64,000 nucleotides of DNA from Eledone cirrhosa (taxonomy: Eukaryota). Shown here in pieces: positions 1-64,000 of this stretch (position 1 is its first letter; each line of letters starts with the position of its first letter). The notes under the pieces were generated by a model. It was given only the letters and a program-made list of their open reading frames with translations, did not search any database and was not told where the DNA came from. Made by a program: the position numbers and the translations under genes. The DNA is taken from contig OZ024749.1 in NCBI GenBank assembly GCA_964016885.1, positions 40,176,001 through 40,240,000 on the forward strand. Direction: 5' to 3'.

Positions 1-129
1 CAAATAACGGCTTTGAGGATTCATATATAAATAAAACGTACATACGTAAATTTATTCCCAATATAACAACAAACACGCTGTATCAGTAGATTGGATGGAT
101 GGTCCTGTAATTCCTGAGGAAGTCATAGG

Positions 130-262
130 AGCGACGTTTTGGCATACGGCGTTTCTAGGGCATTTTTAAACCTGGCGGGTTTTTAAACCTGGCGGGGCCC
201 ATCTCTTCTCCAGATCTGAATATAGCAGATTTCTTCCACAGAAGGGTATTGAGTGAGAGAAT
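130..262. repeat. Dispersed unclassified repeat; inverted relative at ~54615-54722, diverged relative at ~7385-7480
   Basis: ggcatacggcgtttctagggcattttt...ctggcggggcccatc matches the reverse complement of 54615-54722 (ggtatacggcgtttgtagggcattttaagcttggcggagcccatc). Confidence 0.6.
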
Positions 263-776
263 GGAAGTGGAGAAGAGACACACAGGAAGAATCAACCTCA
301 GAACTAGACTGGTGCAATTTTTTTTTTTTTTTTTTTTTTCAACCCGGAATGAATGAGAGGCAAAGTTGACCTCGGCGGGATTCGAACTCAGAGAGCTGAG
401 AATCGTCGTTTTAACGACGGGGCCAATTCGTCGCTTATGCCAGTAGATTACTTGAGTTATTTATCTATAGAGATAAAATAAAAGATTAGATAATGATTGT
501 TCTCATTAATAAGGGTGTAATTTTAAATAACTAATTAAAATTACTTGGCTTGCTACAACAAGAATGCTAGGAGTCATTTTAGTCAATCTGTCTATCTATT
601 TATCTATCTATCTATCTCTGTACCTATGTCAATCTGTGTGTCAGCGTATTTATATATATTTATCTATGTCTATGTGTATCTAAGAAGAGGAAATCTCAGT
701 CATCCCTCCCACTAATCTTGGGGCTTCTGATAAGGGTCAAGGGCATTGCTCATCACAGCTTGACTACATACACACA

Positions 777-869
<93 letters not shown>

Positions 870-874
870 TATAT

Positions 875-1278
875 ACTAGCCGAATTACCCGCGCCTTGCT
901 GCGTTTCACATATTTTTTTAGTAAGAAAATGAGGATTGATTTTAAATCAGTGATATAATTTATGGATAAAAACTCAATCAGGGTGTCTTAGTATTATTGA
1001 AATTTGCTGAAATGTTGTGAATAGACATCATATCTTGTCATTTGCCTATGGTTTAAATTTCATATAAATGGAAAAACTCATATGAAGGGAAAAACTTTTC
1101 AGCTGGGGTTTGTGCCCCCGGGGAACCCTTTGATTAAAATGAAATATACTTATCCAAGTACCCTGGGCAATGTAGTTCAGCATATATATGGTTATGGAGG
1201 TCTATCTCCAAAACCATATGAGGAGTTCGTGAACACACAAACAAGCAGACAGGAACTACAACTTTATATATATATAAA
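875..1278. mobile_element. Non-autonomous Helitron/Helentron-associated (HINE/DINE-like) element; partial inverted copy at 27012-27165
   Basis: Starts TACTAGC...CCCGCG and ends in an ACAAACAAGCAGACAG tract then (TA)n; 1120-1275 recurs reverse-complemented at 27012-27165. Confidence 0.55.
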
Positions 1279-1512
1279 CAGTAGGCTGGACAATAACAAA
1301 TATTTAACTCCGTTCCTGCACCAACCACGAGATACTACATCTACGATAAATGATTTACATAGCGTCGAGTGCTTTAAATTATTACATCCTATTTTGCTAA
1401 CTGGAATGACCAGACCTAAACATTGGTAAACCACACAAAATAAATGGAATATATCTATAATATAAATATATATATATATATAATGTATAATTAACAATAC
1501 AATATAATTAAT

Positions 1513-1583
1513 TACCTCATTACCACAGGTTTCCCGAATAAATGAATACGAAAAACGTCCTCATTCGTTCATCGGACAAGGCA
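1513..1583 (-). ncRNA. Hammerhead ribozyme, inverted copy with CCGAUGA core variant
   Basis: Reverse complement: tgccttgt CCGATGA ... g GAAACC tgt GGTA atgaggta. Confidence 0.55.
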
Positions 1584-1588
1584 ATTAT

Positions 1589-1660
1589 TGCCTTGTCTGA
1601 TGAACGAATGAGGACGTTTTTCGTATTCGTCTTATTCGGGAAACCTCTGGTAATGAGGTA
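1589..1660 (+). ncRNA. Type I hammerhead ribozyme
   Basis: Stem I tgccttgt/atgaggta; CTGATGA 1597-1603; stem II cgaatgaggacg/cgtcttattcg; GAAA 1640-1643; stem III ACC-tct-GGT; GUA cleavage triplet; A.G mismatch at base of stem II. Confidence 0.75.
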
Positions 1661-1810
1661 ATTATATTGTATTGTTTATTATACATTAAATTTAGCTCTG
1701 TAACTTACATAGAGCACTCTTCACTCCTATGACTTTTTCAATTTTCAACGGAAACTTCAATACTTATATATATATATATATATATATATTAGTGTGTATA
1801 TATATATATA

Positions 1811-1871
<61 letters not shown>

Positions 1872-1943
1872 TGTTTTGTTGTTGTTTTTTGTAAACCGCT
1901 GATGCTGTTGTAGTTGTCAGTCTATCACCAGCCAGAACAACAA

Positions 1944-1975
<32 letters not shown>

Positions 1976-2059
1976 GAAAGAATTACATCAAGTACAATAT
2001 CATAGGAATGTTATAGTGGGATGCAGAAACTTTACATCAAATTATATAGTGGGGAAGTG

Positions 2060-2104
<45 letters not shown>

Positions 2105-3159
2105 GTGTGTGTATGAATATATGTATGTATATATTTGTGTGTTTACATTACTTTATAATTTGGAGGTTTCAATTTCTCTAATGGAGCTAATACAGGCACA
2201 CACAGCTATATATATATATATATATATATATATAATGTGTGGATGTATGTATGCATATATATATTTATACGTGTGTGTGAGCATATACATACACATAAAC
2301 ATACATTTATACATATACTTACATACATACATATAACATACATACATACACATACATATATACACATATACATGCATACATACACATACATATATACATA
2401 CATATATATATATATATATACATATATACATATATACATAAAGAGAGAGAAGAAGAAAAAACAAAGAAAAAAAACACCAACAGCGAATTGTAAAAAAAAA
2501 TCTAAGGTAACAGTAACAAGAACAACAACAACAACAACAGTAACAAGAACACCAACAACAACAGTAACAAGAACAAGCACAACAAAAACAGCAACAACAA
2601 CAACGAGAACATGAAGTCTAATTACATCAATAACAACAACAACAATACCAATAAAAACATCAACAACAACGTGGTGGTGGTGGTGGTGGCGGCGGCGGTG
2701 GCGGTGCTGGTGGTGGTGGTGGTGGTGGTGGTGGTGGTGGTGGTGGTGGCGGCGGCGGTGGTGGTGGTGGCGGTGGAGGGGCGGGGGGGATAAAAATGAT
2801 AAAGAGAAAAGGGAGGAGAAAGAAGAAGAAAAAGAGGAAGAGTAGAAGGAGAAAGAAGAAGAAAAAGAGAAACAAGAAAAAGAGAAAGAGAAGGAGGGTG
2901 ATGATGATGATGATGATGGGGGGGGGGGGGAGAACATTGTTCCAGATTCCATTGAATATATTAATGTAAACTATTCTGTATTATATCTAGAGTGAAAACA
3001 TCAATTTTCTGCCTATATCAACTAGACACACCGCCATAAACATACACAAAACACCAAATACCAAACACCAACACCGCCATATTTACCTCTCAACATCCTC
3101 CGCCGCCATCACGGCCGCCATCGCCATCGCCGCCGTCATCGCCGTCGCCGCCGCTGCAC

Positions 3160-3450
3160 TCTCACGTCACCATCAACACCACCACCATCATCAACACATT
3201 CTCAAGTCACCATCAACACCACCACCACCATCATCAACACATTCTGACGTCACTATCAACACCGCCACCACCATTATTATCAACACATTCTCAAGTCACC
3301 ATCAACACCACCACCATCATCAACACATTCTGACGTCACCATCAAAACCACCACCACCACCACCAACACATTCTGACGTCACTATCAACACCGCCACCAC
3401 CACCAACACATTCTGACGTCACTATCAACACCGCCACCACCATCATTATG
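3160..3450. repeat. ~45-50 bp CAC/CAT-rich minisatellite
   Basis: Repeated caacacattctgacgtcac(t/c)atcaacacc unit. Confidence 0.8.
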
Positions 3451-3451
3451 A

Positions 3452-4158
3452 TATCTCCTTCGACTTAACTAGAGCCCATTAATTTTGCTCCGTTAGAATT
3501 ATTTCAGCATGTATTGGTTGTGCCATAGAGATGTTCACCCTCGTAGCCAGATCTCACTTCGACATAACTAGAACCCATTAATTTTGCTTGGTTTGAATGT
3601 GTTGCCAAGTGTGTTGGTTGTGAAATAAAGATGTTCATCCTCATAACCAAATCTCACTTCGACATAATTAGAACCCATTAATTTTGCTCCGTTAGAATTT
3701 TTCTAATATATGTTGGTTGTGCAGTAGAGATGTTCACCTTCGTAGCCAGATCTCACCTCGACTTAACTGCAACCCGTTAATTTTGATCCGCTAGAAATTG
3801 TTCCAGCATATGTTGGTTGTACAGTAAAGATGTCCATCCTCGTAGCCAGATCTCACTTAGACTTAACTAGAACCCATTAATTTTGCTCCGTTAGAATTGT
3901 TCCTGCATGTATTGGTTGTGCAGTAGAGATGTTAATCCTCGTAGTCAGATCTCACTTAGACTTAACTAGAACCCATTAATTTTGCTCCATTAGAATTGTT
4001 ACTGCATGTATTGGTTGTGCAGTAGAGATGTTAATCCTCGTAGCCAGATCTCACAAGACTTAACTAGAACCCATTAATTTTTCTTGGTTAGAATTGTTCC
4101 AAGATATGTTGATTGTGCAGTATAGATGTTCACACTCGTAGCCAGATCTCACTTTGAT
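3452..4158. repeat. ~99-bp tandem minisatellite, ~7 diverged copies
   Basis: agatctcac...gacttaactagaacccattaattttg recurs every ~99 bp (~3549, 3650, 3748, 3848, 3947, 4046, 4145). Confidence 0.9.
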
Positions 4159-4492
4159 TAAACAGTCAAGAGATGTTTAGAATAATCAGAAATAAAGAAT
4201 GGATAGATTAAGCACTGTTTGAAGGCCATTAATGTTGTTTGGTTAGAATGACTCCAGACTCAAGCATGTGTTAGTTCTGCAATCAAATTATTATTCCATG
4301 TAACTAAATCTCACTTTCGTTCAACACCCAAAAAATGTTTATAGTCAGACATTGCAGTAAAGGATTTCGTATTTTTAATTCTTGATTTAGAAGGGGGGTT
4401 TAAATTCTCCCTGTATTTTCCTGTTTATAATACTATATATATATATAGTGACGAAACATAAGTCAATTGCATGAACTCATAATCCTTTATTT

Positions 4493-4548
4493 ACTGCTAT
4501 ATATATTTCGATGATAGCCATTGAATGGCTATGACCTCATCAGGCAGT
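4493..4548 (-). ncRNA. Type I minimal hammerhead ribozyme
   Basis: Reverse complement: actgc CTGATGA ggtc-atagccat-tca-atggctat-catc GAAA TATATATA gcagt; stem I actgc/gcagt, palindromic AU stem III, AUA site. Confidence 0.8.
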
Positions 4549-5570
4549 TAGTCAGTTTTTAGATATGCCAGCTCTGTGTTTATGGTGTTGATGGTATCAG
4601 AGCCTTGGAACATATATATATATATACTGTATATTATAAGAACAGGTTAAAGTTTAAGCAAAGAATCCCTGCTTTCACCCTTCACGGGATCTTCTGAAAT
4701 ATATATATATATATATATATACGGGAGTTGAATGTGTATGGATATAATTATATGTATGTATACATACATATAAATATATCCCCATACATACGCATACATT
4801 CATATATGCATAAGCATGCATACACATACATCCATCCATAAATACATACATACATAAATACATACATACATACATACATACATACATACATACATACATA
4901 CATACATACATACATACATACATACGTATATACATACATACACCAGAAGACTCCAACGGTCAACTGGTTGCACTAAATATAAAGAAGAAGCTATCTTATC
5001 AACTGTGAGTGTTTTATCTCTCAGTAAACACAACAAACAGTTTATGCAAATATGGCGCTCGATGGAAGTGATTTATTTACATGGTCGTCTGCTTTTTTGA
5101 TATTTTTGTATTTTTCTTGTTTTTGTTTTTGTTTTTGTTTAGGGGGTTTGCTTCTTTTTGTTTTTTCAACAATTTTATCCCCAAACCAACAGCGTCTCGG
5201 ATATTTACATATTTCACTGAAGAAGATACACAAGGAAGGGAACACAAACTCACACGTATACACGTATACACGCATACACACATCTGCACATATATGGACA
5301 CACACACACACGCTCACCACGTAAAATCTCAAATATATTTTTTTTATACGTGTCTCTGTGTGTGTGAGAGAGAGAGGTAGTGCGTGTGTGTGTGTGAGAG
5401 AATGTGTTTGTTTAACAATAAAATATCTATATAAATATATGCGTGGTGAGTGTTGCTTTATTTAGCTGTGATATGTTGGTCACGTGATATATGACCTTGT
5501 GTGAAGGTGGGAATTCTAGTAAATTTATTTCATATATATGTGTGTGTGTGTGCTGTGTACATATTTCTAA

Positions 5571-5617
<47 letters not shown>

Positions 5618-5619
5618 TA

Positions 5620-6000
5620 TTCCGAGGGCATGTTTTTGCACATAAGCAAGACACTTTTATTTCACGTTACTCCAATCCGTTCAGCTGGAGTAAAATGAGT
5701 TGTACCTGTAATTCAAACAGGCCAGCTTTGTCACACACCGTATTACGCTGAGTCTCGGAATCTCCACGACAATTGCGTTAAAAATACCCGTTGATTTCAG
5801 CAGTATACTCTTCTGTTGTTCGAACAACTAAAACACTCATCGTTGAAACCGACGGAGGCTCCACAGAATATATAACAATGTCACACACTGTCACGTTGAA
5901 TCTCCCTGAGAACTACGTTAAGGTTACACTTTGATTCCACGAGCAGTCTGTTCCGTTGAATCGAAAAACTGGAGCACTTGTCGTCGGAACTGACGGATGT
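5620..6000 (+). mobile_element. Degenerate CORE-type tRNA SINE (family of 50600-50927)
   Basis: agcaagacactttt atttcacgttactcc...cagctgg...aaaatgagt...ggccagctttgtcaca; duplicated tail. Confidence 0.6.
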
Positions 6001-6063
6001 CCAATATTATAAACATACGTATATGCGTGTGTATGTGTGTGTTTCTGTATGTATGTGTGTATA

Positions 6064-6105
<42 letters not shown>

Positions 6106-8372
6106 CCTATTTATGTACGTGCATTTATAATAATTTGTATATTTATACTTTCGTCTATATGGTCGGCGACAGGGACCAGATTTCCAGAATTCCATAAAAA
6201 TTAGGGAGATTCCATCAATTGAATTCCATGAAATAAAATTCCAGTGATTTCTTCTGCGATAGAAAATAGGGTGTGGGATTAGACTAAAGAAAAGAAAGAG
6301 AGCCCCAAAATATGGAGAGAAAAATCAAAGAAAAATGTAAGTAACGGAGATGAAAATACAGATTACGAGGAATAAAAAATGAAGGAAAAATGCTAGATAT
6401 GGAGAAGCAAAAATGTTAGACATGTAATATAATTGCAAGCTTTAGAGTCAACTGAATGTGGAAGAGAAGTCTTCTATTTTTATACAGTTCTTTTCTTCCA
6501 TTTCTTTATATATATATCTGTGTGGTGTGTGTGTGTGGCGTGTGTGTGTGTGTGTGTGTGCGTGTGTAAATATATATTAATATATATGCATATATATAAA
6601 TGTGTGTGTATAAATATATATATATATACTTTGGGAGGATCATATATATATAGATATACACACACACACATATTGCTGTCTTATTCTTTCCCCCCACCTA
6701 TTCTTATTTTATTGTTATTTTTTTCTGAGATATAAGATCGATTATAATGTCGTAGGATTACCTAATAATTTGCTTGAATGCATGCGGCTTATTACTAAAT
6801 AAAATACAACAGAAAAATGGCGGCGCATACATCCGAGTATTCATTCGGCAGACAATATCTCGAAAAATGTACTGACGTTGTGTAATTATTCATTTATAAC
6901 CATGTGATTCTTTCAGAATCAAAGATACTGACGTCCCAGTAGCCACCAACAATGGCTACCACAGCTTTGTTCGTTAATACTACTAGCACCATTATTACCG
7001 CCTTCTCCACCCCCACCACCAACAACAACAATGATAACAGCAAATCATTGAAGGAGCTTATCTATGGTTGCTCAACTTGCTAGAAATAGCAACTAAATCG
7101 CTTTGAAGTCACAGCTTAACATTTTAAAAAGCGGAAAACACATTCGATAATGTAGTTGTAGAAACTATTAAAAGAACAGGACTAACTATGAGCTAATCGA
7201 ACTACCACGATAGTAACCTAAATATACCCGTGCAGATATACAGATATATTTTCATTTTGATCCTGGAACAATAAAATTTAAAGTCAACTTAAGGTGAATA
7301 GATATAACTACCGTCTTTGAACTAGGAATTTAAAAAAAGATAAAGGCTCCTTAACTCATGGTGGAGCCTTGGGGACTTCGTTATGAGACATGGTGCAACT
7401 TGAACATTTTAAATCTGGCAGAGCTCATCTCTCTTCGGGTCGAATCACAGAGGATTTCTGCTAGAGAAGGAGAGAGCGAGGGAAAATAATAAAGAAATAT
7501 AGAGGAAAAATCGGCCTTAGCAATAGTCTAAAGTCCAAAGTCTATCTCAGGCCCGGAAGCTCATCAAGTCGATGCTTATTCCGACTGAGAGTAAACAACT
7601 CCCTCATGGACATGACGCCTGTTGCTGATACTCATTTTCATCTGAGTATACTGGAGCAACGTGAAATGAAGTGCTTTGCTCAAGAACACAACAGATAATT
7701 CGGTCCAGAAATCGAATTCACGACATGATGCTCTTAAGTTCAACACCCCTACCCCTAGATGACACGCCTCCACATTCCTCAGTACTGGACTGATACTTTT
7801 TTTATCAGACCTCGAAAAGATTAAAGACAAAGTTGACCTCGGTGGGATTTGAACTCATATCTCAGTGAGCTGGAATATATGAGGAGTTTTAATCCGACAC
7901 CCCAATCACTCCCAATTCACCGATGTAAATGTTGACAAAAGTACATGAAACTTCACCCTAGATTATTTCATCAAATTCTTTCAAATTGTTGGGTCCTTCA
8001 AATATTTTCACTGCTTCCACGAATATTAGTTATTCAACATAGCCAAAAATTCAACAAAAAAATAAATAATAAAATACTGAAAATAATTTCAGTCCAGATC
8101 CCCATCTCATATATTAAAGTGGTGTGTGAATAAATCCCAGATTTCTTTAAAAGAATGTTTTAATGACTTATGCTCAGTTATGCTGATAAAATGATAGAGA
8201 CGACGACAGCGACGACAAGTTACTAGAAACGTTCTGAAGTTGTCTGGTAAATCCATTAACTGCTAAAGAAAAATATGTTTTACATACCGATTAGTATCAA
8301 TATATCAATCAGTAAGTAACACATGGAATAAAATATACATATTTTTGTTAACCCTTTTTAATGATCGACTTT

Positions 8373-8625
8373 CGTCGAATCGGACCGAGGAAACAATGTT
8401 TCCGTTGGTCTTTCCAGTTGCTAGTACTATCTATCGGTCGCAACTCCAGATAGAAGGAGCAACGTCAGTTACTAGTACTATCTATCGGTCGCAACTCCAG
8501 GTAGAAGGAGCAACGTGAAATAAAGTGTCTTGCCCAAGGACATAACGCATCGCCCGGTCCAGGAATCGAACTCACAACCTCAACATTGTGAATCCAATTT
8601 TCTAACCACTCAGCTACACGCCTTG
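8373..8625 (-). mobile_element. CORE-type tRNA SINE, young family (also 10783-10995, 11338-11430 partial, 32211-32388, 63806-64000)
   Basis: A box TGGCTGAGTGG, B box GAGTTCGATTC and CORE-like TGTCCTTGAGCAAGACACTT in the family; this copy has an internal ~50-bp duplication. Confidence 0.85.
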
Positions 8626-9037
8626 TTAACCCTTTATATGTGAAACAACTTGAAATCGACCCTAGTTCTGAAATATAAAGCCGCTTGTTTTCAAATGTTT
8701 CTAATTATATTAAAACCTTTCATCATAATTTTATGTAAGAATATTTTGACAAGTAACGTTCTAAACATCAGATTAATAATGGTTTCTGATTTAGGCATAA
8801 CGCCAAATGTTTTCAATCTAACCTCCACGCCACCACAGTTTGAATTACCATCTAACAATGTTTCACCCGCGACCCTATTGAGAAAGCTTTTCAAACTTCA
8901 ATATTTTATAGTCCCAAACAGAATTAAATCTGACGCAGCATGTTTTTCTTTCTAAACTGTTTGAGGGAGATTTTGCTGAAATTTCTTATAGATCCAGGGA
9001 CCATGTAGAAAAGCTTTATCGTTTCTAACGGGCCTAT

Positions 9038-9432
9038 AATGGTTTCTGATTTAGGTACAAGACCAACAATTTTAGGGGATGGGGATTAGTCGATTAAATC
9101 TACCCCCCAATGCATTACTGCTACTTTATTTTTATCGACCCCGAAGCTAACTCGGTGGGATTTGAACTCAGAATGTAAAGGGCCGTAATTCTATGCTAAG
9201 AAGCATGGTGTCCGACGCTCTATTCATATTGGCAAATGTTTTCTGATTTAGGCACAAGGCCAACAATTTCTGGTGGGAGAAAGTCGGTTAAATCGATCCC
9301 AGCGCGTTACTGGTACTTTATTCTATCGACCTTGAAAGGATGAAAGGCAAAGCTAACCTCGGCGGGAATTGGAACTAAAAAAAGTAAATGGCCGTAACTC
9401 TCCGTCGTTCTACCGATTACTGCCAATCCACC
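9038..9432 (-). mobile_element. Two tandem copies of the ~195-bp tRNA SINE family A
   Basis: ggcacaaggcc...tactggtactttatt..atcgacc...ctcggcggga.ttgaactc in both copies. Confidence 0.8.
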
Positions 9433-9462
9433 CTAACCCTAACCCTAACCCTAACCCTAACC
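9431..9462. repeat. Short interstitial telomeric repeat (CCCTAA)5
   Basis: ccctaaccctaaccctaaccctaaccctaacc. Confidence 0.9.
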
Positions 9463-9538
9463 TTCAGATTAATAGTGAGAACATTAGTTATTTTACTAAA
9501 TACCTCCAATATTTTATCATTTTCAAAGCCACAACCTG

Positions 9539-9832
9539 GTGCAGTCTGCGACTAACCCAGGTTCTGCTGCACGTCCGGCTGAGGAGGCCAAACTCTTCAA
9601 ATACCGATCGCTCTCCGACAGGTTTGCGGTTGTACCCTTGTCAGTGGAGACTTCTGGTGTCCTCGGCCCTAGGGCTACCTCCATACTCACCACCATAGGC
9701 GCTGAGCTGGCCAGCCGCAGATGTGTGCACTGCGAGCTGGAATGGCTTTTCCAGCGCGTCTCCCTTGCCGTCCTCCGGGGAAACGCCTTCTCAATTCTGT
9801 CCGCCGGGGCTATGGGGAGGCCACCAATATGA
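9539..9832 (+). pseudogene. 3' fragment of a CRE-like non-LTR retrotransposon (restriction-like endonuclease C-terminus)
   Basis: AEEAKLFKY...VPLSVETSGVLG...LFQRVSLAVLRGNA matches the K..KY / P..ET.G..G / QR.S.A..RGNA signature; GC-rich island in AT-rich DNA. Confidence 0.8.
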
Positions 9833-9887
9833 TTGACTGACTTGTCATCTTATCAGTCAGATGTTTTTAGACATCATCCACTGCTCA

Positions 9888-10217
9888 TTGAAACACATTG
9901 GTAGTGCCTTTCCTTAAAAATATGATAAGAAAAGGGTTAAAATTATATTCCTTATAGTGAGAAAATTCTAATATTTTGAGCAAAGAAATCTTCATCATTG
10001 AAGAGAGAAGAGCCATGTTCGAGTCCTATTGAAGTCCACAGATACAACAAACAGTAGAATTGTTGTCACTATAAGGAATATACATTTAACCCTTTTCTTA
10101 TTATATTTCTAAGGAAAGAAACTACCATTGTTTCAATTCTGATGTTTTGAGCAAAGGATTTTCATCGTCGAAGAAAGAGGAACCATGTTCGAGTCTTATC
10201 CACAGATACAACAAACA
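9888..10217. repeat. Local inverted plus direct duplication
   Basis: ~9890-9960 is inverted at ~10066-10138; ~9975-10035 is directly repeated at ~10145-10217. Confidence 0.7.
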
Positions 10218-10636
10218 ATGGTGATCATTGGGGTTGGGGTGAAATAATGCAATGGGGTGGAGGTAGTGCAGGAAGAAACACATGAATCTTTAGACAGAGA
10301 TCTAGAGGCCAGCAGGAAGGAGCATTTATCTACGCGGTGACTCGACCTGCTAGAAATAACAGTCAAATTTTCCTAAAACTCACAACCCATAGTCCTAGCT
10401 TAAAACTAAAAGGACCATACTGTGTTGGATGTTGAAATGGATGAGACAGGGTGGCCACAGTAGTAAGACCTTTGACCACAGATCTGCTCGGTTAGAGATG
10501 ACTTGGTGCTAAAATATAACGACGAAAATAAGACTATTCAACTATATTTTGCATGATACCAACAACTCTAACCTTAGTTATAATACACACACATACACAC
10601 ACACATACCACACACGCACACACGTATTTATATATA

Positions 10637-10677
<41 letters not shown>

Positions 10678-11441
10678 GTGGGAGAATAAGCCATATATAG
10701 GAGATGATAGTGGTGTTGATTCTTTCCGACAAACGTTCCTATGTATATGTATGTATGTAAACCTGTGCATATATAAAGGAACGATCGACTTTCGTCAAAT
10801 CGGACCGAGGGAACAATGTTTCCGTTGGTCTTTCCAACTGCTAATACTATCTGTCGGTCGCAACTCCAAGTATAAGGAGCAACGTGAAATAAAGTGTCTT
10901 GCTCAAGGACATAACGCATCGCCTGGTCCAGGAATCGAACTCACAACCTCACGATTGCGAATCCAATTCCCTAACCACTCAGCCACACGCCTTCATATAT
11001 ATATAGATAGATAAATATATATAAATGCCTGTGCATAGAGGTCTTGATGTGGTACCAACACCAGTATTTCACCGTACTACCTACACTATATATATATATA
11101 TCAAAAATGTTTTCCTGACTTCAGTTTTTTTCGTCGCTATGGTCACTGCGGCTCGTCTATCGGTCGCTGTATTCGATTTGCAAAGCTGTCTAAACGTAAT
11201 GTTTTAACTCTAGGGTAATATACCCTATTGAGTGCTTAGCTGCACATCGAGACTGCATTCGTTAGCTTGGCTGCAGCCAGAACTTCGTTCATGCTGTGCT
11301 AAATTTTTTATATATATATATATATATATATGACAGTCGATTGACTTTCGTCAAATCGGACCGAGGAAACAATGTTTCCATTGGTCTTTCCAATTGCTAA
11401 TACTATCTATCGGTCGCAACTCCAGGTAGATATAGATATAG

Positions 11442-11546
<105 letters not shown>

Positions 11547-11565
11547 GAGAGAGAGAGAGAGATTA

Positions 11566-11603
<38 letters not shown>

Positions 11604-11665
11604 AGAGAGAGAGAGATTAATATATATATATATCTAGAGAGAGAGAGAGAGAGATTAATACATAC

Positions 11666-11767
<102 letters not shown>

Positions 11768-12072
11768 GCAAATATAAGAGGTGATAGCGGTGTTAATTCT
11801 TCTGACAAACGTTCCACAGAGACAACAATGAAACGCCGTCCAACAAAACAGTTTGTGTCTTGTCTTCTATTAACTTCTGTCTCTGTCTTCACCAGTTCTT
11901 CTCTCCTCCAGGAGAGAGATGGAGAGTGGGTGGGGGCGATGGGAGGGTACAGTGGGGCGGGGGGAGAAAGGAGAAGCCAACCACTGCAGATTTTCTGGCT
12001 TTGTGTCAATTGTTAAAAAAACATCTTAATTTGATTTAAGTGCCTTTGTTAAACTTTGTTATACTTATTATC

Positions 12073-12126
<54 letters not shown>

Positions 12127-12139
12127 CAGCAGAAGCAGC

Positions 12140-12182
<43 letters not shown>

Positions 12183-12964
12183 AGTACTACTAACCCCATC
12201 ACCACTACCATCATCATAACCATCACCATCATAACCATCACCACCTATCACCACCACCACCACCGCCAACACCATCACTATCACCACACCTATCACCATC
12301 ATCATTACCACCACGACTAACCCCACCGCCACCACCATCACCTTCATTATCATCATCACTATCACCACTAACCCCACCGCCACCACCACCATCACCTTCA
12401 CCATCATCATCACTATCACCACCACCATCACCACAGCCACCACTAACCCCCACCAACACTACTAACCCCCACCACTGCTACCACCATCATCATCACCATC
12501 ATCATCATCACTATGACCATCACCACCACCACCACTAACCCCACCACCACTACCATCACCCTCATCATCATCATCATCGCCATTGTAAATATATTTTATT
12601 ATTTCAAGATAAAAATGTTTCCTTTTTTTTTCTTCTCTTAATCCTTCTTTTCCGTTTTTCGTAATGTATTCATTTAAATTCGAACCCTGGGACACCAGGT
12701 TTAACTGTCAGGTGTTTCTATGTGTTGTTGTTGTTGTTGTTTTGCATTTTGACCGCCTCAAGATTTAGGTTAGACGTTGATGGATCGATAAACATTCATA
12801 AGAGTACATGATACTACCTTCTTACGTCACAGCTTCGGTTGGAAGTGATTGGTGGGGGTGGTAAAGTATAGGGGATGGGGGGGGGTAGATAGAGAGATAG
12901 AGAGATAGAGAGATGAATAGATAGAGATATAGGTAGGTAGGTAGGTAGGTAGGTAGGTACATAG

Positions 12965-13040
12965 ATAGATAGATATGTTTCTTTATTAGCCACAGGGGCA
13001 CAAAAGAAGGGGATAAATACAAAGGGGGAAGTTTACATGC
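12965..13040 (-). mobile_element. 3' end of a (TATC)n-tailed retroelement; other copies at 46836-46890 and 52665-52920
   Basis: On minus ...cccctgtggctAATAAAgaaacatatc(tatc)n; three copies, all in GATA tracts. Confidence 0.6.
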
Positions 13041-13228
13041 AATATAGATAGATAGATAAATAGATAGATAGATAGATATATCTCCCTCTCTCCCTCTAAC
13101 TGTCTCGCTCTCTCTGTCTGTTTAACTCCATCTCCGTCTCTCTCTCTCTCTATCTATCTCTCTATCTCGCTCTCTCGAACTCTATCTTTACCTATCTACA
13201 CACAACACACATAGAATATAGTAAAATG

Positions 13229-13268
<40 letters not shown>

Positions 13269-13290
13269 CAGTAGCAGCAGCAGCAGCAAC

Positions 13291-13349
<59 letters not shown>

Positions 13350-13407
13350 CAGCAGCAACAGTAGTGGTAGTAGTAGTAGTAGTAGCAGCAGCAGCAGCAG
13401 CAGCAAC

Positions 13408-13451
<44 letters not shown>

Positions 13452-13545
13452 CAGAAGCAGCAACAGTAGTAGTAGTAGTAACAATGTCTCATCCAAAGCC
13501 ACCCACTGGAAAGTGAAACATAGACAAACCTTTTACTTCAACATA

Positions 13546-13928
13546 CCGTATTTCCCGGCGCCGAAGACGCTTCGTTCTCGAGGACGAACCCTAATTTTGA
13601 CAAACAAAAATTTGAAAAAAAATAATTGTTTCTACTTTTGGCACAAGGCCAGCAAATACCCAGTGCATTACTGGTACTTTATTTTATCGACCCCGTAAGG
13701 ATGAAAGGCAAAGTCAACCTCGGCGGGATTTGAACTCAGATCGTAAAGGGACGTAACTATGCTGAAAAGCATGGCGCCCGACCCTCTACCGATACTGCCA
13801 ATCCACCGCCCTATTTGCAAAAAATTTGAAAAAAAATAATGAACAACCTTCGGCCTCCTGGACGTATGGTAGATTTTTTTAGACTTATTTTGGGGAAAAA
13901 GTAGCTTCTTCGACGCCGGGAAATACGG
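13546..13928. mobile_element. Tc1/mariner-pogo type MITE with nested SINE A (13620-13812, minus)
   Basis: TIRs ccgtatttcccggcgccgaaga / tcttcgacgccgggaaatacgg with TA on both sides; SINE flanked by duplicated aaaaatttgaaaaaaaataat. Confidence 0.8.
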
Positions 13929-14179
13929 TAACTTTATATTTCTAATGACTTGTTAACAGTACTAATATTACCAACTGATATTATCTGTAGGTCACAACTA
14001 CTGGGAGAAAGGGGTGGGATTTGAACTCGAAACACACAGAGCCGGATCAAATACCACAAGCATCCTATACTAGTATGTTTCTGTGGAACATTCAGTCACT
14101 TGCACTTTAATTTCACGAGTAGGCAGTTCCGTTGATCAAACAACTGGAACACACTCGTCGTCGACACCGACGGAGATCC

Positions 14180-14234
<55 letters not shown>

Positions 14235-14489
14235 ACAACAATAACGACAACAAACACATGGTACAATAATTGTTATATAAACAATATTGATTGTTTTATA
14301 ATTAATACTGTTTTAATTAATATTTCCGCCTGGGGTATTTCGTTTATATTTGTATGGAGCAGGAGGAGGGGAGGGGAGGCGTGTGTGGTTCATATATGGA
14401 GGGTTGGTGGGGGTTACAGGAGTTACTAACGTAGTGTGTGTTGTGTATGGATTACATATGGAGAGATATCGGTGGCTGGCTATTATTAG

Positions 14490-14811
14490 AACATGCTTAA
14501 CGGCTTAGAGTTATGGCCCTTTGCGTTCTGAGTTCAAATCCCGCCGAGGTTAGCTTTGCCTTTCATCCTTGCGGGGTCGATAAAATCAAGTACCAGTAAT
14601 GCACTGGGGTCGATTCAATAGACTTTCCCTTTCTCCCCAATTAGCTGGCTTTGTGCCAAAAGTAGAAACAATTATTAGAGTATTAGATTGGCAGTATCGG
14701 TAGAGGGTCGGACGTCATGCTTGGCAACATAGAATTACGGCCCTTTACGGTCTGAGTTCAAATCTCGCCACGGTTAGCTTTGCCTTTCATCCTTACGGGT
14801 TCGATAAAATG
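14490..14811 (+). mobile_element. Two SINE A copies (tRNA head plus conserved central domain)
   Basis: A-box-like TGGCAGTATCGG, B box GAGTTCAAATC, central gcctttcatcctt.cggggtcgataaaa. Confidence 0.85.
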
Positions 14812-15341
14812 CCAGTAATGCACTGAGATAATTGCTGGCCTTGTGCTAAAATCAGAAACCATTATTATAAAATAAAGTACCAGTAATGCACTGAGATAAT
14901 TGCTGGCCTTGTGCCAAAATCAGAAACCATTATTATAAAATAAAGTACCAGTAATGCACTGAGATAATTGCTGGCCTTGTGCTAAAATCAGAAACCATTA
15001 TTATAAAATAAAGTACCAGTAATGCACTGAGATAATTGCTGGCCTTGTGCCAAAATCAGAAACCATTATTATAAAATAAAGTACCAGTAATGCACTGAGA
15101 TAATTGCTGGCCTTGTGCCAAAATCAGAAACCATTATTATAAAATAAAGTACCAGTAATGCACTGAGATAATTGCTGGCCTTGTGCCAAAATCAGAAACC
15201 ATTATTATAAAATAAAGTACCAGTAATGCACTGAGATAATTGCTGGCCTTGTGCTAAAATCAGAAACCATTATTATAAAATAAAGTACCAGTAATGCACT
15301 GAGATAATTGCTGGCCTTGTGCTAAAAGTAGAAACAATTAT
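14812..15341 (+). repeat. 68-bp tandem array (~8 units) derived from the SINE A 3' tail
   Basis: ataaagtaccagtaatgcactgagataattgctggccttgtg... at 14872, 14940, 15008, 15076, 15144, 15212, 15280. Confidence 0.92.
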
Positions 15342-16088
15342 CAAAGTTACTGGAGAGCGGTGGTGCCGGACAAAAATTGTTATGGTGCCGGACAAAAGAC
15401 TTTACCGACGTCAACTTTATCTTTCATCCTTCTGAGGTCTCTAAAATAAAGTACCAGTCAAGTACTGAGATCGATGTAAACAACTTTCCCTTTCCTACAA
15501 ATTCCTTGCCTTGTGTCAATGTTAGAAAGAATTATTAAGGTTTCTGAAGGGCAAAGGCCTTGTTTCAGGGCGGTACCAGGGGACTTTTTCAAACGTCAAT
15601 ATTTTATTTTTTGTTTATTTGATATAATAAATTCTTTTTAAGCTTATTTTTCTTTATCTGAACTTCATTTGAATATATAAAATTTAATTAGCGTAAAATT
15701 TTACTTATATGATAGGGTCCGGGAAAGGGACCTTAAACAATTTATGCTCCTTTAAGAATCAACAAATGTTGGTTTGTCCCCTCACATTTTTAAGGCAAAC
15801 GAGGCCCTTGCTGAAGGGGGTATATGTTAGGTGTGGTTTACTTATTGGGGTTATTAGGGGTTATTAATGGGGTTACTAGGGGAGTGAATGCTATGTGGGA
15901 TTACGTAATAAGGGTTTGTGGAGGGGGGGGGGTTATTGAAAAATTAATGGTGGAAGTGAAAGGAGATGAAGTGGTAAAAATAAAAGATTTTATTTATAAC
16001 AACGATAACAACATACAGTAATGATTAGGAATGTGTTTGGTGTATTGGAAGGGAAAAGAATGGAAAGAACGACAGTTTGAAGTAAGGA

Positions 16089-16172
<84 letters not shown>

Positions 16173-16876
16173 ACGAGAGATGGAGAGGACGGAGGAAGGG
16201 GAGAAGGAGAAGGAGGAAAAGAAGAGAGAGATGGAGAGGACCGAGGAAGGGGAGGAGAAGGAGGAGGAAAAGAAGAGAGAGATGAGGAGAAGGAGGGGGA
16301 TGTGAGAGGAAAAGAGAGGAGAAAAGAATTTATGAAGAAAAAAGCGACACTAATTAGAAACAGTTGCTAATTAGTTGACACTTAAATGATTTAGTAGTAA
16401 TTTACTAATTAGATTAAATTTAAGTGTCATGTTTGTAGTGCACCTTGTATGTTGATGTTGTGACAATCATCTGTCTCTTGTGTACATCACCACACTACAC
16501 AGTGCATGTCAAGTGCATGTCAAGTGCAGAAGAAACACCTGTTCGATTGTCGTTGTTGTTGCTGTTGTTATTATTGTTGTCTTTGTTGTTGTTGCTGTTA
16601 TGGCTGTTGTTGTTATCATTGTTGGTGTAGTTATTATTGTTGCTGCTGTGGTTGTTGTGGTTGTTGTTGTTGTTATGCTTGCTGTTTTTGTTGTCGTTCT
16701 TACTGTGGTTGTTGTTGATTGAGGTGGTGGTGGTGGTGGTGGTATTTGTTGATCTTCCTTTCCATATATTTATAAGTGTATAGTTAACATATATATATGT
16801 GTGTGTGTGTGTGTCTCTCTCTCTCTCTCCCTCCCTCTCTCTCTCTTAATCGCCATATCGCCATATATTATATGGA

Positions 16877-16934
<58 letters not shown>

Positions 16935-17021
16935 GGAGGTGAGTTTTATTGTAGTACGATATGTTGATTTAAAACTGAACTATCCACAAGTGTTCTTTAG
17001 CCTTCATATCATGTTCTCCTG

Positions 17022-17088
17022 TTTTATCTGATGAAAACACAAATATTATTGCATGATGATGTTTGTTTTTGAAATGCGCATAATAAAA
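17022..17088 (+). ncRNA. Type I minimal hammerhead ribozyme
   Basis: ttttat CTGATGA(17028) aaacacaaatat...atgtttgttttt GAAA(17071) TGCGCATA ataaaa; palindromic stem III AUGCGCAU; element 16932-17120 lies between (TA)n. Confidence 0.8.
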
Positions 17089-17118
17089 TACATGGAACTC
17101 CTTTAACCATCTTTTGAT

Positions 17119-17204
<86 letters not shown>

Positions 17205-17254
17205 AAGAAAAAGCAAAGGAAAAAAGAGTGCTCTATGTATAATACAGAGCTATG

Positions 17255-17841
<587 letters not shown>

Positions 17842-18427
17842 ATATATATAAACATATATAGATGTACATATATGTTTATATATGTGTGGGTGTGTGTGTA
17901 TGTATTGTGGTGAATAAGTATGTATCTATCTATGTATGTACGTAAGTACTTAAGTACGTGTGTGTGTATGTATACGTATGCATGTAACACTATCTGTCCC
18001 ACAATTTATAATAGACAAAGGCAAGACTTGTTGCACACAGACGTTCATCAAGGAAAGTCATTGAGATACCACAGCAGCAACAACAATAGCAATAACCACT
18101 AATAGTACACCAGCAGCAGTAGTAGTCGTACAAGTAGTAGCATAAACCAAATATGCCGTCAGCCACCCACGGCCGGAAGTTAAAACATATGAGACATCCG
18201 GTCATAGTTATGGAATTTCTGCAACACTGCAAATGACACAGTGATTTTTATGTGCAGTTTGAAACACTTGGGAGACTACGCAAACAAGAATACACTCACA
18301 CACACACACAGAGGAATACACACACACACACACACAGTCACACACACACATACATACAAGGAGAGAGGGGAATGCCAGACATACGTAACTACACACATAT
18401 TTAGTATGTATGTATATATATGTGTGT

Positions 18428-18489
<62 letters not shown>

Positions 18490-18517
18490 GTGTATACGTG
18501 TGTGGTTGTAGGTGTGA

Positions 18518-18571
<54 letters not shown>

Positions 18572-18629
18572 GTGTACAATACATATATATATATATGTGT
18601 GTGTGTATATATACATATGTGTGTGCGTG

Positions 18630-18664
<35 letters not shown>

Positions 18665-19550
18665 TTGTGTAGATGCATATATAGTTCAAGATTATAAAAG
18701 ACAAAACACAGATACAATTACACAATATCTTATGTTTCGCGCTATATATATATACATACATATATATATATATATATGTATATGTATGTATGTATGTATG
18801 TACGTATGTATGTGTCTATGTATGTATGTACGTATGTATGTATGTACGTATGTATGTGTCTATGTATGTATGTATGTACGTATGTATGTGTGTATGTATG
18901 TATGTACGTACGTACGTATGTATGTATGTAGGTATGTATGTACGTATGTACGTATGTATGTACGTACGTACGTATGTACGCATGTATGTACGTATGTATG
19001 TATGTACGTACGTATGTATGTATGTACGTACGTATGTATGTACGTATGTATGTACGTATGTACGTATCTATGTGTGTATGTATGTACGTACGTACGTATG
19101 TATGTATGTGTGTGTGTGTATGTATAGTCAGCTGGTTATTTTTGCAAATATTTCTACTTACAAAAGAACATTACAGAGAACTCAATACTTGTGTGGGGAG
19201 AGGGAGATTGAATTTATAATATTTATATAAGTTTAGTTCCCTTATCATCTCATTCTATTTCATTACCCGATGACAAACATCGGATGATGGTGGATGGAAG
19301 ATTAGTATTAAGAAGAACTCTAGTACGTTCTGACGAAACAGCAAAAATGGAACGAATTATGGTCGACTTCCGGTGAGTTTCATGTAGAGTATCAGTTGGT
19401 GTTACTTCCGGTGAGTTAATGATCTATATCTGATGACTTAATCCATAAATCCGTTTTGAGAGTTTTTTTGTTTTAATTGTGAAGATAAAATTTGATTTTA
19501 TGACAGCACATTATTAATTGGGTGTATATATATATATATGTATATATACA

Positions 19551-19612
<62 letters not shown>

Positions 19613-19629
19613 TTATATATATATATGTG

Positions 19630-19714
<85 letters not shown>

Positions 19715-19903
19715 AGCTCCAGCAACAGGTATCTTCCGTTGCCTGAAAACTAGCTACCATACATAGTAATTGTGTGGCCTAGTGGTTAAGGTGTTGTTCT
19801 TCCGGTCATAATATCGTGTGTTCGATTCCTGGACCAAACGCTGCTCTTCATGATAGAACTTGTGACCCTCATATTAAAACCTACTGTAAGGTCTAACCTC
19901 ATA

Positions 19904-20379
19904 TGAGGCCAGCTAACTCTACAGTTAGTGTATGTTGTAATAACATGATATGACTGAGGCCTATATGATTAAAACACCCGAGAAACCTCCTATGAAATAC
20001 AACCACATAAGAGGCCAGCTACATCTACACTCGATGTGTTCCTTAACAACATGAAGGGAATAGGGCTTCTAACATTAAAACACCTGAGAAACCTACAAGT
20101 TACAATCACATAGGAGGCCAGGTGAACCTGCAGAGGCCAGCTACATCTACACTCGATGTGTTCCTTAACAACATGAAGGGAATAGGGCTTCTAACATTAA
20201 AACACCTGAGAAACCTACAAGTTACAATCACATAGGAGGCCAGGTGAACCTGCAGAGGCCAGCTACATCTACACTCGATGTGTTCCTTAACAACATGAAG
20301 GGAATAGGGCTTCTAACATTAAAACGCCTGAGAAACCTACAAGTTACAATCACATAGGAGGCCAGGTGAACCTGCAGAG
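19904..20379. repeat. 122-bp tandem repeat (3 near-identical units plus 1 degenerate)
   Basis: gaggccagctacatctacactcg at 20011, 20133, 20255. Confidence 0.9.
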
Positions 20380-20579
20380 GTGAAAGCAGTAAATTTCAGT
20401 TTTTAATCCTTATTTCAATTACTTTCGTGTTAGTTGGTTTGCGAAGACTTTCTAACATGGAAAACCAACTAAAATCTCCTATAGAAGAGAGTGATACGAA
20501 TATAAACAAACATCTACCACCATCACTACTATCACATTCCTCTCATATTCCTCAGTATCTCTATATACCTGAGATTATT

Positions 20580-20760
20580 GAATTGGCAGTTTCGGTAGAG
20601 GGTCGGACATGCTTTCCAGCATAGTTACGTCCCTTTACGACCTGAGTTCAAATCCCGCCGAGGTTAACTTTGCCTTTCATCCATACGCGGGTCGATAAAA
20701 TAAAGTACCAGTAATGTACTGGGTAATTGCTGGCCTTGTGCCAAAAGTAGAAATAATTAT
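20580..20760 (+). mobile_element. SINE A copy
   Basis: ttggcagtttcggtagagggtcggac...gagttcaaatcccgccgagg...tail ending agaaataattatt. Confidence 0.85.
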
Positions 20761-21039
20761 TGTAGTATATATACAGCTTAAACACTATTTTTTTAAAACT
20801 GTAATTCCAAACTAATTTTTTTTTTCCATTTGCATCAATTATATAACAAACGATTGTGAGGAGACAGAATAACAATAATTTACATGGCAACATTTATTGA
20901 TGATATCGTTGGAGATCATATAAAAAATATGATAACAGATACTGTATAATCAATAGCTGCTTGCATACTGCTGCTATCACTTTAAAGTAACGCTCAAGAA
21001 ATACCTGCAGTGCATCTGGTAAGGAAATATCTCAACGTA

Positions 21040-21790
21040 AGTAACCCAGCTGGATAATAAAATCTAAAGCAAACATCAACAATTTGCGCTGCAGAATCCG
21101 ACATTTAGATACCATCACGTGGTGCAAGGTGAATAATAAGTTCCCAGTACATATTTAAAATAAATACTAACTAAAACGTACGGAGATTCTCAACTCGAAA
21201 CTCTTGAGGGGAAATTAACAACTTAAAAACAAAAACATGAACTCGGGATGTTGCGTGAAAAAACATCCTTATCGGAAGAAAAACAACTTCATCGAAAGAA
21301 GCGAGAGAGAGGGGAGGTGTTGGATAACTTAAGTTAAATAAAACTGAGATATTTGAAGCAAGAAAACACCGTAGATACCTTGCGACAGTTTGGATGATTT
21401 AACAGAAAATATTTAAAGATGGATTTACTAATTCAAATGATTATAGCATTTTTACTAATGGACAAATCACTATAAACATTTTCAGTATTAATATAAATGT
21501 TTTAATGTGATGCAGTCAGGGTGATATGTTATGCTTTTCAAGAATGTCTTGTTAATGCGATTTTATGTGGTACAGAACGTTAAAAGTTAATTACAGAAAC
21601 GCGATAGATTCCATTCTCTACTCTTGTTTGTTGATGACCACTACACTTGGTTAAAGTGACTACTGCCAAAGACGCGGCCATCGAAAGACTCCCAAACCTG
21701 TCCAACAATCCTCACACTTGTAACTGAAAGCAGATCAATTGTCTCCGATAATATAAATATTTCAAAAGGAATATTCTAAGGGGACAAGAT
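21040..21790 (+). pseudogene. Highly decayed R4/Dong-like reverse transcriptase fossil
   Basis: 21589: NYRNAIDSILYSCL resembles DYRKAFDSVPHSW; ~21755: INISKGIF*GD resembles I.I.RGIFQGD; many stops and deletions. Confidence 0.5.
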
Positions 21791-21856
21791 GTGCAGTAAT
21801 CCTTGATTAAACCCTAGCTGAACTCAGATTATTGGAGAAAGAACGTGATTCTTTAA

Positions 21857-21985
21857 CTCATTTGCTACAGATGATCACCAGATCTGGAACGTCATTCCAT
21901 AACTCATACGCTACAGATAATCACCAGATCTCGAACGTCATACCATAACTCATATGATACAGCTGGTTACCAGATCTGGGACATT
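21857..21985. repeat. ~45-bp tandem repeat x3
   Basis: actcat..gctacagat.atcaccagatct.gaacgtcat.ccata. Confidence 0.75.
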
Positions 21986-22276
21986 AAAAATATGAAAGAC
22001 CTCGTGAAAATTTCAAAAAGGAATGATTGCAAAAAAGAACAAGAAGAAATCAAGATCGGTTTGTTTTTCTTTAGAATCTCAGCACCGAGCAGGTGGCTGG
22101 TCAAAATAAACTATAAAGCTCGGAAACGGAAGAGAAAATATACATACATTCCTACAGAGTTTATGTTGTATAAATTCCAGTGAAAAAGTCTTGTTTCTGG
22201 CTTGAAGTCCGACACTTTCTAGGAAATCTGAAGAATTAAAACCTTACCCCCTCCCCCCACACACACATATATATAT

Positions 22277-22364
<88 letters not shown>

Positions 22365-22405
22365 ATGTATGCTTATGTATGTAGGGATGTAGGTATGTAT
22401 GTAAG

Positions 22406-22436
<31 letters not shown>

Positions 22437-22659
22437 ATACTTACATACATACCTACATCCCTACATACATACAGACAGACAGATAAAGAGATAAAGACAC
22501 GGTAGACAAAGTGAGAGAGAGAGAGATGAGGGGTGGGAGAGAGAAGAGCGCTGGGCAAACAGGAACTAGTGCAATAGGAGATAGTATATACAATGTTTCA
22601 TTTCTTTCAACATGTCTGCTCTGCCATACACACACACACACACATATATATATGTGTGT

Positions 22660-22694
<35 letters not shown>

Positions 22695-22725
22695 CATACA
22701 CACACATATATATATATATGTGTGT

Positions 22726-22779
<54 letters not shown>

Positions 22780-22868
22780 GTAAATATATATACATACACA
22801 CACATATATATATATATGTGTGTGTGTGTGTGTATGTATATATATATATATATGTGTGTGTGTGTGAA

Positions 22869-22913
<45 letters not shown>

Positions 22914-23031
22914 CACATACACACACATATATGCAAACCTTTACACACATATATACATACGCACACATACACACATTTACACACAGTTACATACAAACAC
23001 ATACACACATATATATAAATACTCGTACACG

Positions 23032-23072
<41 letters not shown>

Positions 23073-23112
23073 ACATTCACGCACATATACATACGCGCGC
23101 ACACACACATTG

Positions 23113-23154
<42 letters not shown>

Positions 23155-23200
23155 AGAAACATTCACACACATATACATACACACACACACATTGACACAC

Positions 23201-23239
<39 letters not shown>

Positions 23240-23524
23240 CATTCACACACATATACATACACACACACACATACACACATATCCATACCGATACATATAT
23301 AAATACATATACACACATACATACGCAAACACACACGCACACATATACATATACAATCATTCTTATACATACATATCTACATGGATGCATACACATATAC
23401 ACTCAGTCCTGAAGGTCATCATCGTAATTCAAAATGGCGTGTTGGCAACATGTACATATGTGCATATAGTACTGCATGTGTGTGCGTTCATGTGTATATG
23501 GGTACACACATATATACGTGTGTG

Positions 23525-23560
<36 letters not shown>

Positions 23561-23563
<3 letters not shown>

Positions 23564-26469
23564 TGGAATAAATGCTCTGAAATAGCGATATATATGTGAA
23601 TATAGACATAGAATATTCGAAAATATTCTGTATGTTTATAATAAACATTTTGAAGACCTAATCGCTATAGAATAGAATACGTCACGTATTACAATTAGAT
23701 TCTCGATAAAAGCAAGGGAAGTAAATCTACGCGTTTCATTCTTATTAGAAATCGTCAGGACTACATATCCAGTGCTTTTATCGAGAATGACACAGCTAGA
23801 GACTTATAGAATACTTAGCTGTGTACAGGAACTGGTTTGAAAGAGCGGTTGCCGGTCCGGCAGAAATTAGAAATTGGAATAAATGCTCTGAAATAGCGAT
23901 ATATATGTGAATATAGACATAGAATATTCGAAAATATTCTGTATGTTTATAATAAACATTTTGAAGACCTAATCGCTATAGAATAGAATACGTCACGTAT
24001 TACAATTAGATTCTCGATAAAAGCAAGGGAAGTAAATCTACGCGTTTCATTCTTATTAGAAATCGTCAGGACTACATATCCAGTGCTTTTATCGAGAATG
24101 ACACAGCTAGAGACTTATAGAATACTTAGCTGTGTACAGGAACTGGTTTGAAAGAGCGGTTGCCGGTCCGGCAGAAATTAGAAATTGGAATAAATGCTCT
24201 GAATATTTTCGAATATGCTCTGAATATATTCTATAGCGATTAGGTCTTCAAAATGTTTATTATAAACATACAGAATATTTTCGAATATTCTATGTCTATA
24301 TTCACATATATATCGCTATTTCAGAGCATTTATTCCAATTTCTAATTTCTGCCGGACCGGCAACCGCTCTTTCAAACCAGTTCCTGTACACAGCTAAGTA
24401 TTCTATAAGTCTCTAGCTGTGTCATTCTCGATAAAAGCACTGGATATGTAGTCCTGACGATTTCTAATAAGAATGAAACGCGTAGATTTACTTCCCTTGC
24501 TTTTATCGAGAATCTAATTGTAATACGTGACGTATTCTATTCTATAGCGATTAGGTCTTCAAAATGTTTATTATAAACATACAGAATATTTTCGAATATT
24601 CTATGTCTATATTCACATATATATCGCTATTTCAGAGCATTTATTCCAATTTCTAATTTCTGCCGGACCGGCAACCGCTCTTTCAAACCAGTTCCTGTAC
24701 ACAGCTAAGTATTCTATAAGTCTCTAGCTGTGTCATTCTCGATAAAAGCACTGGATATGTAGTCCTGACGATTTCTAATAAGAATGAAACGCGTAGATTT
24801 ACTTCCCTTGCTTTTATCGAGAATCTAATTGTAATACGTGACGTATTCTATTCTATAGCGATTAGGTCTTCAAAATGTTTATTATAAACATACAGAATAT
24901 TTTCGAATATTCTATGTCTATATTCACATATATATCGCTATTTCAGAGCATTTATTCCAATTTCTAATTTCTGCCGGACCGGCAACCGCTCTTTCAAACC
25001 AGTTCCTGTACACAGCTAAGTATTCTATAAGTCTCTAGCTGTGTCATTCTCGATAAAAGCACTGGATATGTAGTCCTGACGATTTCTAATAAGAATGAAA
25101 CGCGTAGATTTACTTCCCTTGCTTTTATCGAGAATCTAATTGTAATACGTGACGTATTCTATTCTATAGCGATTAGGTCTTCAAAATGTTTATTATAAAC
25201 ATACAGAATATTTTCGAATATTCTATGTCTATATTCACATATATATCGCTATTTCAGAGCATTTATTCCAATTTCTAATTTCTGCCGGACCGGCAACCGC
25301 TCTTTCAAACCAGTTCCTGTACACAGCTAAGTATTCTATAAGTCTCTAGCTGTGTCATTCTCGATAAAAGCACTGGATATGTAGTCCTGACGATTTCTAA
25401 TAAGAATGAAACGCGTAGATTTACTTCCCTTGCTTTTATCGAGAATCTAATTGTAATACGTGACGTATTCTATTCTATAGCGATTAGGTCTTCAAAATGT
25501 TTATTATAAACATACAGAATATTTTCGAATATTCTATGTCTATATTCACATATATATCGCTATTTCAGAGCATTTATTCCAATTTCTAATTTCTGCCGGA
25601 CCGGCAACCGCTCTTTCAAACCAGTTCCTGTACACAGCTAAGTATTCTATAAGTCTCTAGCTGTGTCATTCTCGATAAAAGCACTGGATATGTAGTCCTG
25701 ACGATTTCTAATAAGAATGAAACGCGTAGATTTACTTCCCTTGCTTTTATCGAGAATCTAATTGTAATACGTGACGTATTCTATTCTATAGCGATTAGGT
25801 CTTCAAAATGTTTATTATAAACATACAGAATATTTTCGAATATTCTATGTCTATATTCACATATATATCGCTATTTCAGAGCATTTATTCCAATTTCTAA
25901 TTTCTGCCGGACCGGCAACCGCTCTTTCAAACCAGTTCCTGTACACAGCTAAGTATTCTATAAGTCTCTAGCTGTGTCATTCTCGATAAAAGCACTGGAT
26001 ATGTAGTCCTGACGATTTCTAATAAGAATGAAACGCGTAGATTTACTTCCCTTGCTTTTATCGAGAATCTAATTGTAATACGTGACGTATTCTATTCTAT
26101 AGCGATTAGGTCTTCAAAATGTTTATTATAAACATACAGAATATTTTCGAATATTCTATGTCTATATTCACATATATATCGCTATTTCAGAGCATTTATT
26201 CCAATTTCTAATTTCTGCCGGACCGGCAACCGCTCTTTCAAACCAGTTCCTGTACACAGCTAAGTATTCTATAAGTCTCTAGCTGTGTCATTCTCGATAA
26301 AAGCACTGGATATGTAGTCCTGACGATTTCTAATAAGAATGAAACGCGTAGATTTACTTCCCTTGCTTTTATCGAGAATCTAATTGTAATACGTGACGTA
26401 TTCTATTCTATAGCGATTAGGTCTTCAAAATGTTTATTATAAACATACAGAATATTTTCGAATATTCTA

Positions 26470-26476
<7 letters not shown>
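23561..26476. mobile_element. 311-bp tandem array of HHR-bearing units (retrozyme / Penelope pLTR-like): ~2 units on minus then ~7.2 on plus
   Basis: Exact 311-bp period; CTGACGA at 24454, 24765, 25076, 25387, 25698, 26009, 26320 (+) and 23752-23758, 24063-24069 (-); inversion junction ~24200-24235; (TA)n on both flanks. Confidence 0.93.
24424..24513 (+). ncRNA. Type I hammerhead ribozyme (representative of the 9 array copies)
   Basis: gtagtc CTGACGA t-ttct-aata-agaa-t GAAACGCGTA gatttac; palindromic stem III ACGCGU, GUA site at 24484; stem I extended by a perfect 16-bp helix attctcgataaaagca/tgcttttatcgagaat. Confidence 0.88.
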
Positions 26477-26513
<37 letters not shown>

Positions 26514-26555
26514 AAATATTTATAAATGGAAACTATATTTATAAAACCATATTTA

Positions 26556-26617
26556 TTTCATTATACATATTTCAAGGGCCACCAAGGCAAACTATGGTGC
26601 GCTTTCATCAGATAAAA
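26556..26617 (-). ncRNA. Type I minimal hammerhead ribozyme
   Basis: Reverse complement: ttttat CTGATGA aagcgcacca...tggtggccctt GAAA TATGTATA atgaaa. Confidence 0.78.
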
Positions 26618-26680
26618 TATATTTTGCTTGTTGTATCCCAACAAATTAAATATAACCTCTACATATATATATATATATAT

Positions 26681-26784
<104 letters not shown>

Positions 26785-26913
26785 ATAAGGATTAAAATAC
26801 TGGAGCGTGTTGGAGTTAAACACCCTCTTCGTATTATAGAAATGTGTGTACACTCCATATTCTTCTAAGTTTTCGGCTTGTATTGGCCGATAGTACTTCT
26901 TGTGGTTTTGATT

Positions 26914-26951
26914 GCCCTGATGAGTCCTTAATAGGACGAAACATTGTTGGC
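26914..26951 (+). ncRNA. Canonical minimal hammerhead ribozyme
   Basis: gcc CTGATGA GTCC-ttaata-GGAC GAAACA-t-TGTT ggc; canonical G10.1-C11.1; followed by AATAAA; element 26788-26998 lies between TA tracts. Confidence 0.88.
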
Positions 26952-27167
26952 TAATAAAGACTTTTGATGTATTGAAGGCTTCTCTGTTTTATTTTCATAA
27001 TATATAAATATATATAAAGTTGTAGTTCCTGTCTGTTTGTTTGTTTGTTCACGAACTCCTCCTATGGTTTTGGAGATAGACCCCCCATAACCATATATAT
27101 TCTGAAACTACATTGCCCAGGGTACTTGGATAAGTATATTTCATTTTAACCAAAGGGTTCCCCAGGA

Positions 27168-27325
27168 ACACAAGGCCATCAATTACCCAGTACATTACTG
27201 GTACTTTATTTTATCGACCCCGTAAGGATGAAAGGCAAAGTCAACCTCGGCGGGATTTGAACTCAGACCGTAAAGGGACGTAACTCTATGCTTCAAAGCA
27301 TGGCGTCCGACTCTCTAGCGATACA
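27168..27325 (-). mobile_element. SINE A copy
   Basis: Matches family consensus. Confidence 0.8.
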
Positions 27326-27676
27326 ATGTTTTCAAATTTTTCATGCATTACATTTTACATTGAGTAATATTGAAATGCAGAGTTTCATAAATTATATCAC
27401 TTTCTTACAGAAAAAATGTGTGAAACGCAACAAGGCGTGGGTAATTCGGCTAATATATATATATATATATGTGTGTGTGTTTATATATATGTGTGTGTGT
27501 TTATATATATGTGTGTGTGTATGTGTGTGTATCTATATATATGTGTGAACATGTTTATATATATATATGTGTGCTTGTGTGAGTCTGTGTGTGAGTGTGT
27601 ATGTGTGTATGTCTGTATGTATATATGTGTGTGTCTGTGTAAGTGTGTATGTGTGTATGTGTCTATATATGTGTGT

Positions 27677-27733
<57 letters not shown>

Positions 27734-27929
27734 TGTGTGTGTGTGTGATTCTATGTGTGAATGTGTATGTGTGTCTGTATGTATATGTGTCTGTGTATGA
27801 AGCAGAGATTGTTACTGAAATCTGATATAAAAAACCTGGTGTCACGATTTCTAAAGTCATTTGATTGTGATCATCTGCAGAACTACAGAGAAATGCACTC
27901 GTATGCACAGCATATATGTTTATATACAC

Positions 27930-27961
<32 letters not shown>

Positions 27962-28097
27962 GTGTATATGTGTATATATACATATATACTGTGTATATAT
28001 ATATACATATATATACGTGTATATATATATATATATATACATAAATATATGTACATATATATATATGTATGTATGTATGTATATATATATAAATATA

Positions 28098-28177
<80 letters not shown>

Positions 28178-29109
28178 CCGGCTAATCTCCTCTGCCAATT
28201 TTTCGCAGAATCTGTCAGTTACATAATGATTTGTTCTAATCACTAAAAGTATAATTTGAATAATTTTAATTTTAGTTAATTAAAATTTCATGCCTCTCTT
28301 TGCTATACCATCGCTTACGAGAATAGCAGTTACTCTGGCAAATTACACTATCTGACTGGATATAAAGTAGCCGAGTACAACAACAGTGAGTGTAAAAATA
28401 TGTTGTATAAACCTGTGATTAGTTCAAATGCGAAATTTAACATTGCAAAATAATTTCTTTGCTTGATCTTCGTTCATTTTCCAGCGGACACCTAATATCA
28501 AAGAATCTTCAACCGAAATAGTATAAAAGTGAGCTTGTTTTTCTCCATCAGAAGTTAAAACTCTGGTAGCATAATTAAATCAAATCATACGCCACGTTGT
28601 AACAGTCTGAATGCAGAATATTTCCATCTTGATAACCGCCTGTCAAAATTATTAGTATATTGCATTAAGGTGCCCATAAATGACAACTCTTGTACGAAAA
28701 TAGTATATTGAGTTGAGTGATCATACATTTAAAACTAGAATTGACCAACTTAGGCATATGTTTATTAACCCTGAAAGGAAAGTTGTAACTGCTTTGTCGA
28801 AATATGCTTGGCTCTGCGAGAGAAAACCTAGCATATATTAAGCAAGACGATCAGTTTTAAATCGAGCCTTGTGTTGTGGCCATTGAAGTTTCAAATTGAA
28901 GATTTGATGTCAGTTGGGTCGATGTGAAAGGCTGCTCGTTTTGCGCTACATTTCGTACGGTTTCAATTTAAGATCCGATTTATCGCTTTCGTGTAAACAC
29001 ATACTTTGTATCTATATCAAGGGGAAGAAGACATTTTGGATAATATAGTGCAGAGTACACTATGCCAAACCACAACTACAACAGCAACAGCAGCAGAATT
29101 TTAAAACAA

Positions 29110-30830
<1,721 letters not shown>

Positions 30831-31068
30831 TTTCCTTGTACTTGCTTGTGTTAGTTGTGGTAGTGTTTTTTATCCATATTTCAGCTGTTAATCTCTATGG
30901 TGCAGTCAAGAGAACATAACATGGCGTCGATATAACCCATACAGTTCACACAGTTCTTATAGTAATAACAACTCTATTTTCTCTTCCCCCACCATCTCTA
31001 TATTCCTCTATATCTTTCTTTCTCTTTCTCTCTGTCTCTACCCCTATATTTCTATATCCCCTCTCTCT

Positions 31069-31111
<43 letters not shown>

Positions 31112-31118
<7 letters not shown>

Positions 31119-31219
31119 ATACTTTGGGAGGGTCATGTTGCCAATAAGAAACACACGCACCAGTTGCTTTCACTTCAATTTATTATTGGCAACATGACCC
31201 TCCCAAAGTATAACAATAT
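31112..31219. repeat. ~40-bp inverted repeat element next to (TA)n; one arm recurs at 34688-34722
   Basis: tattgttatactttgggagggtcatgttgccaataa / ttattggcaacatgaccctcccaaagtataacaata. Confidence 0.75.
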
Positions 31220-31431
31220 CGGTTTCAACACACGTTTTCAGATAAAGAATCTTGCTAAACAAATTCAGAAACGAAATATATATATATATATATTAGGTAT
31301 AGGATTATCCAGCATTGGATATTTGAGTTCTGCACGTAGCATAACTAGGCTGTAGTACCACCGTGGAAACACTTGTAAGCACACGAAATAAATTACCTTT
31401 TTATGGTGTCTACCTGTTATTATTCATTCTT

Positions 31432-31605
<174 letters not shown>

Positions 31606-31717
31606 GTATATATATATTTTATATGTGTGTGTATGTAAAAAAAACTCGGTTGGGTGGTTCTCGAGTTTTAGGGAGACAGACAGACAGACATTCTCTGTTT
31701 TAGATATATAGATAGAT

Positions 31718-31794
31718 GTTTCAATGTATAGTGGCCATCCATACCGCGATATATACGAGGTATCTGTCCGTCGCTCTACATATCTTCAGGAATC
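31718..31794 (-). ncRNA. Truncated hammerhead ribozyme (long stem II; 3' part replaced by a HINE-like insert at 31640-31716)
   Basis: Reverse complement: gattc CTGAAGA tatgta...tacatt GAAAC, then unrelated sequence. Confidence 0.5.
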
Positions 31795-32005
31795 TATATA
31801 TTGTTATAAGTTTCAACAGTAATACATACAGGAGATAACTTCATACCATATCAATTAACTGCTATTGTATGAAGTTATCTTTTGGCTACTTTTTTCCGTC
31901 TCTAGAGGCATTTTATCTGATTTACTAAGCTATTCTTTATAGCGATCGCCAGTGTTACAGATGTCTTTTGTGTTTATATATATATATATATACATATATA
32001 CATAG

Positions 32006-32039
<34 letters not shown>

Positions 32040-32164
32040 TCTGCGGTGCTGAGATCGGGGAGGTCATGGGAGTAGCACTCAATACATGGAGAGATACAGA
32101 GTGGGTATAGGGATATGTAAAACCCCAACCGCAGCACCAAGCGGTGTGTATGCGTATGTGTGTG

Positions 32165-32209
<45 letters not shown>

Positions 32210-32391
32210 GTCGATCGACTTTCGTCAAATCGGACCGAGGAAACAATGTTTCCGTTGGTCTTTCCAATTGCTAATGCTGTCTATCGGTCGCAACTCCAGG
32301 TAGAAGGAGCAACGTGAAATAAAGTGTCTTGCTCAAGGTCATAACGCATCGCCTGGTCCAGGAATCGAACTGACAACCTCATGATTGCAAA

Positions 32392-32698
32392 GTCTGCCAA
32401 GAGTATTGCAATCGCTCGTCAGATTCCGATGTGTAACACTGGGAAATGGCTTTTCAAGCCTGCCAGAGACTTGCACTCCTTCGCACACTGACGACAACTA
32501 TGGATCTCCCTGGCCTCAGGTCTTGCATCAGGTTGCCTGTGAACCCTCACAATACCGTAGAGATCATAGTTCACTGGTTCACTTTGAACATGGCTGCGAC
32601 TGCGGCTCCGGGAGCAGATTTGCTCAAGCAAATTTTTCCACACTCAGGGCACTTCAATTCAATGGAGACACCGATCGTTTCGAGAGAATGACCATGGC
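32392..32698 (-). pseudogene. 3' end of an RTE-type LINE with C2H2 zinc-finger repeats
   Basis: LKCPECGKICLSK and CRQCAKECKSLAGLKSH in adjacent frames, with frameshifts and stops. Confidence 0.6.
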
Positions 32699-32726
32699 AT
32701 ACATACATACATACATACATACGTAC

Positions 32727-32757
<31 letters not shown>

Positions 32758-32843
32758 GGTACGTACATACATACATACATAGATACATACATACATACAT
32801 ACAAACACACATACATACATACATATGTACGTACATATATACA

Positions 32844-32874
<31 letters not shown>

Positions 32875-33103
32875 GTACGTACGTACGTACATACATACAT
32901 ATATACATACATACATACGTACGTACGTACGTACATACATACATATATACATACATACATACATACATACATACATACATACGTACGTACATACATACAT
33001 ACATACATACATACATACATACATACATACATACATACATACATACATACATACATACATACATTCATACATACATACATACATACATACATACATACAT
33101 ACA

Positions 33104-33134
<31 letters not shown>

Positions 33135-33145
33135 GTACGTACATA

Positions 33146-33472
33146 CAGGAGAAGAAGGACATCTACGGACCATTGATGAGGAGTTTACAAATCCAGTATC
33201 CAAGATGCACCTTTAGCTTCATACCCATCATTATTGGAGCTACGGGTTATATACTAACCCGCTTGGACCAAAGTATGAGTGAACTTGGATTTGCGGACAA
33301 AAAGCGCAGCTCCCTAATTCATAGTCTACAAATGGCTGCGATAGCTGGCACCTTCAAAATTTGCAGAACATTCTTGCGATTCAAGGGATGACAATTTCTT
33401 TTCTTTTACAACCTTGCCACCAGGAAGGTGGCCAGTCAAAAAAATATACTCGAAATTAAGAGAAAGAGATAA
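33146..33472 (+). mobile_element. 5'-truncated R4/Dong-like non-LTR element (REL C-terminus plus 3'UTR) inside (CATA)n
   Basis: EKKDIYGPL...FIPIIIGATG...[16 protein letters not shown] then 3'UTR; second shorter copy at 40134-40265, also between (CATA)n. Confidence 0.8.
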
Positions 33473-33662
33473 CATTCATACGTACGTACATATATACATA
33501 CATACATACATACATACATACATACATACGTACATACATACATACATACATACGTACATACATACATACATACATACATACATACATACATACATACATA
33601 CATACATACATACATACATACGTACGTACGTACATACATACATACATACATACATACATACA

Positions 33663-33693
<31 letters not shown>

Positions 33694-34166
33694 GTACGTA
33701 CATACATACATACATACATACATACATACATACATACGTACATACATACATACATACATACATACATACATACATACATACATACATACATACATACATA
33801 CATACGTACGTACGTACGTACATACATACATACATACATACATACATACATACATACATACATACATACGTACGTACGTACGTACATACATACATACATA
33901 CATACATACATACATACATACATACATACATACATACATACATACATACATACATACATACATTCATACGCACGTACGTACATACATACATACAGACATA
34001 CATACGTACGTACGTACATACATTCATACGTACGTACATATATACATACATAAATACATACATACATACATACATACATACATACATACATACATACATA
34101 CATACATACATACATACATACATACATACATACATACATACATACATACATACATACATACGTACA
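33473..34166. repeat. Long (CATA)n microsatellite (also 32697-33146)
   Basis: Direct reading. Confidence 0.95.
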
Positions 34167-34268
34167 TTATAACATTGTAGAAGCCACTTATAATAATGTC
34201 ATTTTATCCATCGGTTATTGTTATCTATAATTCTACTCCCAAAAGTGACCATTATAAACGGCTTCCGT

Positions 34269-34337
<69 letters not shown>

Positions 34338-34359
34338 AGTAACATTCCATGAATTACGC

Positions 34360-34413
34360 GGTCATTACTCGTTTCCTGAGCACGCAAGCATGTGTCTATT
34401 CTTCAGATTTTCC
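34360..34413 (-). ncRNA. Degenerate hammerhead ribozyme
   Basis: Reverse complement: aaat CTGAAGA atagacacatgc-tt-gcgtgctcag GAAACGAGTA atga; stem I weak. Confidence 0.5.
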
Positions 34414-34487
34414 TGGAAAGTGTAAGTCATCGCTCGTTTAAACTACGTACACACACATACATATATATATAAGTATATGTGTAGTGT

Positions 34488-34581
<94 letters not shown>

Positions 34582-34609
34582 TATATATATATATATATAT
34601 ATATATGTT

Positions 34610-34640
<31 letters not shown>

Positions 34641-34652
34641 GTATATATATAT

Positions 34653-34694
<42 letters not shown>

Positions 34695-34726
34695 ATACTT
34701 TGGGAGGGTCATGTTGCCAATATAGA

Positions 34727-34808
<82 letters not shown>

Positions 34809-34926
34809 AATCAGGAAAGAAGGTTTACATGGTTTGCTATACATGGTCCACCTAAGTGGACTGCATTTAACTATTATTTGTTAATCCGTATATATATATG
34901 TATATATATATGTATATATATATGTT

Positions 34927-35191
<265 letters not shown>

Positions 35192-35209
35192 GTATGTATA
35201 TATATATAT

Positions 35210-35412
35210 AACGAAGGAAATGTTGGTAAGGAACCAGATGGACCATAACGCACCAAAGTACTCAATACTTAGGGTAGTAGAGTGGGTAATAAGAACAAGT
35301 ATGACCCCGACGGCAGAGCTCAAGCCGTTTCGACGGCTAATTCTGGACAGAATTAGTCCAGAATTAGCTGTCGAAACGGCTTGAGCTCAGCCGTCGGGGT
35401 CTTACTTGTTCC
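35210..35412. mobile_element. Fold-back half-HHR element, family F
   Basis: Inverted arms around ~35352; GAAACGGCT-tgagctc-AGCCGTC-ggggtc; TA flanks. Confidence 0.85.
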
Positions 35413-35570
35413 TATATATATATATATATATATATACATGGAAAGTTATATTTAAATTGTTGGGTTACAACTAGTAAATATTTATAACTGATATAAAAGC
35501 ACTCGACAAGTATTTGGAGTATATTTACAATATTAAACAAATGGAAACTATATTTATAAAACCATATTTA

Positions 35571-35632
35571 TTTCATTATATATATTTCAGGGATATCATA
35601 TTAACAATATGCTATGCCTTCCTCAGACAAAA
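35571..35632 (-). ncRNA. Type I minimal hammerhead ribozyme
   Basis: Reverse complement: ttttgt CTGAGGA aggcatagcatatt-gtt-aatatgatatccct GAAA TATATATA atgaaa; downstream flank nearly identical to that of the 26556 copy. Confidence 0.78.
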
Positions 35633-36483
35633 TACAATATAAACAGTTTTATAGATAAATAGATTTGACATACCGTAACAACATCGACTTGTATTTGAAA
35701 AGTTGAATTGGCAGTGAAAAAATTGTACACAGAGAGAAAGAAAGAGAGAAAAAAGATAGATATATATATTCATGTATATACGTGTATATATATTCATGTA
35801 TATACGTGTATATATTTATGTGTGTATATATAGTCTTGTATATACGTGTATATATTTATATATGTGTGTGTGATAAAATTCTGTGGATGTGTGAATATAA
35901 TTCGAACAAGGTCAATCCTACTCCCTCTCTCTCCCACCACCCTCTTTCTCACCCACTCTCTCTCTCTCTCTCTCTCTCCTTCAACCTCTCTATCTCACCC
36001 CCTCCCTCTCTCTCTCTCTCTCTCAACCTCACTATCTCACCCCCTCCCTTTCTCTCTCACCCCACTCCCACCCCCTCTCTCTCACTCTCTCTCTCTCTCT
36101 TTCAATCTCTCTATCTCCCCCTCCCCCCCCCCCACTCTCTCTCTCGCTATCACCCCCCCACTCTCTCTCTAATTTCTCTCTCTTTCTCTATTTACCATTA
36201 AAGTAGAGATCGAAGGTTATTGGTAATTTGATTCTGGTTCATTCTCTTATCGGCTTTTAGAGATCGATTCTCAATAATGATTCTTGTAATTATGAAATAT
36301 CAGAGAGAGAATCTAGTAATTAGCTTGTGTGATTGATCAGTTGTAGGATTTCATTTAGAAACAATTATCGATTTATCTGGAACAATCATGGAATGTTTCT
36401 ATTGGTAAATCTCTAACTTTAACCATGAAACGTCCTTTAATGATTTAGCAGAAAATATCTAAAAATGGTTTTGTTAATTCAAA

Positions 36484-37120
36484 TGTTTATAGTATCTTTA
36501 CTGGGGGACAGATGTTTAAGGTGTTTCTCTGAGCAAGTAATAAATCTATGTAATAAATTTCTTAATACAGGTAAAATTTCGTTATAACGAATACCAAATT
36601 CTTAATACAGGTAAAATTTCGTTATAACGAATACCAAATTCTTAATACAGGTAAAATTTCGTTATAACGAATACCAAATTCTTAATACAGGTAAAATTTC
36701 GTTTTAACGAATTTTTCAGTATAAAGAATGTTCCGTTGCAACGTTTTATAGTATCTTTATTAGGGGCCAGATTTTTGAGACGTTTCTCTAAGCAAGTAAT
36801 AAATCTATGTAATAAATTTCTTAATGCAGATAAAATTTCGTTATAACGAATACCATTATAACGAATTTTTCACTATAACGAAATTTATTTTCAATCCTCG
36901 GCCACACGCTCGATGTGTTAGGTCGATCTCGTTATAAAGAATTTTTCGTTACAACGTTTTATAGTATCTTTATTAGGGGACAGATATTTGAGGCGTTTCT
37001 CTGTGCAAGTACTAAATGTATGTAATACATTTTTTAATGCAGGTAAAATTCCGTTATAACGAATACCATTATAACAAATTTTTCTGTATAACGTAATTTA
37101 TTTTCAATCCCCGGCCACAC
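36484..37120. repeat. Tandemly amplified MITE-like end: ~39-bp unit x4 inside larger diverged units of roughly 210-260 bp
   Basis: caggtaaaatttcgttataacgaatacc repeated; tttatagtatcttta.t.gggg at ~36486, 36745, 36957. Confidence 0.7.
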
Positions 37121-37180
37121 TCTGTGTGAGTGCACATGCGACTGCATGTGTGTGACTGTGTGTGAGAGACTGTGTGTGTC

Positions 37181-37243
<63 letters not shown>

Positions 37244-37659
37244 GTTAGTGTGTGTGTCTGTGTGTCTGTGTGTCTGTGTATGGCTGTGTGTGTAACTCTG
37301 TGTGTTTGTGCCTGTGTGTGTGTGTGTGTGTCTGTGTATGGCTGTGTATGTGTGTGTAACTCTGTGTGTTTGTGCCTGTGTGTGTGTGTGTGTGTGTCTG
37401 TGTATGGCTGTGTATGTGTGTGTAACTCTGTGTGTTTGTGCCTGTGTGTGTGTGTGTGTATGTGTGTGTACTATATAAAGTCTATTAAACCGGAATGTCC
37501 TAACAAACTCCGCTCCTCTGTCAACCTGATTAGTCAGCTTGATAAACCAATGCCCTATGAGCACTAGCAACAATTCCATTACGATTGTCTCACAAATTGC
37601 AGGAGATATTTTAGACATTTCAACTGTGTATATCCGTGAGTTTGGTACGAACTGTGAGG

Positions 37660-38645
37660 TGGGAGTGTGTGTTGGTGTGTGTGTGTGGTGTGGAGTAGCG
37701 TGGTGTGTGTGTTTGGTATGTGTTGTGTTGTGTGTGGTGTGTGTGGTGTGTGTGGTGTGGAGTAACGTGGTGTGTTGTGGTATGTGTTGTGTTGTGTGTG
37801 GTGTGTGTGGTGTGTGTGGTGTGTGTGGTGTGTGTGGTGTGGAGTAGCGTGGTGTGTGTTGTGGGATGTGTTGTGTTGTGTGTGGTGTGTGTGGTGTGTG
37901 TGGTGTGGAGTAGCGTGGTGTGTTGTGGTATGTGTTGTGTTGTGTGTGGTGTGTGTGGTGTGTGTGGTGTGTGTGGTGTGGTGTGTGTTTTGGTATGTGT
38001 TGTGTTGTGTGTGGTGTGTGTGGTGTGTGTGGTGTGGAGTAGCGTGGTGTGTGTTGTGTTGTGTGTGGTGTGTGTGGTGTGGAGTAGCGTGGTGTGTGTT
38101 GTGGGATGTATAGTGTTGTGTTGTGTGTGGTGTGTGTGGTGTGGAGTAGCGTGGTCTGTGTTATGGTATGTGTAGTGTTGTGTTGTGTGGTGTGTGTGTG
38201 GTGTGGAGTAGCGTGGTGTAAGTAGTGGTGTGTGTGTTGTGGTGTGTGTAGTGTAGTGTTGTGTGTGGTGTGTGTGTGTGTGGTGTGGCGTAGCGTGGTG
38301 TAAGTAGTGGTGTGTGTGTTGTGGTGTGTGTAGTGTAGTGTTGTGTTGTGTGGTGTGTGTGTGGTGTGGAGTAGCGTGGTGTAAGTAGTGGTGTGTGTTG
38401 TGGTGTGTGTAGTGTAGTGCTGTGTGTTGTAGTGTGTGTGTGGTGTGGAGTAGCGTGGTGTGAGTAGTGGTGTGTGTTGTGGTGTGTGTAGTGTAGTGCT
38501 GTGTGTGGTGTGTGTGTGGTGTGGAGTAGCGTGGTGTAAGTAGTGGTGTGTGTTGTGGTGTGTGTAGTGTAGTGCTGTGTGTTGTAGTGTGTGTGTGGTG
38601 TGGAGTAGCGTGGTGTGAGTAGTGGTGTGTGTTGTGGTGTGTGGG
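37660..38645. repeat. GT-rich complex minisatellite
   Basis: Recurring gtggtgtggagtagcgtggtgt core. Confidence 0.9.
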
Positions 38646-39259
38646 GTGTGCTGCTCACGGGATTGATTGTGTAGGAGTGAATGAGTGAGAGAATGCGTGG
38701 GTGGATGAGTGAGTGAGTGAGTAGGTGAGTGAGAAAATGAGTAGGTGGTTGAGTGAGTGAGTGAGTGAGTGAGTGAGTGAGTGAGAGAGTGAATGAGTGA
38801 GTGAGTGATAAAATCAGTGAGTAGCTGAGTGAGTGAGAGGATGAGTAGGTGAGTGAGTGAGTTAGGTGAGTGAGTGAGTGAGAGAATGAGTAGGTGAGTG
38901 AGTGAACTAATGAGGATATAGAGCGGGGGTGTGCGAAAGTGACTGAGTGTAAGTGCATAAGTGTGAGTGTCAGTGAGGAAAAGAGCGTGTGTGTGTAGGC
39001 ACGTATCACTTGGAGAGCGGAAGAGGTGAGGAGACGCTGCACAATAACAATAGTGGAGATGATTGTTGGTCTTGGTAGACTGGAGGAATACTTGGTTTAC
39101 TATCTTACGTGATGGGGAGAGGGAGGGGGGAGGGAGGGAGGGAGGGAGGGACGAAGGATGCTGAAATAGCAGACCTAGAGTAGTTATATATACACATATA
39201 TATATATACATATATATACATATTTATATATATATATATACTTATATACATACGCACAT

Positions 39260-39340
<81 letters not shown>

Positions 39341-39379
39341 TACACATATTTATATATATACTTATATACATACGCACAT

Positions 39380-39422
<43 letters not shown>

Positions 39423-39461
39423 TACACATATTTATATATATACTTATATACATACACACAT

Positions 39462-39518
<57 letters not shown>

Positions 39519-40133
39519 TACACATATTTATATATATATACTTATATACATACGCACATACACACATATATATATATATACATATATACACATATTTATA
39601 TATATACTTATATACATACGCACATACACACACATATATATATACATATATACACATATTTATATATGTATACTTATATACATACGCACATACACACATA
39701 CACATATATATATACACATATACATATTTATATACATACGCGCATATACACATACTTATACACATACTTATACACATACTTATACACATACTTATACACA
39801 TACTTATATACATACGTATATATATATATATATGCACATACATACATATATATATATATATATATTTATATACATACTTATCACATACGCTCATACCAGC
39901 AAACACACATATATACACATACTTATATACATAATTATATACATACGCGCATACACATATACACACATACATACAGGCATACATACATAAATACATACAT
40001 ACATACATACATATATACACAAACTTATATACATAATTACATACATACACACATGCATACATACATACATACATACATACATACATACATACATACATAC
40101 ATACATACATACATACATACATACATACATACA

Positions 40134-40265
40134 TAGCTGGCACCTTCAAAATTTGCAAAACATTCTTGCGATTCAAGGGATGACAATTTCTTTTCTTTTA
40201 CAACCTTGCCACCAGGAAGGTGGCCAGTCAAAAAAAATATACTCGAAATTAAGAGAAAGAGATAA
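40134..40265 (+). mobile_element. Short 3' copy of the R4/Dong-like element in (CATA)n
   Basis: Near-identical to 33343-33472. Confidence 0.85.
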
Positions 40266-40291
40266 CATACATACATACATACATACATACA

Positions 40292-40322
<31 letters not shown>

Positions 40323-40558
40323 CTATACATATCCATACACATACATGCACACACAGATACATACACATACACATGCACACATATATACACAAAATTACAC
40401 ACACATACACACATGCGCATGCACATATATACACCCACATACATACACAGAGAATCTACAATGGCCTCTTCAGTTCTTTAGAGAGCCGCTACTAAACGAC
40501 CGGTTCATTAATGGCGAAAATACAAACTTACCTCTGTTCGTGTGGGTATATATATCTG

Positions 40559-40634
<76 letters not shown>

Positions 40635-40704
40635 TATGTATATATGTGTGTCTATATATATATATACGTAAACATATACACACATATACATATATATATA
40701 TATA

Positions 40705-40888
40705 GGAAGAAGTAAGACCCCGACGGCTGAGCTCAAGCCGTTTCGACGGCTAATTCAGAATTAGCCGTCGAAACGGCTTGAGCTCAGCCGTCGGGGTCTT
40801 ACTTGTTCCTATTACCCACTCTACTACCCTAAGTATTGAGTACTTTGGTGCGTTATGGTCCACCTGGTTCCTTACCACATTTCCTTCG

Positions 40889-40890
<2 letters not shown>
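40705..40890. mobile_element. Fold-back half-HHR element, family F
   Basis: Turn at aattcagaatt; long arm on plus. Confidence 0.85.
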
Positions 40891-40929
<39 letters not shown>

Positions 40930-41279
40930 ACATACATATACATGAACACGCACACTCGTCCACCATGTTGTTAGGTTTAAGTGGCACGTTGTGTTCTTGA
41001 GCAAGGCACTTTATTTCACCTTACACCAGTCCATTCAACTGGACAAACATGACATTTATCTACAATTTGAAAAAAATACCAGCCTTGCCACAAACTGTTA
41101 CGGTGAATTCTCGGTAAATTACGTACAGACTTCACGTGTGTGAGAAATGTTCACCTACAAGCCCGTTATTTTTACGAGCAGGCTGTTTTGTTAGTCAAAC
41201 AACTGGAACAATCGTCGTCCGAATCGACGGAGGTCAACCTCCCATCTGTTACAACAATGGAGCTAAAAGCAAGATAGGC

Positions 41280-41530
41280 ACTACCCCCCTGGAGCAGATA
41301 CAAACTATGCAGTGTGGAAATGCCTAAACAGATCTTGTGTTGGGCGTGCAAAAGTCACTCTAGTAAAATTGGGATAGTTAAATGATGTGTGTGAGTGCGG
41401 CATCGAACTACAGATTACGTAGCCCCTCCTGATATGCCCCCTGCTGGAAAACCCCTGCACAGCATTGCACTTGGCAGAGTTTAATGAGAAAGGACAGCAA
41501 TATGTTCAGCTGTGGCGGGACCACATCTCG
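41280..41530 (+). pseudogene. 3' fossil of a Vingi/Ingi-like LINE
   Basis: WKCLNRSCVGRAK..LVKLG*..VCECG..Q..*PLLICP..PCT..LAE..QLW resembles W..LNRLR.G.GR...KWG...C.CG..QT..H...CP. Confidence 0.65.
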
Positions 41531-41633
41531 TCAAGCTTTGTAGCTGACACTATGTCTTTTATACGAGTTTCTGTATTGTATGATGCAAATATATTTACGT
41601 CAGCTGACTACTGTACATTCTAACATGTAACTG

Positions 41634-42040
41634 TTTTAAATAATTGTTTCTACTTTTAGCACAAGGCCAGCAATTTCCCAGTGTATTACTGGTACTTTAT
41701 TTTATCGACCCCGTAAGGATGAAAGGCAAAGTTAACCTCGGCGGGATTTGAACTCAGAATGGCAAGGGCCGTAACTCTATGCGTCAAAGCATGGCGTCCG
41801 ACCCTCTACCGATACTGCCAATCCACCGCCCTTTTAAATAATTGTTTCTACTTTAGGCACAAGGCCAGCAATTACCCAGTGAATTACTGGTACTTTATTT
41901 TATCGACCCCGTAAGGATGAAAGGCAAAGTTAACCTCGGCGGGATTTGAACTCAGAATGGCAAGGGCCGTAACTCTATGCGTCAAAGCATGGCGTCCGAC
42001 CCTCTACCGATACTGCCAATCCACCGCCCTTTTAAATAAT
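41634..42040 (-). mobile_element. Head-to-tail duplicated full-length SINE A (2 x ~198 bp)
   Basis: Two near-identical copies, each bounded by ttttaaataat-like sequence. Confidence 0.9.
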
Positions 42041-42704
42041 ACCTTTTGTTTATTATCCATCAACATATTAAGGGGAAAAAGTATAAAAAGGGACAACTTT
42101 TGATATGGATGATAAACACAACCACAAGGATATGGTCCGAACGTGGAAGGGCCGAACTCCCACTGTCATCGCCTCCATCTCTCTCACCCTCCCCATCTCT
42201 CTGTATGATGAGCAAATTGGGTCCCACGTGCTGGCCTCCCCACAGCCCCGGCGAACAGAATGGAGAAGGTGTTTCCCCGGGGGATGGTAAAGGATTATTT
42301 GACAAGAAGACAAGAAGAAGAACGACATATTGTGATCTTTAAATAATTTTCTAGCAACTCCGCGCTTCCATAGTATTTTCTCTCTATAATTTGCGTGTCT
42401 CGCTTGATATTATAGAACATTTATAATGGATAGTTCTTTTGTAGCTTCAGAGGAAAATAATATATATGGGAAACAAATTAGAAGACGCTGAACAGGAAAT
42501 TACGGAAACGTGTACGACAGTTATCGCTTTAATATTACATTGTAATATTGTAAGTGAACAAATAAACACTCATATGTATCATGTGGAGACGTATATGTAT
42601 GTATATAGGTATAGTTATGTATGCATAGTTATATATATATATATAGTTATATGTGTATAGTTATAGTTATATATATATAATATATATATATATATAATAT
42701 ATAT

Positions 42705-42746
<42 letters not shown>

Positions 42747-43527
42747 TATATATATATATATATAAATGAATGTATGTAAGTATATGCGTGCTTAGACAAA
42801 TATATATATATATACTATTGTTGCTATTTTTTTGTGTAATTTTTATGGAGAATATATTTTCCTCGAGATTTGCAGTGTGAAATCGCAACTGTGTTCCCGT
42901 TTTATCTTTTCATCAATTTGCTGATGTTGTTGTTGTTGTTGTTCTTGTTGTTCTTGTTCTTGCTGTTATTGTTTTGTTGTTTTGTTTTTTCATATTTCTC
43001 ATAAATTCCACAGTAGCCATTTAACACCACATTTTTTTTTTTTTCCTTTGCTACATTCTCCCTAATAATTTTCATTACTTACCAATAGAATCCTGCGACA
43101 TTGCGTTTATTAATTCATAAACCGCTAGAATATGGTTATCCGCAAGAATGAGTCCCATGAGATGGACTAGCTCTTTCAGCACATTTCCCTCGCCGACATT
43201 CGCGGTCTAATGCATTCGCCATTTTATCTGTCGGGACCATGGAACATTTATATGACAAGCTGTGATTTCTTTGTGTTCGTTAAATGTCTCTGATACACAT
43301 TTTATTATGGAAAATAAAAATATATATAATCAAAGAAATAAAGAAGTTATACGATTATATAAGTGTGTGTGTAAGGGTGTATGTGTGTAAGTGTGTGTAA
43401 GTGAGTGTAAGTGTGTGTGAGTGTAGATAGAGATATAGGCAGACACTCAAACAGACATACATACATATGTATATATTCAAACATATATATATATATATTT
43501 ATATATGTGTATGTATATGCCTGTATG

Positions 43528-43568
<41 letters not shown>

Positions 43569-43617
43569 TTGTGTGTGTGTAGACAGACACTCAAACAGAC
43601 ATATAGCTAACTAGCTT

Positions 43618-43742
<125 letters not shown>

Positions 43743-44844
43743 GCAGCCAAACAGACAGACAAATAGACGGACACGTAGACAGATAGATGCCAGACACTAG
43801 AAATTACGGTAGTTGCAGAGATTATTCGAGGTAAATTTACCAACACAAGAAAGAATCAAACGATCACAGCAAACTTCACTGCTAACGAGATTATCCTCGT
43901 AAAAGTCTATTTTCTTTTTGGTTTTATGGCCTGTACGCCGGTTGTTAAATGAAGTGATGTCGTGTTTATTTTAAGTTTACATCTTAGACATAACTAACAT
44001 ATCTTTAATGTAACAAGTTATTTTATAGTCTAACTCTTCGTTTGTTAAATTGATAGGTGCTTTTTGGAACGATGTTATAAAAGAAAATTATTTCAAAATT
44101 TCAAAGAAAGCAGACGATATATTAACGGCTTTAAATATCCGCCATTTTCTAACCTGTACAGAGCAGTCAGTAACTAACATCAATAATATATATAATGATG
44201 TTTTTAGTTGGTACAAACCTACACACTTTTGTGCGAGTTATGTAGTTGATTGACATATTTAATGGCAGTGTTCCAGCATGGCCGCAGCTCATGGGTTGGA
44301 ACAGGTAAAGAAATACAGCTCTATTCAACTAGTGTATCTGTTTTAACTATTCTTCTGCTAGGTGGTCAGTACGCAAAGAGACGTAACTAAATATAGTTAA
44401 ACATTATAACCGTTGCTCTACCAATTCAGGCAGTTAACCCACTTAATAATAATAAATTTGGTTTCTGATTTAGGCACAAGGCTAACAATTTTAGGAGTAG
44501 AAAGCCGATTAAACCGATCCCAGTACGTTACTGGTACTTTATTTTATCGACCCCGTAAGGATGAAAATCAAAGCTAACCTCGGCAGGATTTGAACTCAGG
44601 ACATAAAGAAGCAAAACAAATACCACACGTCATTTTATCCGACGCTCAACTGACTCAACCAATCTACCATTTTTTAAGTAACACTAATAATCTTTATTCA
44701 TATATATATAATTATTATAATGGGGTGTTACATCTGTTAGTACATCTGTATGAACGAAGGTAAAACCAAAGTATTCACTAGACGTAATTTCGAACTACCA
44801 GCGAGATTACTACAATGAGACTCCATACACTCCATACACTGACA

Positions 44845-45148
44845 GTTCAAATCCCGCCGAGGTTAACTTTACCTTTCCTCATTACGGGGTCGATAAAATA
44901 AAGTACCAGTAATGCACTGGGATAATTACTGGCCTAGTGCCAAAAGTAGAAACAATTATTTATAGGCATTTCGCCTAGTCCACTTTTAGTTACGCGGGCG
45001 TGTTCAGGGTTTTTCCTACGACAATAATTGTTTCTACTTTAGGCACAAGGCCAGCAATTACCCAGTGCATTACTGGTACTTTATTTTATCGACCCCCTAA
45101 GGATGAAAGGCAAAGTCAACCTCGGCGAGATTTTCCTACGACAATAAT
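44845..45148. mobile_element. Two oppositely oriented truncated SINE A copies, the second with an 18-bp TSD
   Basis: TSD ttttcctacgacaataat at 45011-45028 and 45131-45148. Confidence 0.85.
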
Positions 45149-45228
45149 GTCACATACTTAGACACCAGTCCATGACCGCCGGTTGTGAAGGTGCGTGGTT
45201 TACTGGCTAGAGGTTCACAATCTCCCTG

Positions 45229-45412
45229 AGAGATTCTGCATCACGAACTTCATTTGCTAGTAACACTAGGTCATCAGCATAGTAAGTATCTGTGATAGTC
45301 AAAGTTGAAAAACGTCCGTTTCTCGTTGGTTGAAGAGTGAATCATTTGTCTTTCTTCTCATCTACAGAGGTGCGTAGAACATAAAATAGACATATAATGG
45401 ACAGGTAGGGCT
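45229..45412 (-). pseudogene. RTEX-like LINE reverse transcriptase fragment
   Basis: PYLSIICLFYVLRTSVD...*FTLQ...ITDTYYADDLVLLAN...AESL, containing the catalytic YADD. Confidence 0.8.
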
Positions 45413-46079
45413 ACACAGAGTTCTTGGATGTAGTGGCTGGCATCTTCTGGGGAGAAACCTTGGCACACGATCCAAGATTTAACTCGTACTTATTTTATTA
45501 ACTCTGAAATTATGAAAAAATAACCCGCTCGGAATGTAAAGGGTCTAGACATAAGTTTACACTTCGGCGTTTAAAACTTTGAAACGAAATTCTTAATGAA
45601 ATACACTTTATTTCAATCATCTAATAGGGAATTTTCTAAAAAAAATGTTATTATTTCGTTACTAGAACAGTAATTTCACATGTGGTTGTCATATAAAATA
45701 ATATTCGAATATTTAAATTCAAATAGGAACCCTTTAAAATGAGTAATTTTGTTTCATAGAACCAGAGCTGATTTTGTCCGGGTTGTTATCAAAGGAGTTT
45801 TAAAAGATAAACGAAAAAATAAGACAATTAACTTAAAATAAATGAACTACCTGAAATAACATAGTGTAACTGAGACTTCAGTGGCCATCTTTTTTTCTAC
45901 TTTCACTTTCTCTTGTGATGTTTATTTTAATTGGAGTATTTATTTGGTATTGGGCTGCGTTTTCTCTTTAAATATAGCAATGAATGAATATATGCATATA
46001 TATATCTTCATATATATATATGTATACATACATATATATATAATGTATATATATAATGTATATATATGTATATATATGT

Positions 46080-46141
<62 letters not shown>

Positions 46142-46207
46142 CATATATATATTATATATTCATATATATATATTATATATTCATATATATATATGTATAT
46201 GTGTACA

Positions 46208-46266
<59 letters not shown>

Positions 46267-46507
46267 TATATTCATATATATACATATATATACACATCAT
46301 AGTATAGACGATCCTCTTAACGTGTCAAAATATCTAATTTGAGTCGAATTAGATTAATTGAGAGTTCTGTTAGAGGGAAGGGAAAGGGAGATAAGAAAAT
46401 AACGTTTATTTTTAACAAATGAGAATAAAATATTTTCCTAATATAGAATAACGAAATAAGAGAATGTTAATTTTCTAAAAGAAAGAGGAAAATGTATATT
46501 ACGTTAT

Positions 46508-46553
<46 letters not shown>

Positions 46554-46698
46554 CGTGGTGATGGTGGTGTTACAGATACTGACACACATGTAAACACAAA
46601 CATGGATACAAACACACTCACACACACACACACAGATATATATATATGTATGTATATATGTATATATATTTATATATATATATGTGTGTGTGTGTATG

Positions 46699-46743
<45 letters not shown>

Positions 46744-46909
46744 AGAAGAAGAAGAAGAAGAAGAAGAAGAAGAAGAAGAAGAAGAAGAAGAAGAAGAAGA
46801 AGAAGAAGAAGAAGAAATACATAGATAGATAGATAGATTTCTTTATTAGCCGCAAGGGCGCACAAGAAAAGGGGACAATACAAAGACATGCCGGGGATTT
46901 TATAGATAA

Positions 46910-46942
<33 letters not shown>

Positions 46943-47260
46943 TTAAAATCCCTATTTGAAATATTGTGAGGCTCCAAAATGTTCTCCCTTTTTCAACATT
47001 TGCTCTATATGTTTGCTCCAATATGTTCCATCTGTTTCTTCAGATGGTGCAAAAAATACCGCAGGGAGGGGGGGGGGACTGAAAGGGCCTGTATATATAT
47101 ATGTGTGTGTGTATGTGTGTGCGTGTATATGTGTGTGTCTGTGTCTGTGTGTTTGCGTGTGTATGTATGTATGTATTATAGTTATTATAGCTATTATAGC
47201 TGACGATATACAGAATGTACCTATAATATGTATAAATACTGCTCCATCTATATATATATT

Positions 47261-47291
<31 letters not shown>

Positions 47292-47347
47292 TTATGTGTG
47301 TGTGCGTGTGTGTCTGTACGTTTGGATTTGCAAACATGTGGAAAAAG

Positions 47348-47383
<36 letters not shown>

Positions 47384-47564
47384 TGTATGTATGTATGTAT
47401 GTATGTATGTATGTATGTATGTATGTATACAGGATATATATTATTCCCATTAACTGTCTCCATAGTTTTTATCTTGAACTGTAAACAAGCAAATTCCCCC
47501 CTAATTTCTGAACACAAATACATAAAGTCACAACACACTTCTATAAAACATACACACTCACACA

Positions 47565-47619
<55 letters not shown>

Positions 47620-48081
47620 ACACTCACTCACACACACACACTCACACACACACATACACACACTCACACACACATATACACACACACACATACAGAGACA
47701 GACTCATACACACACAACTTTCGTTTCCTTTTGAGAGGGACAACATCAAATATCGTATTTTCATTGTTCACTTCCGGTTGGTGCTAAGGGAGGTGTTACC
47801 GTTGTCGTTGTTGTTGTTGTTGTTGTCGTCGTTCCGGTTCTTGCTGTTGTTCGTCTTGGTAATGATGATGATGGTGATATTGATGTTGCTCTTAGTGTTG
47901 TTGTGGTGGAGGTGGCGATGGCGGGGCGGGGCGGGGTGGGGTGGGGTGGGGTCAACGGAATGTGTTTCCTCTATTGTGCTGTAAAATATCCCAAAATGAA
48001 AGTATTCCAAACTTACTATTGCGATTACACACACGCACAGACTCACACTCACGCACACACTCACACACACAGACACACACA

Positions 48082-48128
<47 letters not shown>

Positions 48129-48139
48129 GCAAACATCTA

Positions 48140-48181
<42 letters not shown>

Positions 48182-48297
48182 AATGCATATAAAGATATAC
48201 ACACATACATAAACACACACATACATAAACACACACGCACAGACTCACACTCACGCACACACTCACACACACACACAGACACACACAGACACACACA

Positions 48298-48334
<37 letters not shown>

Positions 48335-48347
48335 GCAAACATCTACC

Positions 48348-48378
<31 letters not shown>

Positions 48379-49011
48379 GTAAATGCATATAAAGATATAC
48401 ACACATACATAAACACACACATACATAAACACACACATTCATAAACGCACACATTCATAAACGCACACATTCATAAACATATATATGTAAATGCATATAA
48501 AGATATACACACATACATAAACACACACATACATAAACACACACATACATAAACACACACATACATAAACACACACATTCATAAACGCACACATTCATAA
48601 ACGCACACATTCATAAACATATATATGTAAATGCATATAAAGATATACACACATACATAAACACACACATACATAAACACACACATACATAAACACACAC
48701 ATTCATAAACACACACATTCATAAACACACACATTCATAAACGCACACTTTCATAAACACACACATACATGAACACACACATACATAAACACATACATAC
48801 ATAAACACACACATACATAAACACACACATACATAAACATAAACTTATAAACACACACACACTGAGTATACAAACGTGTGTGTATGTGTGTATACATATT
48901 TGTGTATATACATACATCATTAGGTATTATCAATTATACAATCAAACCAGACGACAGTATTTTGACAACAATACTACATCTGTATTGGATTTATGCATAG
49001 TTAAGGTTAGG

Positions 49012-49173
<162 letters not shown>

Positions 49174-49192
49174 ATATATATATGTATATAGG

Positions 49193-49256
<64 letters not shown>

Positions 49257-49564
49257 CATTTACATACCTCGCATATCCTTACCTTAAATGATAAAATATA
49301 AAATACATCTGTAAAGATTTGACACAATTTCCGACCACATATACTTGTTCTAATTATTGTTGTTGTTGTCGTCGTCGTCGTTTTGTTGTTGTTGTCATCG
49401 TCCTTATAGTGTTGTTGTCCTTATGATTGTAATTATTTTGTTAATGGCGCTTTTCTATTTCTGTCCGTGGAAAAATATCGCAAATAACAATATCAACATC
49501 AAATATATATATATATTATTGAGAATATTAATAAATGAAGACATTCACATAATCAAAATATATG

Positions 49565-49626
49565 TTTTATTATATATATTTCGAAGGTACTGTGCTGTGT
49601 TTTCAGTACGTCCTCGTCAGATAAAA
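49565..49626 (-). ncRNA. Type I minimal hammerhead ribozyme
   Basis: Reverse complement: ttttat CTGACGA ggac-gtactg...cagtac-cttc GAAA TATATATA ataaaa. Confidence 0.82.
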
Positions 49627-49932
49627 TACATGAATTGATGTATGACATACCTCAACTGTCTTGGTGGTTCAATTCCAGTATTGGCAGTGATTTGAGAAAA
49701 TTTGATCCGAAGTCATTAGAAGTGTCTGTCGAACCTGCAGATCCAGAATCAGACAGATCCACACAATGATCGTGTCTCGAGCTGTCTGCCGGCGAAACAA
49801 TTGTAACACACAATAAATTGAGCTCAGACGCATCACTGATTTTTTCGTTTTATATTATATCACACTCTGCCCTGTAAGAATATAGAGTGCTCAACCGGCA
49901 TACCCCCCTATGGAAGCATCTTAGCTACCATC

Positions 49933-49998
<66 letters not shown>

Positions 49999-50000
<2 letters not shown>

Positions 50001-50265
50001 CGAAGGAAATGTGGTAAGGAACCAGGTGGACCATAACGCACCAAAGTATTCAATACTTAGGGTAGTAGAGTGCGTAATAGGAACGAGTAGGACCCCGACG
50101 GCTGAACTCAAGCCGTTTCGACGGCTAATTCTGGACTGGCCGTCGAAACGGCTTGAGCTCAGCCGTCGGGGTCCTACTCGTTCCTATTACCCACTCTACT
50201 ACCCTAAGTATTGAGTACTTTGGTGCGTTATGGTCCACTTGGTTCCTTACCACATTTCCCTCGTT
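49999..50265. mobile_element. Family F element with both arms complete (~130-bp arms, near-perfect palindrome)
   Basis: aacgaaggaaatgtggtaagg ... ccttaccacatttccctcgtt; TA flanks. Confidence 0.9.
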
Positions 50266-50599
50266 ATATATATATATATGTATGTATGTATCCGTATGTA
50301 GTTAATGGCCGAGAGTAAAGTGTACTCAATCCAGAAGTACATTTCAATACACGGAAATATGCGGTACACACGTTCTTCAGATAGTTAAAATCTTTAACAA
50401 GCTGGCGAACATCTAGTTAATGGAGCTACAAGCTTGCTTGTGTGTTGAAGAATTTCGCTTCGTACACACGTGGTTTGTAATTCACTCCTACTTCATGGCA
50501 CCTTCTGTTACTGCTCTTCCTCTCTCTTTCATCCTCCTCTTCTTCACTCTCAACCTACAACACATAGGAGAGTTCTACCAACTCTATAGTAGGCACGTG

Positions 50600-50927
50600 T
50601 GAAGGTGCGTGGCTTAGTAGTTAACGTATTCGACTCTTGATCGTAAGGTTGTGAGTTCGATTGTCGGGCCGGCAGTGCATTGTGTCCTTGAGCAAGACAC
50701 TTTGTTTCACGCTGCTCCCGTCCACTCAGCTGGCAAAAATGAGTTCTACCTGTAATTTGTAAGGCCAGCCTTGTCACATTCTGTGTTACACTGAATCTCC
50801 CTGAGAAATATGCTAAGTGTACGTATGTCTGTGGAATGCTCAGCTACTTACGTGTAAATTCACGAGCAGGCTGTTTCGTTGAGCGTATCAACTGGAACAC
50901 TCGTCGTCGTAATTGACGGATTGCCAA
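50600..50927 (+). mobile_element. Full-length CORE-type tRNA SINE with alternative tail (relatives 5620-6000, 14075-14180, 40985-41235)
   Basis: A box TGGCTTAGTAG, B box GAGTTCGATT, TGTGTCCTTGAGCAAGACACTT. Confidence 0.85.
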
Positions 50928-51044
50928 AACTGTACACACACAGACACTCCATTGATGCCCACCACCAACATAGCTACACATCATTCTTTTTTATGTAAAA
51001 TGTTATGATTTCTTATTGAAATGGTAATTTCAATATGTATATAG

Positions 51045-51152
51045 GTAAGTTATTCCGGGTTGAATCGGAGGTAACCACAGTAAGTAAGGTACTCAATACA
51101 TAGCAGAGTATAAAAGTTTTAATATAGATGAGATTCTACAGGACTAGAACTC
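51045..51152 (-). mobile_element. 3' part of a family E HHR element, truncated in stem/loop III
   Basis: Reverse complement of ~57392-57493. Confidence 0.75.
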
Positions 51153-51167
51153 TTTATATATATATGT

Positions 51168-51304
51168 AGTCCAGAAATAGCCGTCGAAACGGCTTGAGCT
51201 CTGCCGTCGGGGTCATACATTTTCCTATTACTCACTCTACTACCCTAAGTATTGAGTACTCTGGTGCGTTATGGTCCATCTGGTTCCTTACCACAACTCC
51301 TTCG

Positions 51305-51306
<2 letters not shown>
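51168..51306 (+). mobile_element. Family F single arm starting in stem II
   Basis: tagtccagaaatagccgtcGAAACggc...ccttcgtt. Confidence 0.8.
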
Positions 51307-51352
<46 letters not shown>

Positions 51353-52602
51353 ATATATATGCTTGTATATATGCATTTGTGTGTGTGTATGTATCTGGAT
51401 ATGTGTGTCTGTGTATGTGTGTGTGTGCATCAGTGTGGCAGTCATTGTATGTGTGTTTGCGTGTACACATGTATACATGAGCCTGAATATGTTTATCTGC
51501 ATATGTGTATGTGTATGTATATGTGTGTGTGTGTGTGCATTTCTGTGTGTGTAGCTATGTGTATCTGTGTGTGTGTGTGTGTGTGTGTGTGTATCTATGT
51601 GTATCTGTGTGTGTGTGTATGTATTTATGTGTATCTGTGCGTGTGTAGCTATGTATATCTGTGTGTATGTCTATGTGTATCTGTGTGTGTAGCTATGTGT
51701 ATCTGTGTGTGTACGTGTATCTATGTATATCTGTGTGTGTGTGTGTGTGTATCTATGTGTATTTGTGTGCGTGAGAGTGTGTGTATCTGTATGTATGTGT
51801 GTGTATCTATGTGTATCTGTGTGTGTGTGTATCTATATGTATCTGTGTGTGTGAGAGTGTGTGTATCTGTGTGTGTGTGTAGCTATGTGTATCTGTGTGT
51901 GTAGCTATGTGTATATGTGTGTGTGAGAGTGTGTGTATCTGTGTATATGTGTGTGCAGCTATGTGTATCTGTGTGTGTGAGAGTGGGTGTGTATCTGTAT
52001 ATATGTATGTGTGTGTGTGTGTGTATCTATGTGTATCTGTGTGTGTATCTATGTGTATCTGTGTGTGTGAGAGTGTGTGTGTGTGTATCTATGTGTATCT
52101 GTGTGTGTAGCTATGTGTATCTGTGTGTGTGAGAGTGTGTGTATCTGTATATATGTATGTGTGTGTGTGTGTGTATCTATGTGTATCTGTGTGTGTAGCT
52201 ATGTGTATCTGTGTGTGTGAGAGTGTGTGTGTATCTGTATATATGTATATGCGTGTGTGTGTGTGCTAGCATATAAGTATGACCTAAATACTTCAATGTT
52301 AAACACATCCTTACATCGTCACACGGGGCTCCCCGTGTGACGATGTCGGAGCGGGTGTGGCTGTGGGGTGGGGGAAGATGTCTGAGAGACAATCACGTTG
52401 AGATTGCATGACAATTCCCATCACAGGGTGACAGTAGTGAGGTGTGGGTGGTTGATAGAGGCTATGATGGATACCCAAGAAGGCAGTTACATACATGTAG
52501 ACCTTACATATCTTGGAGTAAATGCGTGAGAAGTTTAGCTTTATGGAGGGAATATGTATATATATATACATAGAGAGAGAGGGAGAGGTAGGTAGATAGA
52601 CC

Positions 52603-52665
<63 letters not shown>

Positions 52666-53129
52666 CAGATATGTTTCTTTATTAGCCACAGGGGCACAAA
52701 AGAAGGGGACAAATACAAAGGGGGAAGTTTACATACAATAAAAACGTGTAAAATGTTATCATAAATGAAATTTAAAAAATTAGTCGATTTCCCCCAATAG
52801 GGGGAGACAGTTTATATGGGTAACACATACCCCCGAAAAAATGTGCAACCCTCATCTCCAGGAGTACGAAGAGTTTGTACTCCTTTCCTCTCCTCCTCCT
52901 TTTCCTCAACCTACAGGTAGCTAGAGAAATAGGTAGCTAGAGAGATAGATTGATAGATAGGTGTGAAGGCAGATAGGTAGATAGAGATAGATAGAGATAG
53001 ATAGATAGATATGTGCGTGTGTGTCTGGGTGTGTATGTGTGTATGTGTATGAATATGTGTGTGTTTGTGTGTGTGTGTGTGTGTGTATTTGTGTGTATGT
53101 TTGTGTGTGTGTGTGTGTGTGTGAGTGTG

Positions 53130-54232
53130 TTTGTGAAAGAGAGAGTGTGTGGTTGTGTGTGTATGTGTGTGTGTGTGTTTGTGTGTGTGTGAAAGGGAGA
53201 GTCTGTGTGTGGTTGTGTGTGTGTGTGTGTGTTTGTGTGTGTGTGAAAGAGAGAGTGTGTGGTTGTGTGTGTGTGTGTGTGTGTTTGTGTGTGTGTGAAA
53301 GAGAGAGTCTGTGTGTGTGTGTGTGTGTGTGAGTGTGTTTGTGTGTGTGTGAAAGAGAGAGTGTGTGGTTGTGTGTGTGTATGTGTGTGTGTGTTTGTGT
53401 GTGTGTGAAAGAGAGAGTCTGTGTGTATGTGTGTGTGTGTGAGTGTGTTTGTGTGTGTGTGAAAGAGAGAGTCTGTGTGTGTATGTGTGTGTGTTTGTGT
53501 GTGTGTGAAAGAGAGAGTGTGTGGTTGTGTGTGTGTATGTGTGTGTGTGTTTGTGTGTGTGTGAAAGAGAGAGTCTGTGTGTGTGTGTGTGTGTGTGTGA
53601 AAGAGAGAGTGTGTGGTTGTATGTGTGTGTATGTGTGTGTGTGTTTGTGTGTGTGTGAAAGAGAGAGTATGTGTGTGTGTGAGTGTGTTTGTGTGTGTGT
53701 GAAAGAGAGAGTGTGTGGTTGTGTGTGTGTGTATGTGTGTGTGTGTTTGTGTGTGAAAGAGAGAGTCTGTGTGTGTATGTGTGTGTGTGAGTGTGTTTGT
53801 GTGTGTGTGAAAGAGAGAGTGTGTGGTTGTATGTGTGTGTATGTGTGTGTGTGTTTGTGTGTGTGTGAAAGAGAGAGTGTGTGGTTGTGTGTGTGTGTAT
53901 GTGTGTGTGTGTTTGTGTGTGTGTGAAAGAGAGAGTGTGTGGTTGTGTGTGTGTGTATGTGTGTGTGTGTTTGTGTGTGTGTGAAAGAGAGTCTGTGTGT
54001 GTATGTGTGTGTGTGAGTGTGTTTGTGTGTGTGTGAAAGAGAGAGTGTGTGGTTGTATGTGTGTGTATGTGTGTGTGTGTTTGTGTGTGTGTGAAAGAGA
54101 GAGTGTGTGTGTATGTGTGTGTGTGTATGTGTGTGTGTGTTTGTGTGTGAAAGAGAGAGTCTGTGTGTGTATGTGTGTGTGTGAGTGTGTTTGTGTGTGT
54201 GTGAAAGAGAGAGTCTGTGTGGTTGTGTGTGT

Positions 54233-54240
<8 letters not shown>
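53130..54240. repeat. Complex (GT)n/gaaagagagagt minisatellite
   Basis: Direct reading. Confidence 0.9.
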
Positions 54241-54270
<30 letters not shown>

Positions 54271-54755
54271 CATGACAACACGATAAGGTTGTGGATACCA
54301 TTAACCCAGTCGTTGCCATATTTCTAAAGAAAGAAGTTTCATTGTATTTACAAATAATTTTGAAAATAATTAATAATTTGAAGTAATTTAGTAAAATCAC
54401 CAACTATATGTGATGTGTGGAACATAACTTAACAAAGGTTCTTAAATAAAATTACGATGGAATTTTTTTTTTTTTTTAGATAAATATAAACACTTTAAAA
54501 CAAACAGTTTATGCATTATTATGATACCAAGTCCCGCTGAAGTCAACTTTGCCTTTCATCCATTCGAGGTCGATAAAAAAAGTACCAGTTAAGTACTGGG
54601 TCGATTCTTCCTCTCTCTCACTTACTATCCTTCTCTGGAAGAGGTCTGTTGTAGTGAAGCCTGGAGTGGGATGGGCTCCGCCAAGCTTAAAATGCCCTAC
54701 AAACGCCGTATACCACGGCACCCTTTCGACTCCCTCAGGTTACGGTTAGAGTTGT

Positions 54756-54972
54756 CGTTAGGGTTTGGGGTTAGGGTTAGGGTTAGTGCTAGGGTTAGGG
54801 TTAGGGTTAGGGTTAGGGTTTGGGGTTAGGGTTAGGGTTAGGGTTAGGGTTAGGGTTAGGGGTTAGGGTTAGGGTTAGGGTTAGGGTTAGGGTTAGGGTT
54901 AGGGTTAGGGTTTGGGGTTAGGGTTAGGGTTAGGTTTAGACTGAGGTTTAGTTTTAGGGTTAGTTTTAGAGT
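54756..54972. repeat. Interstitial telomeric tract (TTAGGG)n
   Basis: ~200 bp of ttaggg with variant units. Confidence 0.95.
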
Positions 54973-56252
54973 TTGGTTTCAGGACATATTTATAAGATTT
55001 CATATATATCTTCTATCAATCCTCACCACCACCAACAACACAGCTGCTGCCGACACCACCACCACCACCACCGTAAACTGCCCTGCCTTGACCTACTCTA
55101 CTCCGCCCCACCCTCCCAACTTACCCTGCCCTGCTCTGCTCTATCTGTGGGGGTCAATAATGATATTTTGCTTCGACATCGGTTAGGGTGTTAACATTTC
55201 AGGGGTAGGAGAGAGAGAAAAGGAGACATAGATACGGAGAGGGAAGAAGAAGAAGAAGAAGAAGAAGAAGAAGAAGAAGAAGAAAAACAACAACAACAAC
55301 AACAAAACACGGATGTGTTTATCGTTAACGGTGGAAGCGGTGGCGGCGATGAGGGTGGTAGCAATACAGAGGACATTTTTTTTTTTTTTTTTTTTTTGTT
55401 CTTATCTGGATTAGAAAGAAACTAATAGAAACATTTAGTTAGATTAAGTTGATGGGATTTGGAAACGATTTTTGGTTTCTAGAAGAAGAACAGCAGAGAA
55501 GATGACAGAGCAGAGGAAGTGCTTACACAAGCAAGATTTTTTTGTAAGGAAGACGGTGTGGGGGCTCTTTCGAAATATTTTACTGTGAGGCAGGTCGGAG
55601 GTGGGGGGGGTCGGGGTAGGAGAGTGAGGTAGGGAGAGAGAGAGAGAGAGCAAGATAGAGGGTGTGAAAGGGATGTAAGATAGATAGCAGGCAGGTAGGA
55701 ATAGTGAGAGTGAGAGGAAGGGTGTGGTAGAAAGCAGGTAGAAGCAGTGAGGGAGGAAGAAAGAGAAAGAGAAGGAGGCATGTCGTAGTAGTGAGAAAGA
55801 GAGAGAGAGAGAGAGAGAGGGACTCGGCGATGGAAGGACGTAGAATCATAGTAGCGAAGGAGAGGGGGGAAAGAGAGAGGGTGACAAGAAGGTTGGTGAT
55901 AATAACGAGAGAGAAAGGGGGAGGAGAGAAGGAGTGATGGAAGGAGGTAGGCAATAGTAGCGAGGGAAAAGGGGGAGGAGAGAGAGAGAGAGAGTAATTT
56001 TTAAAGACAGACCAGAACTGTGTTCTAAGGAAATATTTTAGGGGTTTAAATATCAATATCTTTGTTGACTGCAGGGAGTAGTGAGAGAGAGAAAAGGGGA
56101 CAGGGGGCAGAGAGTGAAAGGTGAAACCGTAAGGGGGAACGAGACTAGAACAGAGAGGGAAAGAATTTTTGTGACAAACTATGTAATGTAAATGTAAATA
56201 TATATATATATGTGTGTGTGTAGATATATGTGTATTTATCTGTCTGTCTGTC

Positions 56253-56352
<100 letters not shown>

Positions 56353-56418
56353 ATATATACATATATTTTTTTTTTGTGTGTGTAGATATATGTGTATTTA
56401 TCTGTCTGTTTGTCTGTT

Positions 56419-56452
<34 letters not shown>

Positions 56453-56526
56453 AACAGACAAACAGACAAACAGACAGATAAATGTATTTATCTGTCTGTG
56501 TTTGATATATATATATATATATATAT

Positions 56527-56606
<80 letters not shown>

Positions 56607-56659
56607 AACACAGACAGATAAATACACATATATCTACACACAAAAAAAAATATATGTAT

Positions 56660-56742
<83 letters not shown>

Positions 56743-56799
56743 GTATATTTTTTTTTTTTTCGTATACATTTTTTGGGACATCCTTTATATATATATATA

Positions 56800-57048
<249 letters not shown>

Positions 57049-57073
57049 GTATGTATGTGTATGTATATGTATA

Positions 57074-57121
<48 letters not shown>

Positions 57122-57180
57122 GGACTATTTTTACCATATGTAACCCATGTGCAACTACGCAGTATTCATTCTTCTCATGT

Positions 57181-57295
<115 letters not shown>

Positions 57296-57344
57296 GATTC
57301 TACAGGACTAGAACTGTTTCATTCTTTAGAAATCATCAGGAATC
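57296..57344 (-). ncRNA. Type I hammerhead ribozyme (family E, inverted arm)
   Basis: Reverse complement: gattc CTGATGA tttctaaagaat GAAACAG ttctagtc CTGTA gaatc. Confidence 0.85.
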
Positions 57345-57363
57345 CTGAATGATTTCTAAAGAA

Positions 57364-57408
57364 TTCCTGATGATTTCTAAAGAATGAAACAGTTCTAGTC
57401 CTGTAGAA
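57364..57408 (+). ncRNA. Type I hammerhead ribozyme (family E)
   Basis: ttc CTGATGA(57367) tttctaaagaat GAAACAG ttctagtc CTGTA gaa; element 57290-57494. Confidence 0.8.
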
Positions 57409-57493
57409 GCTCATCTATATTAAAACTTTTATACTCTGCAATGTATTGAGTACCTTACTTACTGTGGTTACCTCCGATTCAACCCGGAATAAC

Positions 57494-57542
<49 letters not shown>

Positions 57543-57661
57543 AACAATATTCTTATATACAATGTTCTTATATATTATGTATACTCCAGTCCTACAAACT
57601 GTAGAGTGCTTATTATCCGATATCTGCATTGCTTTATTGTACTACAATAAAACTCACCTCC

Positions 57662-57695
<34 letters not shown>

Positions 57696-57745
57696 GGGTG
57701 CTCCCCCCCCCCCCCCAAAAAAAAGAAATATATATATATATATAT

Positions 57746-57926
57746 CAGAATGGAGGCGGTAAAAACTAGTTAGACCATTGCTCACCAGAATACTCGATTC
57801 TTGCGATAGTAGACTGGGTAATATGAAAACATTCAGGACCCCGACGGCTGAGCTCCGGCTGTTTCAACAGCTAGATCTAGCCGTTGAAACGGCCGGAGCT
57901 CAGCCGTCGGGGTCCTGAATTTTTTC
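57746..57926. mobile_element. Diverged family F fold-back element
   Basis: gaccccgacggctgagctcc...ctagatctag...GAAACGGCcggagctcaGCCGTCggggtc. Confidence 0.75.
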
Positions 57927-57957
57927 ATAAATATATATATATAGAGAGAGAGAGGTG

Positions 57958-58100
57958 GAGTCTGCGGTACTGAGACCGGGGAGACCACTAATCATAGGAG
58001 TACTCAATACATGGGGAAATGTAGAGTGGGTATAGAGAGATAGGTAAAATGTATGCCGCGGCGCCAAGCGGTTTCTACTTGTGAAGAAGTCGAAACGGCT
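57958..58100 (-). mobile_element. Distant family F-like half-HHR element (relative at 32037-32145)
   Basis: Minus strand GAAACCGC-ttggcgcc-GCGG followed by ccactctac...atgtattgagtact. Confidence 0.55.
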
Positions 58101-58188
58101 GGGCACCGAAACGGATAACGGATAACACCTCCCCCTCTTTCTAATATGTGTGTGTTTATTAAGAAATATATCTATCTGTAATAAAGAA

Positions 58189-58227
<39 letters not shown>

Positions 58228-58252
58228 CGTGCATGTGTGTGCGTGTGTGCGC

Positions 58253-58301
<49 letters not shown>

Positions 58302-58314
58302 CATATCTTCGTTA

Positions 58315-58495
58315 AATAATTGTTTCTATTTTTGGCACAAGGCCAGCAATTATCCCAGTGCATTACTGGTACTTTATTTCATCGACCCCCGCAAGGAGGA
58401 AACTCAAAGTTAACCTCGGCGGAATTAAAACTCAGACCGTAAAAGGGCCGTAACTCTATGCTGCAAAGCATGCCGTACGCCCCTCTACCAATACT
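58315..58495 (-). mobile_element. SINE A copy (also 59255-59360)
   Basis: Matches family consensus. Confidence 0.8.
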
Positions 58496-58540
58496 AGAGG
58501 GTTAATCAAGATTAAATAATGGTTAATGGTTAAATAATGT

Positions 58541-58571
<31 letters not shown>

Positions 58572-58754
58572 ATAAAGGAATTGTGGTAAGGAACCAGATG
58601 GACTATAACGCACCAGAGTACTCAATACTTAGGGTAGTAGAGTGGGAAATAGGAAAAAGTATGACCCCGACGACAGAGCTCAAGCCGTTTCGACGTGTCC
58701 AGAAATAGCCGTCGAAACGGCTTGAGCTCTGCCGTCGGGGTCATAGTTTTTCCT
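58572..58754. mobile_element. Family F fold-back element
   Basis: Same arms; turn at gacgtgtccagaaatagccgtc. Confidence 0.85.
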
Positions 58755-58824
58755 ATATATATATATATATATATATATTTTTAATAGAAGGAGCTTCTGT
58801 TACCAGAACTTAATATGACACCCA

Positions 58825-58873
58825 GCTTCCTGAAGATTTCATCTGAATGAAACAGTACTAGTCCTGTAGAAGC
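58825..58873 (+). ncRNA. Type I hammerhead ribozyme (family E variant)
   Basis: gcttc CTGAAGA tttcatctgaat GAAACAG tactagtc CTGTA gaagc. Confidence 0.85.
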
Positions 58874-58956
58874 GCCTTCTATTAAAAAAATTTTACTCTG
58901 CCATGTATTGAGTACCTTACTTAATGTGGTTATCCCCGACTCAACCCGGGACCTAC

Positions 58957-59022
<66 letters not shown>

Positions 59023-59085
59023 TGAAGTTTCCGTTGAAAATTGAAAAAGTCATAGGAGTGAAGAATGCTCTATGTAATATTAAGT

Positions 59086-59135
<50 letters not shown>

Positions 59136-59590
59136 GTATGTGTGTGTGTGTGTGTGTGTGTATGTACTTAATATTTTCTCCAGTTTTCTCGAGAATGGTA
59201 TTAATTCTATAATGGAATTAATTCTATAAAACTGGTATATATATATATATATATATTGTTTCTACATTTGGCACAAGGCCAGCAATTACCCAGTACATTA
59301 CTGGTACTTTATTTTATCGACCCCGTAAGGATGAAAGGCAAAGTTAACCTCGGCGGGATTTATGTACTAGTTTTAAAGAATTAATTTCTAGTACTTACAT
59401 GTTTGTACTAGTTTTGTACTAGATTTACAGAATTCACTCCATTGCCATTCCAGAACAAACTGGTCGCAAACTGGAAAAATTATTAAGTATAGACATATAC
59501 ATTAAACGCACGTTCGCACAGACACACACACACAGACACACACACATGCACACATGTATATGTGTGTATGTGTGTGTCTGTAGAAAGTAC

Positions 59591-59624
<34 letters not shown>

Positions 59625-61403
59625 GCATATATATACACACACACGTACTTTCGTGCATACGCACACACACACATACACATACACATGTCAACAGATGAAA
59701 AGGGGGCAGACTGAGTTAGAAAAGGAATTTAGAGGGATGGGACTGGGTCTTGGGAGGGGGAGGGGGGCTGTGGAAATAGGAGTAGCAGGAGTCTGGTGTG
59801 TGGTGGGTAGGTGTATGTGTTAGGGGGCAGCGGCAGAGGATCGGAATAGTGTGGGGGGGGAGGGTAAGTCAAATGGGGAAGTTTATAGTTGTTGAATTGT
59901 AGTATGTAGTGGTGGTGGTGGTGGTAGTGGTGGTAGTAGTAGGGGGTCAGTAATGGGGGTCGTGTTGTGGCGGAGGGGGAGGGGGGTAGTGGGGGGGGGT
60001 CGTCGTGGTAGTAGTAGGGGGTCAGTAATGGCGGTGGTGTAGTGGCGGAGGAGGTTAGTATTAGTGCTGGGGATGGTGGTGGTGGTGGTGGTGTTGGTGG
60101 TGGTAGTGGTTGGTACTGGTGCTGATAGTGCTGGTGGTGGTGGTGGTGGTGGTGGTGGTGGCCGTGCTTGGTGGCGGCGGCGGTGGTGGTGGGTGGTGGT
60201 AGATGGTGAGGATGATGGTGGCGGCGGCGGTGATGGCGGTGGGTGGTTTTGATGATGATGGTGGTGGTGCTGGTGGTGCTGGTGACGGTGCTGGAGGCGG
60301 CGGCATTGGAGTCAGTAATGTAAGTGTATAGTATTATGTATGGTATAATATAATAAAGCTACTTGTAATCCGGTTTACATGTGTCAGGTATGATGGAATA
60401 TCGTCTGGGGGGTGAGTGGACGGGGAGTTTCAAGAAACAAACATACATAACAACCTACGCAACACAATATGTAACACAGCATACATAACAACATACTGTG
60501 CAACCTACACAACACCATATGTAACACAACATATATAACACTATATATAACGGAAGATACATAACAATATGAAGCATTCTGAGATATGTAAGAAATGCTT
60601 GATAAGTATTCCAGAAAGCTGGTACAATGCTGTAGAAATATATAAAGGGCAAAGGATGAGAAATAAAACAAAACAAATAAAGATTTTCGTACCCAGTATA
60701 TTTCAATATAATATTTCAGGGTTAAAACCCTCTTTTCAAATGGGAAAAAAAATAATAAGGATTTTCTTTTTTTTTTTTTTTTTTTTTGTTTGCATTTGAA
60801 AAGAGTGTATTAACCGAGAAATATTATGTTGATATATACTGCGTAAGAACGGCCTAACTAAACAAGAGCAGAATTTCCCGGATATTACTGGTTCTTACAT
60901 ACACACACTAATGTAATATGTACCTCATTTATCCCTTCCTCCATCACCTCCACTACTACCACCAATAGCACGAGAGAGAAAGAGAGAGTGAGGGGTGGGT
61001 AGATGTTAAATTAAAGAGATGTGAGAGGAGAATGGAGAAGTAGAAAGACTTGGGAGTGAAGTTGTCGGGCCGGGTGAAATTAGACCATAAAAAGGGACGG
61101 GTGGTAATGTTGGATACTAATGGTTGATGAGGGTCGATGGTATGGATGTATGGTAGTGGTGGATGATGAGGGTGGATGACAGTGGTAGATGGTGAAGGGT
61201 GGATGGTAAGAAGAGAGGCTGTGATGTGACACTGTAAGCAATTGGTTGTGGAATGTGATGGCTAAAAGTTTTAGCTGTGAAAATTACACATACATTACAC
61301 ATAATTGTATATACATAAATGTATATACCTATATATGACTATATGTGTGTGTGAGCGTGGATTTACATGTGTATGTGTGTGTATATGTATATATGTATAT
61401 ATG

Positions 61404-61437
<34 letters not shown>

Positions 61438-61549
61438 AGAGAGAGAGAGTGCACGTACACATATACACACGTAAACACAGAGATAGACGAACGCACATAT
61501 AAGCACTTTACTCTAAAACAGACAAACATATAGACACAAATACACACAT

Positions 61550-61602
<53 letters not shown>

Positions 61603-61786
61603 TTCAAACATTCAAACACAGGTATACACAAACACATATACAATGGCACACACATTCAGTCACACACACACAAACACACACACATACACAGCAAGAAAAA
61701 CATGCACACATCTAAATAGTGAAAAACACATACTCACTTTACACACAAATACAGGTACTCGCATACACACACACACACATATACAT

Positions 61787-61817
<31 letters not shown>

Positions 61818-62133
61818 CACAGATATCCACCCAGCAATGTACCCCCGTTTGTTATTTACTGAACGGGTGTCATCTTGACAGCAATTTACAGATGAAGAAA
61901 GAGAATATATATAGGTGGCGTGGACGAGAGGGGGGGTAGAAATAGGTGTTAGAGTGAGAGGGGTGGGGTGGAAGAGAGGGGGAGTGGGCGCTAGAAGCAG
62001 AGTGTAGAGGGAGAGGGAGGGTGAAGAGAGAGTGGCTGGTGGAAGAAGAGAAGTGAGGGTATAGTAGAGAGAGGTTGGTATTTTATAATGATATTTACTT
62101 TGTTTATGTATTTGCTGAGGTAGATACATGTTT

Positions 62134-62168
<35 letters not shown>

Positions 62169-62291
62169 TCTGCGTGTGTGTATGTGTGTATGTGTGTATG
62201 TGTGTGTGTGTGTGTAGCACATACACTCTGACTCACAAATATGCATACATAGAGATAAATGAAAAGTTACAACTGAGTGAGCATATACATA

Positions 62292-62328
<37 letters not shown>

Positions 62329-62343
62329 GATATATAGATATAT

Positions 62344-62544
62344 AGGAACAAGTATGACCCCGACGGCAGAGCTCAAGCCGTTTCGACGGCTAATTCTGGA
62401 CTAAATTTAGTCCAGAATTAGCCGTCGAAACGGCTTGAGCTCAGCCGTCGGGGTCCTACTCGTTCCTATTACCCACTCTACTACCCTAAGTATTGAGTAC
62501 TTTGGTGCGTTATGGTCCACCTGGTTCCTTACCACATTTCCTTC

Positions 62545-62547
<3 letters not shown>
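62344..62547. mobile_element. Family F fold-back element
   Basis: Turn at ctggactaaatttagtccag. Confidence 0.85.
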
Positions 62548-62597
<50 letters not shown>

Positions 62598-62787
62598 CAT
62601 ATATAGTATACATACATGCATACATACATATGTGCAAACATTCTATGTATGTGCATATGCATAATTTTGCATAATTTTTTGCATTTCATATACTTGCACT
62701 TTCTGCTCATGCGGTGCCTAGACCCACCCTAACCCCATCTCCCACCAGCACAACACCACAAGCTACTCCCACCTATATTTATGTGTG

Positions 62788-62824
<37 letters not shown>

Positions 62825-62841
62825 ATACATGCATACATATA

Positions 62842-62888
<47 letters not shown>

Positions 62889-62986
62889 ATACATGCATAC
62901 ATATATATATTTACATATATATTTACATATATATGTATGTATATAAGTGTATATATACATGTGTGTATATACATGTATATATATAT

Positions 62987-63028
<42 letters not shown>

Positions 63029-63205
63029 GTGTGTGTATGTATGCATGTATATATATATATATATATATATATATTCATACATGTATATACATATATATAT
63101 GCATACATATGTATATACATATATATGCATAAATATGTATATACATATATATATGCATACATATGTATATAAGTGTATAAGTACATACATACATACATAC
63201 ATACA

Positions 63206-63238
<33 letters not shown>

Positions 63239-63749
63239 TTATTCACATGTACAAGATAGAAAACTTAAAGTTACTTTGAGTGAGGAATCAAAACAGGCGA
63301 TGAACGTAAGTGTAGTATAATGAAGTGATGTAGATAAAGTGTATGTGTGTGTGTGTCTATGTGAGAGTGTGTGTATGTGTGTCTATGTAAGAGTGTGTGT
63401 GTGTGTGTGTGCGTGTGAGAGAGACTGCCTGTGTGTTTTTGAGAGACGGAGGGGGAACGTATTTGTGTGAGATTATGGGGCATATTTCTGTCATAAAGTT
63501 CGCTTAATCGGTTTTGTAAAGCCACGTGAAGTTGTGCTGGGTGATAAGCTGGTGATGGTGAGGCTTGTGGTGAGAGTGTACGGTGGGGCTTGTAGTGGTG
63601 GTGGTGGTGGTGGTGGTGGTGGTGGTGGTGGTGGTGGTGGTGGTGGCAGAGTTGAATGGGGGGGGCGGTGAAAGTGATGAGAGTGGGTGAGTTTGTGTTT
63701 CATAATTAAAAACTTCGTTACGACTGACGTCCATATATATATACATATA

Positions 63750-63805
<56 letters not shown>

Positions 63806-63807
<2 letters not shown>

Positions 63808-64000
63808 AGGCGTGTGGCTGAGTGGTTAGAGAATTGGATTTACAATCGTAAGGTTGTGAGTTCGATTCCTGGACCAGGTGATGCGTTATGTCCTTGAGCA
63901 AGACACTTTATTTCACGTTGCTCCTTCTACCTGGAGTTGCGACCGATAGATAGTATTAGCAATTGGAAAGACCAACGGAAACTTTGTTCCCTCGGTCCGA
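63806..64000 (+). mobile_element. CORE-type tRNA SINE running off the window end
   Basis: gaaggcgtgTGGCTGAGTGGttag...GAGTTCGATTCctgg...tgtccttgagcaagacac. Confidence 0.88.

Follow-up and report, generated by a model that had tools for sequence, protein, structure and literature searches.

A two-armed hammerhead ribozyme array with a Penelope-like insertion layout in Eledone cirrhosa

Layout of the array and its ribozymes

The window analysed here, a 64,000-nt stretch of contig OZ024749.1 (positions 40,176,001 to 40,240,000) from the 3.0-Gb, microsatellite-rich genome of Eledone cirrhosa, contains a tandem array made of two inverted arms that diverge from a short junction, with both element 3' ends pointing outward into (TA)n (Table 1). 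Unit position 1 was placed at window position 24485, with numbering starting from the predicted ribozyme cut, and the two regions in which the outer ends fall are referred to as the short (unit ~122-140) and long (unit ~157-173) start regions. All six complete plus units compared are identical and 311 bp long, and the seven plus motifs have predicted cuts after 24484+311n. A sequence-only reading of this DNA had described identical 311-bp units, nine hammerhead motifs, a strand switch, (TA)n on both flanks and the absence of an ORF; all of this was borne out, the longest frame being an AT-rich one of 30 aa in each unit. It had also called the junction scrambled; the 23 nt resolve into templated pieces of the unit, namely unit sense 103-113 followed by a repeat of the minus arm's last 10 nt. 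The 3' end of the plus arm merges with the (TA)n.

Table 1. Features of the array, in window coordinates
Feature	Position	Strand	Remarks
Left (TA)n target microsatellite	23525..23559		
Minus arm, 2.07 units	23560..24203	-	3' end at 23560 = unit 168 (long region); inner 5' end = unit 147
Hammerhead core	23728..23758	-	predicted cut after 23728
Hammerhead core	24039..24069	-	predicted cut after 24039
Junction, 23 nt	24204..24226		short templated unit pieces
Plus arm, 7.24 identical units	24227..26478	+	inner 5' end = unit 54; 3' end = unit 128 (short region)
First of seven type I hammerhead cores	24454..24484	+	then every 311 nt to 26320-26350
Short start region, unit 124-140	24608..24624	+	most (AU)n-like 18-mer region
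Long start region, unit 157-173	24641..24657	+	predicted single-stranded linker; target likeness only 1-3 nt
One complete ribozyme domain	24735..24824	+	stem I, internal loop, 16-bp helix (unit 251-266 with 14-29)
Right (TA)n target microsatellite	26474..26511		first bases common to element end

The ribozyme core has the form CUGACGA...GAAA...GUA, with a stem II closed by U.U, a GUA triplet and a palindromic stem III; the ACGCGU palindrome, the 16-bp helix and the U.U pair are all present in the window units as first described. An Rfam search gave no hammerhead match in the array, and the assignment was made by inspection of the core and stems, which are conserved across subfamilies. The 91-nt ribozyme domain has a folding z-score of -5.8 (-4.0 for the whole unit), and self-pairing of the stem III palindrome was computed at -7.5 kcal/mol. 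Type I hammerheads with a palindromic stem III are described in PMC4209133 as the common dimer-acting form in animals, and the presence of both features here supports the predicted dimer-type ribozyme. The U.U pair at the base of stem II, which the sequence-only reading had called non-canonical, is not unusual: the axolotl retrozyme HHR_Amex2 has the same closure in its published description (PMC7229834), and the pair is A-U in 17 sampled loci of the present family.

Core variants were found in 0/35 fixed compared with 5/79 sporadic changes, and changes in the 16-bp helix preserved pairing in 3/3 fixed compared with 0/5 sporadic cases; the core and the long helix thus appear to be under selection at the RNA level, with the caution that the overall contrast between fixed and sporadic changes is modest (8/32 vs 29/62, p = 0.047) and depends on the predicted fold. 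When sister subfamilies were compared, the start-site region was the best-conserved part of the unit.

Elsewhere in the window there are unrelated hammerhead-like motifs at 26917-26945 (+), 26611-26564 (-) and 4543-4502 (-), two of them less than 500 bp from the array, and tandem repeats at 3453-4161 (99 bp), 14804-15341 (68 bp) and 20010-20380 (122 bp). A further hammerhead family, with a nearly identical, U.U-bearing stem II and a tail of ~70 nt, is represented by short two-armed remnants at 57293-57500 and 58757-58965, and no parent ORF was found for it. At locus L101, two palindromic-stem-III hammerhead motifs 511 bp apart (7068 and 7579) possibly represent another tandem family.

A young family with paired outer ends

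The family comprises 15,710 exact ribozyme-pattern matches genome-wide, and sequencing run X1 gave a roughly similar ratio of unit depth (~1.3-1.9e5) to unique-flank depth (8). Exact end patterns identified 1,059 ends at unit 166 and 1,188 at unit 131 or 140; 186 such ends resolve into 131 loci within the first 222 Mb of contig C1, from which a lower bound of ~1,600 loci genome-wide was extrapolated. Changes confined to single units are rare (3.4e-4 per base), and the family is therefore very young. The earlier claim of a recent insertion is supported. Its low GC content, tandem units within the 170-400 nt range, many dispersed loci and type I hammerhead in every unit are those of non-LTR retrozymes, as is a non-coding sequence without LTR, PBS or PPT, judged from the missing ORF and from arrays that end directly in (TA)n. 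The unit lacks the RT and GIY-YIG ORF of an autonomous Penelope-like element (PLE).

Older sister subfamilies (65-70% identity) are likewise tandem and two-armed, with the same two ends as the main family, and they retain the fold, 16 of 72 pairs being changed on both sides among eight sequences. Their ribozymes vary, with either a 4-bp stem III or a U3-A8 core, the latter being already known (PMC4209133). One sister copy lies in the window at 17355-17775 (~62-75% identity); it is two-armed and has a canonical hammerhead with a 4-bp stem III at 17597.

Most insertions consist of two arms with their 3' ends outward into (TA)n, and (TA)n flanks occur at nearly all loci. Scored by sequence, one outer end is short and the other long in 71/71 complete two-armed loci, and no outer end lies at the ribozyme cut; scored by coordinates in the first 222 Mb of C1, 55/55 pairs combine a long with a short end (0 short+short, 0 long+long), and these two locus sets overlap. 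Many loci were picked through one end, with the partner end unconstrained. Loci L129 and L140 (far end beyond the retrieved sequence) and L057 and L135 (N gaps) were excluded from end pairing, and 18 of 24 further paired loci lie outside the sequence counts. Two arms were present in 17/17 loci from the unit search (including the window; a set biased to good long matches), in 18/18 resolved loci picked by the 166 end, in 11 of 15 resolved loci from an end-blind list (four single-armed), in 14 of 20 loci with unpaired short ends (six single-armed) and in 16 of 19 resolved loci with unpaired long ends (three single-armed). A scheme in which the short site is obligatory and used first was dropped because single-armed loci were found both with a short and with a long end.

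The short window is the unit's most (AU)n-like stretch, and flanking sequence often aligns with it through position 140 with 1-3 mismatches. Inner 5' ends are scattered: they depart mildly from uniformity (KS p = 0.017) but avoid no position, and they fall at the ribozyme cut in 3/124 cases (5.2 expected). The two inner ends of a locus lie within 15 nt of one another in 5/62 loci (6.2 expected) and are thus unrelated to each other, while an inner end abuts the start of the other arm in 3 and 4 of 62 loci (6.2 expected); these counts rejected both L1-style abutment and hairpin-symmetric junctions. At most junctions the arms overlap by 0-4 nt (microhomology), with templated filler otherwise, the two arms are of similar length (medians 3.2 and 3.9 units, p = 0.66) and the tail is typically 26-42 nt long. 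The only readable target duplication, of 11 nt, is at L087, where the target is not a repeat. An inverted 5' arm, a one-sided tail and a microsatellite or AT-rich target with a duplication of variable length are features of PLE insertions, and the layout, as judged from its arms and ends, is a Penelope footprint.

MITE-like short fold-back elements, with one short and one long tail-out end, occur between (TA)n at window ~58570-58753 and at L149-L152, and one subfamily motif of this family has 13,321 near-exact matches. At L139:4630-4683, 54 nt of the fold-back family were captured at a retrozyme junction, possibly through a template jump or 5' read-through; in the four loci followed from this capture, no ORF was found.

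Penelope-like elements and a proposed mechanism

More than 10,000 GIY-YIG candidates are present genome-wide. One of them, at L089:3290-8430 (minus), is an apparently intact Neptune-like PLE of ~5 kb with a pLTR-ORF-pLTR structure, in which a 938-aa frame carries RT and GIY-YIG domains (the RT score being just below the Pfam cut-off) and a CX4CxxC linker as in Neptune, and both pLTRs contain a minimal hammerhead with a palindromic stem III (U3-A8). Ends in this family lie 76 or ~143 nt past the cut, and its two-armed copies L094 and L100 have one end of each kind, as do a second autonomous family (L096) and two short families. The L089 family and the retrozyme have only the layout and an 8-nt long-end motif in common.

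Neptune and Naiad, two EN+ PLE groups reported to favour microsatellites, share with the present family an inverted 5'-truncated copy at the 5' end, (TA)n targets and a tail that in those elements measures 30-40 bp and is usually found at one end only (10.1101/2021.04.23.441226); the retrozyme differs in that it has no ORF, that the whole element is one repeated unit, that its tail rule has been counted (71/71) and that each arm can be traced by haplotype. In vitro, both target strands are nicked and extended by a purified PLE protein, which initiates reverse transcription at two internal positions, and these set the genomic 'tail' (PMC11167929). The element concerned, Poseidon from Anolis, resembles in vitro what is seen or proposed for the present family in its two nearby internal starts, its nicking and extension of both strands, its AT-rich target and a hammerhead upstream of the start sites, but neither a strand preference for a site nor homology to the target was reported (PMC11167929). 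Opposite-strand hammerhead pairs in PLE remnants have also been noted (PMC4209133). The present family departs from Poseidon in that one outer end is always short and the other long, and in that its short site is similar to the target sequence. In L1 twin priming, one RNA is likewise primed from the second target strand and microhomology joins the arms, with the first cDNA stopping near the second primer; the retrozyme shows no such abutment, and both of its arms cover the same region of the RNA.

By every feature examined the element is a non-LTR retrozyme in sequence, and it would work like a non-autonomous PLE. We put at roughly 0.7 the probability of the explanation as a whole, namely that a non-coding non-LTR retrozyme is mobilised by a putative Neptune-like helper PLE through nicking of both target strands and synthesis of two cDNAs from two internal sites on one RNA. 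Arrays would be transcribed and, as the signs of selection and knowledge of the family suggest, dimer-type hammerheads would release monomers, some of which may be circularised. A PLE protein would nick both (TA)n strands, consistent with the tail-out arms and the one 11-nt duplication, and cDNA synthesis would be primed by each DNA 3' end from within one shared RNA, at 122-140 for one end, where the AU-rich tract may pair with the target, and at 157-173 for the other; the observed end positions and their strict pairing point to such priming. The cDNAs would span variable numbers of units and their 5' ends would be joined through 0-4 nt of microhomology or templated filler, as observed at the junctions. 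Two defined outer 3' ends combined with unrelated inner 5' ends fit priming from both target strands.

A more specific version is tentative: a dimeric PLE enzyme might hold one retrozyme RNA on which two cDNAs start by rule at different sites, one paired through its AU tract with (TA)n and the other placed by structure, both then rolling independently round a circle, or along a concatemer possibly made RNA-to-RNA. Speaking against the helper, no unit-like pLTR was found among 28 GIY-YIG loci examined of the >10,000 candidates, and an adjoining ORF was absent at 25/25 sister loci. Also weighing against the explanation are the single-armed loci, the differing arms in 3/55 loci and the lack of a strand difference in start site for the anole PLE in vitro.

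Haplotypes, templates and alternative explanations

Among the 55 loci with a full unit in each arm, both arms were of the same haplotype in 52 (0.048 by shuffling), which rejects two independent RNAs drawn from a mixed pool; the arms differ in L122, L136 (by majority only) and L137, and in L122 neither arm, as they stand, can derive from the other by copying. Twenty-four haplotypes were distinguished in 41 loci, 17 of them seen once, and private variants extend through every unit of both arms, up to 22 units, with only 5/85 arms of at least 3 units being mosaic. That many private haplotypes are fixed across whole loci argues for monomer re-expansion, for which rolling reverse transcription on a circle would be the simplest route. 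At L118, 174T>C is restricted to unit 1 in each of the two arms, and with just 7 matches genome-wide its interpretation as a mutational hotspot was rejected; at L136, the haplotype changes after unit 2 in both arms, and a search for the parent array of this mosaic gave nothing usable. These same-register variants indicate that some templates were linear multimers, but such sharing was seen in only 2 loci, compared with 31 variants not shared in 172 units of overlap (complex loci L039, L046, L047 and L109 left out of the register test), and the linear multimer is therefore a minority route.

Taken together with an off-register 14T>C common to both arms of L060, the L118 and L136 variants are inconsistent with a monomer circle having been copied directly at these loci and fit either two readings of one linear multimer or conversion from arm to arm; gene conversion could be an alternative source of shared variants. 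Variants recurring every 7, 4 and 5 units in L060, L146 and L059 may reflect block duplications within arms or multimeric templates. For most insertions the haplotype pattern is probably explained by a monomer circle as template, and for a minority by an uncleaved linear multimer; towards the circle itself we lean without strong conviction. Of the earlier proposal of rolling reverse transcription of a 311-nt circle, the monomer or circle step in the family's life cycle is probably right, but it is not the sole route. Runs X4, X5 and X6, which carry three other organism codes and were aligned to window 23300-26700, each gave one single-haplotype contig of 340 nt (310 + 30), a closed 310-nt cycle that could be either an RNA circle or a collapsed DNA repeat; none of the six runs surveyed is recorded as RNA.

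An alternative interpretation retains two-strand PLE priming but has the template always be an uncleaved linear multimer of an older array, with the hammerhead incidental and haplotypes fixed by DNA-level array turnover. It is favoured by the L118 variant 174T>C, confined to unit 1 in each arm, by the switch after unit 2 in both arms of L136, by the off-register variant of L060 and block duplications of 4, 5 and 7 units, and by the report that unprocessed RNA predominated as substrate in vitro (PMC11167929). We consider it unlikely because the 17 once-seen haplotypes are fixed through both arms while partial spread is limited to 5/85 arms, because unshared variants far outnumber the two same-register loci, because linear copying by itself can merely shorten arrays and because the core and helix appear selected. 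Less probable is a single target-primed cDNA whose second arm arose by fold-back priming, as the sequence-only reading had proposed, or by copying of the first arm's DNA. Such a history would account for the matching haplotypes and for the variants that L118 and L136 carry in the same register, but the outer ends of both arms are 3' ends of the element, located at two fixed sites inside the unit (the second outer end lies in a defined start region in 71/71 loci), the inner 5' ends are unrelated (5/62 vs 6.2 expected), arm lengths are alike (p = 0.66) and the arms of L122 cannot be derived from one another as they stand.

RNA-to-RNA replication of retrozymes has been raised in PMC7761336, and a viroid-like scheme in which circles are first copied into fresh concatemers, the sole templates for two-strand priming, could cover homogeneous private haplotypes, same-register variants and mosaics by one mechanism; we regard it as quite improbable, since circles and ordinary read-through transcripts would explain the same loci with known steps. 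Least credible of all is an ordinary satellite or an assembly artefact. Assembly of perfect inverted tandem repeats is difficult, and at L109:5440-9752 two copies of one insertion flank or adjoin an N gap, probably through duplication in the assembly. A bridging contig for the window's own junction was found in none of four sequencing runs. Against an artefact, however, the same layout recurs at dozens of dispersed loci with different, unique junctions, fixed ends and private haplotypes, L087 has a target duplication, and 11 other minus-to-plus joints occur in short-read contigs of X1 (possibly the assembly's own sample); this recurrence and these joints argue that the layout is not an assembly artefact.

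The closest known systems are metazoan non-LTR retrozymes (PMC7229834; bioRxiv 10.64898/2026.07.22.740005), which are likewise non-coding, low-GC, dispersed arrays of ~300-nt tandem units with one type I hammerhead and a weak palindromic stem III per unit, in genomes that also contain PLEs. Those descriptions are of direct tandems, whereas the present family mostly has two inverted arms and two fixed internal ends; the published PLE link consists of co-occurrence and pLTR similarity, whereas here it consists of an insertion footprint, with no pLTR similarity found. In the mostly open-access literature searched, neither two-armed retrozyme arrays nor a count of end pairing such as this one was found described. 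Since retrozymes, inverted arms, tails and internal initiation are each known, the present family provides a mechanistic link rather than a new class.

The enzyme that moves animal retrozymes, and its template, are stated to be unknown in PMC7761336 and PMC7229834, and the mechanism of tandem and inverted PLE insertions is called undefined in 10.1101/2021.04.23.441226. The family joins these two questions, and what it contributes is the PLE footprint on a retrozyme, the strict pairing of start sites and the internal markers that tie both arms to one RNA. Both questions become directly testable, since exact nucleotides can be examined on an RNA of 311 nt with a candidate protein, apparently intact, that this genome encodes. 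If the dimeric-enzyme reading is true, the haplotype-marked arrays would be a genome-wide record of the PLE mechanism and direct evidence for the retrotransposition of animal circular RNAs.
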